Source: Longimicrobiales bacterium
Lineage (GTDB): Bacteria > Gemmatimonadota > Gemmatimonadetes > Longimicrobiales > Gaopeijiaceae
Assembly: GCA_965248195.1 (NCBI GenBank)
Contig: CBDFIQ010000002.1
Span: 224,001 to 288,000 of the forward strand
Direction: 5' to 3'
DNA: 64,000 nucleotides
Shown: positions 1-64,000 of the stretch, one piece after another
Numbering within the stretch: position 1 is the stretch's first letter
Layout of the letters: each line of letters opens with the position of its first letter
Made by a program: the position numbers and the translations under genes
Notes under the pieces: generated by a model
What the model was told of the DNA's origin: nothing
The model's input: only the letters and a program-made list of their open reading frames with translations
The model's database searches: none

Positions 1-1
1 A

Positions 2-2011
2 GTGCTGAATGAGCCGGAGTTGGCGCGGGATGTCCTACGGCTCACCAACTTCTACAGCATCCGTGGGTTTCGAGATACCCGGATCGATACATTGATCGTG
101 CGTCCCTCGGAGGAGGCCGTGGAGCTGTCCTTTCAGATCGATGAAGGGCCACCTGTGCGAATTGCGAGCCTCACGGTAGAGGGCGCGGACGTTTTCGAGG
201 AGTTCGACCCAACCGCTGGACTCCCGATCCAGGTGGGGGGCTTACTCAATGCGATCGATCTCGGGGCGACCCGAGATTCTCTGATCCAGCGGTTCCGAAA
301 CCGCGGCTACCCCCGTGCGGACGTATCCCGTTCGTGGCGCCTGCCCGCGGTGAGTCCATACCAGGCGCATGTGACCTTCGAGGTCGATACGGGGCCGCAT
401 TCCGTTTTCGGACCCATCACCCTCGTCGGCAACGAAGAGCTCGACGATGATGTGATTCGCCAGTTACTCCCATTCGAGGAGGGACAGGAATATTCCGAGG
501 TGCGTACGCTCGACGCGCAACGGAACCTGTTCTCCATCGAGATGGTCCGGCGCGCATCGATCGTCGAGGTGGTGGATCCGGCGGGCGTCGTGCCTGACAG
601 TGTGATCCCACTCCAGGTACGGATCACAGAGGCGGAGATTCACAATGTGCGCTTTGGTGGGGGATGGAGCACTCTGGAGTGCGGGAACCTGGAAGGACGT
701 TGGACGAGCCGAAACTTCTATGGCGGAGCGAGACGATTCCAGCTCCGAGGGCGTGTGTCCAACCTGGCGGCCGAGCCACTCGAGGAAAGCGTTTGTCGCC
801 AAGCCGGCATCGACGAGTTCGGAGGGCTGAACTGGCTGCTGGCGGCGGAATTTTCACAACCACTGATCCGTCGGAGCGTGGCCTTCGGGCTCAACCTGTT
901 CTGGGAGCGCCAGAGCGTCCAGAACGTGTTCGTTCGCGAGGCCGTGGGTGTGGACCTCTCTCTCTATCAGGCGGTTGCCGCGAACACGTCCGTCACCTTC
1001 GCGTACCGCCCTGAACTCACCAAACTGGAGGCGGCCTCGGTCTTCTTTTGCACGTCAGTCCAAGTCTGTACGCCCGAGGACATCGCCAGCCTCCAGGAAT
1101 CGAACTGGTTGGCCCCGCTCTCCGTCAACATCGTACATTCGAACACGAACAACGTTCTGAACCCCACTCGCGGATACCAAGTCGTGCTCAACTTCGAGCA
1201 CTCATCCACCCTGACCGGTTCCGACTTTCAGTACAATCGGGCGTTGGGCGAGGCGACGGCCTACCTAACAACAGGGCGTGGCAAAGTCCTGGCAGCTCGG
1301 GTCCGGGCGGGATGGGTCGGCGCGGGCACGTTCACCTTGTTCGTGGCACGAGCCAATGTCATACACCCCCAGAAGAGGTTCTTCTCGGGGGGGGGGGATA
1401 GTGTCCGGGGGTTCGCGCAGAACCAACTCGGCCCGAGAGTGCTCACCGTAGATCCTTCTCGGCTCCTGTTCCCGAAGGATGGCACAGGGGAGGTGCCCTG
1501 CACTCCCGCCGAGGTCATGCACCTCACGTGTAACGCCAACACGTTGCGGGACGTGGCCTTCGGAACACCGCGGCCCATCGGCGGCGGCGTCGTGCTCGAG
1601 GGTGGCGTCGAGTACCGGATGGCGTTGGAACGGAATCTGGAAGCCGCCATCTTTACCGACTTCGGACGGATCTGGACGGCACCAGGGTCGGGTAAGGTGA
1701 GCGGACTCGAGATTTCCCCGGGAGTTGGGATCCGGTATCTGAGTCCTGCCGGGCCCATTCGTGTGGACTTGGGGTACCGATTCCGTGGCATCGAGCCGTT
1801 GCAGGTCGTAACCACCCAGATCCGTCCGTTCGAGGCAGGCGACGATCCCACCGACAGGGTCAGCGGCATTGTAGGCGACCAAGAAGAGGTGATCGATTAC
1901 GTGGCCACGGAGGACCTCGCGGTGCTCGATCCGAGAATCTTCTATGGTCCGCGGGCTGGCTTCTCCCTCAAGCGTTTTCAGATCCATCTCAGCATCGGAC
2001 AGGCGTTCTAG
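2..2011 (+). CDS. BamA/TamA (Omp85) family outer-membrane protein, 5'-partial
   Basis: POTRA-like N-terminal region, FFSGGGDSVRG lid motif, C-terminal 'GIRYLSPAGPIRVDLGY...HLSIGQAF'; directly upstream of a TamB-like gene. Confidence 0.9.
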   Translation: MLNEPELARDVLRLTNFYSIRGFRDTRIDTLIVRPSEEAVELSFQIDEGPPVRIASLTVEGADVFEEFDPTAGLPIQVGGLLNAIDLGATRDSLIQRFRNRGYPRADVSRSWRLPAVSPYQAHVTFEVDTGPHSVFGPITLVGNEELDDDVIRQLLPFEEGQEYSEVRTLDAQRNLFSIEMVRRASIVEVVDPAGVVPDSVIPLQVRITEAEIHNVRFGGGWSTLECGNLEGRWTSRNFYGGARRFQLRGRVSNLAAEPLEESVCRQAGIDEFGGLNWLLAAEFSQPLIRRSVAFGLNLFWERQSVQNVFVREAVGVDLSLYQAVAANTSVTFAYRPELTKLEAASVFFCTSVQVCTPEDIASLQESNWLAPLSVNIVHSNTNNVLNPTRGYQVVLNFEHSSTLTGSDFQYNRALGEATAYLTTGRGKVLAARVRAGWVGAGTFTLFVARANVIHPQKRFFSGGGDSVRGFAQNQLGPRVLTVDPSRLLFPKDGTGEVPCTPAEVMHLTCNANTLRDVAFGTPRPIGGGVVLEGGVEYRMALERNLEAAIFTDFGRIWTAPGSGKVSGLEISPGVGIRYLSPAGPIRVDLGYRFRGIEPLQVVTTQIRPFEAGDDPTDRVSGIVGDQEEVIDYVATEDLAVLDPRIFYGPRAGFSLKRFQIHLSIGQAF

Positions 2012-5000
2012 TGTCCAAGACGCGACGGCTTCGGGCGAGGAAGGTGTTGAAGATGGTGGCCGGTGTTCTGATGACGCTCGGTGTAGGAGCGATCGCCGGC
2101 GTGGTTATCCTCACCCTCACGAGCGCCGGGCAGACGTTCGTGATGGAGCAGGCGCTCAGGCGAATCGAGGGGACCCTCAATGGCGAGATCACGGTTTCCG
2201 GCTTGCGGTCTCCGGGACTCCACAGAGGAGTCCGTCTGCTCGGGCTTCGGTTAACGGCGCCGGACGGGAGTTCACTATTGGCAGTGGACTCGGTCGACGC
2301 CGAATACTCCCTCCGGACGATACTGAGCGGCGAGCTCGCTCTTGCCGGCGTCACCCTCTGGCGGCCCAGACTCACCATCACGAAGCAGGCTCCGGATCAG
2401 CCGGTCAATCTTGCGGCCTTCCTGTACGGCGATGGGTCGCCGGCGCAGAAGCTTGGTGCCGGAGGGGGGCCGGCCGAGGCTGCGGTGAGGTTCCTTCTCG
2501 ACGTGGTCGAGATCCAGGACGGCAGCGTCGAGGTACGTTATCCAGTCCCGGCCTCACGAGATCCTTCTTCGCGCTTGATGACGGAGCCCGGACCGGCCGG
2601 ACAGGGTGTCCAGCGGGTCTTCAGTTTCCATGGAATCGACGGTCGCTTCGACGGGGTGGTGGTGGCTGATCCGGCCGTGGAGGGTATCCGGATGAACGTG
2701 ACCGGTCTCAGCTTCGTAGGTGAGGTCTTTGAAGAGCCGGTCCAGGTCCAGGATTTTGATGGAACATTCGCCTGGTCCGGGAACCGGATCTTGGTCGAAG
2801 CTGAAACGGTGAGCCTCCTAAGTGGCACCGCCAGCGGATCTGCGGCCATCGAGTTGGTCGAGGGTAGTGTGCCCGATCTCACCGTCGACGCGCTCCTGGA
2901 CGGCGTGGATCTACCCGAGTTGCGGTGGCTCGAACCTCGCTTGCCCGATGCTCGCGCCAGTGGGCGGCTTGCGGTGGGGTTCGGATCTCAGGGTCTGCGT
3001 GCGAGCTGGTCGGGTGCGAGGCTTGCGATCGGCGGAGGCGAAATCGAGGCGGACGGTGCGCTGAGCCAGGCCTCGGGCGGAGAGTTGGCCCTCGAGGACG
3101 TCACCCTGGAGGTTTCCGCGGTACGGGTGTCCGCCCTGGAGAAGTTCATATCGGTCACACTACCCCCGGAGGGACGGCTGTCCGGAAACCTAGAGATCTC
3201 CGGCACGATGGACTCTGTGGCCGTGTCCGGTCGAATGGACTTATTGGAACCAGGCGTGAGTCCGACGAGCGGAGAGATCGATGGCGTGCTTCACCTTCGG
3301 CGTCCGCGGGGCGTCACCGGAATGACGGCTCGGCTGACGGCCCTGGATCTAGGTCTCGTCAATCGGATGGCCGAAGGGCTGATGGTGGATGGCGCCGTGA
3401 ATCTCGAGATTCGGGCGGATGGTTGGCTGGAAACCGGCGTTCGGGTGGTCGTGGTGACCACCTTTCCGGAACCCGACCCGGAGGAATCCTACGTTTCGCT
3501 CGAGGGAAGCCTCACGGAGGTCGATGGGGAACTTCAAATCGCGCTCGATGGCGAGCTCGATCCTTTCTCGATTGCGGATGTCGTTAGCGACGATTCGCCC
3601 CTCTCCCGGCTCGGATTAATACGCGGAACGGTTCATGCCGAGGGGTCTCTGTCGGACCTCATGCTCCGGAGCGACCTGACGACCGAGGAAGGCCGGCTCA
3701 CTCTGGAGAGCCGCTTCGATGCCCGATCCCCGTTCGCATCCTATCGGCTTCGGGGCGAAGCCGACGATTTCGATCCCCTGGAGGTGGCTCCCTGGCTCGC
3801 CGGAGGCACCCTACTGTCCGGCTCCTTCGATCTCTTGGGTGAGGGTGGTGATCTGAGGATGGCAGAACTGGTCGGGACCCTTTGGCTCCAGGAGTCACGT
3901 TTCGCGAACCTGCCGGTCGACAGCGTTTCGATCGAGCTGCGGATCTTGAACGGAATCGTCACCGTGGACGACGTTCAGGGTCGGATCGGGGGCGTGGTGG
4001 TGGAGGGGGGCGGCCAACTTGCGGTAGCAGGGAATGCCGGCCTCGAGGCTGTTCGACTGAGCTTCGAGACAGGAAGCCTCGAAGGCCTTCGTCCGCTTCT
4101 GCGCGGTGGCGACGTGATCGCGGGCGATACGCTCACGGTGCTGGAGCGCCAGATTCTCGAGTTCGAGGGCATCGATCCGGACACGCTCCGGACGCTCGCC
4201 GAGGTGATGGTCTCAGGGAGGATGGCAGGTGAGCTGACGATGACGGGTTCAGTCGAAAACCTCTCGATCATCGGGCGAGCAGCGGTGGACGACGCCCTTT
4301 ATGTGGGGAATCGCGTGGGGCAAGCCGAGGTCTCTTTTTCGGCGACGAACCTTTTTTCTCCCGAGCGCGAGGTGTCTGCTCAGATCGATGCGGGTGCGAT
4401 ACGCGTTCTTCAGAGAGAGTTCGATTCGGTTTCGGTGAACGTCCGCTATCGAGAGCCGAGCGGGAACGTGAATGTGTTCCTGGTCCGATCCCCGGAAGAG
4501 AGCTATTCGGGCCTCCTCACCTTTGACGAGGAGGGTGACGTACGCACGCTACACTTGGATGAATTGGTGTTCCGCTTCCCGGAGGAGCGCTGGAATCTCG
4601 GTGCACCCGCTACCATCTCGTGGGATCCGGACGGCCTCACGTTCAGAGATTTCCGGCTGAGGCGTCCCGGAGTGGGCGGCATGCGGCTGCGGGCTCAAGG
4701 GCGGATTCCGTTCTATGGAGAGGCCGATTTTGGGCTGGAGGCCGAGGCTCTCGACATCCGTCTCATCGCTCATGCCCTTCAGTTGGATGAGGTGCTCGAG
4801 GGCGTCGTCGATCTGGAATTTAATGTGATGGGCACGGATGACGAGCCTGTGATGGACCTGGCCCTCTCGACCGATGGCTTTCGTTTCCGGGACTACGCGC
4901 TCGACCGGATCGAAGCTGAAGTGGCCTACACAGGCCGAAGGGCGGAAGGGGATGTGGTACTGTGGAAGGATTCGCTCCAAGTACTCACCTTGGACGGAGA

Positions 5001-6528
5001 ACTTCCTCTGGATCTGTCGTTCAACGCCGTCGAGGACCGCTTTCCCGAAGAGGTGATCGATCTCGTGGTCGTGTCGGACCGGTTGCCGCTTTCACTGTTG
5101 ATGGCGCCGTTCCGGGGCTATCAGGAGGTGGAGGGGACGATGTCCGGGCGCATCGAGGTGGTGGGCACGTCGAGAAGCCTCGCTCCCCGAGGCCAGATTA
5201 CTGTGGAGGGAGGCAGAGCCTTTTTGAGTGGCCTCGGCGTACAGCAGGAGGACGTGAGCGGCACGCTCGACTGGTTCCCGGATGGGCGGCTGGAGGTTGA
5301 CATGAGTGCCCGGGCAGTTGGGACGGCCGCCATTGAGGGCACGGTGACGCTCACGACCGCATTGGATCCTGGATTCGCGTTGGCCATCCGCCTTGACGAT
5401 TTCCAGGCCTTGGACCGCCGTGACGCGACGGGCCGTTTGAGCGGTGATCTGCGCCTTGATGGATCCTTCTCGCGGCCGGTGGTCTCCGGCGATCTCTTTC
5501 TGGATGACGGAACCCTGTTTTACGAGGAGTTCCAGAGGGCAGCCGAGGTGGCCGATCTCTTCTTCGAGCGTGCCGCCGGGGTGGCGGATCTGCCAGCGCT
5601 CGACGCGTTGGATTCGGGTTTACGTCCGATCATCGCCGGTGGAAATCCTTTCCTCCAGAACATCCGGATGGAAAACACGACGTTGACGGCCCGGCGCGAC
5701 AATTGGATCCGCAGCGAGCAGATGAATGTCGAGTTAGAAGGCGAGGTCGACCTACTCTACGACCGGCAGACTCAGGACCTTGCCCTCGTCGGCGATCTAC
5801 AGGCCGTACGTGGATCGTTGGGGTTTGGCCCTCGGGGCCTCCGGAAGCAGTTTCAGGTGGACGGGGGCACGGTGCGGTTTCTGGGGACGCCGGGGCTCAA
5901 CCCCGACCTGGACCTCACCGCAAGCGAACCCGTCAGGACGCCGGAGGGGGACCGGCTCACGATCATCGCTGAAGTTACCGGAACGCTCGTATCACCTAGA
6001 GTCGCACTCCGGAGTGACGAGGCGGGGTTCACCGAGGACGATCTGCTGAGTTACCTCTGGTTCGGTCGCCCGACGTACGCCCTGACTTCGGACCAGAGTG
6101 AAGCGGTGGGAGCAGGTTTGGCCGTTGGCCTAAATACCCTCAGTAGCGGGCTCGGGACGGTGATGACACAGGGCTTGGGGCTGGATTTCTTGGATTACCT
6201 TTCCATCACCCAGCAGGATCTGGGGTCGTTGGGGTCGCTCAGCGCCAACAACGTGCAAGGGGCTCTGGGTACGACGGTGGTCGAGACCGGCTTCTACGTG
6301 GCCGACGATATCTTCCTGACGCTGCTGTTCCGGCCCGCCTCGGCGCAGGGAGGTGGCGTGGAAAGCTTCCCCGGAATCCGTTTCGAGTGGGTGGCGTCCC
6401 GAGGGTACACGCTACAATCCTACTTTGAGGACCAGTTCTTCAGGGGTCGTTCCGTGGGCTTCGGCGAGTTCGGAGTGCAGACCAAGAAGGGGCTGGGACT
6501 CTCGATCTTCCGAGACTGGAGCTACTGA
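2011..6528 (+). CDS. tamB: Translocation/assembly module TamB (AsmA-like) protein
   Basis: 1505 aa, N-terminal membrane anchor, beta-rich body, C-terminal 'NPDLDLTA...GTLVSPRVALRS...LLSYLWFG' typical of DUF490; GTG start overlaps the upstream stop. Confidence 0.85.
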   Translation: MSKTRRLRARKVLKMVAGVLMTLGVGAIAGVVILTLTSAGQTFVMEQALRRIEGTLNGEITVSGLRSPGLHRGVRLLGLRLTAPDGSSLLAVDSVDAEYSLRTILSGELALAGVTLWRPRLTITKQAPDQPVNLAAFLYGDGSPAQKLGAGGGPAEAAVRFLLDVVEIQDGSVEVRYPVPASRDPSSRLMTEPGPAGQGVQRVFSFHGIDGRFDGVVVADPAVEGIRMNVTGLSFVGEVFEEPVQVQDFDGTFAWSGNRILVEAETVSLLSGTASGSAAIELVEGSVPDLTVDALLDGVDLPELRWLEPRLPDARASGRLAVGFGSQGLRASWSGARLAIGGGEIEADGALSQASGGELALEDVTLEVSAVRVSALEKFISVTLPPEGRLSGNLEISGTMDSVAVSGRMDLLEPGVSPTSGEIDGVLHLRRPRGVTGMTARLTALDLGLVNRMAEGLMVDGAVNLEIRADGWLETGVRVVVVTTFPEPDPEESYVSLEGSLTEVDGELQIALDGELDPFSIADVVSDDSPLSRLGLIRGTVHAEGSLSDLMLRSDLTTEEGRLTLESRFDARSPFASYRLRGEADDFDPLEVAPWLAGGTLLSGSFDLLGEGGDLRMAELVGTLWLQESRFANLPVDSVSIELRILNGIVTVDDVQGRIGGVVVEGGGQLAVAGNAGLEAVRLSFETGSLEGLRPLLRGGDVIAGDTLTVLERQILEFEGIDPDTLRTLAEVMVSGRMAGELTMTGSVENLSIIGRAAVDDALYVGNRVGQAEVSFSATNLFSPEREVSAQIDAGAIRVLQREFDSVSVNVRYREPSGNVNVFLVRSPEESYSGLLTFDEEGDVRTLHLDELVFRFPEERWNLGAPATISWDPDGLTFRDFRLRRPGVGGMRLRAQGRIPFYGEADFGLEAEALDIRLIAHALQLDEVLEGVVDLEFNVMGTDDEPVMDLALSTDGFRFRDYALDRIEAEVAYTGRRAEGDVVLWKDSLQVLTLDGELPLDLSFNAVEDRFPEEVIDLVVVSDRLPLSLLMAPFRGYQEVEGTMSGRIEVVGTSRSLAPRGQITVEGGRAFLSGLGVQQEDVSGTLDWFPDGRLEVDMSARAVGTAAIEGTVTLTTALDPGFALAIRLDDFQALDRRDATGRLSGDLRLDGSFSRPVVSGDLFLDDGTLFYEEFQRAAEVADLFFERAAGVADLPALDALDSGLRPIIAGGNPFLQNIRMENTTLTARRDNWIRSEQMNVELEGEVDLLYDRQTQDLALVGDLQAVRGSLGFGPRGLRKQFQVDGGTVRFLGTPGLNPDLDLTASEPVRTPEGDRLTIIAEVTGTLVSPRVALRSDEAGFTEDDLLSYLWFGRPTYALTSDQSEAVGAGLAVGLNTLSSGLGTVMTQGLGLDFLDYLSITQQDLGSLGSLSANNVQGALGTTVVETGFYVADDIFLTLLFRPASAQGGGVESFPGIRFEWVASRGYTLQSYFEDQFFRGRSVGFGEFGVQTKKGLGLSIFRDWSY

Positions 6529-6631
6529 TTTAACCGCGGTTTGGACCGATACGCCGACACCGCGCTCCCCCGGGCCTCTCCCTGCAAGTGAATCCCCGAG
6601 GCGGCCCTCTCCTTTACGTTTGGCCGCCCCT

Positions 6632-6660
6632 TTGAAGCAAGACGCCGTCTTCGATATTCT
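6632..6660 (+). promoter_or_regulatory. Putative sigma70 promoter of uvrA (TTGAAG-17-TATTCT) with a palindrome in the spacer
   Basis: -35 at 6632-6637, -10 at 6655-6660, ATG 8 nt downstream; AAGACG-C-CGTCTT inverted repeat at 6639-6651. Confidence 0.55.
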
Positions 6661-6668
6661 ACAGGGCT

Positions 6669-9563
6669 ATGGCCCAAGAATTTCTTGTCGTGCGCGGTGC
6701 AAGGGAGCACAACCTCCGTAACGTCGACGTCGAGCTCCCCCGGGGGGGCTTGATCGTGATCACGGGACTGTCCGGGTCCGGTAAGTCTTCCCTCGCTTTC
6801 GACACTATCTACGCAGAGGGCCAACGCCGCTACGTGGAGTCCCTCTCGGCGTATGCCCGCCAGTTCCTGGGGCTCATGGAGAAGCCCGACGTCGACTCGA
6901 TCGAGGGCCTCTCTCCGGCCATCTCCATCGAACAGAAGACGGTGAGCCGAAATCCGCGGTCGACCGTGGGGACCGTGACGGAGGTCTACGACTATCTACG
7001 GCTCCTCTGGGCTCGCGTGGGCGTCCCGCACTGCACTGAGTGCGGCAGGCCGGTTCTTCGGCAGTCGGTGTCCCAGATCGTGGAGCGGCTGCTGCTTCTC
7101 GACGAGGGGGCCAAAATTCAGGTGCTGGCGCCTCTGGTTCGAGGCAGGAAGGGTGAGTTCCGCGATCTCTTCGAGAAGGCTCGAAAGGAGGGGTTCGTGC
7201 GGGCCGTTGTCGACGGCGAGATGATCGATCTCTCTGACCCGCCCGCGCTCAACCGATATGAGAACCACGACATCGCGATCGTGGTGGACCGACTGGTCCT
7301 TCGGCCGGAGGATCGGGAGCGGCTGGCCGACTCCGTGGAGACGGCGCTCCGGTCCGCCGAGGGTACGGTGGAGGTCCGGGAGGCGAAGGGGCGTTCACGC
7401 GTGTCGCACTTCTTCAGCGAGTCCTACGCCTGTGCGCACTGCGGCACCAGCCTGCCCGAGATCGAGCCTCGGCAATTCTCCTTCAACTCGCCCTACGGGG
7501 CGTGCCAAGAATGTGGTGGGCTCGGGACCAGCAAGCACGTCAATCCGGACCTGCTCCTCGCGGACGGGAGCATCTCTCTCCTCGAAGGGGTCGTGCTACC
7601 GTGGGGCGAGCCCTCGGGACACCTTCGGACCTCGGTGATCGCGGGACTGGCCGAGGCCTACGAGTTCGACCCCCGGAGTCCTTGGAAAAAAATTCCGGAG
7701 GAGGCGCGTCACGCCATCATGCACGGTTCGGACCGGATGAAGATCCGTTTTCCGTACCGCGCTGGGTCCGGAAGCGCTCAGGGCCACTATGAAGACACTT
7801 GGGACGGGGTGATCGACAACGTTGAGCGTCGCTATAAGGAGACCAAGTCCGATTCGGTACGCACCCAGCTTCACGATTACATGTCGACGCTCACATGCAC
7901 GGCGTGTGGCGGGAGCCGGCTGAGGGCGGAGTCTTTGGCCGTGACGATCGCGAGCCGATCCCTCGGCGAGATCGTCGATCTTTCCATCGCCGAGGCACTC
8001 GAGTTCTTCCGGGGCCTTCCGGTGGACGAGCCGATAGGCTCGGGGGTGGACCGCCATGCACTGCACGGAGAGATCGCGACGCCGATCCTGAAGGAGATTC
8101 AGGAGAGGCTCGGCTTTCTCAACGATGTGGGCTTGAATTACCTGACACTTGGCCGTTCCGCGGACTCCCTCTCCGGGGGCGAGTCTCAGCGGATTCGCCT
8201 GGCCACCCAGATCGGGAGCCGCTTGGTGGGCGTGCTCTACATCCTGGACGAGCCCTCCGTGGGACTCCATCAGAAGGACAACCGGCGTCTTCTGGAGACC
8301 CTTCAGGCGCTCCGCGACTTGGGCAACACCGTGATTGTGGTCGAACACGACGAGGAGACGATCCGGGTCGCCGACCACATTGTGGACCTGGGACCCGGAG
8401 CCGGACGTGCGGGTGGAGAGGTCGTGGTTCAGGGGTCCCTGGCCGATGTGCTCGCGGAAGAGGCGTCCCTCACGGGAGCGTATCTGGAGGGTCGGCGGCG
8501 GATTCCGATCCCGGATCGGCGCAGGGAGGGCGATGGGGATCGCGCGCTCCATCTGCGAGGCGCGAGCGAGCACAATTTGTGTGATCTAGACGTGGCCATC
8601 CCCCTCGGCTGCTTCGTTGCGGTGACCGGCGTAAGTGGATCGGGTAAGTCTACGCTCATCAACCAGACACTCTATCGGGCGCTGGCCCGGCACCTGTATC
8701 GGAGCAAGGTGGTCCCCGGGCGCCACGATGGGATCGACGGGATCGAATGGATCGACAAGGTGATCGAGGTCGACCAGTCGCCGATCGGCCGTACACCGAG
8801 GTCGAACCCCGCGACCTATACAGGCCTGTTTACGCCGATCAGGGAGCTGTTCTCCAGCCTTCCCGAGTCCCAGATAAGGGGGTACGGACCCGGCCGTTTC
8901 TCCTTCAACGTGAAGGGGGGCCGCTGCGAGGCTTGCCAGGGGGACGGCCTGGTGAAGATCGAAATGCATTTTCTCCCCGACGTCTACGTGCCGTGCGATG
9001 TATGCCGTGGAAGGCGCTATAACCGGGAAACTCTGGACGTTTTCTACAAGGGGAAGAACATCGCCGACGTGCTGGACATGACGGTCGACGAGGCCCTCGG
9101 ATTCTTCGAAGCCGTGCCACGGCTCAGGGCGAAGCTCGCGACGCTTTCGAACGTGGGATTGGGATACATTCACCTCGGGCAGTCGGCGACCACGCTTTCC
9201 GGTGGAGAGGCGCAACGCGTGAAGCTATCCAGCGAGCTGTCGAAGCGGGCCACCGGGAGCACACTGTACATTCTCGACGAGCCGACGACCGGCCTCCACT
9301 TCGAAGACATCCGCGTTCTCTTGGAAGTGCTCCACAGGCTAGTAGAGAAGGGCAACACGGTGCTCGTGATCGAGCACAACCTGGAGGTCATCAAAACGGC
9401 GGACTGGATCATCGACCTCGGCCCCGAAGGGGGAGGCGCCGGCGGACGGATCGTGGCCGAAGGGACACCCGAGATGATTGCCGAGGAGCGGAGTTCCCAC
9501 ACTGGTCGATACCTCGGACCTCTTCTGGGCGTGGAGTCGCGGGGGGCTACTCGTTCATGTTAG
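6669..9563 (+). CDS. uvrA: Excinuclease ABC subunit A
   Basis: GAREHNL, two Walker A motifs (GLSGSGKS, GVSGSGKS), two LSGGE signatures, zinc fingers. Confidence 0.99.
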   Translation: MAQEFLVVRGAREHNLRNVDVELPRGGLIVITGLSGSGKSSLAFDTIYAEGQRRYVESLSAYARQFLGLMEKPDVDSIEGLSPAISIEQKTVSRNPRSTVGTVTEVYDYLRLLWARVGVPHCTECGRPVLRQSVSQIVERLLLLDEGAKIQVLAPLVRGRKGEFRDLFEKARKEGFVRAVVDGEMIDLSDPPALNRYENHDIAIVVDRLVLRPEDRERLADSVETALRSAEGTVEVREAKGRSRVSHFFSESYACAHCGTSLPEIEPRQFSFNSPYGACQECGGLGTSKHVNPDLLLADGSISLLEGVVLPWGEPSGHLRTSVIAGLAEAYEFDPRSPWKKIPEEARHAIMHGSDRMKIRFPYRAGSGSAQGHYEDTWDGVIDNVERRYKETKSDSVRTQLHDYMSTLTCTACGGSRLRAESLAVTIASRSLGEIVDLSIAEALEFFRGLPVDEPIGSGVDRHALHGEIATPILKEIQERLGFLNDVGLNYLTLGRSADSLSGGESQRIRLATQIGSRLVGVLYILDEPSVGLHQKDNRRLLETLQALRDLGNTVIVVEHDEETIRVADHIVDLGPGAGRAGGEVVVQGSLADVLAEEASLTGAYLEGRRRIPIPDRRREGDGDRALHLRGASEHNLCDLDVAIPLGCFVAVTGVSGSGKSTLINQTLYRALARHLYRSKVVPGRHDGIDGIEWIDKVIEVDQSPIGRTPRSNPATYTGLFTPIRELFSSLPESQIRGYGPGRFSFNVKGGRCEACQGDGLVKIEMHFLPDVYVPCDVCRGRRYNRETLDVFYKGKNIADVLDMTVDEALGFFEAVPRLRAKLATLSNVGLGYIHLGQSATTLSGGEAQRVKLSSELSKRATGSTLYILDEPTTGLHFEDIRVLLEVLHRLVEKGNTVLVIEHNLEVIKTADWIIDLGPEGGGAGGRIVAEGTPEMIAEERSSHTGRYLGPLLGVESRGATRSC

Positions 9564-9723
9564 AATTAGAACCACATCCTGAGGATTTCGGTGGGCATCC
9601 TAGACGGCGCGGAAACCGCGTCCCTTCGATGTCCGTAGGGAAGGAGCCCGCTGGATTCGGGTCTGTCGTCGAACTGTCTGCCCGCGGCCGCAAAAACGAG
9701 CCGCACAGAGTACGGAGTCGATC

Positions 9724-10134
9724 ATGGTAACTCGAGAGGATCTCGAGAGCTTCCTCATTCGCATGGATATGGACTGGAATGAGGTCGATGAGGGAATGTT
9801 TCTGGTGCAGAGTCCGAGTGGCGGCGTGGTCGTCCACTTCTCCGATCCCGTGCTGCTGGTGCGCCTGAAGGTAATGGACCTTCCGAACAGCGACTCGGAG
9901 CTAGCGGAGCTCTACCGGGCCCTGCTCGAGCTGAACGCCACCGACATCGTGCACGGGGCGTACGGCATCGAAGACGGAGAGTTGATCCTGACCGACACCT
10001 TGGAGTTGCAGAATTTGGATTTCGAAGAACTACAGGCGTCGGTGGAGAGCCTCCAGTTTGCGGCCGCGAGTCACCTCGGGCGAATCAAGGTTCTCGCCGG
10101 GGCGGACGACGGCGGTTCGGAAGGAGAGGACTGA
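9724..10134 (+). CDS. YbjN/CesT-like (type III chaperone fold) protein
   Basis: 136 aa, acidic, 'LYRALLELNA..IVHGAYGI' pattern of the CesT/YbjN fold; 5 nt upstream of pspA. Confidence 0.65.
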   Translation: MVTREDLESFLIRMDMDWNEVDEGMFLVQSPSGGVVVHFSDPVLLVRLKVMDLPNSDSELAELYRALLELNATDIVHGAYGIEDGELILTDTLELQNLDFEELQASVESLQFAAASHLGRIKVLAGADDGGSEGED

Positions 10135-10139
10135 GGCAA

Positions 10140-11012
10140 ATGAGCATTTTTTCAAAGCTTTCTACGGTCATCAAGTCGAATATCAACGATCTCATCTCCC
10201 GGGCAGAAAACCCGGAGAAGATGTTGAACCAAATCATTCTGGACATGCGGGACCAGCTTGCGAAGGCCAAGCGGGAAGTGGCGGCGGCCATCGCGGATGA
10301 ACGGAAGCTCCGCTCGTCGCTGGACGCCGAGGTCAAGCAGATGCGTCAATGGGAGCACCGCGCCATGCTGGCCGTCAAGGAGGGCAGGGACGACCTGGCA
10401 AAGCAGGCCTTGCTGAGGCAGCAGGAGCACGCGGACCGCGCCGGCTCGCTCGACGGAACGTGGAAGGCCCAGGCCGCAGAGACCGACAAGCTCAAGGGGT
10501 CGCTTCGGCAGTTGAATGACAAGATCGAAGAGGCCAAGCGGAAGAGAAATCTTCTGGTTGCGAAGCAGCGTCGGGCTCAAGCCCAGCGGCGCATCCACGA
10601 AACCATGTCGGGGCTCTCCAACACGTCTGCGTTCGACGCGTTCAACCGTATGGCCGAGAAGATCGAGGAGCAGGAGCGCGAGAGCCTGGCCCACCAGGAG
10701 GTAACGGAGGCGCTCGGCCCCGGAACGCTGGAAGAGGATTTCAAGACGCTGGAGAGCGGTAGTGAGGGGGGTGACGTCGAGGATCGTCTCCTGGCCTTGA
10801 AGCACGAGATGGGATTGATCGCAGCCCCTGAGGCGGAAGCGCCGAGGCGACTCGAGTCCGGCGACGACGATGTCGACACCGCCGATTCGGCGGGGGCAGC
10901 TGAAAGCTCAGACGGCCCATCCGATGCCGCCGGGCCCGCCACGCCACCGGAGCCCGTCGTTCACGAAGCCCAGCTCATCGAAGAGTTCGACAAACTAGAA
11001 AAAAGCGACTAG
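10140..11012 (+). CDS. pspA: PspA/IM30 family protein
   Basis: 'MSIFSKL...NINDLISRAENPEKMLNQ', 'GRDDLAKQAL', long coiled coil, acidic low-complexity tail. Confidence 0.93.
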   Translation: MSIFSKLSTVIKSNINDLISRAENPEKMLNQIILDMRDQLAKAKREVAAAIADERKLRSSLDAEVKQMRQWEHRAMLAVKEGRDDLAKQALLRQQEHADRAGSLDGTWKAQAAETDKLKGSLRQLNDKIEEAKRKRNLLVAKQRRAQAQRRIHETMSGLSNTSAFDAFNRMAEKIEEQERESLAHQEVTEALGPGTLEEDFKTLESGSEGGDVEDRLLALKHEMGLIAAPEAEAPRRLESGDDDVDTADSAGAAESSDGPSDAAGPATPPEPVVHEAQLIEEFDKLEKSD

Positions 11013-11071
11013 ATATTCGCCTCGGCCCGACTTTTCCGGGGTACCAAGAGTTTCCTAAAACTCCGGAGACG

Positions 11072-11917
11072 ATGAGCACGGTTTACCTGAACGGCGAATA
11101 CCTTCCCAAGGATCGGGCGACGATCTCCGTGGACGACCGGGGATTTCTGCTATCGGATGGCGTTTATGAGGTGACCCCTGCCTATCGAGGGCGTCTTTTC
11201 CGCGTGGAGCAGCATATGCGCCGGCTTCAGAACGGTCTCGGCGCCCTCCGTATCGAATTCGATCCAAAAGGGCTGCCGGAGGTGCACTCACGCCTGATCG
11301 CGGCCAACACCCTCGATGCGGAAGACGTCGCGATCGTCTATCTGCAGATCACTCGAGGAGTTGCACCAAGAACCCACTACTTCCCGCCGGAGGGGACTCC
11401 GCCCACCGTGTATGCCTTCGCCCAAGCGTACCACCGGCCGGAATCGGCCCGTTGGGAGCGGGGTTACGAGGCCATCACGGTTCCAGATCATCGCTGGGCC
11501 CGGGTCGACATCAAGTCGATCAGCCTCTTGCCGAACGTGCTGGCGCAGCAAGCCGCGGTGGACGCGGGGGTGGCGGACGCTCTTTTGGTAAAGGACGACG
11601 TCGCGCTCGAGGGGTCCCACAACAACGTGTTTGCGGTCCTCGATGGAGTGGTGACGACGCACCCTGCCACGCAGCGGATCCTGCACGGTATCGCTCGTGA
11701 GTATGTGATGGAACTGGCGCGGGCGCAGGGCCTGCCGGTAGAGGAGAGGCCCGTTCTCCTGGAGGAGATGCGGGGGGCGGAGGAAATCTTCTTTACCGGT
11801 ACGACCACGGAAGTACGACCCACGGTACGACTCGACGGCGAGCCGGTCGGGGACGGTAAGGTGGGGCCGGTCGCGAAGGCGCTTTACGAGGCCTTCAAAG
11901 CGGGGACTCGGTCTTAG
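11072..11917 (+). CDS. dat: Aminotransferase class IV, likely D-amino-acid transaminase
   Basis: 'ISVDDRGFLLSDGVYEV', 'YLQITRG', 'DIKSISLLPNVL', 'ILHGIAR', 'EEIFFTGTT'. Confidence 0.8.
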   Translation: MSTVYLNGEYLPKDRATISVDDRGFLLSDGVYEVTPAYRGRLFRVEQHMRRLQNGLGALRIEFDPKGLPEVHSRLIAANTLDAEDVAIVYLQITRGVAPRTHYFPPEGTPPTVYAFAQAYHRPESARWERGYEAITVPDHRWARVDIKSISLLPNVLAQQAAVDAGVADALLVKDDVALEGSHNNVFAVLDGVVTTHPATQRILHGIAREYVMELARAQGLPVEERPVLLEEMRGAEEIFFTGTTTEVRPTVRLDGEPVGDGKVGPVAKALYEAFKAGTRS

Positions 11918-11950
11918 TCACCCGTCGAAAGTCCGATAGACCTCCAGAGC

Positions 11951-13252
11951 TCACGGATAGATCAAATACCGCTCCCGGACCCGCTTGAAGTTCTCCAGGT
12001 CCTCTTCCCACCCGCTCACGATTTCCTCGACACCCGCCCCCGCGTCAATCGCCTGCCGCAGACGGTCGGTTCCGGCAAGGCGATCGAAATGAGCTTGGAG
12101 CCACCCCCACCGGCTACCGGACATTCGGTGCGTCTCGACCAGGAGTGCGACCGCCGCGTGGGTCGGATCGTACTCCGGCGATGTGGCCACCAGACGGACA
12201 CCCTCCACCTCCACTCCGTCGAACTTGCCATCGGAGGGCGCCCTCGGGACGAATCTGACCGGCTCGAAGCGAACGCCGGTCAGCCCGTACCCGTTCATGG
12301 CTTCGGCGAGGGACTCACCGTCCAACCACGGCGCACCGATTTGCTGGAAAGGCGCCTCGGTGCCCCTCGCCACGGATAGAGCAGTACCCTCGAAGAGGCA
12401 CGTCCCGGGATAGTGTGTGGCACTTTCGACGTTGGGCATGTTGGGCGACGGTGGGATCCACGGCAGGCCGGTCTCGGCGAAGGGCATGTCCCGAAGCCAT
12501 CCCTCGGCGGGCACGGTGTGGAGCTCCACCTCGATGCCGAACTCCCCTCGATAGTAGCTGGCCAACTCGGCAGGGGTCATGCCGTGGCGCATCGCCACGG
12601 GATACCTGCCCACGAAGGTGGCGAACGTGGGATCGAGCACGTTGCCCTGCACGGCACCGCCAATCGGATTCGGGCGGTCGAGAACGACCACCGGAATTCC
12701 CTGTTCGGCGGTGGCTTCCATCGCGAGCGTGGTCGTGGACATGTAAGTCCAGTAACGTGCGCCGATATCCTGATAGTCCATCAACAGGATGTCGATTCCC
12801 TCGAGCATCCGCGGCGTGGGTTTGCGCACCGCGCCGTACAGCGAGTAGATCGGCAGCCCTGTTTTCAGGTCGACGTCGTCTTCCACACGTGCCCCGGGAT
12901 CGGCCGTCCCTCGAATTCCGTGCTCAGGCGCGAAGAGCGCCACGAGCTCCACGTCCGGGTGCTCGTGAATCCGATCGATCGAGGATCGGCCCGAGGCGTC
13001 AACCCCGGTTTGATTGGTGATCAGCCCCACTCTGCGTCCCGCCACCAGATGGAGCGAGTCCTCCAGGAGGACCTCAATCCCCGGGCGAATTCCGCCGAAC
13101 CCCTGGTCGTCAGCTTGGTATAACGAACGATCCGGGGGCGCGTCCGGCCGGGAGCAAACGAGGAGAAGCAGGATGAAACAGGATTGTGGCACCCTCCATA
13201 ACGCCATAACTTGAACTCTGAAAGACACTTGGGCCGTTCTCCGTCTTGACAC
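11951..13252 (-). CDS. namZ: Exo-beta-N-acetylmuramidase NamZ (DUF1343) family
   Basis: 'GLITNQTG', 'LFAPEHG', 'QDIGARYWTY', 'VLDRPNP', 'RHGMT', 'PPSPNMP', 'FEGT'; true start may be slightly downstream. Confidence 0.9.
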   Translation of the reverse strand: MSRRRTAQVSFRVQVMALWRVPQSCFILLLLVCSRPDAPPDRSLYQADDQGFGGIRPGIEVLLEDSLHLVAGRRVGLITNQTGVDASGRSSIDRIHEHPDVELVALFAPEHGIRGTADPGARVEDDVDLKTGLPIYSLYGAVRKPTPRMLEGIDILLMDYQDIGARYWTYMSTTTLAMEATAEQGIPVVVLDRPNPIGGAVQGNVLDPTFATFVGRYPVAMRHGMTPAELASYYRGEFGIEVELHTVPAEGWLRDMPFAETGLPWIPPSPNMPNVESATHYPGTCLFEGTALSVARGTEAPFQQIGAPWLDGESLAEAMNGYGLTGVRFEPVRFVPRAPSDGKFDGVEVEGVRLVATSPEYDPTHAAVALLVETHRMSGSRWGWLQAHFDRLAGTDRLRQAIDAGAGVEEIVSGWEEDLENFKRVRERYLIYP

Positions 13253-13270
13253 AGAGGATTTTTAGTTCAC

Positions 13271-15199
13271 TTGATGACAACCCAGAACATTTCCCGACTC
13301 CCCAAGAGTAACCCTGCGGGAAGCTTCTGGATCCTGGTGCTTCTGGTTTCCGCGTGCCACCAGCAGGCCGTCACGACCGCATCGGCCCCTCCAACGGAGA
13401 CTCCGGCGGAGGTCGCTCAGGCGGAAGGCGGCCCATCGGCGAACGTCCCACCCGCACCGGTCCCAGAGCCCGTAGCCTCTCCGCAGGCCCCCCCGGCGAC
13501 CCGGCGTCCTCCCCTCACTTGGGCGCAAAGGACGCTCGCACGGATGACGCTCCGCGAAAAAGTCGGGCAGCTGATGATGCCCTTCGTGCTCGGCAATTTC
13601 GCACCCGAAGGCAGTGAGACGCACGACCGCATCGTCAATGTGATTGAGCAAGAGAACGTCGGAGCGGTGATCATGTCGGTTGGGTCACCGAGCGAGGTGG
13701 CGGTCAAGCTCAACGACCTCCAGAATCACTCCAAGTATCCACTGTTGGTGGCCGCGGACCTGGAGACGGGGGCCGGATTCCGCTTCAGGGGAGCCGTTCA
13801 TATCCCGACGAACATCGCGCTGGGTGGGGCGACCACGTTCCCGTCGCTGATGGCGTTCGGTGCTACAGGCGACCCCCGGCATGCGTACCAATTGGGAAGA
13901 ATAACGGCGCTGGAGGCCCGCACCATGGGTGTCCACGTGCCTTTCGCTCCGGTCCTGGACGTCAACAACAACCCCGATAATCCGATCATCAACATTCGCT
14001 CCTTCGGGGAAGATCCGAATGCGGTCGCGGCCTTGGGCGCAGCCTTCGTTCGGGGCCTTCAGGATTATGGCGCTGTGGCGACCGGTAAACATTTCCCTGG
14101 CCACGGAGATACGGGAACCGACTCCCACCTGGATTTGCCCGTAATTCGAGTCGGGCGTGAGCGCCTCGATGCCGTCGAGTTGGTGCCCTTCCGCGCGGCC
14201 ATCGCTGCCGGCATGCAAGGTATCATGACGGCGCATATAGCGGTGCCGGAGATCAGTGGGGAGACGATTCCGGCGACCGTGTCCAAGCCGATGCTCACCG
14301 ACCTACTTCGGTCCGACCTGGGATTCGATGGGATCGTTTTTACCGATGCGATGGACATGGCCGCCGTAAACCGGCTCTTTCCCAGGGGCGAGGCCGCAGT
14401 GCGTGCCGTGCTGGCGGGAGCGGATGTCATTGTCATGCCACGAGACGTGAAGCAGGCCATCGATGCGATCATCGAAGCAATCGATGAAGGGCGACTGACC
14501 GAAGCCCGTCTCGATGAGTCGGTCGGCAGGTTGTTGCGCCTCAAGGAGGACTTGGACCTCGACGAAGAGCGCGCGGTACCCCTCGAGATGATTCCGCAAG
14601 TCGTGGGGGTGCCCGAGCACATGGAAATGGCGCGCGAGGTTGCTGAACGCTCGATCACACTGATCCAGAACGAGCGCAACTTGTTGCCTCTCCTGGGGAC
14701 GCGCAGGGCCCGCGTGATGTCCGTGAGCTTCCGTAATCCCGGGGACGTTCTGTCGGGGCGGTATTTCGACGGGCGGCTCCGCGAGACCTATCCCCGGCTC
14801 GTGACGAGATCTGTGGATGAGGGTACTAATTCAGAGGGCTACGAGGCGCTCCTCAATCGGGCGGGACGGTCCGACCTCGTGGTCGTGTCGGTCTATTCGA
14901 ACTACGCCGGCCGGGTCGAGCTTCCCGACGCCACCGTGGAGTTCGTGAACGAGCTCGCCAGAAGGAGAATCACACACGTCGTGATCTCGTTCGGGAATCC
15001 TTACCTGATCTCGCTGTTTCCGGATGCTCAGGTGTATCTGTTGGCGTGGAGTTCGGCTCAGGTCAGCCAGCAGGCGGCGGCGGACGCTTTGTTTGGGGAC
15101 GTCGCGATCACCGGCCGCAGCCCCATTCGAATGGACCCGTTCTTCGAAGTGGGTGACGGTATCCAGGTACCGCTGAAGGTGAGTGTCGGTGGGAGGTAG
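13271..15199 (+). CDS. nagZ: GH3 beta-N-acetylhexosaminidase (NagZ-like), lipoprotein
   Basis: KHFPGHGDTGTDSH NagZ motif, 'FTDAMDM', GH3 C-terminal domain, LVSAC lipobox-like signal. Confidence 0.88.
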   Translation: MMTTQNISRLPKSNPAGSFWILVLLVSACHQQAVTTASAPPTETPAEVAQAEGGPSANVPPAPVPEPVASPQAPPATRRPPLTWAQRTLARMTLREKVGQLMMPFVLGNFAPEGSETHDRIVNVIEQENVGAVIMSVGSPSEVAVKLNDLQNHSKYPLLVAADLETGAGFRFRGAVHIPTNIALGGATTFPSLMAFGATGDPRHAYQLGRITALEARTMGVHVPFAPVLDVNNNPDNPIINIRSFGEDPNAVAALGAAFVRGLQDYGAVATGKHFPGHGDTGTDSHLDLPVIRVGRERLDAVELVPFRAAIAAGMQGIMTAHIAVPEISGETIPATVSKPMLTDLLRSDLGFDGIVFTDAMDMAAVNRLFPRGEAAVRAVLAGADVIVMPRDVKQAIDAIIEAIDEGRLTEARLDESVGRLLRLKEDLDLDEERAVPLEMIPQVVGVPEHMEMAREVAERSITLIQNERNLLPLLGTRRARVMSVSFRNPGDVLSGRYFDGRLRETYPRLVTRSVDEGTNSEGYEALLNRAGRSDLVVVSVYSNYAGRVELPDATVEFVNELARRRITHVVISFGNPYLISLFPDAQVYLLAWSSAQVSQQAAADALFGDVAITGRSPIRMDPFFEVGDGIQVPLKVSVGGR

Positions 15200-18100
15200 G
15201 ACGTTCGCTTGCGCGGCTGTTCTGATAGTCCTGTGGTCGAGTGGGTGTGGGGGGATGGGCGGATCCACGTCGATCGGTGCCTCGAGCGCGTTCGGTGGGG
15301 GGTCCTTTGCGGCCGCCGGTCCAGTGACTCCCGGCCGGGCGTCGCTGGGCGCGGACGGCCGACGGTGGGTCGATGAGACCCTGTCTTCGCTGACCCTCCG
15401 GCAACAGGTCGCCCAACTCGTAATCCAATGGCTTCCCGGCTCATTCGCGTCGACCAGTAGCCCCGAATTTCAAGAATGGGCGCGGTGGGTGGAGGACGAC
15501 GAGATCGGTGGCATCTATCTGTCGATAGGGCTTCCGCATTCGTACGCTGCCAAGATCAACGAGTTACAGGCTCGGTCCAGGATCCCGCTGTTGGTGACCT
15601 CCGATTTCGAGAACGGTGGGCCCGGTATGCGGATCAACCATTCGTATGCGCTGCCGTCGCTTCTTCCGCTGGGTGGCGGAACGAGCTTCCCGCCCACGAT
15701 GGCCTTCGGGGCCATCGGGCATGAACGCTTCGCTCGCGAGTACGGCCGGATTACCGCGGTGGAGGCGAAGGCCGTGGGGCTGCATCTCAATTTCGCGCCG
15801 GTTCTGGACGTGAACTCGAATCCGGAAAACCCGGTGATCAACACCCGTTCCTTCGGGGAGGACCCGGAGACGGTGGCCCGTCTCGGAGCCGCCTTCATCG
15901 AGGGCTCTCACGAAGGCGGAGTCCTGGCGACCGCGAAGCATTTCCCCGGGCATGGTGACACCCAGACGGATTCTCATGTGGCGCTTCCGGTGGTACCGGC
16001 GGATTTGGCCCGGCTCAACTCCTTGGAGCTCGTGCCCTTCCGGAAGGCCATCGATCAGGGCGTGGATGCGGTTATGACCGCCCACGTGGTGGTGGCCGGA
16101 GTGCAAGGGTTGGAAGGAGCGCCGGCCACGTTCGATGCACGAATCATGACCGACCTGCTGCGGGACGACCTGGGTTTCGACGGGCTCCTCTTCACGGACG
16201 CGCTCGTCATGGGCGCTCTCGCGGAACGGTATGGCACCGGAGACGTTGCGGTCCTGGCTCTCCAGGCCGGCAGTGATGTGCTCCTGATGCCAACCGATGT
16301 GACGGAGGCCATCGATGCCGTGATGACCGCCGTGGACCAAGGACGGCTCGAACCCGATCGAATCCGCACGTCCGCACGTCGGGTCCTCGAGACGAAGGCT
16401 CGGGCCGGCCTGCACATGGGTCGGATGGTCGATCTGGACGCTGTCGACGACGTGGTGGGGACGGCGGCCCATTTGGCGTTCGCGGACACGGTCGCGACCC
16501 GATCCATCACGCTTCTCAGGGATCGGGACGCCGTCCTGCCAGTGGATGCACGCTGGACGAGGAGGGTCCTCAGCCTGACATACGGACGCCCGGACGATCT
16601 CATCGCCGGCAGCACGTTCGATGCGGCGCTCGCGAGCATAGTCGAGGTGACGGAGCGGGTAAGGGTCGGACCCGACACGCCTGCGGAGGTCTACGACTCG
16701 CTCAAGGGTTTGGCTGGGGAGGCCGACCTGGTGATCGTAAGTGTGTACGCACCCCCAAGGTCGGGGACGGGGGAGGTCTCTGTGTCCGAGGAGATGGCGG
16801 ACTTTATCGCAGCGGTCGGTCCAGAGCGCCCGATGATGGTGATCTCCTTCGGCAATCCCTATCTGCTGGCGGCTTTGCCGGGATCACCCGGGTATCTGAT
16901 CGCCTGGGGAGCGCACGAGGTTTCGCAAAAGGCCGCGGTGAGGGTGCTCTTCGGTCAGGCGGCCATCAGCGGGCGCCTGCCTGTGTCCATCCCGCCCTAT
17001 CACGGAATCGGGGATGGGCTCACGCGTTCGGCGCTGCCGGATCCGGTCGACGTGCCCCGGTCCCCGGTGGAGGTCGATCCGGAGACCGTGGGCATGGACG
17101 CCGATCGCCTCGCGGAAATCGACACCCTGGTGGTCCGAGCGCTGGCCGACTCGGCGGCACCGGGAGCGGTTCTTGCGATCGGGCGGCACGGGCGGTTCGT
17201 ACGCCTTCGCGGCTATGGGAAGCTGGATTGGGCCGAGTCAGCTCGCCCCGCCGACACCCGTTCCATCTACGATCTCGCATCGCTCACCAAGGTGGTGGGA
17301 ACCACCACGGCGGCCATGCTGTTGGTGGATGAGGGGAGTCTGGATCTGGATGCTCCGGTGGTCGATTATCTTCCGTGGTGGGCGGCTGGTGACCCGGCCA
17401 AGGAGAGCGTGACGGTCCGCCATCTCTTGCTTCACAGGGCCGGGCTGCCTCCGTTTCGACGGTTTTATCTCGAGATGGAAGGAAGACCCGCCTATTTGAG
17501 CGCCATCGCCGGTTTGGAATTGGATTACGAACCCGGTACCCGGACGGTCTATTCCGACATCGGTCTCATGACCCTGGCCTTCATCATCGAGAGGATGAGC
17601 GGCCAGGGACTCGATGAGTTTCTGGAACAAAGAGTGTGGGGCCGCCTAGGGATGCGCGATACGAGATTTCGGCCCGCTCGAGCGCTCAGAGACCGCATCG
17701 CGCCCACGGAGGTCGACACGGTTCTCCGGAACACGCATGTGCATGGGGTCGTCCACGACGAGAACGCCTATGCGATCGGTGGGGTCGCCGGGCACGCGGG
17801 CCTTTTCTCCACCGCCTCCGACCTTGCGGTCATTGCCCAGGTGCTCCTAGAGGGGGGGCGAGTGGTCGGATGTGAGCGGGAGGATTCGGATGGTCTCGGA
17901 GTGGGTGGCAATGGCGGGGGGAGGATTTGTGCCGCCGGCAGTGCGGGTAGCGTGCGATTGGTGTCAGAGGAGACCGTGCGAGCGTTCACGAGGCGGTTCG
18001 ATTCGCAAGCCTCCCGCGCAATGGGCTGGGACACGCCCGGCGATCGATCTTCGGCCGGCGATTATTTTACATGGAGCGCGTTCGGGCACACAGGCTTCAC

Positions 18101-18269
18101 CGGAACCTCGATCTGGATCGATCCCGAGCTCGACATGTTCGTCGTGCTGTTGACCAACCGAGTGAACCCCACGAGGAACAATGACAAGCACGTACCGCTC
18201 CGCCGCGCCCTCCACGATCTGGCTGCACTGGCGATCACCGACCTGCAGGTTTCACTCCGTGGAGGCTGA
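15183..18269 (+). CDS. GH3 beta-N-acetylhexosaminidase fused to a beta-lactamase-fold serine hydrolase (AmiE-like)
   Basis: KHFPGHGDTQTDSH in the N-terminal half; SxxK (ASLTK), 'YSDIG', 'GVVHDENA', 'GHAGLFS', 'FGHTGFTGT' in the C-terminal half. Confidence 0.88.
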   Translation: MSVGGRTFACAAVLIVLWSSGCGGMGGSTSIGASSAFGGGSFAAAGPVTPGRASLGADGRRWVDETLSSLTLRQQVAQLVIQWLPGSFASTSSPEFQEWARWVEDDEIGGIYLSIGLPHSYAAKINELQARSRIPLLVTSDFENGGPGMRINHSYALPSLLPLGGGTSFPPTMAFGAIGHERFAREYGRITAVEAKAVGLHLNFAPVLDVNSNPENPVINTRSFGEDPETVARLGAAFIEGSHEGGVLATAKHFPGHGDTQTDSHVALPVVPADLARLNSLELVPFRKAIDQGVDAVMTAHVVVAGVQGLEGAPATFDARIMTDLLRDDLGFDGLLFTDALVMGALAERYGTGDVAVLALQAGSDVLLMPTDVTEAIDAVMTAVDQGRLEPDRIRTSARRVLETKARAGLHMGRMVDLDAVDDVVGTAAHLAFADTVATRSITLLRDRDAVLPVDARWTRRVLSLTYGRPDDLIAGSTFDAALASIVEVTERVRVGPDTPAEVYDSLKGLAGEADLVIVSVYAPPRSGTGEVSVSEEMADFIAAVGPERPMMVISFGNPYLLAALPGSPGYLIAWGAHEVSQKAAVRVLFGQAAISGRLPVSIPPYHGIGDGLTRSALPDPVDVPRSPVEVDPETVGMDADRLAEIDTLVVRALADSAAPGAVLAIGRHGRFVRLRGYGKLDWAESARPADTRSIYDLASLTKVVGTTTAAMLLVDEGSLDLDAPVVDYLPWWAAGDPAKESVTVRHLLLHRAGLPPFRRFYLEMEGRPAYLSAIAGLELDYEPGTRTVYSDIGLMTLAFIIERMSGQGLDEFLEQRVWGRLGMRDTRFRPARALRDRIAPTEVDTVLRNTHVHGVVHDENAYAIGGVAGHAGLFSTASDLAVIAQVLLEGGRVVGCEREDSDGLGVGGNGGGRICAAGSAGSVRLVSEETVRAFTRRFDSQASRAMGWDTPGDRSSAGDYFTWSAFGHTGFTGTSIWIDPELDMFVVLLTNRVNPTRNNDKHVPLRRALHDLAALAITDLQVSLRGG

Positions 18270-18311
18270 CCCGACCGGATACCCTGACTCGTCGACACCC
18301 CGGGGGGGCGC

Positions 18312-19793
18312 CTGAACGCCTTCACCCCGCTCGACTTCGGCGTACTCCTGGTCTACCTCGCGGGGGTGACGGCGTGGGGGGCGTGGCTGGGACGCGGGCA
18401 GACCGGCGGGCAGGACTACTTCCTCGGGAACAGGGAGCTTCCATGGGTCGCAGTAATGCTGTCCGTGGTCGCCACTGAGACCAGCACCCTCACTTTCTTG
18501 AGTATCCCTGGTGTTTCGTACCTGGGAACGCTCGCGTTTCTCCAACTGACGTTCGGGTATCTGGCTGGCCGGGTGGTGGTGTCGATGTTCCTGCTTCCGG
18601 CCTACTACCGCGGCGACCTGGCCACTGCCTACGCGCTTCTCGAACAACGTTTTGGGCAGAGGGCCCGGCGGTTCGCCTCGGCAGTCTTCATGGTCACACG
18701 GCTGCTGGCCGACTCCGTGAGGCTTTTCGCCACTGCGATCCCTCTGGCCCTGGTTACGGGGTGGGATTATCCGGTGTCGATCGTCGTGATTGGGGCGATC
18801 ACGGTCGTGTATACCTATTTCGGGGGAATCAAGGCCGTCGTCTGGGTGGATGCCGTTCAGATGGGCCTTTACCTCTTGGGCGCCCTCGTGGCGATCGGGG
18901 CGCTTCAGGTGCTCACGCCGGAGGGGTGGGCGGGCATTCTGAGTAGTGCGGGTGCGGCCGGCAAGTTGGCCGTCCTGGACTTGTCCCTCGACTTCGCGGT
19001 GCCGTATACGCTCTGGGCGGGGGTCCTGGGGGGTGGGTTTCTCACGATGGCGTCGCATGGGACCGATCAACTCATCGTCCAGCGGTTGCTCACATGTCGG
19101 AATCTTGCGGCCAGCAAGAAGGCGCTGGTGGGAAGCGGCGTCGTAGTGATCGGTCAGTTTCTGCTGTTCCTGGTCGTGGGTCTCGGGCTATGGGTGTATT
19201 ACGGAGGCAGAGCCTTCAATACCAGCGACGAAATTTTTGCCCGGTTTGTGGTAGAGGTGCTCCCTCCGGGCATTAGCGGGTTACTCGTCGCTGGGGTCTT
19301 CGCCGCAGCGATGTCTTCGCTCTCTTCGTCGATCAACTCGCTCGCGTCGGCCGCGGCATACGATTTTTGGGCTCCCCTGGCCGGCGCCGAGGACGATGAG
19401 GTCCGTACGCTGCGAGCGGGGAAGGTGTTCACACTCGTGTGGGCCACCCTTCTGGTCGGTGGGGGCGTGTTGTTCATCCCGCTCAGCGAGGGAAACGCGG
19501 CGGTGGAGGTAGCCCTAGCCATCGCCTCCATGGTTTATGGAGGTCTGCTGGGGATGTTCATCCTGGCGGTTCGTTCGCGGAGGGCCGACCAACGCAGTGC
19601 CATCGTTGGGATGATCGCGGGCATTGGCGTGGTCACGATCATTTGGATCTTCGCCCGTGCCGATGTGGCGTGGCCCTGGTTCGTGCCGATCGGCACGGCT
19701 GTCACCGCGAGTGTCGGCTGGGTGCTGGGGCGGGGCAACGGATCGGCTCCAGGATCACGCTCTGCCACCGCGAGTCCTGCGGCTTCGGGCTGA
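18312..19793 (+). CDS. Sodium:solute symporter (SSS) family, probably for amino sugars
   Basis: 'DYFLGNR', 'SVVATETS', 'YTYFGGIKAVVWVD', 'DQLIVQRLL', 'AAAMSSLSSSINSLAS'; the frame extends upstream of the 18366 GTG to a CTG at 18312 (LNAFTPLDFGVLLVYL = first TM helix). Confidence 0.88.
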   Translation: MNAFTPLDFGVLLVYLAGVTAWGAWLGRGQTGGQDYFLGNRELPWVAVMLSVVATETSTLTFLSIPGVSYLGTLAFLQLTFGYLAGRVVVSMFLLPAYYRGDLATAYALLEQRFGQRARRFASAVFMVTRLLADSVRLFATAIPLALVTGWDYPVSIVVIGAITVVYTYFGGIKAVVWVDAVQMGLYLLGALVAIGALQVLTPEGWAGILSSAGAAGKLAVLDLSLDFAVPYTLWAGVLGGGFLTMASHGTDQLIVQRLLTCRNLAASKKALVGSGVVVIGQFLLFLVVGLGLWVYYGGRAFNTSDEIFARFVVEVLPPGISGLLVAGVFAAAMSSLSSSINSLASAAAYDFWAPLAGAEDDEVRTLRAGKVFTLVWATLLVGGGVLFIPLSEGNAAVEVALAIASMVYGGLLGMFILAVRSRRADQRSAIVGMIAGIGVVTIIWIFARADVAWPWFVPIGTAVTASVGWVLGRGNGSAPGSRSATASPAASG

Positions 19794-19800
19794 CCGTCGC

Positions 19801-20706
19801 GTGAGCTTTTTTTTGGGCATCGACGGGGGAGGAACTCGCACCCGGGTGGCGCTCGCCGACGGAGAGGGCCGGGAATCCGCCCGCGCCGAGGGGCCGCCCA
19901 CGCTGATCGATCCCGCCGACCCGAAGGCGACCATCGGTGTGATCGTGGACCTGTGCCGCGAGGTGGCGGCAAAAGGCGGAGCGGATCTGCCGGTGGCGGG
20001 CCTTTGGGCGGGGATCGCAGGGGCAGGCACCGAGCCCATGAAGGGTGTCGTGGAAACGGCGCTTCGGGAGGCGGGGCTGTCGTCGCGCACGTCGGTGGGA
20101 GCCGACGCCGAGGCGACCTTTCACGACGCCTTCCCGTCCGGTCCCGGGATCTTGCTGATCTCGGGCACGGGATCCATCGCCCTGGCGAGGGGAGGCGATG
20201 GCTCGAGGGTTCGGGTGGGGGGGTGGGGTGTGCATCTGGGGGACGAGGGAAGCGGCTATCAAATCGGGATGGCCGCTCTACGAGCACTCACTCGGGGCGA
20301 GGACGGCCGTGGCGTGCCCACCAAGCTTCGGGATCCGGTCCTCGAGGCCTTGGGAGTGGCCGGTCCACCAGAGCTGATCAAGTGGACGGCAACGTCGCGG
20401 AAGGCCGACGTGGCTGCCCTGGTCCCACTCATCTGCGAGGTGGCGGAGGCCGGGGACCAAGCCGCCACGACTGTCATCGAGAAGGCAGTGGACGAACTCG
20501 TCGAGCATGTCCGGACGCTGGTGCGGCGCCTCGAACCCTGGCCGGCCACTCCCGAGGTTGCCCTCGCGGGGGGGCTGATCGAACAGGCCGGGCCGCTTCG
20601 GCTCCGAGTAATCCGGGCTTTCGAAGGACTCCCCTGCCGGCATCGAGATCGTGCCGTGGATGGCGCGAGGGGAGCCTGCTCGCTGGCGGCGGGCTTGTTC
20701 GCCTAA
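19801..20706 (+). CDS. BadF/BadG/BcrA/BcrD ATPase family amino-sugar kinase (GlcNAc/MurNAc kinase-like)
   Basis: 'GIDGGGTRT', 'ISGTGSI', 'VGGWG..LGDEGSG'; GTG at 19801 is in frame with ORF 19624. Confidence 0.85.
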   Translation: MSFFLGIDGGGTRTRVALADGEGRESARAEGPPTLIDPADPKATIGVIVDLCREVAAKGGADLPVAGLWAGIAGAGTEPMKGVVETALREAGLSSRTSVGADAEATFHDAFPSGPGILLISGTGSIALARGGDGSRVRVGGWGVHLGDEGSGYQIGMAALRALTRGEDGRGVPTKLRDPVLEALGVAGPPELIKWTATSRKADVAALVPLICEVAEAGDQAATTVIEKAVDELVEHVRTLVRRLEPWPATPEVALAGGLIEQAGPLRLRVIRAFEGLPCRHRDRAVDGARGACSLAAGLFA

Positions 20707-20722
20707 TCCACTACGTTCGGGT

Positions 20723-22024
20723 TCACGAGTTGGCCACGTACTCGTCAATCGCGTCGCGGAGCGACTTTAGGATCCACGCCCGCTTTCTGTCATCGGATTC
20801 GAGGAGCGTGGCGCGGAAGCCGTGGTGCTCGCACTGAAAGCCCGTCAGGGGGACTACCACGATGCCGGTGGCTCCCATCAGGTAGTAGACGAAGCGCTTA
20901 TCGGGCTCCACGCCCTCCGTCAATCGCTCGGTGGCTTCCCTGATCTTCGGATTCTCGATGCGCAGAGACTGACTGTCGTCGAGGAGCCCGTCCTTGAACA
21001 TGATCGTGTAGTAGAAGGCGCCCCCCGGTTTGTTGAAGACGATATGCTCGCAATCGGTGAACACGTCGCTCACCTCGTCAGCCCGTTCGGAGAACTGTTT
21101 CGCCCGAGCGTCGAGATGCCCGGGATAACGAGGGTCTCCCATGATGCGGGGGATGGACATCTGAGGGAGCGTCGTGGAGGACACTTCCAGGCGTTTCGCG
21201 GCGAGCAGGCTGTCCACATAATGTGCGAACTTGCTGTCCTTGTCCTTGTTGAGGATCTCCAGCCAGCCACAGCGCGCACCGGGCCACGGGAACTCCTTGC
21301 TGATCCCCCGCATCGCAATACCGGGCACGTCCCCGATCCATTCGCTCATGTGGAGGCGGCCTGTGCCGTTGTAAACGATGTTGGCGTAGATCTCGTCCGC
21401 GATCAAAAACACATCGTATTCATGGGCGATGGCCGCGATTTTCTCCACGATCTCGCGAGGGTAGACGGCCCCCGTCGGGTTGTCCGGCGTAAGCAGTAGA
21501 ATGCCGGCGATGGAATCGTTGTATTTGACCTTTTTTCGGATGTCATCGACATCCGGCATCCACCCGTTGTAGGGGTCCAGGTCGTAGGTCACGTGGCTGT
21601 ACCCGGAGTGGGCCGCTTCGGCCGAGGAGTGTGTGCTGTACGCCGGCGAGGGGCCCAGGATGCGGGCCTCACGGTTGAGGAAGCCGTAGACCTTCGCCAC
21701 GGCGTCGCCCAGACCGTTGAAGAACATGATCTCGTCCGGCGAAACCCGAACGCCGTCTCGCCCGTTGACCTCCTCCGCAAGGAATTCGCGGGTCTCGGGC
21801 ACACCCTGAGTATCGCAGTAGGCCCAGGACGGCCCCTCATGCACGAGGTCCGAGATCGTGTCACGGATCCATTTCGGGGGAACCTCTCCCTTCTGCACCG
21901 GATCTCCGATGTTCTCCCACGTGAGCTTCACGCCCAAGCGTTCGAGATCGTGGGCCGCCACGACGATCTCGCGGATTTCGTACTTGAGGTTCGCCGCGCC
22001 GTCGTGAAGCAGGTTTCTACGCAC
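20723..22024 (-). CDS. PLP-dependent aminotransferase class I/II (AlaA/AspC-like), last gene of the dap operon
   Basis: 'YEIR', 'ENIGDP', 'PDNPTG', 'ADEIY', 'GISKEFPWPGARCGW'; starts 6 nt after the dapD stop. Confidence 0.85.
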   Translation of the reverse strand: MRRNLLHDGAANLKYEIREIVVAAHDLERLGVKLTWENIGDPVQKGEVPPKWIRDTISDLVHEGPSWAYCDTQGVPETREFLAEEVNGRDGVRVSPDEIMFFNGLGDAVAKVYGFLNREARILGPSPAYSTHSSAEAAHSGYSHVTYDLDPYNGWMPDVDDIRKKVKYNDSIAGILLLTPDNPTGAVYPREIVEKIAAIAHEYDVFLIADEIYANIVYNGTGRLHMSEWIGDVPGIAMRGISKEFPWPGARCGWLEILNKDKDSKFAHYVDSLLAAKRLEVSSTTLPQMSIPRIMGDPRYPGHLDARAKQFSERADEVSDVFTDCEHIVFNKPGGAFYYTIMFKDGLLDDSQSLRIENPKIREATERLTEGVEPDKRFVYYLMGATGIVVVPLTGFQCEHHGFRATLLESDDRKRAWILKSLRDAIDEYVANS

Positions 22025-22030
22025 TGTGTA

Positions 22031-22963
22031 TTAGCGAAGCGCCTCTTCGAGCGCGGTGGCGGCGTCTGTCGAGGCGTCGCGGTATTTGACGATGATCGGA
22101 GCGTATAGATGGATCCCGTGTTCGTGGGCGAACGGCCCCGACGCCTCGCGCGCGCCGGGCACGACCACGGCTCCGGGGGGGATCGTGAGGGGTCGTCCGG
22201 GAGTGGCGCGGTAGGTCGCTGCCCGTACCAGATCGTACACCGTGGTCGACGAGGTGAGTTGGACACCCGGCGCCAGCACGGCCCGCTCTCCGACCAACGT
22301 CCCCTCGAATACGCCCACGTTACCACCGATCATTGCGTCGTCCTCCACGATCACCGGGCGAAGCCCCACCGGCTCCAGGACGCCACCGAGCTGCGCCCCG
22401 GCGCTCAGATGCACGCGCTCGCCCACCTGGGCGCACGATCCCACCAGGGCGTGGGAATCGATCATCGTGCCCTGGCCTACATACGCCCCGACGTTCACGA
22501 ATGCCGGCGGCATGATGATCACGTTCTTGCCGAGGAAGGCGCCGGAGCGGACCGACGTACCGCCCGGAACGAGGCGGATGTTCTCTTCGACGCCTCGGGT
22601 ATCCCGGAGAGGCAACGTGTCTTTGTCGAAATAGGGAGCTGAAGCGCCCGAGAACTCGCGGACCCGGCCAATGCGGAATGCGAGGAGAATCCCGACCTTG
22701 ACCCACTCCACGGCCTGCCATTCCTCGCCGACCTTCCGTGCCGAGCGCACCGCGCCCAGCGTGAGCGCGTCCATGAGGGCGTTGACCGCGGTCCGTGCCT
22801 CATCCGGGTCCGTGTCTCGCCCGTCCTGGGAGCAGCGAAGGATCCGAGCTTCGAGCTCCTTCAGATCTTCCTGCGTGCCCTGATTCCCCTCGGTGCCCGG
22901 ACCTCCTTGGCCGTCTGTGGCGCCGTCGGTCCCGGATTCGCTACGCACCCCTGCTCGGGTCAC
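22031..22963 (-). CDS. dapD: 2,3,4,5-tetrahydropyridine-2,6-dicarboxylate N-succinyltransferase
   Basis: 'WVKVGILLAFR', 'FVNVGAYV', 'VGSCAQVG', 'GGVLEP', hexapeptide repeats. Confidence 0.93.
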   Translation of the reverse strand: MTRAGVRSESGTDGATDGQGGPGTEGNQGTQEDLKELEARILRCSQDGRDTDPDEARTAVNALMDALTLGAVRSARKVGEEWQAVEWVKVGILLAFRIGRVREFSGASAPYFDKDTLPLRDTRGVEENIRLVPGGTSVRSGAFLGKNVIIMPPAFVNVGAYVGQGTMIDSHALVGSCAQVGERVHLSAGAQLGGVLEPVGLRPVIVEDDAMIGGNVGVFEGTLVGERAVLAPGVQLTSSTTVYDLVRAATYRATPGRPLTIPPGAVVVPGAREASGPFAHEHGIHLYAPIIVKYRDASTDAATALEEALR

Positions 22964-23865
22964 GTCGCGCCCTCTGCGTCAAACAGACCCGCGTCAGTAA
23001 GGGCACCCCGCAGGAAGGCCTCTACCTCGGACGTCGGCGGAACGAGCGGCAGGCGGTAATGGGCCTGCGCATGCCCCAAGATCTCGAGGGCGGCCTTGAC
23101 GGGGATCGGATTCGTTTCGACGAAGAGCGCATGCATCAAAGGCAGCAGCCTGTAGTGCACCTTCCGAGCTTCTTCGTAGTCCCCGCCGAGCGCTTTCTCC
23201 ACCATCTGAGACATCAAAGCCGGTGCCACGTTCGCCACCACGGAGATCACGCCGTCGCCACCTGCCGCGATGAGCGGAAAAGTGAGCCAGTCATCGCCGG
23301 AAAGAATGGTAAACCCGTCTGGGCGTTCCCGGATGAGCGTCATGATTTGTTTGAGATCGCCGGAGGCCTCCTTCACGCCCGCGATGTTTTCGATCTCCGC
23401 CAGAGCGAGCACGGTTTCAGGCAGCACGTTGGATGCCGTACGGCCTGGGACGTTGTAGATGATCACGGGACAGTCCACGGCACCCGCGACCGCCCGATAG
23501 TGCTCGATGAGTCCGCGCTGGGTGGGTTTGTTGTACGCGGGACTGACCGAGAGAATGCCGTCCGCGCCCGCCTCGTGCGCCGTGCGAGCCCTTCGCACTA
23601 CGTCAGCCGTATCGCTTCCGCCGGCTCCGGCAAAGACCGGCGCCCTCCCCTGGGCCGCCTCGACGGTCGTACTGATCACGAGTCGTTGCTCGTCGGCCGA
23701 TTGTGTCGCGCCCTCTCCCGTCGTGCCGCCGGGGACCATCACGCCGACACCGTTCCCAATCTGGAATTCCACGTGCTTTCGGAGGGCCTCCACGTCGATC
23801 GAGCCATCGTTGCGGAAGGGTGTGACCAGGGCCACGCCAGTGCCTGAAAACTGTGTGTTTTCCAT
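22960..23865 (-). CDS. dapA: 4-hydroxy-tetrahydrodipicolinate synthase
   Basis: 'ALVTPF', 'GTTGE', 'PAYNKP', 'YNVPGRT', 'GVKEASG', 'ETNPIPVK'. Confidence 0.96.
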   Translation of the reverse strand: MENTQFSGTGVALVTPFRNDGSIDVEALRKHVEFQIGNGVGVMVPGGTTGEGATQSADEQRLVISTTVEAAQGRAPVFAGAGGSDTADVVRRARTAHEAGADGILSVSPAYNKPTQRGLIEHYRAVAGAVDCPVIIYNVPGRTASNVLPETVLALAEIENIAGVKEASGDLKQIMTLIRERPDGFTILSGDDWLTFPLIAAGGDGVISVVANVAPALMSQMVEKALGGDYEEARKVHYRLLPLMHALFVETNPIPVKAALEILGHAQAHYRLPLVPPTSEVEAFLRGALTDAGLFDAEGAT

Positions 23866-23899
23866 GTTTCTAACGGATTAGAGGCCTGAGGCCTCTGCG

Positions 23900-24640
23900 T
23901 CAAGATGTGAACGTTTCGGCTAACATGTCGTCCAAAGTAAAAACGCCCGACCTCCCTTGAATCCACTCGGCCGCGGCGACCGCGCCTCTAGCGAACCCCG
24001 CTCGGGTCCGGGCCTCGTGGCGTAGCTCGATCCGATCGTCGGGTCCCTCCAGGCCGACGACGTGCGATCCCGCCGTTTCCCCGACCCGCTCACTGGCTAC
24101 ATAAAGAACCTGGGGATGCGGCGCACCGTCGGGTAGGGTGGCCGACCAACTCTCCTTCTGGGCCAACTCCTCGATGAGGATATCCGCGAGCGTAATGGCC
24201 GTTCCACTCGGGTGGTCGACCTTATGGCGATGGTGGGCCTCCCGGATGTGAACGTCGTACTCGCTCAGCGCGTCGGCCATTTTGGCGGCCATTCGGGCCA
24301 AGCGAAGAAAAAGGTTTACGCCCAGTGAGAAGTTGGCCGCGTGAACCATTCCGGTTCCGGCGCCGTTCACGGCCGCCGCCGCTTCGTCCAGGCGTTCGTG
24401 CCAGCCCGTCGTCCCCACTACCGCATCGACCCCGGCGGTTGCGAGCGCTGTGATATTGTCCACGGCGGCGTCCGGAACGGTGAACTCGATAGCCACGTCG
24501 GCACCCCCCAACGTTTCGGCGCCGAGGTCGCGGGTGTCCAGGACGGGATCAATCCTGGCGACCACCTCGTGCCCTCTTTCTATAGCCACGTTCTCGACGA
24601 CGCGACCCATTTTTCCGTATCCCACCAGCGCCAGCTTCAT
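23900..24640 (-). CDS. dapB: 4-hydroxy-tetrahydrodipicolinate reductase
   Basis: 'GYGKMG', 'VVGTTG', 'NFSLGVN', 'EAHHRHKVDHPSGTA', 'FARGA'. Confidence 0.96.
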   Translation of the reverse strand: MKLALVGYGKMGRVVENVAIERGHEVVARIDPVLDTRDLGAETLGGADVAIEFTVPDAAVDNITALATAGVDAVVGTTGWHERLDEAAAAVNGAGTGMVHAANFSLGVNLFLRLARMAAKMADALSEYDVHIREAHHRHKVDHPSGTAITLADILIEELAQKESWSATLPDGAPHPQVLYVASERVGETAGSHVVGLEGPDDRIELRHEARTRAGFARGAVAAAEWIQGRSGVFTLDDMLAETFTS

Positions 24641-26166
24641 CGCCGATCCCCCTCCTTCTCCTTTCCCTTCGACGCTTCCTTCTCGCTCGCCTCTTCCCCT
24701 CGTGCCTCGTCCTCCCGGGCCGCTTCCTTCAACTCGATGAGGGAGAGATGGAGTCGGCGCACAAGCTCCGGAGCCTCGGCCTCGTCGACCACGAAGCTGA
24801 TGCTGACATCGGAGGCCTGGGAGATCAGATAGACCGGCGTCTTCTCGACGGCCCAGAAGACGAGGGCATCCATCCCGGGCTCTCTGAGCATGCCTCGTCC
24901 GACCACTGTGACCGTGGCTACGTCCTTCACAACGTCCACCTCCGAGAAGACCGACAGCGCCCGTCGGACCTCGCTGAGATCCTCGTCCCGGTCTACGGTA
25001 AACACGGTGCTGCTATGGGAGGTGGCCACCAGATCGACGGGCACAGCGTGGCGGCCCAAGACACCGAAGACCCTCGCCAAAAAGCCGTATGCCAACGCCG
25101 TTGGGAACGCCCGGACGCGAATGAGGGTCACGTCGGCCTTGTGTGCGACGGCCGCGAAGGCTGCCGCCGCCCCCCGATCGGAGTGGACCAACGTACCCGA
25201 CCGCTCCGGCGCGAAGGAGTTCTTGATCCGGAGCGGCAGGTCGCTCGCGATGGCGTGCTTTGCGGCAGCCGGGTGAATGACGCGTGCTCCGAAATAGGAG
25301 AGCTCGACCACCTCTTCCGACCCGACGTCCGGGACCACCCTGGAATCTCCGACCAAGCGGGGATCTCCCGAGAGAATGCCGTCCACGTCGGTCCAGATGA
25401 CCACCTCGGGGGAGCCCAAGGCCGCGCCCAGCAGAGTTGCCGTGAAGTCGGATCCGCCCCTTCCAAGCGTTGTCGTCGCCCCGCTGGCTTCACTTCCGAT
25501 GAATCCTTGAACCACGGGTACGCAGCCGCCTTCCACGAGGGGAAGGATGTTGCTGGGGGCCAGCTTTCGGATGGACTCGAGGTCTGGTACGGCTGCGCCG
25601 AACTCCGAATTCGTCCAAACAACTTCTCTTGCGTTCAGGACGGCGGCTGGAATGCCTTCGGCTTTCAGGGCGGCCACGGTCAGCTCCACCGTCAGGTCCT
25701 CGCCGATGGCCATGAGCTGGTCCCCGAAACGTTCGGTCCCTTGGCCGGAGCCTTCGTTGAGAAGCCGGGTGGCCCCCTCGAAGATCTCATCGATGCGAGC
25801 CGCCACGGACGCGTGGGCAGCGTCTTCCTTCACGATCACATCGAGAGCTTCTAGATGCCTCTGCTTCATCGCCGCAAGAGTCGTCGATGGATCGGGCACT
25901 CCGGGCGCATCGTCGCCGGTGGTCGCAGCGTCCGCCAGCTGACTCAACTCGTTGCTGACGCCCGCCATGGCGGAAACGACGACCACGCAAGGGTCCCTCT
26001 CATCACGAATGATCGCTGCGAGGGCCTGGAGCCTTTCGGCGCCGTCCACGGAGGTTCCGCCGAACTTATGGACCCGCGGCATCACCACGGCGCTCCCGTC
26101 CGGTTCGCGCTCTCCGGGCGCTGTGCTGGCGCACACTTCGGTGAGGAGCGGTCGATCCGTCATCAC
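24637..26166 (-). CDS. lysC: Aspartate kinase
   Basis: 'HKFGGTSV', 'VVSAMAG', 'TTLGRGGSD', 'WTDVDG', C-terminal ACT-like region. Confidence 0.93.
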   Translation of the reverse strand: MMTDRPLLTEVCASTAPGEREPDGSAVVMPRVHKFGGTSVDGAERLQALAAIIRDERDPCVVVVSAMAGVSNELSQLADAATTGDDAPGVPDPSTTLAAMKQRHLEALDVIVKEDAAHASVAARIDEIFEGATRLLNEGSGQGTERFGDQLMAIGEDLTVELTVAALKAEGIPAAVLNAREVVWTNSEFGAAVPDLESIRKLAPSNILPLVEGGCVPVVQGFIGSEASGATTTLGRGGSDFTATLLGAALGSPEVVIWTDVDGILSGDPRLVGDSRVVPDVGSEEVVELSYFGARVIHPAAAKHAIASDLPLRIKNSFAPERSGTLVHSDRGAAAAFAAVAHKADVTLIRVRAFPTALAYGFLARVFGVLGRHAVPVDLVATSHSSTVFTVDRDEDLSEVRRALSVFSEVDVVKDVATVTVVGRGMLREPGMDALVFWAVEKTPVYLISQASDVSISFVVDEAEAPELVRRLHLSLIELKEAAREDEARGEEASEKEASKGKEKEGDRR

Positions 26167-27206
26167 CCGCTCCCGAGGACCCCCTGGGCGTGGCAGAGCT
26201 CGGCGTTGAGGAGTGCGGCCCCGGCCGCACCGCGGACGAGGTTGTGACTCAGCACGAAAAACTTGATATCCAAAACCTCACAGGGGCGGATCCGGCCGAC
26301 CGACACGGTCATTCCCTCGCCGAGGTCGCGGTCGAGACGCGGCTGTGGGCGGTCGTCTCCAGGCAAGACCACCAACAAGCGCTCGGGCGCGCTCGGGAGA
26401 TCACCACAGGCATCCGAACCGCGGTATTGCTCGAAGGCCGCGGTTACATCTTCGACCGACGGCTGGCCGGCCAGGGCCACCGACACGGCCATTAGATGGC
26501 CGTCCAGCACGGCAACCCTGGTGCAGGATGCGCTCACCGGGAAGGCCGCCGGCTCCAGGCCCTCCGGCGTGAGCGTCCCGAGAATCTTTTGCGGCTCACA
26601 GGTGAGCTTGTGCTCCTCTCCGCCGATGAAGGGGATGACGTTGTCCACGAGGCTCGCTGCGGGAGGGCCCGGCAGACCGGCTCCGGAGATCGCCTGGAAC
26701 GACGTCGTGACCACGCTCTCGACCCCAAAGATCTCGTGGAGAGGGGCCAGACCCACGGCGAGGCCGACCGCGGCGCAGTTGGGGTTGGTTACGAGGGCGC
26801 CGCTCCACGGCTGGCGGGCGACGAGGTCGAGGTGGTGGGCGTTGACCTCCGGGATGATCAGTGGGACCAGTTCTCCCATCCGATGCGCAGCGGCGTTACT
26901 GACCACCAGGTGCCCCGCCTCCGCCAGCTGGACTTCCAGCTCCTGAGCAGGTTCGGAGGGCAGTGCCGACAGCAGGATGGACGAGGTCCAAGGACCGTCG
27001 GGTGCTTGCAAACGGAGCTCCGCCGTCTCTGAAGAAAGCCCGTCCGCGCCGGCTCCTAAACGGTCGGCGAGGGTTCTCCCTGCTGAGGTCCCGGAACCAC
27101 AGACTTCGCCCAGGCGGAAACAGGGATGCTTCTCCAGTAACCGGATGAGCCTTTGGCCCACAGCGCCGGTTGCGCCGAGCACCCCAACATCAACACGATC
27201 GTCCAA
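26163..27206 (-). CDS. asd: Aspartate-semialdehyde dehydrogenase
   Basis: 'GATGAVG', 'IPEVN', 'TNPNC', 'QAISGAG', 'HNLVRGAAG'. Confidence 0.95.
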   Translation of the reverse strand: MDDRVDVGVLGATGAVGQRLIRLLEKHPCFRLGEVCGSGTSAGRTLADRLGAGADGLSSETAELRLQAPDGPWTSSILLSALPSEPAQELEVQLAEAGHLVVSNAAAHRMGELVPLIIPEVNAHHLDLVARQPWSGALVTNPNCAAVGLAVGLAPLHEIFGVESVVTTSFQAISGAGLPGPPAASLVDNVIPFIGGEEHKLTCEPQKILGTLTPEGLEPAAFPVSASCTRVAVLDGHLMAVSVALAGQPSVEDVTAAFEQYRGSDACGDLPSAPERLLVVLPGDDRPQPRLDRDLGEGMTVSVGRIRPCEVLDIKFFVLSHNLVRGAAGAALLNAELCHAQGVLGSG

Positions 27207-27351
27207 CTTCCTCTCGCTCCTCTACGGTAGGTATGCTTCTGAATACGCCAAAGCGACAGGCCCCCGCCTGGGCGAGGCGCCATTTCGGCACCTGCAAGCC
27301 GATGTAAGTCGTTGTCCTATGACAATTTGGCACGTTATGACCTTTCCTACA

Positions 27352-27367
27352 TGGCACGGCTTGTGCA
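27352..27367 (+). promoter_or_regulatory. Putative sigma54 (-24/-12) promoter of hsp20
   Basis: TGGCACGGCTTGTGCA = TGGCACG with GG-N10-GC spacing, 45 nt upstream of the ATG. Confidence 0.6.
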
Positions 27368-27412
27368 CCCTCTGAAGATGATTTCTAACCCACCAGCTCA
27401 AGGAGCGGTCCC

Positions 27413-27898
27413 ATGGCACTCGTGAGATATATACCAAAAACGACCTTCGCATCGTGGCCCGAACTCAACCTGTTTTCCAACCGCTTGTCCCGCGTTTTCG
27501 GTGACGTTTGGGATACACCAGAGCCCACCGGTGCTTGGATCCCTGCCGTAAATGTGGAAGAAGCCGCCGACGAGCTGCTGCTTACCGCAGAACTCCCGGG
27601 AATGCGTGAAGAGGACGTCAACGTCGATATAGAGAACAATATCCTAACCATCCGTGGGGAGAAGCGGGAGTCGCGCGAGGAGGGAGACGAAGGGCACAGG
27701 TACCACGTATGGGAGCGCCGGTATGGAAGCTTCCAGCGGGCCTTCACCCTGCCGAGTTCAGTCCAGGCCGATGCGATTCAGGCGGGCTTCGATGCCGGAA
27801 TTCTCACTGTGCGGATGCCGAAGGCCCCCGAGGCGAAGCCCGCACCATCGAGATCGCCGGGAAAAAGAAATAAGAATCAAGTAAAGAGAAGCAAATGA
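27413..27898 (+). CDS. Hsp20/alpha-crystallin small heat-shock protein (C-terminus apparently frameshifted)
   Basis: 'PAVNVEE', 'AELPG', 'ERRYGSFQRAFTLP', 'GILTVRMPK'; the canonical RTIEI tail lies in another frame (27841-27873). Confidence 0.92.
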   Translation: MALVRYIPKTTFASWPELNLFSNRLSRVFGDVWDTPEPTGAWIPAVNVEEAADELLLTAELPGMREEDVNVDIENNILTIRGEKRESREEGDEGHRYHVWERRYGSFQRAFTLPSSVQADAIQAGFDAGILTVRMPKAPEAKPAPSRSPGKRNKNQVKRSK

Positions 27899-27984
27899 AG
27901 CACAGAAGGAGGTAGTGGGCTCGGTCGGGTCCGAGCCCCTACGTCCGTTCTCCGCCCGCCCGGGTCTCGACGCGACGCGGTCGG

Positions 27985-28773
27985 CTATGCGATCAACTCG
28001 TGGAGAGCCTCCTTCATGGCTGGCGAGTTGGCCCCGATGATCGTTCCGGAGGAGAGTCGCAGTGCGCCCCCTTCGACCCGGCCCACCACACCACCGGCTT
28101 CTTCGACGATCACCCATCCCGCCGCGAAGTCCCATGGGTTCAAGAAAAGCTCCCAGAAGGCGTCGAACCGTCCCTCGGCCAGATAGCAAAGATCGATGGC
28201 GGCCGCCCCACCGCGGCGGACGCCGCCGGTGCCGCTGAGTACGCGGACGAGCTGGGCGGAGTGTTCCTCGAGGAGATGTTCCGTCTTGAAAGGAAATCCC
28301 GTCCCGATCAGCGCACGCCGAGTCCCCTCGACTTGGGACACCTCGATGGACGCGCCATTCTTCCAGGCGCCGTGGCCCCGGGCCGCCCACCAGCGTTCCC
28401 CCGTGGGTGCGCATGAAACGGCTCCGACCACCGGAATCCCGTCCATCGCCAACGCCACGGAAGAGGCATGCATCGGATGGCCATGCAGAAAATTCGTGGT
28501 CCCGTCGAGTGGATCGATGATCCAGGCCGGCCCCGAGGGCGGTGTGGCGTCCGGATCCCCGTCGTGGCTTTCCTCCGCTACGATCGTGTGGTCCGGATGG
28601 CTCTCACGGATGACTGCGACGCAGGCCTCCTGGGCGGCGAGGTCCGTCGCCGACACATAGTCGGCTCGGCCTTTTTCTCGGGCGTCGGCGATCCCCACCG
28701 CGGTGGCTTGCTCCTTGTGCACGGCCGCGGCCGCGTCGGCAGCTCTTCGGGCCGTGTCGAGCGGGCTGTTCAA
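27985..28773 (-). CDS. suhB: Inositol monophosphatase family protein
   Basis: 'WIIDPLDGTTNFLHG', 'TGFPF', 'GAAAIDLCY', 'PWDFAAG'. Confidence 0.92.
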   Translation of the reverse strand: MNSPLDTARRAADAAAAVHKEQATAVGIADAREKGRADYVSATDLAAQEACVAVIRESHPDHTIVAEESHDGDPDATPPSGPAWIIDPLDGTTNFLHGHPMHASSVALAMDGIPVVGAVSCAPTGERWWAARGHGAWKNGASIEVSQVEGTRRALIGTGFPFKTEHLLEEHSAQLVRVLSGTGGVRRGGAAAIDLCYLAEGRFDAFWELFLNPWDFAAGWVIVEEAGGVVGRVEGGALRLSSGTIIGANSPAMKEALHELIA

Positions 28774-28904
28774 GGAACACAGCCGTCAAGCGCGGAGCTG
28801 AGAAGATTCGTCATCGCCCGAGGGTAGCGGATCGGCCCACCTGCGTCGACTCAGGCTTGGACCGGGAACATTCACATCGTCTCAGGCGGCAGGTAAGTTA
28901 CTCG

Positions 28905-29960
28905 ATGAACGAGACCAGCGAGGGGACGGCGCAGACCAGCGAGGGGACGGCGCAGACCAGCGAGGGGACGGTGCAGAAGCGGGTGCTCAGCGGCATCCAG
29001 CCCACGGGAGAGGTCCACCTGGGCAACTACCTGGGAGCCCTCCGGCAGTGGGTCCACATGCAGGACGAATACGAGTGCTTCTACTCGATTGTGGATTACC
29101 ACGCGATTCTCGGGGAGGACGACCCCGCCGACCTTCCGTCTCGGACCCTGGACATGGCGATCAGCATCTTGGCCGTGGGCGTCGATCCCGAGCGATGCAC
29201 ACTCTTCGTTCAGTCCGACGTGCCCGAACACGTCGAGTTGGCCTGGCTCTTCAATACGGTGGCCCCGGTCGGCGACCTCGAACGGATGACGCAGTACAAG
29301 GACAAGTCGCAGCGGTACGATTCGATCCCCGTAGGCCTGCTCAACTACCCGGTTCTTCAGGCGGCCGACATTCTCATCTATCGGGCGGATGCTGTGCCGG
29401 TGGGTGAGGACCAGAGACAGCATCTGGAGCTCACGCGGGATATCGCCCGGAAGTGGAACGCCCGCTACGGCGAGTTTTTCCCTGAGCCCGGCGCCATCAT
29501 CCCCGAAGTCGGCCGGATCAAGGGGCTCGATGGGGAGGCCAAGATGAGTAAATCGCTGGGGAACACGGTCCCTATTCTGGCGGACGAGGAAGCAGTGTGG
29601 GAGCGCGTCAGGAAGGCCGTGACCGACTCGCAGCGTGTCCGTCGTGACGACCCCGGCCGGCCCGAGGTTTGCAACGTGTTCACGCTCCACAAACTGGTTA
29701 CGGATGCGTCCCTGATTCCGGACATCGAGGCGCAGTGTAGAGCCGGGACCCGGGGGTGCGTCGACTGTAAGCGAATCTTCGCCGACAGCCTCGTGCGTGA
29801 GTTCGCCCCCTTCCGAGAGCGTGCAGAGGACCTGCGAGCGCACCCCGAAGAGGTGCGTGGCGTGCTGGAGGCCGGAGCCGATCGGGCGCGCGCCGTGGCC
29901 CGAGAGACGCTGGCTGAAGCTCGCAGCCGCATGGGAATCAGTTGGCGTTCCGCACTGTGA
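28905..29960 (+). CDS. trpS: Tryptophan--tRNA ligase
   Basis: 'SGIQPTG..HLGN', 'YPVLQAADI', 'VPVGEDQ', KMSKS; start either ATG 28905 or GTG 28971. Confidence 0.97.
   Translation: MNETSEGTAQTSEGTAQTSEGTVQKRVLSGIQPTGEVHLGNYLGALRQWVHMQDEYECFYSIVDYHAILGEDDPADLPSRTLDMAISILAVGVDPERCTLFVQSDVPEHVELAWLFNTVAPVGDLERMTQYKDKSQRYDSIPVGLLNYPVLQAADILIYRADAVPVGEDQRQHLELTRDIARKWNARYGEFFPEPGAIIPEVGRIKGLDGEAKMSKSLGNTVPILADEEAVWERVRKAVTDSQRVRRDDPGRPEVCNVFTLHKLVTDASLIPDIEAQCRAGTRGCVDCKRIFADSLVREFAPFRERAEDLRAHPEEVRGVLEAGADRARAVARETLAEARSRMGISWRSAL
28912..28974 (+). repeat. 3 x 21-bp tandem repeat (AGACCAGCGAGGGGACGGYGC)
   Basis: Units at 28912, 28933 and 28954, encoding TSEGTAQ repeats at the trpS N-terminus. Confidence 0.95.
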
Positions 29961-30024
29961 TTGCACAACTTTGGAGTAAGGTGCCTCACGAACTCGATGC
30001 CGAATGTTGGAGGGTGCGACGCTG

Positions 30025-31161
30025 ATGAATGAGATGTTCAAGAAGGCGATCCAGGATGGGGCCAGTGATATCCATATCAAGGCCGGAGACTTCGTCCGAG
30101 CCCGGTTGCATGGGGAACTTATTCCGCTCACCGACCAGAAGCTCTCCCACGAGCAGGTCCGTCAATTGGCCGTGAAGCTGATTCCCTACGAAAAGGACCG
30201 GGATCGCATCGACGAGCTCCAGGACTACGACTGTTCCTGGGGCCTTCCGGGGCTTGGACGCTTCCGCGTCAGTATCCTGAAGCAGCGCGGCGTTCTCGGA
30301 ATCGTCATGAGGATCATCACGATCGACATTCCGACCTTCGAGGACCTCAGGCTCCCGCCCGTGCTCGAGAAGATTTCCCAGAACGAGCGGGGGTTGATCT
30401 TGGTCACGGGGGTGACGGGCAGCGGGAAGAGTTCGACGATGGCGGCCATGATTGGGTACATCAACCGAAACATGCGAAAGCACATCATCACGCTCGAGGA
30501 TCCCATCGAATTTCTGCATCGGGATCTCAACTCTTCAGTCACACAACGCGACGTGGGTTGGGATACCGAGTCGTTTTCGTCGGGCCTCCGCTCGTCCCTC
30601 CGCCAGGACCCCGATGTCATACTCATCGGTGAGATGCGCGACAGGGACACGATCGACACGGCGCTCAAGGCCGCCGAAACAGGCCATCTGGTCATTACCA
30701 CCGTTCACACGAAGAACGCGGTCCAGTCCCTCACGCGCATCATCGGTGTGTTCCGTGCGGAGGAGCAGGAGATGATCCGTACTCGCCTTGCGGATTCGCT
30801 TCAAGCGGTGATCAGCCAGCGCCTCCTTCCGACCGCGAAGGGGGACGGACTCGTGGTGGCTGCCGAGATCATGCTCGTCACGGGGACGATTCGGGATTGT
30901 ATTGTCGACGTGGAGCGCATGGCAGAGATCATCGATCTGGTCCGTGACGGAAGGGAGCAGTACGGATCGCAGACGTTCGATCAGCACCTCATGGAGTTGG
31001 TAAACGCCGAATCGGTGACGTTCGAGGCGGCGAAGAGGGCGGCCAACAGCCCGAACGACTTCGACCTCCAGATGAACATGCTCGGCGCAACCCGTGGCGT
31101 CGGAGCGAGAAGTGCCGTCTTTGAGGATTCTGGAGATGCGATGGGCGACTTCACCGTATGA
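30025..31161 (+). CDS. pilT: Type IV pilus retraction ATPase PilT/PilU
   Basis: 'ASDIHI', 'GVTGSGKS', 'TLEDPIE', 'RQDPDVILIGEMRD', 'AETGHLV..TVH', 'SQRL'; alternative ATG at 30004. Confidence 0.92.
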   Translation: MNEMFKKAIQDGASDIHIKAGDFVRARLHGELIPLTDQKLSHEQVRQLAVKLIPYEKDRDRIDELQDYDCSWGLPGLGRFRVSILKQRGVLGIVMRIITIDIPTFEDLRLPPVLEKISQNERGLILVTGVTGSGKSSTMAAMIGYINRNMRKHIITLEDPIEFLHRDLNSSVTQRDVGWDTESFSSGLRSSLRQDPDVILIGEMRDRDTIDTALKAAETGHLVITTVHTKNAVQSLTRIIGVFRAEEQEMIRTRLADSLQAVISQRLLPTAKGDGLVVAAEIMLVTGTIRDCIVDVERMAEIIDLVRDGREQYGSQTFDQHLMELVNAESVTFEAAKRAANSPNDFDLQMNMLGATRGVGARSAVFEDSGDAMGDFTV

Positions 31162-32093
31162 GCGTCGACCTCTCCGGCGTTCTCGTACCCTGCACGACAC
31201 CTTTCGACCCGGTGACGGGAGACGTGGATCTGGTGGGCTTCCGCGCGAACGTGCGGAGCTTCATGGCACATCCGATCCGAGGGATCGTCGTCGGAGGATC
31301 CACCGGAGAGGCTGTGCTGTTGGACGAGGAGGAGCGGGTGCTGCTGCTCGAAGGCGCCCGTGATCTGGTTCCGGATGACCGCCTGGTGATTGCCGGGACC
31401 GGGGCGGAGTCTACGAGGGCGACGATCCGCCGCTGTGAGGTGTCCGCTGGGAAGGGTGCGGACGCCGTACTCGTCCAGCCGCCCGCGTTTTATCGGGGAG
31501 CCATGACGGACGCCGCATTGTTGGACCATTACGGGGCAGTCGCAGCCGCATCCCCGATTCCGGTCATCCTCTATCAGGTGCCGCTGCGCATGAGCACCCT
31601 GGAGCTCTCCACCGACCTCGTGGCGGGGCTCGCCAAGATCGCCAACGTCGTGGGGATCAAGGATTCGAGGGGCAGCGTTGAAGTCGTGGCGGAGCTGGTG
31701 GACCATACGCCCGATGCGTTCCAGGTCCTGGTCGGGAGTGGTGCCGCCCTTTACGGGGGCCTCGAGTTGGGCGCCGTGGGAGGGATCCTCGGTGTCGCCA
31801 ACCTGGCGCCTGGGCCGGCTGCCGCGATCCACGTGGCCCACAAAGCCGGGGATTCGGCCGAGGCCGGGAGAATCCAGGAAACCGTGGCTCCGATGCATAC
31901 CGAGATCGTAGCCGCGATGGGTGTCCCGGGGGTGAAAGTAGCGCTGGATCTGCTCGGCCTCCGGGGGGGAGATCCCCGGCTTCCTCTTCGGCCGCTGCCC
32001 GATGGAAAGCGAGAGGACGTGGCCAGCGTGCTCGCGCGTGCGGGACTCGAAGCGATAAAGACTCCTTCCGTCTACAGCGTCGGCGGTCATTGA
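31158..32093 (+). CDS. Dihydrodipicolinate synthase family aldolase (HOGA/KDG-aldolase-like paralogue)
   Basis: 'TTPF', 'GSTGE', 'YQVP', 'GIKDS'; lacks DapA-specific YNKP/GRT. Confidence 0.85.
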   Translation: MSVDLSGVLVPCTTPFDPVTGDVDLVGFRANVRSFMAHPIRGIVVGGSTGEAVLLDEEERVLLLEGARDLVPDDRLVIAGTGAESTRATIRRCEVSAGKGADAVLVQPPAFYRGAMTDAALLDHYGAVAAASPIPVILYQVPLRMSTLELSTDLVAGLAKIANVVGIKDSRGSVEVVAELVDHTPDAFQVLVGSGAALYGGLELGAVGGILGVANLAPGPAAAIHVAHKAGDSAEAGRIQETVAPMHTEIVAAMGVPGVKVALDLLGLRGGDPRLPLRPLPDGKREDVASVLARAGLEAIKTPSVYSVGGH

Positions 32094-32170
32094 CGCTAAC
32101 GGGGCCGGCCATCATTGACGCTAACGGGGCCGGCCATCGTTGACGCTAACGGGGCCGGCTGTCGTTGACG
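32090..32170 (+). repeat. 3.2 x 25-bp tandem repeat TTGACGCTAACGGGGCCGGCYRTCR
   Basis: Units start at 32090, 32115, 32140, plus TTGACGCT at 32165; no spacers. Confidence 0.95.
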
Positions 32171-32193
32171 CTGCATCCCCTCGGTTCTACCTT
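32165..32193 (+). promoter_or_regulatory. Putative sigma70 promoter of purA (TTGACG-17-TACCTT)
   Basis: -35 at 32165-32170, 17-nt spacer, -10 at 32188-32193. Confidence 0.6.
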
Positions 32194-32216
32194 TTCCTAA
32201 AGGATGCACCGCCCAG

Positions 32217-32251
32217 AGCCCATTCCCACCGGAATGGGCTTTTTTCTTTTT
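32217..32251 (+). terminator. Intrinsic terminator-like hairpin upstream of purA
   Basis: AGCCCATTCC-CACC-GGAATGGGCT perfect 10-bp stem followed by TTTTTCTTTTT. Confidence 0.8.
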
Positions 32252-32291
32252 ATTCAAGGGCCTTTCGGCCTTTTCAACGCGGAATGACGCC

Positions 32292-33584
32292 GTGTCTGAA
32301 GGTAGAAGCTCCGGCAACTGCACGGTCGTGCTGGGTTGCCAGTGGGGCGACGAGGGGAAGGGCAAGATCGTCGACGTCCTCGCCGAGGACGTGCATGTGG
32401 TCGCCCGTTACCAGGGTGGGGCCAACGCCGGGCACACCGTCCATGTCCGAGACGATGAATTCATTCTGCACCAGATTCCCTCGGGGATCCTCCACCCGGG
32501 AAAGCGGTGTCTCCTGGGCAACGGTGTGGTAATCGACGCACTCGGCTTCGGCGAAGAGTACGACGGCCTGGAGGCTCGCGGTATCGCCCTCGAGGGGCGG
32601 GTAGGCGTGAGCCAGAAGGCGCATCTGGTGATGCCTTATCACCGGTTGCTCGACCAGGTTTCGGAGGATCGGGCGGAACAGAAGATAGGGACGACAGGTC
32701 GAGGTATCGGACCGGCTTACGAGGAAAAAGCGGGCAGGGGGGGTCTTCGAGTTTCCGATCTCGCCCACCCCGACCGCGTTGCCTCGCTCGTCGAAGAGGG
32801 AGTCGAGAGGGCCCGCCGGCGTGCCCGGATGCTGGGGGGAGAGCTCTCTGGCGATATCGGCGCAATGGTCGATGAGGCCTTGCTGGCCGGGGAGCGCCTG
32901 CGTGGACTCGCCACGGATACGGGTCTCGAGATCCTGGACGCCGTTCGAAGCGGCAAGGGGGTACTGCTCGAGGGAGCACAGGGTACGGCGCTGGATTTGG
33001 ATCACGGCACCTACCCCTTCGTCACCTCCTCGAACACGACCGCCGGTGGCGCGGCTACGGGCTCGGGGATCGGGCCCACCGCGATCGACGCGGTGATCGG
33101 CGTGGTGAAGGCCTACACTACGCGCGTCGGGAACGGGCCGCTTCCGACGGGATTCGAGCCGGAGATGGATGAAAAATTTCGGGAGTTGGGCGGAGAGTTC
33201 GGCGCGACGACCGGGCGGCCTCGGCGGTGTGGTTGGTTCGACGCCGTGCTCGCCCGTTACGCGGCCCGGGTGAATGGCCTGACGGGATTGGCCGTGACCA
33301 AGTTGGATGTTCTGGATACGGTTCCCGAGATTTCGATCGCCACTGCGTACCGAACACCGAGGGGTGAGCTGCATGAATTCCCCGCCGACACTTGGCAGCT
33401 CGGAGAGGTGGAGCCGATCTACGAGACGCTTCCGGGCTGGGAGGCACCGACTCGGGAGGCCTCCACCTTGGCGGATCTACCGGCGGCAGCCCGCAGTTAC
33501 CTGGATCGCATCGAGGAACTTACCGACACGCCCATTGAGATGGTGTCCGTAGGAACTCGCAGGAGGCAGATCATCAGGGTCTGA
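32292..33584 (+). CDS. purA: Adenylosuccinate synthase
   Basis: 'QWGDEGKGK', 'GGANAGHT', 'GTTGRGIGP', 'EGAQG', 'GATTGRPRRCGW', 'TKLDVL'. Confidence 0.98.
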   Translation: MSEGRSSGNCTVVLGCQWGDEGKGKIVDVLAEDVHVVARYQGGANAGHTVHVRDDEFILHQIPSGILHPGKRCLLGNGVVIDALGFGEEYDGLEARGIALEGRVGVSQKAHLVMPYHRLLDQVSEDRAEQKIGTTGRGIGPAYEEKAGRGGLRVSDLAHPDRVASLVEEGVERARRRARMLGGELSGDIGAMVDEALLAGERLRGLATDTGLEILDAVRSGKGVLLEGAQGTALDLDHGTYPFVTSSNTTAGGAATGSGIGPTAIDAVIGVVKAYTTRVGNGPLPTGFEPEMDEKFRELGGEFGATTGRPRRCGWFDAVLARYAARVNGLTGLAVTKLDVLDTVPEISIATAYRTPRGELHEFPADTWQLGEVEPIYETLPGWEAPTREASTLADLPAAARSYLDRIEELTDTPIEMVSVGTRRRQIIRV

Positions 33585-33747
33585 CGTCGACGGCCTCGAC
33601 GATGCACGCCGGTGCCGGGAAAAGGGGGTGCACGATCTACCGTTGCCCCACCCATACTCTTATCTTTTTAAGCTTTGTCGCATCCATTCGCTCGGGCGTC
33701 TGTGGTGAGAGAGTGGGTGGTTTGCCAATGAGGAGGACTGGGCGCCG

Positions 33748-35046
33748 ATGTTCGACGAACTCGGCAACAAGCTGGACAGTGTTCTGGGGAAGTTCCGGCA
33801 GCGGGGCGTCATTACGGAGCCCATGATCCGGGATGGCCTTCGTGAGGTCCGGCGGGTTCTTCTCGAGGCAGACGTCAACTATAAGGTGACGCGGCAGTTT
33901 CTCGAGCGCGTGCAGGAGCGGGCTCTCGGCGAGCAGGTCATCAAATCGGTTTCGCCGGGACAGCAGATCGTCAAGATCGTCCATGACGAGTTGGCGAGTC
34001 TGCTGGGCGAGGGACCGGCAACGCTCGAGTGGGCGTCGTCAGTGCCGACGGTGATTTTGGTCGTGGGCCTGCAGGGTTCGGGTAAGACGACCACAGTGGC
34101 GAAGTTGGCGAAGCGGTTCGCAGGTGAGGGCAGGGCGCCCTTGCTGGCCGCTTGTGACCTGTACCGCCCGGCGGCCGTCGACCAGTTGGCAACGCTCGGG
34201 GAGCAGGTCGGCGTGCCGGTTCACCGGGGCGGCTCGGGTGAAGATCCGGTCGCCGTGGCGAACGCCGCCGTGGCGATCGCACGGCGCGACGGCAGGACCG
34301 TGCTGATTGTGGATACGGCCGGTCGGCTCCAGATCGACGAGCCGATGATGGACGAGCTTCGCCGGCTCAAAGCGGATCTGGCGCCGCAGGAGATCCTGCT
34401 GGTGGCCGACGCCATGACCGGCCAAGAGGCGGTGAATATCGCGGAGGGCTTCGACCAGGCGTTGGGCCTGACCGGTGTGATCCTCACGAAGATGGACGGT
34501 GATGCCCGAGGCGGAGCGGCGCTCTCGATTCGGGGAGTGGTCGGGAAGCCGATCAAGTTCGTGGGCGTGGGCGAGACAGCAGACGATCTGGAGCTGACCG
34601 ACCCGGAGCGCATGGCGGGGCGCATCCTCAAGATGGGGGATGTGGTCGGTTTGGTGGAACGGGCAGAGCGGGCCCTGGACGCTGGAGCGCAGGTAGAGCT
34701 TCAGCAGCAGATGCTCAGGGGACGCTTTACGTTGGAAGACTTCTTGACCGCGATGCGGCAGGTCCAGAAGATGGGTCCGGTGGAGCAGTTGTTGAAGATG
34801 ATTCCGGGTGCGGCCCGGGCGATACCGGACGGGGGAATCGATCCGAAAAGGATGAAGCATGTCGAGGCGATCATCCTCTCGATGACGAAGGCTGAGCGAA
34901 TCGCGCCGGAGATCCTGGACGGATCGAGGAGAGCGCGAATCGCGAAGGGAAGTGGGCGGCCGGTTTCGGAGGTGAATCGACTGCTCAAGCAGTTCAAGGA
35001 GACGCAGAAGTTCATGAAACAGATGAAGGGCATGCTGCCCGTCTGA
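33748..35046 (+). CDS. ffh: Signal recognition particle protein
   Basis: 'LLEADV', 'GLQGSGKTT', 'DTAGR', 'TKMDGDARGG', Met-rich M domain. Confidence 0.98.
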   Translation: MFDELGNKLDSVLGKFRQRGVITEPMIRDGLREVRRVLLEADVNYKVTRQFLERVQERALGEQVIKSVSPGQQIVKIVHDELASLLGEGPATLEWASSVPTVILVVGLQGSGKTTTVAKLAKRFAGEGRAPLLAACDLYRPAAVDQLATLGEQVGVPVHRGGSGEDPVAVANAAVAIARRDGRTVLIVDTAGRLQIDEPMMDELRRLKADLAPQEILLVADAMTGQEAVNIAEGFDQALGLTGVILTKMDGDARGGAALSIRGVVGKPIKFVGVGETADDLELTDPERMAGRILKMGDVVGLVERAERALDAGAQVELQQQMLRGRFTLEDFLTAMRQVQKMGPVEQLLKMIPGAARAIPDGGIDPKRMKHVEAIILSMTKAERIAPEILDGSRRARIAKGSGRPVSEVNRLLKQFKETQKFMKQMKGMLPV

Positions 35047-35101
35047 TCACGTGGAAAACCGCCGGATGGACTGGCGACAAAGGACGAACTGGAAAGCGCA
35101 T

Positions 35102-36208
35102 ATGTCCGTAAGAATTCGACTTCGCCGTATGGGCCGGAAAAAGCTGGCTCATTATCGCATCGTAGTGGCCGACTCCGCGGCACCGCGGGATGGTCGCTTC
35201 GTGGAGACTCTCGGGTATTACAAGCCCCTGACGAGCCCGGCGCGCCTTGTCGTGGACCTGGAGAAGGCCGATGAGTGGATCGGCAAGGGTGCCGAGCAGT
35301 CCGACACGATCCGCACGCTACTGAACAAGGCTCGCAAGGGCGGGGATAGCAAGGTCGCGGTTGGCGAGATCGATCCCGAGGAGGCGAAGGCCGCCAAGGC
35401 CGCCGCCGTGGAGGAACGCCGCAAGGCCGAGGCGAAAGCCCGCGAGGCGGCGGCCGCTGCAGCGGTTGCCCAGGAAGCGGCGACCGCAGCTGCGGCTGAG
35501 GTGGAGGCTGAAGAGGTTGCCGAGGCTGAGCCCGAAGCAGAGGCTGCCCAGGAGGAGCCCGCTGCGGAAGAGGAAGCTGAGCCCGAAGCAGAGGCTGCCC
35601 AGGAGGAGCCCGCTGCGGAAGAGGAAGCTGAGCCCGAAGCAGAGGCCGCCGAAGAGGAGCCCACAGCTGAAGAAGAAGCTGAGCCCGAAGCGGAGGCTGC
35701 CGAAGAGGAGCCCGCAGCGGAAGCAGAGGCTGAGCCCGGAGCGAAGCCTGCCGAGGAGGAGCCCGCAGCGGAAGAAGAAGCTGAGCCCGAAGCGGAGGCT
35801 GCCGAAGAGGAGCCCGCAGCTGAAGCAGAGGCTGAGCCCGAAGCGGAGGCTGCCGAAGAGGAGCCCGCCGCTGAAGCGGAAGCTGAGCCTGAAGCGGAGG
35901 CTGCCGAGGAGGAGCCCGCCGCTGAAGCAGAGGCTGAGCCTGAAGCGGAGGCTGCCGAGGAGGAGCCCGCAGCTGAAGCAGAGGCTGAGCCTGAAGCGGA
36001 GGCTGCCGAGGAGGAGCCCGCAGCTGAAGCAGAGGCTGAGCCCAAAGCGGAGGCTGCCAAGGAGAAGCCCGCCGCCAAAGCAGCAGCTAAGCCCAAAGCG
36101 AAGGCCGCCAAGGAGAAGCCCGCCGCCAAAGCAGCAGCTAAGCCCAAAGCGAAGGCTGCAAAAAAGAAGAAGCCCGCTGCCAAGAAAAAGGAAAAAAAGT
36201 CGAAGTAA
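35102..36208 (+). CDS. rpsP: 30S ribosomal protein S16 with a very long repetitive C-terminal extension
   Basis: 'MSVRIRLRRMG..YRIVVADS..PRDGRFVETLGYY'; ffh-rpsP-rimM-trmD-rplS synteny. Confidence 0.96.
   Translation: MSVRIRLRRMGRKKLAHYRIVVADSAAPRDGRFVETLGYYKPLTSPARLVVDLEKADEWIGKGAEQSDTIRTLLNKARKGGDSKVAVGEIDPEEAKAAKAAAVEERRKAEAKAREAAAAAAVAQEAATAAAAEVEAEEVAEAEPEAEAAQEEPAAEEEAEPEAEAAQEEPAAEEEAEPEAEAAEEEPTAEEEAEPEAEAAEEEPAAEAEAEPGAKPAEEEPAAEEEAEPEAEAAEEEPAAEAEAEPEAEAAEEEPAAEAEAEPEAEAAEEEPAAEAEAEPEAEAAEEEPAAEAEAEPEAEAAEEEPAAEAEAEPKAEAAKEKPAAKAAAKPKAKAAKEKPAAKAAAKPKAKAAKKKKPAAKKKEKKSK
35522..36190 (+). repeat. About 13 x 51-bp (17-aa) coding tandem repeat in rpsP
   Basis: EAEPEAEAAEEEPAAEA-type unit x10 (35522-36031), then Lys-substituted units from 36032. 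Confidence 0.93.
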
Positions 36209-36226
36209 CTCCTCGCACGCACCGTC

Positions 36227-36769
36227 ATGGGTAAGACCCAAGCGCCGAAGAATTTGGTCGTGGGGCACCTCAACAAGGCCCACGGCACCAAGGGCGAGAT
36301 CTTCATCTGGCCCCTGACTGACCACCCCGAGAGCACGTTCGCTCCCGGGGTGGATCTGTACCTGGGTGACGCGAACGGCGATCTGCCGACCGACCCACTG
36401 ACGCTGCGGGTCGAGTCGAGTCGAGCGTATCGCCGTGGGTTCCTGGTTCGTTTCGCGGGGGTCCACGACCGAAGTGGAGTGGATGGCCTTCTGGACCGGT
36501 ACGTCATGCGCGCCATGGAACAGATCGAAGAGTTGGCTGAGGGTGAGACCTTCTACCACCAACTCCTGGGCATGGAGGTCGTCACCGTCGAGGGTGAGCA
36601 GGTGGGAGAGGTCGTCGAGATCTACGAGTTGAGGCCAGCGGACCTCTTGGAGATCCGGGGTCCGGAGAAGACCTTCATGATCCCGTATATCTCGGAGATG
36701 ATCCAGTCGGTGAGCGTGGCGGACAACCGGATCGTGCTCGACCCGCCTCCGGGCCTCTTGGAGGTGTAA
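36227..36769 (+). CDS. rimM: Ribosome maturation factor RimM
   Basis: 'VGHLNKAHGTKGE', 'FYHQLLG', 'MIPY', 'PPPGLL'; synteny. Confidence 0.95.
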   Translation: MGKTQAPKNLVVGHLNKAHGTKGEIFIWPLTDHPESTFAPGVDLYLGDANGDLPTDPLTLRVESSRAYRRGFLVRFAGVHDRSGVDGLLDRYVMRAMEQIEELAEGETFYHQLLGMEVVTVEGEQVGEVVEIYELRPADLLEIRGPEKTFMIPYISEMIQSVSVADNRIVLDPPPGLLEV

Positions 36770-36770
36770 C

Positions 36771-37448
36771 TTGGGCGGCCACGATCCGATCACGATCAAC
36801 ATCGTCACGATTTTTCCCGAATTCTTCGAGACGCCGTTGGCGACGAGTATCCCTGGGCGTGCGGCCGAAAAGGGGCTCGTGCGTTATCGGGTGGTGGACC
36901 TTCGAGCGTTCACGACGGATCGGCACCAGACGGTGGACGACATACCGTACGGAGGGGGGGCGGGAATGGTCCTGAAGCCTGAACCCTTCTTCGAGGCGGT
37001 CGACAGCCTGGCCACGAAAGGCCCGGTCGTGCTCCTTTCCGCGCGTGGAAAGATCTTCAGCCATCAGGATGCGGTGCGGTACGCCGTGCAGCCGGACCTC
37101 ACGCTGCTCTGCGGCCATTACAAGGATGTCGACCAACGGGTCGCCGACCACCTTGCCACGGAGGAGATCTCACTCGGCCGCTTTGTGCTGTCTGGGGGAG
37201 AGATCGGGGCACTCGCGGTCGCGGACTCGGTGGTCCGACTCCTTCCCGGAGCGATGGGCGACCATGACTCGGCGGCGACGGACTCTTTTTACGACGGTGC
37301 CTCTCTCAGTGCTCCATCCTTCACGCGCCCACCGGAGTACCGAGGACACGCGGTCCCGGAGGTCCTTCGCACCGGGGATCACCGGAAAATTGAAAAGTGG
37401 CGAGAGGCGGAAGCGAGGCGCCGGACGGCGGAGCGGGAGGGCGAGTAA
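36771..37448 (+). CDS. trmD: tRNA (guanine37-N1)-methyltransferase
   Basis: 'VTIFPE', 'VDDIPYGGGAGMV', 'LCGHYKDVDQRV', 'FVLSGGE', 'TRP'. Confidence 0.96.
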   Translation: MGGHDPITINIVTIFPEFFETPLATSIPGRAAEKGLVRYRVVDLRAFTTDRHQTVDDIPYGGGAGMVLKPEPFFEAVDSLATKGPVVLLSARGKIFSHQDAVRYAVQPDLTLLCGHYKDVDQRVADHLATEEISLGRFVLSGGEIGALAVADSVVRLLPGAMGDHDSAATDSFYDGASLSAPSFTRPPEYRGHAVPEVLRTGDHRKIEKWREAEARRRTAEREGE

Positions 37449-37544
37449 CCCCCTCCCGCACGTCCTCTTCACCGGTCGTCGGACGTCGATTATCTTATAG
37501 GCTACCGACGAACGGGACGTTCGCCTGAACCACAAGGACATGAC

Positions 37545-37895
37545 ATGTCTGATCTTATCCAAGAGCTCGAGAAGGCGGAGTTTAGGGACGACTCCCCCGA
37601 CTTTGCTCCCGGTGATACGGTTCGGGTGCTCTATAACGTCCGAGAGGGCACCAAGGAGCGCATTCAGGCCTTCGAGGGCGTCTGCATCGGGCGCCGGGGC
37701 GGTGGAATGGGTGAAACGTTCACGGTACGGAAGATTTCCAGCGGGATCGGCGTCGAGCGCGTGTTCCCGCTTCACGCGCCGACTGTCACGGGAGTCGAGG
37801 TCGTCCGTCGCGGGCGCGTACGACGTGCCAAGCTCTACTACATGAGAGGCCTGCGAGGCAAGGCGGCACGCATCCGGGAGAAGCGGACCACCTAG
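37545..37895 (+). CDS. rplS: 50S ribosomal protein L19
   Basis: 'PGDTVRV', '[12 protein letters not shown]', 'FTVRKIS.GIGVER', 'VRRAKLYY'. Confidence 0.98.
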
Positions 37896-37912
37896 GAACA
37901 CGACCTAATACG

Positions 37913-38569
37913 ATGAGCGCACCGGCCCAGTCGCCGGACCACGCGGAAAACGAACGGCTTCAAGACCCCCTCGAGTACGAGAGGCGGTTCTGGAGCCGAG
38001 GTCTTTTGGGGGTAGCCGGCGTCGATGAGGTCGGGCGCGGCCCCCTCGCCGGGCCGGTGGTCGCGGCCGCGGTCGTCCTACCCGAAGGCATGAGGATCGA
38101 GGGGGCTACCGACTCCAAGGCGCTCGGTCATGCGGAGCGGGAGAAACTCTCCGCATTGATCCTGGCCCATGCCCAGGCCGTTACCCTTGGGGCAGCCTCA
38201 GTTCGGGAAATCGACTGTGCCAACATCCTCGTGGCGACCGCATGGGCCGTGAACCGTGCGCTCGAAAGGTTGCCTCGCAAGCCGGATCACGTTGTCGTGG
38301 ATGGCCTTCCGATGAAGTCACTTCGGTGGATGCACGAAGCGGTGGTCGGGGGAGACGCCACAGTGCACTCGGTGGCGTGCGCTTCCATTGTGGCGAAGGT
38401 CTGCCGGGATCGGCTCATGGCCAAACTGGCGATTCGATATCCCGGGTATGGATGGGATCACAACATGGGCTACGGGACCAAGGAGCACCGGGCCGCCCTA
38501 GAGCGGCTGGGAGCCACACCGCACCACCGGCAGACATTCCTGGGTTTACAGTACGCGATGGAGCTGTAG
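37913..38569 (+). CDS. rnhB: Ribonuclease HII
   Basis: 'GVDEVGRGPLAGPV', 'DSK', 'ASIVAKV.RD', 'GYGT'. Confidence 0.96.
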   Translation: MSAPAQSPDHAENERLQDPLEYERRFWSRGLLGVAGVDEVGRGPLAGPVVAAAVVLPEGMRIEGATDSKALGHAEREKLSALILAHAQAVTLGAASVREIDCANILVATAWAVNRALERLPRKPDHVVVDGLPMKSLRWMHEAVVGGDATVHSVACASIVAKVCRDRLMAKLAIRYPGYGWDHNMGYGTKEHRAALERLGATPHHRQTFLGLQYAMEL

Positions 38570-38640
38570 TAGGGGGCGGCCACGAGCCCTGGCTCGCGTA
38601 CGGTGATCCAGAGCCCGTCTGACGAGCTATCGGAAACGCA

Positions 38641-38674
38641 GAAGGGGCGGTCCTCGCCTTGAGGCCGCCCCTTC
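38641..38674. terminator. Hairpin between convergent rnhB and the LamG gene
   Basis: GAAGGGGCGG...CCGCCCCTTC perfect 10-bp outer inverted repeat. Confidence 0.6.
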
Positions 38675-38701
38675 TAGCACGTGTGGTTGAAGACGCCGTT
38701 C

Positions 38702-40399
38702 TTAACTAACCCCTTCCTCTACCCCGGCGACCTCTGTTACGCGATCATCATCGTCGTCATCATCGTCCTCGTCATCATCGTCGTCATCAATGTCATTATC
38801 GCCATCATCATCGTCATCATCGTCGTCATCGTCGTGACATTCACCGCCGCAGCGGGAGCCGTAATATAGCCTCCGGTCCAGTTGAATCGACGCCACGCTG
38901 ATGTCGGAACCGAGCCACAGGGAGAACTCGACGGGATTGCTGAAGTTCACCGTATGCAGATCGGAGCTGTACGGACCCCTCGCCTGAATCTTGAAACGAC
39001 CGTCATCGTGAAGGTCCATCCTCTGGACACCCGATGCGCGCCGGGAAGCTTTGAACTGCCACTTGTGGTCTTTTCGAACGAAGGAGTCGGCCGAAATCAC
39101 CCCTTCGACTCCCGCGAACGTGACGGTCAGGTCCTCGTAATCCGGATCGAAGCGCTCGAGCAGGCTGAGCGGGAGCCTGCCGTCTACATCGTAGGTATCT
39201 TTTCCGCGTCTCCTCCGCCTGTCCAACTTGACGGTGGCCTGGTGGATCGTCAGGGGATAGACGACGGTGACCTGCGCCGTGCCCATACCGGACGCAGTGC
39301 CATCGTTTACCGTAACCCTAACCGTGAAGGGTCCGGATCCGTTGCCAGAGTATACGTGAGAAAGCTCGAAGCTCCTGGCGTCGAGCGACCGCATCTCGAC
39401 TGGACTGTCATCACCATAGTTGATCGTAGCGTCCCACGATTCTGAGTCGTCGTCGGTGAAAGAGACGGAGGTCACGAAGACGTCGCCCTCCTCAATGACG
39501 TCACCTGTAATCTCGTTAAGGTTCGGAGCCGCGTTGTTGCACCTGCCGTTTTCGAAGATGTTCCGAAGCTCGGGCTCGCCCAACGCGCTGCCAAAGATCT
39601 CCACTTCGTCGATCAGTCCGTGAAAGCCCCGCGGCCATCCGGCGGCACGAGCGAACTCAGCGGTGCTACCGATGACGACCGAACCCCCGCCGTACACTGG
39701 CGTGCCGCCCGCCGCTTCGGCCACCTCGGCTCCATTGACGTAGAGTCTCGACGTCGAGCCGTCGACCGTGAGGGCTATGTGCACCCACTCGTCTGCAACA
39801 GAGGCCACTCCGTTCTCCAAACGGGACAGGACACCACCGAGGTTCACTCCAGCTTTGATAATGCCCGCCCCGTTCCACCAGATGGAGTAGGAAATTCCCT
39901 CGTTGATGCGATCGTTGATGGCTTTCTGGATGAGCACATTTCCGTAAGCGTCGTCGGCGTTCTGGCCGTCCCCGGTGCGCCTGGCCCACAGGTCGATCGT
40001 AAACTCCGCAGGCTGGAGATCGACGGCGTCCGGTATTTCGATGAACTCAGCCTCCCAGGCCCCCGTGATTGGTGTGAAGCTGAATGCCTGACCGACCAGA
40101 CCGCTTTCGAACGTTACGTCGCCGTCGTTGAGTTCGGCGGTTCGCCAACCGTTCACGGAGTTGAAGCCGATGTTGTTGGCGGCGTCGAGGGGCCCCGCAA
40201 TGTCGTCGAACGTGCCGTCGCCCGGCCACCGTGAAATCAGATCGGGTACGACGCAAGCTCCAGTCGTGCCCAGGGTCAGGGGCGGCGCTGCCTGGAATTC
40301 AACTACAGGAGCGGCGACCGAGGTGATGGATTGCTCGCACGCGACGAGCGCGAGGGTGAGGACAGCAGGAACTACCTGCCAACAGTTCCTCTTGATCAT
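38702..40399 (-). CDS. Secreted lipoprotein with LamG-like jellyroll and PKD-like domains and a poly-Asp tail
   Basis: LALVAC lipobox; 'FTIDLW', 'WVHIALT.DG..RLYVNG', 'FHGLIDEV' (LamG_3-like); 'TINYGDD..LSHVY' (PKD-like). Confidence 0.75.
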   Translation of the reverse strand: MIKRNCWQVVPAVLTLALVACEQSITSVAAPVVEFQAAPPLTLGTTGACVVPDLISRWPGDGTFDDIAGPLDAANNIGFNSVNGWRTAELNDGDVTFESGLVGQAFSFTPITGAWEAEFIEIPDAVDLQPAEFTIDLWARRTGDGQNADDAYGNVLIQKAINDRINEGISYSIWWNGAGIIKAGVNLGGVLSRLENGVASVADEWVHIALTVDGSTSRLYVNGAEVAEAAGGTPVYGGGSVVIGSTAEFARAAGWPRGFHGLIDEVEIFGSALGEPELRNIFENGRCNNAAPNLNEITGDVIEEGDVFVTSVSFTDDDSESWDATINYGDDSPVEMRSLDARSFELSHVYSGNGSGPFTVRVTVNDGTASGMGTAQVTVVYPLTIHQATVKLDRRRRRGKDTYDVDGRLPLSLLERFDPDYEDLTVTFAGVEGVISADSFVRKDHKWQFKASRRASGVQRMDLHDDGRFKIQARGPYSSDLHTVNFSNPVEFSLWLGSDISVASIQLDRRLYYGSRCGGECHDDDDDDDDDDGDNDIDDDDDDEDDDDDDDDRVTEVAGVEEGVS

Positions 40400-40880
40400 T
40401 TATGCCTCCAAGTACCCGTTGCAAACACATGTTTACGAGGGCGGAGGCGCGCTCCTCTTCATTAACGTTAGGACCAGGATGAAATGTGAGCAATCTTTTT
40501 TTCGCCTGGAAGATGCTCCCGCCACAACGGAGAAGGGGTTTCTACGGACTGGATGGCCCAGAATATCGCTTCACAGTTCGTTTTATAGCCTCCCCTGGCC
40601 GCTGCCGGCTTGACCGATCACAGGCGGGCCGGTCTTGTCGAATCAGAGGAGGAGGCGTTCCGTGCACTCTTGTGGGGGGGAAGTACCGTCCACCGACTGT
40701 AAACATATGTTTCCCAGACGGCGTTAGTGCGACCTGCGCCAGGATCGCTTCGTGGCGATGGTTCCTTCGCTATTGGAGCTGGTGGCGGTAATGCGTGGGG
40801 CAGGTACCGAAAACGAACGCTGGATCAAAGACAAACGAGCCCGTAGAGCTTGCAGGTCGGAGCGACTAGCTTTACCGCCA

Positions 40881-40953
<73 letters not shown>

Positions 40954-41078
40954 CTGGGCCGGAAGTCCAGTAAATAAGCGGACTTCCGGCTTTCGTGTGT
41001 CTGTGAGTTAGGTGCGAAAATGGGGCTTTGGTACCCCAAGTGGTACCCCAAAAACTCGGGTTACCTGGCGGGAACTCA
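40954..41078 (+). repeat. Post-tRNA hairpin plus att-arm-like block (copy 1)
   Basis: GCCGGAAGTCC..GGACTTCCGGC hairpin (40958-40990), TGGTACCCCAA direct repeat; closely related copy at 45425-45548. Confidence 0.85.
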
Positions 41079-41202
41079 GCGGATGGGAGGGGAACTCCGA
41101 GTGTCTGGACGCACGAAGGAGTCGAGCGCTCGAGCCTGGCGACGACCGCGACCGCAGCAATACGCGGGTTAGGCGGGCGCGCGGATTCGATTCCGCCCCC
41201 AT

Positions 41203-41217
41203 CAAGTTGACAATGCC
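41203..41217. mobile_element. Orphan IS6-type terminal inverted repeat
   Basis: CAAGTTGACAATGCC, nearly identical to the IS6 ends at 48106 and 48888. Confidence 0.6.
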
Positions 41218-41227
41218 ATTTGTCGCG

Positions 41228-42676
41228 CTAGGTGCCGCAAAAAGTCTTGTGGACGATTTCTTCTGGTCGCGGTGGCGCTTCGAGATCAGTGTATTCGACC
41301 TGGTCAGCATAGGGCGCGGCTAGCGCATCGACGAGGCGGTGGAACGGGGCGAAGTCTCCACCGTAGGCGCTTTGGATGGCTTGCTCGACGCGGTGATTGC
41401 GCGGGATGAGGATGGGGTTGGCAGCGCGCATGTCAGCGAGGTGCTTGGCTGGGTCGGCTTCGCTACGCCATGTGGCGAACCATTTTTGAAAAGGCTCACT
41501 GCTGTGAAACATTGCCGCAAGCGTTTTCGAATCCTCTCCGCCGGCGACACGTGTGAGGTGACGGAAAAAGAGTGTAAAGTCGACCCGTTGGGTTTCCAGT
41601 AGATCGAGACACTCATTGATGAGCTCGACGGGTGCCTCAGGTGGGAGGCCGAATTTGACGCGGAAGCAGGCGATGTATTGGCCGCCGAATCGTCCAGGAT
41701 ATCCGGAAAGAGCGGCTTGGGCGATTTGGGTCGCTTCACCAGGATCCTCAGACAACAATGGCAGCAGGGTTTCCGCGAAACGCGTGAGGTTCCAGAGCCC
41801 AATGTCGGGCTGGTTGCCCCACGCATAACGCGCACCGGAGTCGATGGAGCTGAAGACGCACTGCGAGTGGAAAACGTCCATGAACGCGCACGGGCCGTAG
41901 TCGATCGTCTCCCCGGAAATGGCGGTATTGTCCGTGTTCATCACACCGTGGATGAAGCCAAGAGACATCCACTGGGCGATGAGATCCGCTTGGGCATCCG
42001 CGACCGACTCCAACAAAGCCACATAAGGATAGGGCGCTTCGGCGGCCTCCGAGTAGTGCCGCGCAATGGCATGATCGGCGAGCAGTCGCAAGGCATCGAT
42101 ATCGTTGCGTGCGCCAAAATACTCGAAAGTCCCGACACGAATGTGACTTGCGGCAACGCGGGTGAACACACCGCCGCGGAGCGGTCCTTCCGGGCGTATG
42201 ACGTTTTCGCCCGTGGCAACAGCAGCGAGCGCCCGTGTCGTGGGAACCCCAAGCGCGGCCATGGCTTCGCTGACAATGTATTCGCGGATCACCGGGCCGA
42301 GCGCAGATTTGCCATCGCCGCCGCGCGAGAATAACGTGCGCCCTGAGCCCTTCAACTGCAGATCGCGACGTGCGCCGTCCACGTCGATGACTTCGCCGAG
42401 CAGGATGGCGCGGCCGTCGCCGAGTTGTGGCGAAAATCCACCGAACTGGTGGCCAGCGTAGGCTTGTGCAATCGGCTCGGCGCCCTCGGGAATCGCGTTG
42501 CCCGCGAGCATCGCGACCCCGTCGGCCGATTGCAGTGAGTCAGTGTCGATCCTGAGCTTTGCCGCCAGTTCACGGTTGAGACGGATGAGCTTCGGTTCCG
42601 GAACACAGGCCGGTTCCTGTCTGGCGAAGAAACGTTCCGGCAGCTGGGCGTAGGTGTTGTCGAAGGGAATGTTCAT
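41228..42676 (-). CDS. selO: Protein adenylyltransferase SelO (YdiU) family
   Basis: 'YAGHQFG', 'QLGDGRA', 'QLKGSG', 'GFIHGVMNTDN', 'TIDYGP', C-terminal 'TFCGT'. Confidence 0.95.
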   Translation of the reverse strand: MNIPFDNTYAQLPERFFARQEPACVPEPKLIRLNRELAAKLRIDTDSLQSADGVAMLAGNAIPEGAEPIAQAYAGHQFGGFSPQLGDGRAILLGEVIDVDGARRDLQLKGSGRTLFSRGGDGKSALGPVIREYIVSEAMAALGVPTTRALAAVATGENVIRPEGPLRGGVFTRVAASHIRVGTFEYFGARNDIDALRLLADHAIARHYSEAAEAPYPYVALLESVADAQADLIAQWMSLGFIHGVMNTDNTAISGETIDYGPCAFMDVFHSQCVFSSIDSGARYAWGNQPDIGLWNLTRFAETLLPLLSEDPGEATQIAQAALSGYPGRFGGQYIACFRVKFGLPPEAPVELINECLDLLETQRVDFTLFFRHLTRVAGGEDSKTLAAMFHSSEPFQKWFATWRSEADPAKHLADMRAANPILIPRNHRVEQAIQSAYGGDFAPFHRLVDALAAPYADQVEYTDLEAPPRPEEIVHKTFCGT

Positions 42677-43039
42677 CGAAGCGGGTTTTTGAGGTCCAGA
42701 CAACACCGAAGCTGAAGGCTCCCGGAAGCTAACCCGTCCTAACCGCTAGGAACCACCGGCCTCATCGGAAGCGACTGAGACAGGAAGGGTATCGTACGGT
42801 CGAGGGGGACATCGGTCCCCGCGCATCGTAGACCTCAGCGAGTTACACGGGCTATACTGTCTTGCCGAGCCTGCCTCAATCAGAGTTGAGCCCCTCCCAG
42901 GGGATAGCCTTTCTATCGTTTGCGCTCTGGACCGTGAATCGAGACTCGAAGTGTGCGTCTGATTCGTCAGCAAGGCGACAGTCCTCCGTGACGACCTCAG
43001 TGACAACAGCGCGGCGCTTGCAGATCGCGGGTTCGTCCA

Positions 43040-43350
43040 TCGCGTTGCAGGATCCACAATCGAGGCTCGTCGAGCTCGATCGCTTCTTTATACGACGTTC
43101 TCGAAGCGTGCGAATGCCTTCTGCGCCGAGCCGGCCAACCCACACCTCTGCACTACGGCTGCAGCCACTGCTGCAAAAAGGGCGCCTTCTTTGCCGTCAC
43201 CCTCGTCGAGGCGCTGCGCTGGGCCCTGGCGATCGAGAGCACCGACACGTCCTTGTTGAACCAGGCCAGGACGCACGCGACGAAGCTGCTCGCTCGGCAG
43301 CAGCAAGTCTTCGCGGATGGCATTGATCCAGCCGATGTCCCGGGATCGTG
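43040..43350 (+). pseudogene. Degraded YkgJ-like cysteine-cluster protein fragment
   Basis: My translation of a start-less frame reads LYDVLEACECLLRRAGQPTPLHYGCSHCCKKGAFFAVTLVEALRW; the GCSHCC motif resembles YkgJ (CxxCxxCC) proteins. Confidence 0.4.
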
Positions 43351-43375
43351 TGACGAGGAGTCGTTTGGCTGTATC

Positions 43376-43798
43376 CATGGATCCTTCGTTCGCGATGGCT
43401 CACTTCAATATTGGGAACATCCATGAGGCGGAGGGCCGACTGGAGGAGGCGATTGGTTGCTTCCGGCGCGCCGTGGATCTCTCGGACAGGACACCCGTAA
43501 TCGTGAGCTGTCTCGGGGCCGCGTTGGCACGCGCAGGGAAGCCCGATGAGGCGCGCCCGATCCTTGAGGAGCTTCGTGCCCAGGCGGACAAGGGGGCGGC
43601 CCTGTCTGTGTGGATAGCCGCCGTACACGAAGCGCTCGGTGAGCGGACGGAGGCGCTGGCCGAACTCGAACGTGCTCTGGAGCAGCGAGAGCCGATTCTC
43701 ATAGGGTTGGACGCCCCATGGCTGCCGTTCACTTCACTTCGGGACGAGCCCCGGTATAGGAAGGTCTTGCAGGACGTGAGCATGCACTGGGGTTGGGG
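43376..43798 (+). pseudogene. C-terminal TPR fragment of a kinase/cyclase-TPR type protein, interrupted near its end by an IS
   Basis: 'DPSFAMAHFNIG..GRLEEAI..FRRAVDL', 'LRDEPRY'; removing the IS restores ...WGWGMDRPD* ending at 45387. Confidence 0.7.
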
Positions 43799-43838
43799 CG
43801 GAACCTGTCAACGACAATGGGACACTCTACGGGATTAA

Positions 43839-44846
43839 TTAGAGAGCAATATCCTGTGTGGTGAGGGAAGGGATGGGAGGATTGATGTAGACGGCCTCCG
43901 GGAGCGGTTTGGGCTTCGGCACACCTGTGACGAAGCGTTCGGGATGAGCGGCCCATGCTTCGCGGAGCACGGATTTCCTGCCGGCAATGACCTGATCGGC
44001 GTTCCCGAAGTGGACCTGCTCGGGGGTTAGCATCGAGATACCGCCATGGCGGTGCTCGGCATTGTACCAGCGGAAGAACGATCGACACAACGTCTTGGCC
44101 TGGCCCTGATCCCCGAACCGCCCGGGAAACGAGGGATGGTACTTCAAGGTTTTGAACTGAGCCTCGGAAAACGGGTTGTCATCCGACACCTGAGGCCGGC
44201 TCAACGAGCGAGTCACGCCGAGGTCAGCGAGAAGTTGAGCGGTGCATTGGCTCGTCATTGGAGCTCCCCGATCCGAGTGCAGGGTCAGGACCCGGGGCTG
44301 GACGCCATGCTTCAGGCAGCTCTGCTGGATCAACCGGCCGGCCAGGGCCGAGTTCTCCCGGTCCGCCACCATCCAGCCCACGACGTAGCGGCTGTAGATG
44401 TCCATGATGACGTAGAGGTAGTAATAGCTCCACTTCTTCGGCCCGAGTAGCCGCGTGATATCCCAGGACCACACCTGGTTCGGCGCCGTGGCCATCAACT
44501 CGGGCTTCTTGTACTCGGGATGGGTGCGCTGCGCCCGGCGTTCCTGAACCGGCACCTCGGAGGCCAGAACACGATACATCGTGCGTTCGCTGCACAGGTA
44601 GACCTCTTCGTCGAGCAGCGTGGCCACCACCTCGGCGGGTGAGCGGTCCACGAACCGCTCCGAACACAGCGTGTCGAAGACCTCGCCTCGTTCCGTCTCG
44701 CTCAATGCCCGGGCGGGCGTCGGGCGGGGCTGCCGTTGCCCGGTCGATGGGCCTCGACGACGGTAGAACGTCGATCGGGAGACCTCGAGAGCCGCGCACG
44801 CCGGTTTTACACCGACGTGCTTAGCCAGCTCATCGGCCGCCTTCAA
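43839..44846 (-). CDS. IS3-family transposase OrfB (rve DDE)
   Basis: 'WSWDIT', 'DIYSRYVVGW', 'HSDRG', 'DDNPFSEAQFKTLK'. Confidence 0.93.
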   Translation of the reverse strand: MKAADELAKHVGVKPACAALEVSRSTFYRRRGPSTGQRQPRPTPARALSETERGEVFDTLCSERFVDRSPAEVVATLLDEEVYLCSERTMYRVLASEVPVQERRAQRTHPEYKKPELMATAPNQVWSWDITRLLGPKKWSYYYLYVIMDIYSRYVVGWMVADRENSALAGRLIQQSCLKHGVQPRVLTLHSDRGAPMTSQCTAQLLADLGVTRSLSRPQVSDDNPFSEAQFKTLKYHPSFPGRFGDQGQAKTLCRSFFRWYNAEHRHGGISMLTPEQVHFGNADQVIAGRKSVLREAWAAHPERFVTGVPKPKPLPEAVYINPPIPSLTTQDIAL

Positions 44847-45292
44847 GAGTTCGTCCCGTCGTCGAGGCTTATCCCCAGCAGCCCCGCAACTTTTCCCTGC
44901 ACGTCGATGATCAGGTGTGCCTTCCTGAGCTCATTCTCGAGCCGTGCGTTTTGCCGCTCCAGCTTGCGTACCTTCTCATCCAGCGGATTCCGCTCCGGCT
45001 TGCGGCCGCGTTTCTTCGACAGGGCCTTCAGCGACCCGCTATGCGCCGCCTTGCGCCACGTCGTCAGGTGCGACGAGTACAGGCCCTCGCGCCGCAGGAG
45101 CTGACCCACCTCGCCGGGCTCGGTGCACCGGTCCGCTTCTTCGACGATCCGCAGCTTGTACGATGGACTGAACCGCCGGCGTAGCGGCCTATCTACTACC
45201 TCCGGGTCCGCAGGAGCTGCCGCGCTTCGCTTGGCCTCCCCGATTCCAGGGGCACTACCATTCTCTTCCATTCTCTCTCGCAGTCCCAACAT
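44843..45292 (-). CDS. IS3-family transposase OrfA (HTH)
   Basis: 'RRRFSPSYKLRIV', 'LLRREGLYSSHL..WR', coiled coil; overlaps orfB at TTGA. Confidence 0.88.
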   Translation of the reverse strand: MLGLRERMEENGSAPGIGEAKRSAAAPADPEVVDRPLRRRFSPSYKLRIVEEADRCTEPGEVGQLLRREGLYSSHLTTWRKAAHSGSLKALSKKRGRKPERNPLDEKVRKLERQNARLENELRKAHLIIDVQGKVAGLLGISLDDGTNS

Positions 45293-45395
45293 GTTCGTTT
45301 TCTCTGCCTTCGCCCTACTCTAATTCTTTGCGTGCTCCGTGTCTCACGTACGTTGGCAGAGAGGGGGGCATGGACAGGCCAGATTGACTCGGCGG

Positions 45396-45548
45396 GGTCG
45401 TGGGTTCGAGACCCACCCGGCTCACTAGGCCGGGAGCCCCTAGGTAGGCGGGCTTCCGGCTTTTTGGTGTCGGTGGGGTAGGGCGAAAAATGGGGCTTTG
45501 GTACCCCAAGTGGTACCCCAAAAACTCGGGTTGCCTGGGGGAAACTCA
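45396..45548 (+). repeat. tRNA-Lys 3'-end duplicate (att copy 2) with hairpin and arm-like block
   Basis: GGTCGTGGGTTCGAGACCCACCCGGCTCACT identical to the tRNA 3' end; followed by a related hairpin and TGGTACCCCAAGTGGTACCCCAAAAACTCGGG. Confidence 0.92.
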
Positions 45549-45697
45549 CCGGTTTTCGAGACCGAACGGAGGTGTACCGCTAAGTACCTCTAAGGCCGTT
45601 TACGGCCTGTTCACAACGATCTTCTCGCACTGCCTCTCCGGCGAAGTACCGCTAAGACCTTGTAAGGCCTTCTACCCGGGTAACGAATCGGGTAACG
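45549..45697. repeat. tRNA-Ser-type att remnant (anticodon-arm fragment plus flank and arm-like repeats)
   Basis: CCGGTTTTCGAGACCG..GTGTACCG.TAAGTACCTCTAAGGCCG matches 48057-48106; CGGGTAACG direct repeat at 45677 and 45689. Confidence 0.75.
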
Positions 45698-45822
45698 CGT
45701 CTACCTCTACTCGTGCGCCAACGCCCGAAGCGGACCCACCTGGCTGGCATGCCTGGCAGGCGAGTAGCAAGCCACCATCGCGTCGGCGACCATCGCGACA
45801 GGAACCCCCCAGCGCGATCCAG

Positions 45823-47198
45823 GGTCAAGTCCCGATTTGTGTGTAAAAGCGGAGGAAGCTCCTCGCCTTCGGCTAGGCTGCTTGGGCGACCTCCTGTTTC
45901 TGGAGGAGTGAGAGGTCGAGGTAACGCCGGTCGCCCCAGACGTGTGTGGTCCTGAGTGCGACGGCCGTGATGAGCCTGAGGGCGCTGGCCCGGTCCGGGA
46001 AGGCGCCGGCGGCCTTGATCCTGCGTTTGATCTCGCCGTGCAGCCGCTCGAGGCTGTTGGTGGTACGCAGCCGGGGCCAGTGCGCCTCGGGGAACGCGTA
46101 GAACTGCGTCGCTGCCCCGAAGCCCCGCTCCAGGACCTCCACGGCCTCGGGCAGCTCCTTCTTCCAGCGTGCGCCGAACTCGCCCAGGAGCTTCTTCGCC
46201 TCGGCGAGTCCGGATGTCTGGAAGATCACCGAGACCTCACGCGCCACGCGCTTGCGTAGGCGGTGGGGGACCCTCGCCCCCACATTACGCTGCAGATGGA
46301 CCGTACACCTCTGACGGCGTGCCTCGGGCAGGAAGCGGCGGACCGCAGCTGCCAGGCCTGCGTGCTCATCGGCGATCACGAGCTCGACACCGCCGAGGCC
46401 GCGGTCCTGGAGTTGCTCGAGGAGCTCCGACCAGCTCTGCTGCGACTCCTCAGCGCCCAGCGTGACGGCCAGGAGCCGTCGGTGACCCTCAGGGCCCACT
46501 GCATACGCCACGAGCGCACTCACGTTCTCGACTTTGCGGGCCCAGCGGGCGTCCAAGAACGTGGCGTCCAGGTACAGATAGGGGTGAGGCCCCTCGATCG
46601 GCGCACGGCGCAGCCCTTCCACGGCCTCGTCGAGCCGTTTTGCCACACGACTCACCGTCGAGCGCCCAACACGCTCGCCCATCAGCGCCTCGGTGACGTC
46701 GCCCATCTTGCGCTGTGACACGCCGCTCACATACGCCTCGACCATCATCTCGTCGAGCTCGGGGCTCCTGCGCTGGTAGCGGCCGATCACGTCGGCCGGC
46801 GAACCGTTGTCCCGGCTCCGGGGCATGGCGACCTCGATCTGCCCCAGGCTCGTCAGCAGCCGCCTCAGGTATGTGCCGTTCCTATGGTCCTTCCGGCTTC
46901 CCACCCGCTCGAAGCGGCGTGCACCTACCATGGCCTTCAGCTCCTCTTCCAGCACCATCTCGAGCGTCAGCCGGATCGCGCCTTGAAACAGCTCGCGCAA
47001 ATCATCGCGTAGCTCGTCTTGCGTGGCCCGACCGATCTCCACAATCTCTTGCATCGGAAGCTCCTCTCCGGTTCCGAGCCTGCTCTGCAGACCCGGACTC
47101 CCGGGTTCATGTGACAGTGAACAACAACAGAGGAGCTTCCGTTTTTCTTTCCCTCCTGTCCAGCTTATCCGCTTTTACACAAATCTAGGGACACTACC
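45823..47198 (-). mobile_element. IS256-family element (1376 bp)
   Basis: IRs GGTCAAGTCCC..TGTGTAAAAGCGGA / GGTAGTGTCCC..TGTGTAAAAGCGGA; 9-bp target duplication GCGATCCAG (45814-45822, 47199-47207). Confidence 0.93.
45873..47054 (-). CDS. IS256-family transposase
   Basis: 'RNGTY.R.L.T.LG', 'YLYLDA', 'VIADEHAGL', 'QRCTVH..RN', 'RTTNSLER...EIKRR'. Confidence 0.95.
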   Translation of the reverse strand: MQEIVEIGRATQDELRDDLRELFQGAIRLTLEMVLEEELKAMVGARRFERVGSRKDHRNGTYLRRLLTSLGQIEVAMPRSRDNGSPADVIGRYQRRSPELDEMMVEAYVSGVSQRKMGDVTEALMGERVGRSTVSRVAKRLDEAVEGLRRAPIEGPHPYLYLDATFLDARWARKVENVSALVAYAVGPEGHRRLLAVTLGAEESQQSWSELLEQLQDRGLGGVELVIADEHAGLAAAVRRFLPEARRQRCTVHLQRNVGARVPHRLRKRVAREVSVIFQTSGLAEAKKLLGEFGARWKKELPEAVEVLERGFGAATQFYAFPEAHWPRLRTTNSLERLHGEIKRRIKAAGAFPDRASALRLITAVALRTTHVWGDRRYLDLSLLQKQEVAQAA

Positions 47199-47354
47199 GC
47201 GATCCAGGGATCAAGGGCCTCCATTCCATAGAGGAGCCCTTCCAGCACCCCCATCAGGGGAAGCGAGACGCCGCACGGGTGTGTGACAACCGCATTGGCA
47301 CGCTGGATGACGAGCAGTGGGTGCCGCTTCTCCGAGATATGGAGCGGGGATTCG

Positions 47355-47903
47355 TCAACCTGCCGCGGCTTCACGCGCTTGGGCCGTGCGCGCTTCCCGC
47401 TGCCGAGTGAGGTGCGGCACAATACCTAACATCCGCTGGACCAGCATGACCTGGCCACGGTGATGCATCTCGTGCTCTTTCACCGATAGAATCAACTCGA
47501 ACCGGCTCTTGGGCGGCTGGGAAAATTCCGGTGGGAATGAGACGGTCTCGGCCAGGAACTCGTCGGAGACGCCATCGAGAAAGGTCGCCCAGATCTCGCC
47601 CTCGTCCTCAAGCAGCGCGAGCACCTGGCTCTTCGTTCGGGGTTCCGCTTCTTTCGCCGCAAGCTCGGCCATCACCGCCTGGAAGTCGAAGCCCACCATG
47701 CTGGACAGCTTCTCGACGGCGTTGACTTGATGCTGAAACCGATAGCCCAGCGCGATATGGGTCAGCATCTTCTCGACGCTTTTGCAATCCGGCGTCGGCT
47801 GAAAGTCGTACTTGTCTTCCGGAATGTCTCGCGCCGTCTCGAGGGTGTTCTTGCGAACGGTGCGAAAGCTCTGCGCGAGTTCCTTGGAGCCGTAATGGGT
47901 CAT
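47355..47903 (-). CDS. DinB/YfiT family protein
   Basis: 'IPEDKYDFQP', 'LTHIA', 'HEMHHRGQ'; ATG at 47903 preceded by AGGAG. Confidence 0.88.
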   Translation of the reverse strand: MTHYGSKELAQSFRTVRKNTLETARDIPEDKYDFQPTPDCKSVEKMLTHIALGYRFQHQVNAVEKLSSMVGFDFQAVMAELAAKEAEPRTKSQVLALLEDEGEIWATFLDGVSDEFLAETVSFPPEFSQPPKSRFELILSVKEHEMHHRGQVMLVQRMLGIVPHLTRQREARTAQAREAAAG

Positions 47904-48015
47904 GCGTTCACTCCTGTTGAGGGAACGGATAATAGCACGTTCGGAGGCGTTTGTTGGCTTCCTGGCGTTCGGCTGTAGAAAAAGACCCCCCCAGGCCAAA
48001 GACCTGGAGGGCAAA

Positions 48016-48073
48016 GCGGAGCCGGTGGGATTCGAACCCACACACCCTCACGGGCGCCGGTTTTCGAGACCGG
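48016..48073 (-). pseudogene. 3' two-thirds of tRNA-Ser(CGA) (att-site remnant)
   Basis: Minus strand CCGGT-CT-CGA-AA-ACCGG, long variable arm CGCCC-GTGA-GGGTG, T-arm GTGGG-TTCGAAT-CCCAC, 3' CGGCTCCG; 5' acceptor strand and D-arm absent. Confidence 0.85.
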
Positions 48074-48105
48074 TCGGGCGTGTACCGTTAAGTACCTCTA
48101 AGGCC

Positions 48106-48902
48106 GGTATTGTCAACTTGAGCCGGCGTCAGCGAGACTTTGCGGATGAAAACGAATGCGAAGAGCTACCGCGGCTACCGGTTTCCTCCTGAGATCATCA
48201 GCCACGGCGTCTGGCTGTACCACCGGTTCGCCCTAAGCTTCCGGGACGTGGAAGAACTCCTCGCGAAGAGGGGGATCATCGTGTCCTACGAGACCGTCAG
48301 GCAGTGGTGCCGGAAGTTCGGACCGCAGTACGCACGGAGCCTCAAGCGGCGCCAGGGTCGGCTGGGCGATATCTGGCACCTGGACGAGGTCTTCGTGAAG
48401 ATCAGGGGCAAGCGCCACTATCTGTGGCGGGCCGTGGACCAAGACGGGGACGTGATCGACATTCTGGTTCAGCGGTATCGCATGCCCGCGCGGCCAACCG
48501 GTTCTTTCGCAAGCTACTGAAAGGGCAGGGGAGCAAGCCGTGGCGGGTGGTTACGGACAAGTTAAAGAGCTACGGGGCGGCACACCGCGCGACGATGCCC
48601 TCGGTGAATCACAACACAGTACGCTACGCGAACAACCGGGCTGAAGTATCGCATCAGCCGACGCGACAACGAGAGCGGCAAATGCGACGGTTCAAGTCAG
48701 TGGGTCAAGCACAGAGATTTCTGTCCGTTCACGGCGTTGTCCAGAATCTGTTTAACCTCGGTCGCCACCATCTCCGCTCAGAGAACTACCGCTTGTTACG
48801 GGCTCGTTCTTTCAAAGATTGGAGTGCGGCTACGGCTGCCTGAGCGATCTGGGCGGAGCCTCCGCTCCGGCTTCACCCCGGACCCACCAAGTTGACAATA
48901 CT
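48106..48902 (+). mobile_element. IS6-family element (about 797 bp) with a frameshifted transposase
   Basis: IRs GGTATTGTCAACTTG / CAAGTTGACAATACT; 'YRFPPEII..VWLY.RF.LSFRDVEE', 'WHLDE', 'YLWRAVD', 'VTDKLKSY', 'NNRAE.SH'; frame break near 48481. Confidence 0.92.
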
Positions 48903-48919
48903 CGGCGAAAGCCGAGCGG

Positions 48920-49843
48920 TCACTCAGCAACCCACACGAACGTGCCACCACGGTTCTCGAACTTGCCAAGACCCGGGAAAGGGAAGTGCACCGAGTAGAC
49001 GCGCTGACTGGAGCCGGCGGCGGAGGCAAGCACCGCTTTCCGGCTTTCCTGCGCCAACGGAGCGTCGCCATCGAAGGCGATGGTCCAGTCGGGTCGCTGC
49101 ACCGAAATCACCGAATGGTGCATCGTGTCGCCGATATAGAGTAGTGAGGCCTCGCCCGAGGTGATGAGGAAGCCAGAGTGGCCAGGCGTGTGCCCCTGGA
49201 TGTCCACGGCCTTGACGGTGCCCGGCACACGATCCGCGCCGGGCTCAAATGCCACAACCCTTGGACTGATCGCCGTCACTAGTGAGGCGAGTTGTGCGTT
49301 CGCCTGCATTGCTGCCCACTCATTGACCGAGATGTGGATGTCGGCGTTGGGGAATGCCAGCGCGCCGTCCGCGTCCACAAGCCCGCCGACGTGGTCGCCA
49401 TGGCTGTGGCTGATGAAGATGTCAGTCACTTCGGCTGGCTCGACGCCGGCGGTTGCCATCGATGCGGATAGCATTCCGGACGGGCCGTTGCCGGTGTCGA
49501 ACAGCAGCACGCGGTCGGGTGTGCGGACGATCAGTGGCTGGACACTGAGTTGGAGGACATCGGTCGCGAGGCCCGCCGCTGTCAGCAGGGCATCCACATC
49601 GGCCTTCGTCACGTTAATGGCGAGCGTCATGTTGTCGTTGGCTGGTGCGAAGGCGGCGTCTCTCAGTGACGCGGCCTGCAGCGAGCCGATCGCGAAGGAG
49701 GACACGTTTTCTCCCGCGCCAAAAGCGGCGATGGCTGCCGCCGCCGCTTCGGCAGTTTCAGCGGGAGCGGCTTCTTCTGTTGTCGGCGAGCACGCGGCGA
49801 GGCTCGCTACGAGCATGGTGACGATGGCTGTGTCGGTTCTCAT
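48920..49843 (-). CDS. MBL-fold metallo-hydrolase (methyl-parathion hydrolase/lactonase-like), lipoprotein
   Basis: 'LFDTG', 'SHSHGDHVGG', 'GHTPGH', 'IGD', 'HFPFPG'; LAAC lipobox. Confidence 0.88.
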   Translation of the reverse strand: MRTDTAIVTMLVASLAACSPTTEEAAPAETAEAAAAAIAAFGAGENVSSFAIGSLQAASLRDAAFAPANDNMTLAINVTKADVDALLTAAGLATDVLQLSVQPLIVRTPDRVLLFDTGNGPSGMLSASMATAGVEPAEVTDIFISHSHGDHVGGLVDADGALAFPNADIHISVNEWAAMQANAQLASLVTAISPRVVAFEPGADRVPGTVKAVDIQGHTPGHSGFLITSGEASLLYIGDTMHHSVISVQRPDWTIAFDGDAPLAQESRKAVLASAAGSSQRVYSVHFPFPGLGKFENRGGTFVWVAE

Positions 49844-49959
49844 GGCGGTGGTCTCTTGTGGGAGGCGCATCAACGCGCGTGGCGGATCTGGGAGGCTACC
49901 GGTCGGGAAACCCTCCCGTAGGTCGTGTCACCTAAGTGCCATCCGGCGACCCAACGATT

Positions 49960-50025
49960 CCTCTGGCGCTCAATCGCTGGGCGGCCTTCGAGGGCTGCGT
50001 TCGGGCGGATGATGAGGTCGCTCAT
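49960..50025 (-). pseudogene. Decayed N-terminus of a Ser/Thr protein kinase gene
   Basis: MSDLIIRPNAALEGRPAIER resembles the '...RLNAALEGRY.IERELG.GGM' start of Gemmatimonadota kinases; nothing further is recognisable. Confidence 0.5.
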
Positions 50026-50293
50026 ACGCGCAACATAGTCTCTCTGATCCGGTTGTGCGCCACCCACACCGCCTCAGGACTGGCCATCAGTCACTACTAC
50101 CGAGAAGCCGCTTGATCGGTCGATCGAACATTGGAACAGGATGCCGTCGAGCCGGGGAAAGCCCCCTGAGTTTCTCCAGCACCTCCTCGTAGGTTTTCAT
50201 CGTGCGCGATTGGCCTTCGTAAACCCGATTTCAGAGTGCCACGGCACGCACCCGGGCGTCGGTGCCTGACCCGCGCCACACCGATGTTGTAGT

Positions 50294-51628
50294 TTGCCGC
50301 GAGAAACGCACGCAAGAAGACACCACATGCACCCGAAGGTCGGCCCGCCGCCGGGCCCCCAGGGGACAAAAGTTGTCAGCCGAGGTTCAGCTGTGGCCAC
50401 TGTCCACATCGCCATTCCGGTTCAGGACGAGCTCGAATGCCTTCCCGCCTGCCTCGACGCGCTTCGGCGACAGGAGGGCGTGCGATTTGTCACGTGGTTA
50501 TGCGTAAACCAACCGGAAGCGTGGCAACACGAGCCGGATCGACGCCCCGTGTGCGAAGCCAACCAGGCCTGTCTCCATCTGCTTGCCGGCGTCACGGACC
50601 TCGACCTCCGCATTATCGATCGCTCCTCACCGGGCCGGGGCTGGCTACCGAAGCGGAGCGGTGTTGGGCACGCGCGAAAGGAGTTGATGGATGCGATCTG
50701 TGCGGAGGCCGCCCCCCGGGATATCATCGTAAGCCTCGATGCTGACACGCTGACGCCCCCGGGTTATCTGCGGTCCCTTATCGTCTCCTTCAACCGGCAT
50801 CCGGCCGCCTGTGCCATCGCCGCGCGTTACTACCATCCACTCACCGACGACGGAGCCGTCACCCGCGCGATGCTGGGTTACGAAATCTACATGCGCTTCT
50901 ATGCGCTCAACCTCTGGCGAATCGGGTCTCCCTACTCCTTCACTGCGCTCGGCTCGGCAATTGCCGTGCCTGTTTCCGTCTACCGAAGAGTGGGCGGGCT
51001 GACGCCTCGAACCAGCGGTGAGGATTTCTACTTCCTGCAGAAACTGACCAAACATGGACGGGTACTCCATTGGACCGCCGCCCCGGTTGCCCCCGCGACC
51101 CGCAAGTCCTGGCGCGTTCCCGTCGGGACCGGTCAAGCCATCGTCGCCGCCTGCGAAGGCGAATACTCCGACCGCTATCCACTCTATGCTCCGGAACTCT
51201 TCGACCGGATCAGCCGCACCACCAGGGCCTTCCCCGAACTGTTCGCCGGACCGGTCGAAACGCCGCTTGACGAATTCCTGCGGAACAAGATCAGTACCGA
51301 CGCTCCATGGCAACCGCTGCGCGATAACCACACGACACTGGATCGATTTGTCCGCGCCTGCCACGAGCGGCTCGACGGACTCCGCATTCTGCAATACCTG
51401 AAGGCCGAGTATCGTGAAGCGCCGACCGACGACCGGGCCACGCTGATAGACTGGCTGGACCGGTACGGGTGCCAGTTTCCCGGAACCGAGACCGAAGCTT
51501 CGCGCGTGCGGGCCCTGCTTAACGAGCGCATGCTGGCCGATCTGAGCATTTCTGAACTCGACGCGATACGCCGGGTGCTTTTCCAAATGGAAGATCGCTA
51601 TCGTCGAGAGGACGACCTGGAGGGCTGA
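50294..51628 (+). CDS. Glycosyltransferase family 2 (GT-A) protein
   Basis: 'IAIPVQDE', 'GVGHARK', 'SLDAD' (DxD), 'VGG', 'GEDFYFLQKL'; start probably the GTG near 50393. Confidence 0.8.
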   Translation: MPRETHARRHHMHPKVGPPPGPQGTKVVSRGSAVATVHIAIPVQDELECLPACLDALRRQEGVRFVTWLCVNQPEAWQHEPDRRPVCEANQACLHLLAGVTDLDLRIIDRSSPGRGWLPKRSGVGHARKELMDAICAEAAPRDIIVSLDADTLTPPGYLRSLIVSFNRHPAACAIAARYYHPLTDDGAVTRAMLGYEIYMRFYALNLWRIGSPYSFTALGSAIAVPVSVYRRVGGLTPRTSGEDFYFLQKLTKHGRVLHWTAAPVAPATRKSWRVPVGTGQAIVAACEGEYSDRYPLYAPELFDRISRTTRAFPELFAGPVETPLDEFLRNKISTDAPWQPLRDNHTTLDRFVRACHERLDGLRILQYLKAEYREAPTDDRATLIDWLDRYGCQFPGTETEASRVRALLNERMLADLSISELDAIRRVLFQMEDRYRREDDLEG

Positions 51629-51734
51629 GTCACCCATCCCGAGAAGGGTCATCGTGCCCAAGGGTCCTGCACGCGAGCTTCTCGTCGCATGACCCGCCTC
51701 GCTGAGCACTGGACAACCGGTGTCGCATGACCCA

Positions 51735-51953
51735 TGAGACCCCAACTGGGACCCCAAACTCCCCGAAACTGGTCGAATCTCAGCAAAACTCTGGAGAACA
51801 ACCGACCCTCTAACCCCCTAACTCACAGTAACTTAGACGACCTCAATAGCACTCTGCGTATATGCTGCTATCGGACTTTTAATCCGTAGGTCGTGGGTTC
51901 GAGACCCACCCGGCTCATTGGCCGGAAGTCCAGTAGGTAGGCGGGCTTCCGGC
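51735..51953 (+). repeat. tRNA-Lys att copy 3 (46-bp core 51872-51917) with upstream arm-like repeats and downstream hairpin
   Basis: CGGACTTTTAATCC...CCGGCTCA identical to the tRNA; TGAGACCCCAAC-TGGGACCCCAAA at 51735; hairpin 51921-51953. Confidence 0.93.
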
Positions 51954-52112
51954 TTTTTGGTGGCACGCCAGGCATGGCGCGACCCGCCGAAAGGCGGGAA
52001 GTAACCGTGTTGTTGGCGGCCACCCAATATTTCCCATATGTTGGAGTGAACCCTACAAAGTGGACACAGAGGGGGCGATGGATTGACCTTCCGTAATCAC
52101 TCGGGAGGTTCG

Positions 52113-52475
52113 ATGACGGTTCGACGACACACGAGGTACAGCACGGAGTTCAAGATCCAGCTGGTCCAGGCGTACTTGGATGGAGAAGGCAGTGCGAGGG
52201 CGATCGCTACTCGACACAGTGTACCTCACTCCCTACTCATGATCTGGGTCAAGAAGTACGGGGAAGGCGAACTTACGGAGGAGATCCACCTGCAGGAGCA
52301 AGTTGTCGAGGACCAGGCCAAGATCGCGGCACTCGAGCGCAAGATTGGTCAGTTGACGATGGAACTCGACGCCATGAAAAAAAGGGCTCTGATACAGCCG
52401 TCACAGAAAAGCGCGCGGCCGTCGATCATCTCCGGGCCAGGGGTGTCCCTGTCCGACGGGGATGCAGCCTCATGA
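52113..52475 (+). CDS. IS3-family OrfA (HTH_Tnp_1)
   Basis: 'RYSTEFKIQLV', 'IA.RH.V..SLL..WVKKY', leucine zipper 'IAALERKIGQLTME'; GGAGG before ATG 52113. Confidence 0.9.
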   Translation: MTVRRHTRYSTEFKIQLVQAYLDGEGSARAIATRHSVPHSLLMIWVKKYGEGELTEEIHLQEQVVEDQAKIAALERKIGQLTMELDAMKKRALIQPSQKSARPSIISGPGVSLSDGDAAS

Positions 52476-53266
52476 ACATCCCGAGGAGTACCTTCTACAA
52501 GCGACCGGATGCGGCCTGCGAGACCGCTCGGGAGAGAGCGGACGGGGACCTGCGCGTGCGGATCGAAGACATTCTCGCCGAGTTCCCCGCCTACGGATAT
52601 CGCCGGGTCACGCACGAACTCGGGAGACGCGGCCTGGTGGTCAATCACAAGCGAGTCTCTAGGATTATGCGTGAACACGCGCTTACGCCCCACCGCGTAC
52701 GCGCATGGCTTGCTACGACGAACAGCAATCACAAGCAGCGCATCTACCCGAACCTGAGGTCGTCGATCACGCCCGAGGGGCCTGACGAGCTCTGGGTGGC
52801 CGATCTGACGTACATCCGGCTCACGACCGGCTTTGTTTTCCTAGCCGTCGTGCTCGACGTGTGGTCGCGGCGTGTCATTGGCTACGCCATCAGCCATCTC
52901 CTGGACGTGCGTCTTTGCCTGGCCGCACTCGATGCCGCACTCGAACTTCGGCAGCCGCGGTCTGGCCTCATCCACCACTCCGATCGCGGCGTCCAGTATG
53001 CATCCCAATTGTACCGTTCACGTCTCGCCGAACACGGTGTCCGAGGATCGATGTCCCGGCGGGGCAACCCGTACGACAACGCCCATGTTGAGAGCTTTTT
53101 CAAAACCCTGAAGCACGAGGAGATCTTGGCAAACGACTACAGCACAATTGATGACGTAGCCAACCGACTCCCCCACTTCCTTGAGGAGGTGTACAATCGA
53201 AGACGCTTGCACTCCTCGCTCGGTTACATGCCACCTGAGGAATTCGAGAGCATTCATGCAGCTTGA
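52472..53266 (+). CDS. IS3-family OrfB (rve DDE)
   Basis: 'YGYRRV', 'VNHKRV', 'WVADLTY', 'HHSDRGVQY', 'GNPYDNA..ESFFKTLK.E', 'YNRRRLHSSLGY'. Confidence 0.95.
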   Translation: MNIPRSTFYKRPDAACETARERADGDLRVRIEDILAEFPAYGYRRVTHELGRRGLVVNHKRVSRIMREHALTPHRVRAWLATTNSNHKQRIYPNLRSSITPEGPDELWVADLTYIRLTTGFVFLAVVLDVWSRRVIGYAISHLLDVRLCLAALDAALELRQPRSGLIHHSDRGVQYASQLYRSRLAEHGVRGSMSRRGNPYDNAHVESFFKTLKHEEILANDYSTIDDVANRLPHFLEEVYNRRRLHSSLGYMPPEEFESIHAA

Positions 53267-53367
53267 AGCCACTGACTGGTCAATCCAACCAACTCTCGTT
53301 GTCCACCCTCAGGGGTTCACTCCATGTGGCCATCGAAAATTGCACACTTGGCGGAGGTGACGAGCCT

Positions 53368-54210
53368 CTAGTTCGTCGTTTTCTCCTTTGCTCTTGCTCT
53401 CTTTCTCTTCGGGGGTGAAGGGCTCGACTCCGCAGGAGGCGAGTGGAGGATCTTGGAGAGGTCGGTGTGCTTGCGCATCCGGTAGCTGCTGCCGCGGATG
53501 TTGACGATATGGCAGTGATGCAGCAGGCGATCGATGAGCGCAGCGGCCATGACCTCGTCGCCCAAGATGTGGCCCCACTCCTCGAAGCCTTTGTTGGAGG
53601 TCAGCACAGTGGATGCGCGCTCATAGCGCCGGTTGATGAGTTGGAAGAAGAGCATGGCGCCGGTCTGGCTGACCGGCAGGTAGCCGATCTCGTCGATGAC
53701 CAGGAGCGAAGGATAGGTGAGGATCTTGAGGCGGCGTCCCAGCTGGCCGGTGGTCTTGGCTTCTTCGAGCGAGGTGATGAGGTCGGCCAGAGCGCCGTAG
53801 TAGACTCTGCGCCCGCTCTGAGCCGCGGCAATGGCGAGGCTGATCGCGAGATGCGTCTTGCCGACGCCCGGAGGGCCGAGGAAGATCACGTTCTCCTTAC
53901 GCTCCAAGAAGCCGAGCTCGTGCAGCGAGTCGATCTGCTCGCGCTTGATCGAGGGCTGGAAGCTGAAGTCGAAGTCGTCGAGGGTCTTGATGCCCGGTAG
54001 CCGGCTCGAGCGCATCGCAGCCTGAAGGCGGCGGTTGTTGCGCAGCGTGATCTGGGCACCGAGGAGTTGCTCGATGGCCTCCGAGGCCGTCACGCCTCCG
54101 CCATCGACCCCGGTGAGGACGTCGTCGATGGCCTCCAGCGCACCGGGCATCTTGAGATCGGCGAGCTGGGCTCGGATCCGGTCACGGCGAGAGCGAGCGG
54201 CAGCCTTCAT
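53368..54210 (-). CDS. istB: IS21 helper ATPase IstB
   Basis: 'FDFSFQP', 'GPPGVGKTHLA', 'LLVIDEIGY', 'RRYE', 'TSN', 'DRLLHH', 'GSSYR'. Confidence 0.96.
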   Translation of the reverse strand: MKAAARSRRDRIRAQLADLKMPGALEAIDDVLTGVDGGGVTASEAIEQLLGAQITLRNNRRLQAAMRSSRLPGIKTLDDFDFSFQPSIKREQIDSLHELGFLERKENVIFLGPPGVGKTHLAISLAIAAAQSGRRVYYGALADLITSLEEAKTTGQLGRRLKILTYPSLLVIDEIGYLPVSQTGAMLFFQLINRRYERASTVLTSNKGFEEWGHILGDEVMAAALIDRLLHHCHIVNIRGSSYRMRKHTDLSKILHSPPAESSPSPPKRKRARAKEKTTN

Positions 54211-55236
54211 CGGTCCCCTCCCGCGATCTGGGCATAGGCCGTGAGGGGACGTCGCTCGACGTGGATGGCCGGCAAGGACGTCGTGCCGGGTGAGGAGCGA
54301 TCCGGAGGCAGGACGAGGGGGTGATACGGGCGAGTCGCCAAGGGCTCGAGGAGCAGTCGTTCACGCTCGAAGCGATCGAGGGGCCGCTCCTTCAGCGTTG
54401 CGTGGCTGCGCACATTGGCTTCCGTCTCAAGCCAATGAAGGGCCTGCGCGTTGAGATCGTCGTCCGACGTGAAGGTGCGCCCGTAGAAGAAGCTCTCCCT
54501 GAGGTAGCGGATCGGCCGCTCCACCTTGCCCTTGCTCTGAGCCCGATAGGGTCGGCACGCTCGGATCCTGAAGTTCCAGTGGTAGGCGTAGCGCATGAAC
54601 TCCGGGTTCTCGACGAGGGCACCATCGTCGTATCGACCGTCCTCGATGACGACCGCCTTCATTGGGTCGAACAGAAGCTCACGGGGCACGCCGCCGAAGT
54701 AGGAAAACGAAGACTCCAGGCCATGCATCAGGGCCTTCATGGTCTGCCGGGTGTAGAACTGAACCCACAGCAGCCTCGAGTAGCCCAGCACGACGATTAG
54801 TGCGTAACGCTTGCCCCACGGTAGCCGGAAGTGGGCGAAGTCCACCTGGCCCTGACGCCCAGGCGCCGTCTCGAAGCGCACGACCGGCTCCTCTGGGGGT
54901 CGAGGCCGGACCTTGCGTACATAGCGCTTCACTTTGGTTGTAACTGCCCGGGTAGCCAGCGGCCCGGACCTCCTTGAAGAGCCGTACAGCCGTGAGCTTC
55001 GGGTACTCCTTGAGACGCGTGTCGATCAACGGCTTGTACGGATCCAGCTTCGACGGCATCAGACATCTCGGACCGTACCCGACACGCTCTTCGTCCAACT
55101 CCCGGTCCAGTTGACCGGTCTCTATCCAGTGGTACACGGTACGGCGACTGACCCCCAGATCCCGGGCGATCACCGCCTTGTTCATCCCCTGCTCGAGGTA
55201 ATGACGGAGCAGCACGCGCTTCTCCCTTCCGATCAT
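54207..55236 (-). pseudogene. istA: IS21 transposase IstA, frameshifted
   Basis: HTH 'IARDLGVSRRTV', 'SKLDPYK', then an extra A near 54933; 'RFETAPG.QGQVDF', 'LGYSR', 'KGKVER'. Confidence 0.9.
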
Positions 55237-55537
55237 TGCACCTCCACGTTCGCGGTGGAGGCGCCAAGTGAATGGATCGGCCGGAAGATCGCTCGGGGTG
55301 GTGCCTACATCCCCACTCTCCCGCCCGCTAGGTCAAAGCGCCAAGTGTGCAATTTTCGATGGCCACATGGAGTGAACCCCTGAGGGTGGACAACGAGAGT
55401 TGGTTGGATTGACCAGTCAGTGGCTTCAAGCTGCATGAATGCTCTCGAATTCCTCAGGTGGCATGTAACCGAGCGAGGAGTGCAAGCGTCTTCGATTGTA
55501 CACCTCCTCAAGGAAGTGGGGGAGTCGGTTGGCTACG

Positions 55538-57104
55538 CGGAACCTGTCAACGACAATGGGACACTCTACGGGATTAATTAGAGAGCAATATCCTGTGTGG
55601 TGAGGGAAGGGATGGGAGGATTGATGTAGACGGCCTCCGGGAGCGGTTTGGGCTTCGGCACACCTGTGACGAAGCGTTCGGGATGAGCGGCCCATGCTTC
55701 GCGGAGCACGGATTTCCTGCCGGCAATGACCTGATCGGCGTTCCCGAAGTGGACCTGCTCGGGGGTTAGCATCGAGATACCGCCATGGCGGTGCTCGGCA
55801 TTGTACCAGCGGAAGAACGATCGACACAACGTCTTGGCCTGGCCCTGATCCCCGAACCGCCCGGGAAACGAGGGATGGTACTTCAAGGTTTTGAACTGAG
55901 CCTCGGAAAACGGGTTGTCATCCGACACCTGAGGCCGGCTCAACGAGCGAGTCACGCCGAGGTCAGCGAGAAGTTGAGCGGTGCATTGGCTCGTCATTGG
56001 AGCTCCCCGATCCGAGTGCAGGGTCAGGACCCGGGGCTGGACGCCATGCTTCAGGCAGCTCTGCTGGATCAACCGGCCGGCCAGGGCCGAGTTCTCCCGG
56101 TCCGCCACCATCCAGCCCACGACGTAGCGGCTGTAGATGTCCATGATGACGTAGAGGTAGTAATAGCTCCACTTCTTCGGCCCGAGTAGCCGCGTGATAT
56201 CCCAGGACCACACCTGGTTCGGCGCCGTGGCCATCAACTCGGGCTTCTTGTACTCGGGATGGGTGCGCTGCGCCCGGCGTTCCTGAACCGGCACCTCGGA
56301 GGCCAGAACACGATACATCGTGCGTTCGCTGCACAGGTAGACCTCTTCGTCGAGCAGCGTGGCCACCACCTCGGCGGGTGAGCGGTCCACGAACCGCTCC
56401 GAACACAGCGTGTCGAAGACCTCGCCTCGTTCCGTCTCGCTCAATGCCCGGGCGGGCGTCGGGCGGGGCTGCCGTTGCCCGGTCGATGGGCCTCGACGAC
56501 GGTAGAACGTCGATCGGGAGACCTCGAGAGCCGCGCACGCCGGTTTTACACCGACGTGCTTAGCCAGCTCATCGGCCGCCTTCAAGAGTTCGTCCCGTCG
56601 TCGAGGCTTATCCCCAGCAGCCCCGCAACTTTTCCCTGCACGTCGATGATCAGGTGTGCCTTCCTGAGCTCATTCTCGAGCCGTGCGTTTTGCCGCTCCA
56701 GCTTGCGTACCTTCTCATCCAGCGGATTCCGCTCCGGCTTGCGGCCGCGTTTCTTCGACAGGGCCTTCAGCGACCCGCTATGCGCCGCCTTGCGCCACGT
56801 CGTCAGGTGCGACGAGTACAGGCCCTCGCGCCGCAGGAGCTGACCCACCTCGCCGGGCTCGGTGCACCGGTCCGCTTCTTCGACGATCCGCAGCTTGTAC
56901 GATGGACTGAACCGCCGGCGTAGCGGCCTATCTACTACCTCCGGGTCCGCAGGAGCTGCCGCGCTTCGCTTGGCCTCCCCGATTCCAGGGGCACTACCAT
57001 TCTCTTCCATTCTCTCTCGCAGTCCCAACATGTTCGTTTTCTCTGCCTTCGCCCTACTCTAATTCTTTGCGTGCTCCGTGTCTCACGTACGTTGGCAGAG
57101 AGGG
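55538..57104 (-). mobile_element. IS3-like element A, copy 2 (1567 bp)
   Basis: Same ORFs as copy 1 (55578-56585 orfB, 56582-57031 orfA); ACG duplicated at 55535-55537 and 57105-57107. Confidence 0.95.
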
Positions 57105-57107
57105 ACG

Positions 57108-57790
57108 TCATCAATTGTGCTGTAGTCGTTTGCCAAGATCTCCTCGTGCTTCAGGGTTTTGAAAAAGCTCTCAACATGGGCGTTGTCGTACGGGTTGCCC
57201 CGCCGGGACATCGATCCTCGGACACCGTGTTCGGCGAGACGTGAACGGTACAATTGGGATGCATACTGGACGCCGCGATCGGAGTGGTGGATGAGGCCAG
57301 ACCGCGGCTGCCGAAGTTCGAGTGCGGCATCGACTGCGGCCAGGCAAAGACGCACGTCCAGGAGATGGCTGATGGCGTAGCCAATGACACGCCGCGACCA
57401 CACGTCGAGCACGACGGCTAGGAAAACAAAGCCGGTCGTGAGCCGGATGTACGTCAGATCGGCCACCCAGAGCTCGTCAGGCCCCTCGGGCGTGATCGAC
57501 GACCTCAGGTTCGGGTAGATGCGCTGCTTGTGATTGCTGTTCGTCGTAGCAAGCCATGCGCGTACGCGGTGGGGCGTAAGCGCGTGTTCACGCATAATCC
57601 TAGAGACTCGCTTGTGATTGACCACCAGGCCGCGTCTCCCGAGTTCGTGCGTGACCCGGCGATATCCGTAGGCGGGGAACTCGGCGAGAATGTCTTCGAT
57701 CCGCACGCGCAGGTCCCCGTCCGCTCTCTCCCGAGCGGTCTCGCAGGCCGCATCCGGTCGCTTGTAGAAGGTACTCCTCGGGATGTTCAT
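57108..57790 (-). pseudogene. IS3 element B OrfB, disrupted; remainder at 55426-55537
   Basis: Same sequence as 52472-53266 up to 'STIDDV'; the remainder 'ANRLPHFLEE...' lies beyond element A. Confidence 0.92.
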
Positions 57791-58149
57791 GAGGCTGCAT
57801 CCCCGTCGGACAGGGACACCCCTGGCCCGGAGATGATCGACGGCCGCGCGCTTTTCTGTGACGGCTGTATCAGAGCCCTTTTTTTCATGGCGTCGAGTTC
57901 CATCGTCAACTGACCAATCTTGCGCTCGAGTGCCGCGATCTTGGCCTGGTCCTCGACAACTTGCTCCTGCAGGTGGATCTCCTCCGTAAGTTCGCCTTCC
58001 CCGTACTTCTTGACCCAGATCATGAGTAGGGAGTGAGGTACACTGTGTCGAGTAGCGATCGCCCTCGCACTGCCTTCTCCATCCAAGTACGCCTGGACCA
58101 GCTGGATCTTGAACTCCGTGCTGTACCTCGTGTGTCGTCGAACCGTCAT
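57787..58149 (-). CDS. IS3 element B OrfA (copy 2)
   Basis: Identical protein to 52113-52475. Confidence 0.9.
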   Translation of the reverse strand: MTVRRHTRYSTEFKIQLVQAYLDGEGSARAIATRHSVPHSLLMIWVKKYGEGELTEEIHLQEQVVEDQAKIAALERKIGQLTMELDAMKKRALIQPSQKSARPSIISGPGVSLSDGDAAS

Positions 58150-58319
58150 CGAACCTCCCGAGTGATTACGGAAGGTCAATCCATCGCCCCCTCTGTGTCC
58201 ACTTTGTAGGGTTCACTCCAACATGTGTGCAATATTGGAAGGCCGCTAACACCCGGCCACGACCTCCGTCCTGGCGTAGGGCGGGGAAGGACCTTTAACC
58301 GAGGGGAATTGAGCGCGGA

Positions 58320-59515
58320 ATGAAGGTGAGGATCGTCAAAAAGCTCCCAGTTCTGGTCTTGATCATGGCGCCTCTGGGCCTTGAGGGGCAAGAGTTCTCG
58401 GGACCCGTCCTCCCAGTCGGCCAATTCCGGGTCGAGATCAATTCACTCTTCCATTTTGTGGACGAGCGTTTCGGCTCGCGTATGGAGGGCGGATCGCTCA
58501 TCGAGGAGGACGAACCGCTCGGGTTCGACTTTACGGACACGGCAGTCGGCACGCGCCTGTTTCCGGCTCTCGAAGATCTGGAGGCCGACCTGACAGCCGC
58601 GGCGGGTACCGCCATCACGCCATTGGTGCTCGGACGAACTCGGGCCGTTTTGACGAGGGACGCGGTCTGGCTCCCGATCCGGCTGGACGTGGGCGTGCTC
58701 GACTAGTTCACCGTTGGAACCACGGTTCCGTTTTCGCGACGCCGCGCGGAGTTCGCGACCTCCATCCAGACAGACGGAGCCGACGTGGGCGTCCCGCCGG
58801 GCACGGCCGGCGACTTCCTTGGAGAGGTCTCTGCGGCCAACGGCGCTCTTACCCTCGTAGTCACAACCTTATGCACAGCGGACCCATCGAGTCCGGAGTG
58901 CTCCCAAGCCACGAGCCTTTTGGCTGAGGGCGAGAATTTCTACGGGGCCTTGACTGATGCGTACGGGGATTACGGGGTGTTCCCGCTCGAGGGCTCCGGT
59001 ACGGGAGACGCTCTCCAGTCCCGTACGACAAACCTCCTGAACGCCTATCAGGCAGTCGGCGTCCCGCTTTTCCCGACGACCATCCCGTTGGCCACTCAAG
59101 TGCTGACCGAGGCGACATACCTGGACCTGGTGTCGAATCCCGCGTTCCGAATAAAGGGTGATTCCCTTAAGACGTGGAGGAGCCCTTGGGAGCTAGGGGA
59201 CGTGGAAATCCATGCCTACGCCCGCCTGTGGGGGATCGGCCAAGAGACCCCTCCAAACGAGCCGCAGCCCACCATTCGCGTGGAGATCGGCGCGGGTGCG
59301 CTCTTTCGAATCGGCTCGGGGCGAACGGACTCCCCGCGGAACTTCATCGACACCGGAGTGGAGATGGCCAGAACGACATCGAGTTGAGCGTGTTCGGAAC
59401 GCTGCACGTTGGAAACTTCCTCGGTATCGTGGGAGAGTTTCGGTATGGGATCCAGCAACCGGTCCAGGTTCTCAGACGGATCACGCCTCCCGATCGGATT
59501 TTCGCCCCACTCGAC
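58320..59515 (+). pseudogene. Disrupted exported/outer-membrane hypothetical protein
   Basis: Signal-peptide-like start; in-frame TAG at 58704 with the frame continuing to about 59360; frameshift (DTGV/GDGQNDIE); truncated at a junction with phage-like DNA. Confidence 0.65.
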
Positions 59516-59575
59516 CCAACCGAACAAGAGCCCGGCTCGGCAGACCACGCTCTCACTCTAGTAGGAGGCACGGCC

Positions 59576-60040
59576 ATGCAGTTCAGCACGATCAAGCGGC
59601 ACAACGGGAAGGTTCATCTCAGTTGGGAGCTCACGAGCCACGGCCAGAACGACATCGCTCAGGCCACGCTCACATCCGAGGACGAGCCGCTCTCCGAATT
59701 CATCGAGGCGCTCGATGCGTTTAAGGACGACGTGCTCTGCCTGTTGGAGTTGCCGAAGAAGTATGAGGATGGCCTCGAGGTCACGAAGCTCGCGATCAAC
59801 CGCGAGGCCGACGACGGACGCATCGGGTTGGTGATCACCGCAGTCAAGTCGCTCGGCTGCGGATCACTGGTCCTGAACACGCCGCACCTCCATGAGCGCA
59901 CCGAAGAAGGCGATCCCGGAGAGGGACACCTCACGTCCGTACAGTTCGACCGGATCCATGCGATCGAGGAAGCTGCCGAGAAGTTCGTCAACGGGCAGCG
60001 CCAGCAGGTCGACATGTTCGACCAGGACGAGGCGGCCTGA
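59576..60040 (+). CDS. Phage-type hypothetical protein
   Basis: AGGAGG RBS before ATG 59576; 'LNTPH' and C-terminal 'FVNGQRQQVDMF' typical of small phage early proteins. Confidence 0.65.
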   Translation: MQFSTIKRHNGKVHLSWELTSHGQNDIAQATLTSEDEPLSEFIEALDAFKDDVLCLLELPKKYEDGLEVTKLAINREADDGRIGLVITAVKSLGCGSLVLNTPHLHERTEEGDPGEGHLTSVQFDRIHAIEEAAEKFVNGQRQQVDMFDQDEAA

Positions 60041-60168
60041 GGCCATGAGCAAGGCGAGCGAGAGGAGGTCGCTGCGCGTGGGCGGCCCTGGGGCCGTGGC
60101 GGAGAACATAGACAGATGAATGGGCTCGGGCTCGCAGGTGGGGGCGGACTGCACACAAGGAAGGTGCA

Positions 60169-60828
60169 ATGATGACAGAGACACGTAGCGAGCCGTGGTT
60201 CTGGCGGAGCGCGGAAGACTTCGGGCGCCTGAGGCTGGAAAATGGATCGCACGAGAGCCCGGATGAAGGCGTGTGCCTCATGGAGGCCGTCGCATGGCTG
60301 GCGCGCGAGCCGCACGGCGATGAACCGAAATGCGTCTGCCCGGTGCTCGGCGCGTTCGGGCGCGGACTCAACGACCGTCTGGACGTCGAGCGGCGGCAAC
60401 GGCTGAAGCCACTCATTCCGGTGCTCGTCGGCACGGCGAGCGATGGCCACGCCGAGGCTCGCGGCTTCATGGCGATGGATTGGATCGTCCGTACCTATAC
60501 GCCCGCATGGCTTCGGCTGGCTCGGCTGGACACGGAGGCCGACGGCCTGCAGGCGCTCCCCGAGATCGCGGACGCAGCTACGCTCAGGGGTGCGCAGGAG
60601 ATGTTGGATGCCGCCCGCAAGTCGGCGGCCGCTGCCGGGGACGCTGCCTGGGACGCTGCCGGGGACGCTGCCGGGGACGCTGCCTGGGACATGCTGGAGC
60701 GCACCAAGCTCGCGTTGCAAGACAGCGCGGTCCTTCTGTTCCGGCGGATGATGGAGCTGGGCGCGGAGGAGCGGATCGTGCGCCCGGCTCCCTGGGCTAC
60801 TGAAGCCGTAAGAGGCGTGGTGAGGTGA
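60169..60828 (+). CDS. Phage-type protein with DAAW/DAAG repeats
   Basis: 'GSH..P..GVCLMEAVAWLA.EPH.D.P.CVCPV' N-terminus; 12-bp GCTGCC(G/T)GGGAC x5 at 60631-60690. Confidence 0.75.
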   Translation: MMTETRSEPWFWRSAEDFGRLRLENGSHESPDEGVCLMEAVAWLAREPHGDEPKCVCPVLGAFGRGLNDRLDVERRQRLKPLIPVLVGTASDGHAEARGFMAMDWIVRTYTPAWLRLARLDTEADGLQALPEIADAATLRGAQEMLDAARKSAAAAGDAAWDAAGDAAGDAAWDMLERTKLALQDSAVLLFRRMMELGAEERIVRPAPWATEAVRGVVR

Positions 60829-61067
60829 GCAGAACGAAAACCCCGGAGCAGTACGATGCGGAGTACAACTGGCTCAGCACGGAACAGGCCGCCAAGCGCA
60901 TTGGGATGTCCACCGGCTTCGTCCTCAAGATGATCCACGAAGGCCACCTGAAGCCCCCCGGGGTCCTAAACGTGTCGCGCTCTGGCAAGGCACACTACCG
61001 AATCTCGCCGAAGGCTGTCGATCGCTTCGTCCAAGAGTGTGAGGAGCTCGTGGGCAGTGAGTCCTAG
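60825..61067 (+). CDS. Excisionase-like helix-turn-helix protein
   Basis: 80 aa, 'WLSTEQAAKRIGMS...MIHEGHL...YRIS..AVDRF'; directly upstream of the integrase. Confidence 0.8.
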   Translation: MSRTKTPEQYDAEYNWLSTEQAAKRIGMSTGFVLKMIHEGHLKPPGVLNVSRSGKAHYRISPKAVDRFVQECEELVGSES

Positions 61068-62307
61068 AAAGCGCTCACGTGCCCCCAAGGGCCTCGTATG
61101 GCGAGCTGGCCGCGCCTACTTCGACCGTCGGCACTCGCGGTTCAAGGGCGGGCGGCTGGCGATCTCGCTCAGGACCGGCGATCGGGATGTGGCCACCGAG
61201 CGTCATACCGTCCTGACTCAGCTCATGGATCGTGGCGACTGGAACGTGCTTGAGGCGATCCGCCGTGGCGACATGCACATCACCGACGCGCAGGCCGCGC
61301 TACGTAATGGCGACGCCACCAAGCTGCGGCGCATGGGCTCCGACTCGCCACGGCTCGGGCCGGCCGTCGAGAGGTTCCTGAGGCTCAAAGAGGCGACACG
61401 CAGTCGGTCCACCATCAAGAAGTATCGTACGGTTCTCGGGCACCTTGAGAGAGACGTCGGCTCGGACTTCCCTATGGAAGAGCTGACGGTCGACGAGGCG
61501 CGCGCGTACCTGCACGGCCCGAAAGCCAGCACAGCGGGGCGTCCGTGGGCACCTGCTAGCCAAGGGGCTTGCCAGGTCGTGTGCGGGGCACTCTGGAGTA
61601 TGGTCATGGACGAGGAGGCCGACCTGCTCGCTCGCCGCAACGTACAGCCCGCGATCCGTAGCAACCCCTGGAAGGGCGTCGCGATGCCCGAGATCCGGCC
61701 GACACGGGCTGTGTTCCTGACTCCACCGGAGTGGGTGGACCTGGACCGCAGTATGGTTGGGGTCCCCAGCCGGGCGATGATCGCGATTGCGTTCCTCGCC
61801 GGACTGCGCCAAGGCGAGATCCTACATCTGCGCACCGACGTGGATGTGCTCCTGGAGAGCCCCGAACCGCTCATCCGCGTCCAGTCCCGAAAGGATGTTT
61901 ACTCCTGGAGGCCGAAGACGCGGCGCGGTGAAAGGGACGTTCCAATCACCGAGAGCCTCGTCACGATCATCGACGATCACCTCCGCAGAGGGTATGCCGG
62001 GGAGCGGTACTTGATTGTGAGCCCTCATCGCGGCGACCAGCCTGTGACGGCCGGCACCTCGGCTCGCTGGGCCCAGGACGCCTTCGAGCTGGCCGGGATC
62101 AAGTACGGGAGGGAGGGCGACGGGCTCACGCTGCATTCGGGTCGTCACACTTACGCCTCATGGCTGGCACAGGACGGCGTTCCGCTCAATGTGATCGCCA
62201 CCCTGCTAGGTGACACGACCAAGGTCGTCGAGGAGACCTACGCCCACCTTATTCCTGACACCTACCGGGCCGCCGTTCAGTACATCGAAAAGAGGATCCA
62301 GGGGTGA
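61057..62307 (+). CDS. Tyrosine recombinase / phage integrase
   Basis: GLRQGE (R), RPKT (K), HSGRH (HxxR), 'LLGD', ETY (Y). Confidence 0.92.
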   Translation: MSPRKRSRAPKGLVWRAGRAYFDRRHSRFKGGRLAISLRTGDRDVATERHTVLTQLMDRGDWNVLEAIRRGDMHITDAQAALRNGDATKLRRMGSDSPRLGPAVERFLRLKEATRSRSTIKKYRTVLGHLERDVGSDFPMEELTVDEARAYLHGPKASTAGRPWAPASQGACQVVCGALWSMVMDEEADLLARRNVQPAIRSNPWKGVAMPEIRPTRAVFLTPPEWVDLDRSMVGVPSRAMIAIAFLAGLRQGEILHLRTDVDVLLESPEPLIRVQSRKDVYSWRPKTRRGERDVPITESLVTIIDDHLRRGYAGERYLIVSPHRGDQPVTAGTSARWAQDAFELAGIKYGREGDGLTLHSGRHTYASWLAQDGVPLNVIATLLGDTTKVVEETYAHLIPDTYRAAVQYIEKRIQG

Positions 62308-62374
62308 CAGCAAAAACAACGGTTTGCCATAAGCCAGGCCACAGAGTGTTGTATTTGCTAGATTATAGTAGAAG

Positions 62375-62656
62375 GTGTACTTCGGCGATCAGAAGATCAA
62401 CTTCCACCGTCCGTCCAGCTGGCAGAGCGGGACGTTTACCCTGCGAGCGCCGCCGGCCCAGCCGCCCTGCGGCGACTTCTGCTGGGTGTGGAAGGGCACG
62501 CGGGAATCGCTTGCCGAGATGTTGGAGCGTGCCGATGCGGAGATCGTCGCGGAGGGTGAGCGGTCGGGCGGTCGCGACGGCGGGGACGCATTGGGCCAAA
62601 GCGTCTATACACGAGATCCGGACGGTAATCTGCTCGAATTTATGCGTTATTCTTGA
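62375..62656 (+). pseudogene. 5'-truncated VOC/glyoxalase family gene
   Basis: 'FGDQKINFH', 'GDFCWV', 'SVYTRDPDGNLLE'; N-terminal DHxA half missing. Confidence 0.75.
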
Positions 62657-62699
62657 GCGGGGTGGCCGGTTCAGCGGCCTCATCGAGTCCAACGCGCCT

Positions 62700-63578
62700 T
62701 TACGCCTCGTTCTTCACCGCCCGACCCACGACAACGGTGATGTTGTCGCTGCCCCCATCGTCCAGAGCGTCCTGCAGCAAGTCCTCGCACACCTGCTTGG
62801 CGGACGTCATGGATCGTAGCCGCTCGGCGATCAGCTCATCCGGCACGTGCCTGGTCAGCCCGTCGCTGCACAGCATGTGGACGTAGTTCCAATCCTGGTC
62901 GATGCCGGTGACCACCGGCGTCGTCTCCGAGCCCCCGATGGTGCTCGAGAGCACGCTGGAAAGAGGCGATTTAGCGGCTTCAGTCCTGGAGAACACGTCG
63001 TCGTCCACCAACACCTGGGCCAGCGTCTGATCCCGGGAGATCTGCGTCAGCTCGCCATCCCGTAGGATGTAGTAGCGGCTGTCCCCGACCTGAAGGAGGT
63101 AGGCGCGCGGCCACACGAAGAGCATGAGGGTGAGCGTTGTGGCCATCCCCCCGGGCTTGGCGCCCGAGCGCCGACGGAGATCTTCGTGGCAGTGCAGTGC
63201 CGCGTCGGCAAGGGATTGCGTGAACGCCTGATCGTCCGTGGGATCGGCCGTGTAATAGCAGTCCATGCTCCTGGCTGCGTACTTGCTCACGGCCTCCAGC
63301 GCCAACCGGCTCGCCGCCTCACCTCCCGGCCCACCCCCGACGCCATCGGCGACCATCATCAGGAAAGCGAGACGATCCGCCTCTCGGTACAGCCGACCCG
63401 TGTCGGGGAGACTGGTCAGATGCACCTCCATGCGTTTGTGGAGGGAGGAGAGGAGGAAGTGGTCCTGATTTTCCTTCCGGACCCTCCCCGGGTGGGTGAG
63501 ACCGTAGGAGTCGATTTGGTCGTCGGTGGGCTTTCGGCCGAGGGCCCGTGCGTCTGGCGCATTCTCGATCGTAGTCAT
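62700..63578 (-). CDS. PP2C-family Ser/Thr protein phosphatase
   Basis: 'THPGRVRKENQD', 'VADGVGG', 'MATT', 'VGDSR.Y', 'CSDGL', 'GGSDNIT'. Confidence 0.93.
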   Translation of the reverse strand: MTTIENAPDARALGRKPTDDQIDSYGLTHPGRVRKENQDHFLLSSLHKRMEVHLTSLPDTGRLYREADRLAFLMMVADGVGGGPGGEAASRLALEAVSKYAARSMDCYYTADPTDDQAFTQSLADAALHCHEDLRRRSGAKPGGMATTLTLMLFVWPRAYLLQVGDSRYYILRDGELTQISRDQTLAQVLVDDDVFSRTEAAKSPLSSVLSSTIGGSETTPVVTGIDQDWNYVHMLCSDGLTRHVPDELIAERLRSMTSAKQVCEDLLQDALDDGGSDNITVVVGRAVKNEA

Positions 63579-63941
63579 GGCTCTCATCCACATCTTCGGC
63601 CACAGCGGGGGCGCCATCTCGTCCAGCAACCGCCGCCAGACGATCCAGGTGTGTGCTCCGGAGAGCTATTGCGGCCGGTTCGGATTCCCTGAAGGTGGAC
63701 CCCCCACCAGGAAAGGACTGAACCCCTTCCGGGGCTTGGGACTATGGGCGCCGACGTCCCACGGAGCAAGAGTGTAGCCTTGGTCTGGGGAGCCCTCGGA
63801 ACCTCAGCTCTGAGTCGGGCGGACCCTCCTCAACTCGGCCCTCGGACACGCGAACGGAGACGGCCCAGCCTGCCGACAGATCCGCCCGCTGGCGGTGCCC
63901 GCCTTTTGTCAACCATGGGCCGAAGCCGGTAAGATGACCCC

Positions 63942-64000
63942 ATGCCCACGATCCACTCCCTTCCGGACGACCGACCCATTGAGGCCGCCGACGGCGAAAC
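63942..64000 (+). CDS. Start of a probable 2Fe-2S ferredoxin-domain protein (3'-partial)
   Basis: MPTIHSLPDDRPIEAADGE.. resembles Fer2 N-termini; only 19 codons visible. Confidence 0.4.
   Translation, partial: MPTIHSLPDDRPIEAADGE

What the first reader, a model, noticed from the sequence alone, without database searches (positions are those of the whole stretch)
52011..58251. IS3-family element inserted at the same nucleotide in BOTH terminal repeats of an IS21: a candidate site-specific parasite of IS21 ends
Seen: removing the two 1283-bp IS3-B copies rebuilds both IS21 ends, TGTTGGCGGCCACCCAATATTTCCCATA[TGT]GGCCATCGAAAATTGCACAC and TGTTAGCGGCCTTCCAATATTGCACACA[TGT]GGCCATCGAAAATTGCACAC. Each insertion follows nt 31 from the tip, duplicates the same TGT, and points inward, sitting between the first and second internal repeat of the end. 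The outer 28 bp of the two ends differ, so these are the real left and right ends and not one duplicated junction. Known: IS21 ends carry tandem IstA-binding repeats. Targeting of another element's IRs is established for IS110-family IS4321/IS5075 (Tn21 IRs) and IS231 (Tn4430 IRs), and IS911 inserts next to IR-like sequences. I know of no IS3-on-IS21 case. Inference: IS3-B is target- and orientation-specific. One possible cue is that the IS21 repeat AAATTGCACAC matches the IS3-B subterminal AAAGTGGACAC at 9/11, although the spacing is not that of a canonical IR-IR junction.
Basis: partly seen in the sequence, partly recalled or inferred. Interest (0 to 1): 0.85.

Follow-up and report, generated by a model that had tools for sequence, protein, structure and literature searches.

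The report
Jumping gene that targets IS21 ends
A small jumping gene of the IS3 family repeatedly lands at one exact spot inside the end-repeats of a different jumping gene (IS21 family), splitting the two binding sites IS21 needs in order to move, a clear case of one mobile element preying on another.

Summary
The junctions are real and as described. A 1283-bp IS3-family element (IS3-B) sits after nt 31 of an IS21-family tip on both sides of an IS21 core, each time with a TGT duplication.

Three corrections:
- Copy 2 is itself split by a third IS.
- The left tip is not this IS21's own end. Relatives show that the true istB-side tip, also carrying IS3-B at nt 31, now lies 2.7 Mb away. An inversion between IS3-B copies, or a misassembly, moved it.
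- Orientation is not fixed.

Targeting is strongly supported. All 4 IS3-B copies in this genome lie at this site. So do 27 of 58 unique junction flanks across 12 genomes, on about 8 different tip sequences. Near-identical IS copies within one genome occupy different tips. The preference is not exclusive: 31 of 58 flanks lie elsewhere.

The site is the junction between the first and second IstA-binding repeats, where published IS21 structures show IstA-bound DNA most sharply curved. I infer that this bend is the cue. Mimicry of IS3-B's own ends is the rival.

An unremarked precedent exists: IS1353 sits after nt 28 of IS1326 in Tn21.

Verdict: a new variant of a known kind (IS elements that target other elements' terminal repeats).

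The parts
52011..52041 (+). 31-nt IS21-family outer terminal repeat ('tip alpha'), an istA-side type. It is not the original partner of the IS21 core to its right.
   Evidence: The same tip (30 of 31 nt) precedes the inner repeat and the istA start in G354.
52039..52041 (.). Left copy of the 3-bp duplication (TGT) of IS3-B c1. The right copy is 53325-53327.
52042..53324 (+). IS3-B copy c1, 1283 bp, IS3 family. Imperfect 47-nt terminal IRs (74%), orfA 52113-52475, an A7G slippery run at 52377-52384, orfB 52472-53266.
   Evidence: I3 arms. (HTH_Tnp_1; HTH_21 + rve + rve_3). (four copies at 99.9% identity or more). The frameshift motif was read; the fusion protein is inferred.
53325..55367 (-). 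IS21-family element core ('IS21-1'). Inner (second) terminal repeats at 53328-53353 and 55339-55364.
   Evidence: (I2 arms). 80-99% identical elements in relatives.
53368..54210 (-). istB (280 aa), intact.
   Evidence: PF01695 IstB_IS21, E 6e-80.
54207..55267 (-). istA, split into two ORFs (54929-55267 and 54207-54932) by one extra base at about 54933.
   Evidence: rve in the C-terminal ORF. Contigs of 4 of 4 public runs lack one base at 54933 (table 4).
55368..55537 (-). IS3-B copy c2, right-end part (IS3-B nt 1114-1283).
55538..57104 (-). 1567-bp IS3-family element ('IS3X') nested in c2, with a 3-bp duplication of IS3-B nt 1114-1116. 48 full-length copies in the genome.
   Evidence: my count of full-length rows. 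(HTH_Tnp_1; rve).
57105..58220 (-). IS3-B copy c2, left-end part (IS3-B nt 1-1116; 1 mismatch to c1).
58221..58251 (-). 31-nt outer terminal repeat ('tip beta'), the genuine istA-side tip of IS21-1.
   Evidence: Uninterrupted alleles. Joint 55364 to 58221 in 4 of 4 runs.
58252..58255 (.). CCCG, one copy of the 4-bp target duplication made by IS21-1. The other copy lies outside the tip at C2:2995963-2995966, next to IS3-B copy c3.
   Evidence: empty site in G006 and G005 read directly; coordinates overlap by 4 bp in G001 and G007.

Best explanation
IS3-B is a recently active IS3-family insertion sequence: two overlapping frames, a DDE (rve) transposase and 3-bp target duplications. It has a strong regional target preference for one phosphodiester position in IS21-family ends. 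That position is the junction between the first (outer) and second (inner) IstA-binding direct repeat, and the duplication covers nt 29-31 from the tip.

Shown:
- The site is used recurrently on different tips.
- Both orientations occur.
- The preference is not exclusive.

Inferred consequences:
- The insertion puts 1.3 kb between the two repeats. IstA of IS5376 needs both repeats together for integration in vitro, so each hit should immobilise that IS21 end.
- Two copies in one IS21 then act as recombination substrates. An inverted pair gives inversion (this window: tips exchanged with copy c3, 2.7 Mb away). A direct pair deletes the IS21 interior, leaving tip-IS3-B-tip relics, as in G370 and G349.

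Inferred cue: the DNA deformation at the repeat junction. The sequence is rich in flexible CA/TG steps, and in the IS5376 IstA-DNA structure this is the most sharply curved part of the end. IS3-B's transposase would therefore favour it as a target, irrespective of which way round the circle junction docks.
For: Own genome:
- 4 of 4 IS3-B copies have their left end at nt 31 of an IS21-family tip. That covers 3 tip sequences and 4 different outer contexts.
- 4 of the 6 IS21-family tips in the genome are occupied.

Relatives:
- Of 58 unique junction flanks from 12 genomes (classified by eye, sets coded), 14 left flanks end in a tip at nt 31, 6 right flanks are TSD plus inner repeat, 6 right flanks are the reverse complement of a tip, and 1 left flank is the reverse complement of an inner repeat.
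- Complete insertions with matching TSDs: c1 and c2 (TGT), G370/L049 (CGT), G228/L260 (CGT), G349 C54 (TCT), G343/L257 reversed (AGA).
- Empty alleles of the same sites are seen.
- In a tree of 26 IS copies, copies cluster by genome and lineage, not by tip. Identical or near-identical copies occupy 3 tip types in G000 and 3 in G370.
- Two more distant IS3 elements in metagenome contigs (L139, L148; 2 of 81 junctions) also abut 31-nt tips that start with TGT.

Double occupancy of one IS21:
- This window plus c3.
- Relics: tip beta-IS3-B-tip gamma in G370 C7, and tip zeta-IS3-B-tip beta in G349 C20.

Cue:
- IS1353 is only 30% identical to IS3-B OrfB and has different IRs, yet it sits at nt 28 of IS1326, between its two repeats.
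- The 31 non-IS21 flanks resemble the IS21 sites only marginally. Mean in-register identity is 11.9 of 30 against 11.1 for random genome positions, Mann-Whitney p = 0.01. No loose general sequence motif explains the targeting.
Against: - The preference is not exclusive. 31 of 58 unique flanks lie elsewhere, and one lineage (G252, G307) is mostly in unrelated DNA with ordinary 3-bp TSDs. G252 and G307 each have only one full-length IstB match.
- Many IS21 ends stay empty. G349 has 13 full-length IstB matches (12 without an internal stop); of the 12 IS21-1 loci whose ends I printed, 7 show both tips intact, and G349 has only 2 IS3-B copies. G006 has at least 6 empty IS21 relatives.
- Junction contexts are not independent events. 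An IS21 tip with its IS3-B can be carried to new places by recombination or horizontal transfer; for example, G252 and G370 share an identical flank.
- The bend cue is untested here. No IstA dependence is shown, and the only full istA in G000 is frameshifted.
- IS1353 in IS1326 looks like a single inherited event: 217 plasmids hold the same junction.
- The 2:1 orientation ratio might hide a weak bias, which a purely symmetric cue would not predict.
Confidence: 0.75

Rival explanations
1. Pseudo-end capture. IS3-B's transposase binds the IS21 repeats because they resemble the subterminal part of its own inverted repeats, and it inserts next to them, as IS911 does next to IS911-like ends when OrfAB acts without OrfA.
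For:
- By hand I align 13 of 26 positions between the site and the left IR, with the virtual tip 3 nt upstream of the TSD. This was not tested.
- IS911 targeted insertion next to its own ends is established. I recall Loot et al. 2002 and Rousseau et al. 2008; here I saw only their reference-list entries and a one-line mention.
Against: - Both orientations occur at the same TSD, including a complete reversed insertion. A directional pseudo-end should impose an orientation.
- The hit tips differ widely in sequence.
- The spacing is not that of an IR-IR junction.
- IS1353, with unrelated IRs, sits at almost the same place in IS1326.
Confidence: 0.2
2. There is no insertion preference. One old insertion into an IS21 end was spread by IS21 transposition, co-divergence and gene conversion between ends and copies.
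For: - The inner 29 nt beside c1 and c2 are identical, and the identity runs on 170 nt into the IS (I2). This is compatible with some conversion.
- Some flanks are shared between genomes.
Against: - IS copies that are identical or differ by 1 nt sit in tips that differ at many positions, within G000 and within G370.
- TSDs differ (TGT, TCT, CGT, AGT), and each matches its own empty site.
- Both orientations occur.
- An IS21 split between its two repeats should not transpose (PMC10122671).
- Outer homology for conversion is 31 nt with 6 mismatches.
Confidence: 0.03
3. Survivorship. IS3-B inserts at random, and only harmless insertions inside other mobile DNA persist.
For: IS-rich genome. Insertions in dead ISs are neutral.
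Against: Selection cannot explain use of one nucleotide position. The genome offers about 75 kb of IS3X (48 copies of 1567 bp) and 2 kb of IS21 interior as equally neutral targets, yet 4 of 4 copies are at nt 31.
Confidence: 0.02

Closest known systems
IS1353 (IS3 family) nested in IS1326 (IS21 family) in integron In2 of Tn21 / plasmid R100
   Same: An IS3-family element lies between the outer and inner terminal repeat of an IS21-family istA-side end, 28 nt from the tip against 31 here. The empty allele is common in plasmids.
   Different: - 2-bp rather than 3-bp duplication.
- Opposite orientation to the window copies.
- OrfB is only 30% identical and IstB 37% identical.
- It appears to be one inherited event: 217 records hold the same junction. 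In the papers I could search it is listed only as a component of In2.
- I could not read the original description (Brown et al. 1996, recalled).
IS4321 / IS5075 (IS110/IS1111 family) in the 38-bp inverted repeats of Tn21-family transposons
   Same: An IS whose habitual target is a fixed position in the terminal repeat of another mobile element, disabling that end.
   Different: Those elements use a DEDD transposase, make no target duplication, and have a strict site and orientation. IS3-B has a DDE rve transposase, 3-bp duplications, both orientations and off-target insertions.
IS911 targeted insertion next to IS911-like ends (IS3 family)
   Same: Same family and the same copy-out/paste-in chemistry. 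It shows that an IS3-family transposase can be steered to terminal-repeat-like DNA.
   Different: The IS911 target is its own kind of end, and the product is an end-to-end junction. Here the target is a foreign family's end, the insertion is a simple one with a TSD, and the spacing differs. Mimicry was not tested here.
IS1397 / ISKpn1 (IS3 family) in REP/BIME palindromes
   Same: IS3-family members with a narrow sequence or structure target (recalled).
   Different: Their target is a host repeat, not another transposon's end.

Membership tests
IS3 family (for IS3-B) | DDE transposase with an rve catalytic core, preceded by HTH domains | tested here: met
   orfA HTH_Tnp_1 (E 2e-12). orfB HTH_21, rve (E 3e-22), rve_3.
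IS3 family (for IS3-B) | Two overlapping frames (orfA, orfB in -1) with an A-rich slippery motif that gives OrfAB | tested here: met
   orfA 52113-52475, orfB 52472-53266, A7G at 52377-52384. The frameshifting itself is not testable here.
IS3 family (for IS3-B) | Imperfect terminal IRs ending 5'-TG...CA-3', and 3-4 bp target duplications | tested here: met
   (47-nt arms, 74%). 3-bp TSDs at c1 and c2 and in relatives.
IS3 family (for IS3-B) | Copy-out/paste-in through a circle with abutted ends | not testable with these tools
   The public runs were available only as contigs. No circle junction was sought or seen.
IS21 family (for the host element) | istA (rve transposase) followed by istB (AAA+ helper) | tested here: met
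   IstB_IS21 E 6e-80; rve in IstA. istA is frameshifted in this copy.
IS21 family (for the host element) | Ends made of two or more direct repeats (L1/L2, R1/R2) starting TG, and a 4-8 bp duplication | tested here: met
   Uninterrupted ends show an outer 31-nt repeat followed by an inner repeat. 4-bp TSD CCCG; 4-bp TSDs at L319 and L328.
IR-targeting IS of the IS110/IS1111 kind (IS4321/IS5075) | DEDD transposase, no TSD, single orientation | tested here: not met
   rve DDE domains, 3-bp TSDs, both orientations. IS3-B works like these elements in outcome only.
IS911-type end-targeted insertion | Target resembles the element's own IR, and insertion abuts it | tested here: inconclusive
   The 9 of 11 and 13 of 26 matches were read by eye only. 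The shuffle test was not run.

The most novel reading that the evidence does not exclude
The junction between the two transposase-binding repeats of IS21-family ends is a general landing pad for IS3-family elements across phyla (Gemmatimonadota IS3-B; proteobacterial IS1353). The reason would be that the IstA-end nucleoprotein complex, or the intrinsic bend it exploits, is read as a preferred target. On this reading one IS senses another IS's transpososome, disables it, and then drives its inversion or deletion. This would be a form of inter-IS predation that shapes IS21 copy number.
Probability: 0.3. Interest if true: 0.8.

Novelty: new variant of a known kind. Interest (0 to 1): 0.6.

Why it matters
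Target choice of IS3-family elements is mostly described as loose. A lineage that hits a single position in a foreign family's ends offers three things.

[quoted passage not shown] The IS21 end structure is now solved.
- **An example of conflict between mobile elements.** The hit should immobilise IS21, and paired hits remodel or erase it. In this genome they are associated with a 2.7-Mb inversion.
- **A reading of a long-known oddity.** IS1353 inside IS1326 in Tn21-type integrons may be an instance of the same rule.

It also warns annotators that IS21 tips attached to IS3 copies can mislead reconstruction of element boundaries.

Tried and rejected
- **IR-versus-target similarity scan with shuffles** (to test mimicry).
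- **Wider clade** (80 genome loci at 44-79% OrfB identity). Only 1 of 80 (L049, the closest) has a true IstB beside it. 2 more had weak IstA-like hits at 30%. Targeting is therefore not shown for distant relatives.
- **Metagenome scan with the IR pattern**. Most of the 81 junctions belong to distant IS3 elements in unrelated AT-rich DNA. Only L139 and L148 are clear IS21-type tips. L163, L164 and L177 looked repeat-like by eye only.
- **Public runs**. They exist only as short contigs and none spans the stretch, so they cannot confirm or refute the assembled arrangement or the inversion.
- **Shared motif in non-IS21 targets.** By eye several looked IS21-like, but the in-register test gave only a marginal excess, so I do not claim a general motif.
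- **Pairing c1 or c4 flanks as the IS21 duplication.** No match; only c3's flank fits.
- **Literature.** Searches found no paper describing IS3-family targeting of IS21 ends. The library lacks most subscription journals, and ISfinder/TnPedia could not be consulted.
- **Earlier-scan look-ups** gave nothing on this element.
Full report
**1. What is in the window**

Reading 51800-58500 and the repeat scan confirm the nested structure:
- A 31-nt IS21-type tip lies at 52011-52041.
- IS3-B copy c1 lies at 52042-53324 (+), flanked by TGT on both sides.
- An IS21-family core lies at 53325-55367. It has istB (53368-54210, -) and istA in two pieces (54207-54932 and 54929-55267, -).
- IS3-B copy c2 lies at 55368-58220 (-), flanked by the same triplet.
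- A second 31-nt tip lies at 58221-58251.

c2 is itself interrupted at IS3-B nt 1114-1116 by a 1567-bp element (55538-57104).

Pfam assigns the parts as follows:
- IS3-B to the IS3 family (HTH_Tnp_1; HTH_21, rve, rve_3).
- The nested element also to the IS3 family.
- The core to IS21 (IstB_IS21, E 6e-80; rve in IstA).

An A7G run at 52377-52384 lies upstream of the orfA/orfB overlap, as expected for an IS3-family frameshift site (read; the function is inferred).

**2. Copies in the genome**

The window is C2:224001-288000 of a 4.86-Mb, 2-contig assembly. BLAST against it finds exactly four IS3-B copies:
- c1 and c2 in the window;
- c3 at C2:2994649-2995931 (-), identical to c1;
- c4 at C2:2712231-2713513 (+), 1 mismatch.

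It also finds 48 full-length copies of the nested 1567-bp element.

All four IS3-B copies have their left end against a 31-nt sequence that starts with TGT. c3 and c4 share a third tip ('gamma'), which aligns without gaps to the two window tips.

An uninterrupted allele of the right-hand window end lies on C1. It proves the insertion and its TGT duplication.

Only six IS21-family tips exist in the genome, and four are occupied. Under random insertion, even two such hits in 4.9 Mb would be vanishingly unlikely (my estimate, not a computed test).

**3. Relatives**

DNA searches found IS3-B relatives (78-97% identity) in 6 of 61 near relatives and in 13 of 401 genomes of the order. Five-genome searches then listed their copies more fully.

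I extracted every end junction by BLAST coordinates. This gave 67 junctions and 58 unique flanks from 12 genomes. I classified them by eye:

| Flank type | Count |
|---|---|
| Left flank ending in an IS21-type tip at nt 31 | 14 |
| Right flank = 3-bp duplication plus inner IS21 repeat | 6 |
| Right flank = reverse complement of a tip (IS reversed) | 6 |
| Left flank = reverse complement of an inner repeat | 1 |
| Something else | 31 |

Further points:
- Eight of the 12 genomes have at least one IS21-site junction.
- About eight tip sequences are involved.
- Duplications are TGT, TCT, CGT or AGT. Where an empty allele is known, they match it.
- L257 (G343) is a complete reversed insertion with its own duplication. 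Orientation is therefore not fixed. The split is 14 against 6 tip-adjacent junctions, two-sided binomial about 0.12 by my own arithmetic, and the contexts are not independent.
- A maximum-likelihood tree of 26 left-hand segments groups copies by genome and lineage, not by tip. Identical copies in G000 occupy three tips, and near-identical copies in G370 occupy three others. This is what repeated recent insertion predicts. It is the opposite of what a single old insertion predicts.

**4. Limits of the preference**

- Full copies with ordinary 3-bp duplications lie in unrelated DNA in G006, G011, G307 and G252. One lineage is mostly off-target.
- G252 and G307 each have only one full-length IstB match, while G349 has 13 full-length matches (12 without an internal stop).
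- Many IS21 ends are empty.
- The off-target flanks resemble IS21 sites only marginally in register: 11.9 against 11.1 of 30, p = 0.01, and 7 of 31 at or above the null 95th percentile, which is tie-inflated.
- Of 80 more distant IS3 relatives (57% OrfB identity or less, apart from L049), only the closest has IstB beside it.
- In a metagenome scan with the IR pattern, 2 of 81 junctions (L139, L148) abut 31-nt IS21-type tips.

**5. The window's left tip is not this IS21's own**

- Intact copies of this IS21 in G349 have tip beta on the istA side (three loci read) and tip gamma on the istB side (two loci read). Of the 12 G349 loci printed, 9 begin with tip beta and 7 of those also end with tip gamma.
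- Contigs of public runs read tip gamma immediately before 53327 (X1, X15). They join 55364 directly to 58221 in 4 of 4 runs.
- The window's left tip (alpha) is, in G354, the istA-side tip of an intact relative.
- Decisively, the 400 nt to the right of 58251 and the DNA outside tip gamma at c3 are contiguous in relatives of the same genus. The overlap is 4 bp in G006, G005, G001 and G007, and the coordinates are compatible in G011 and G004. Read directly in G006 and G005, the overlap is CCCG, present once there and at both G000 flanks.
- Four-bp duplications also flank two intact G349 copies.

So this IS21 was inserted as tip gamma ... tip beta and received IS3-B at nt 31 of both ends. Its gamma junction was then exchanged with that of another IS3-B copy sitting in a tip-alpha end. 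The exchange is either an inversion between inverted copies c1 and c3 (2.7 Mb) or an assembly error at the repeat.

A repeat of about 230 nt, present just left of the window's tip, recurs 3-9 kb beyond c3's right flank in the opposite orientation. This fits the inversion. c3's right flank itself has no homologue in the genus.

One wrinkle remains. The triplet to the right of c1 is TGT, where the canonical istB-side site has TCT. This is a single-base difference. It may reflect conversion from the c2 junction, since the two are 100% identical over 199 nt, or a mutation.

**6. Consequences**

Spinola-Amilibia et al. 2023 (PMC10122671; passages read) report the following for IS5376:
- IS21-family ends consist of two direct repeats.
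- IstA needs two complete repeats for integration.
- Catalytic subunits hold the first repeat and structural subunits hold the second.

IS3-B inserts exactly at that junction, so each hit should disable the end (inference).

Relics fit the expected aftermath of paired hits:
- G370 C7 has one IS3-B copy between tip beta and the reverse complement of tip gamma.
- G349 C20 has one copy between two tips.
- No IstA or IstB lies within 4 kb of the tip-flanked copies in G006.

This is what deletion between two directly oriented copies would leave. An inverted pair, as here, keeps the core but inverts.

**7. Mechanism of site choice**

I favour recognition of the deformable or IstA-bent repeat junction. 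The reasons are:
- position is constant on divergent tips;
- both orientations are used;
- off-target sites share no clear motif;
- a distant IS3 member lands in the same interval of a distant IS21 member.

This is inference; nothing here shows IstA dependence.

The rival is mimicry of IS3-B's own ends.

**8. Known parallels**

- In R100 (NC_002134), IS1353 occupies L275:7398-9011, with its transposase on the minus strand. It sits after nt 28 of the IS1326 istA-side tip, upstream of istA, with a 2-bp duplication, between the outer and inner repeat.
- OrfB and IstB are only 30% and 37% identical to those here.
- In PLSDB, 217 records hold the same junction. Many others hold the two flanks 198 nt apart, which is the empty site. 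This looks like one inherited event.
- The papers I could search list IS1353 and IS1326 only as parts of In2.
- Five full-text searches found no description of IS3-family targeting of IS21 ends. Subscription journals and ISfinder were not available.

**9. Verdict**

- The junctions are real.
- Target preference is strongly supported.
- Orientation specificity and the 'true left and right ends' claim are not supported.
- The phenomenon is a new variant of the known class of insertion sequences that home to other elements' terminal repeats.
- There is a plausible, testable link to the solved IS21 end structure.

Noticed in passing
L049 3525-5145; also G006 C5, G349 C54 and C20, and several G370 copies (BLAST matches 1-955 and 953-1283): Many IS3-B relatives, from both the 96-97% lineage and the 82-85% lineage, are split at the same IS3-B position (953-955, 3-bp overlap) by an element of about 1.6 kb. 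Its 458-aa ORF has HTH_38 plus rve, which is IS30-family-like. This is either a second layer of site-specific IS-in-IS insertion or an old shared insertion. None of G000's four copies carries it. A public-run contig also ends at IS3-B nt 955 (record 1).
   Followed up: partly
window 54933: Contigs of 4 of 4 public runs lack one base here relative to the window. This extra base is what splits istA into two ORFs. The C1 fragment of the same IS21 shares it (no gap). It is therefore a real mutation of this strain, or a systematic homopolymer error.
   Followed up: partly
window 51734-51982; also C2:264908-264993, 269396-269469, 2985345-2991522: A repeat of about 230 nt recurs several times in G000 and in genus relatives. 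It includes a tRNA-like 3' portion at about 51870-51916. ARAGORN calls no tRNA in 50000-60000, and public contigs carry a tRNA 5' half just before 51870. It is possibly a truncated tRNA or attachment-site repeat, or a cassette-array unit.
   Followed up: no
window 52007-52010 and G000 C2:2994645-2994648 (first 4 nt of c3's right flank): GTGT precedes tip alpha, and GTGT also follows IS3-B copy c3. In the pre-inversion arrangement this would be a 4-bp direct repeat flanking 'tip alpha + IS3-B'. That looks like an IS21-sized duplication around a unit that lacks a second IS21 tip. It may be chance (1 in 256), or a trace of an unusual deletion or one-ended event.
   Followed up: no
G000 C2:2712200-2714355 (L011): IS3-B copy c4 joins tip gamma to the interior of a second, 83-88% diverged IS21 relative: istB from about codon 42, in sense orientation, then that element's own uninterrupted istB-side end. 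There is no duplication. This is another rearrangement product at an IS3-B copy.
   Followed up: partly
G370 C7 about 165555-165582 (L283): A relative of the 1567-bp IS3X element is inserted 27 nt into the reverse complement of tip gamma, that is, 4 nt from the IS21 tip. IS21 ends seem to collect insertions of more than one IS.
   Followed up: no
G000 C2:1467934-1468462: A paralogue (79-91% identity) of the IS21-1 target locus exists uninterrupted elsewhere on the same contig.
   Followed up: no
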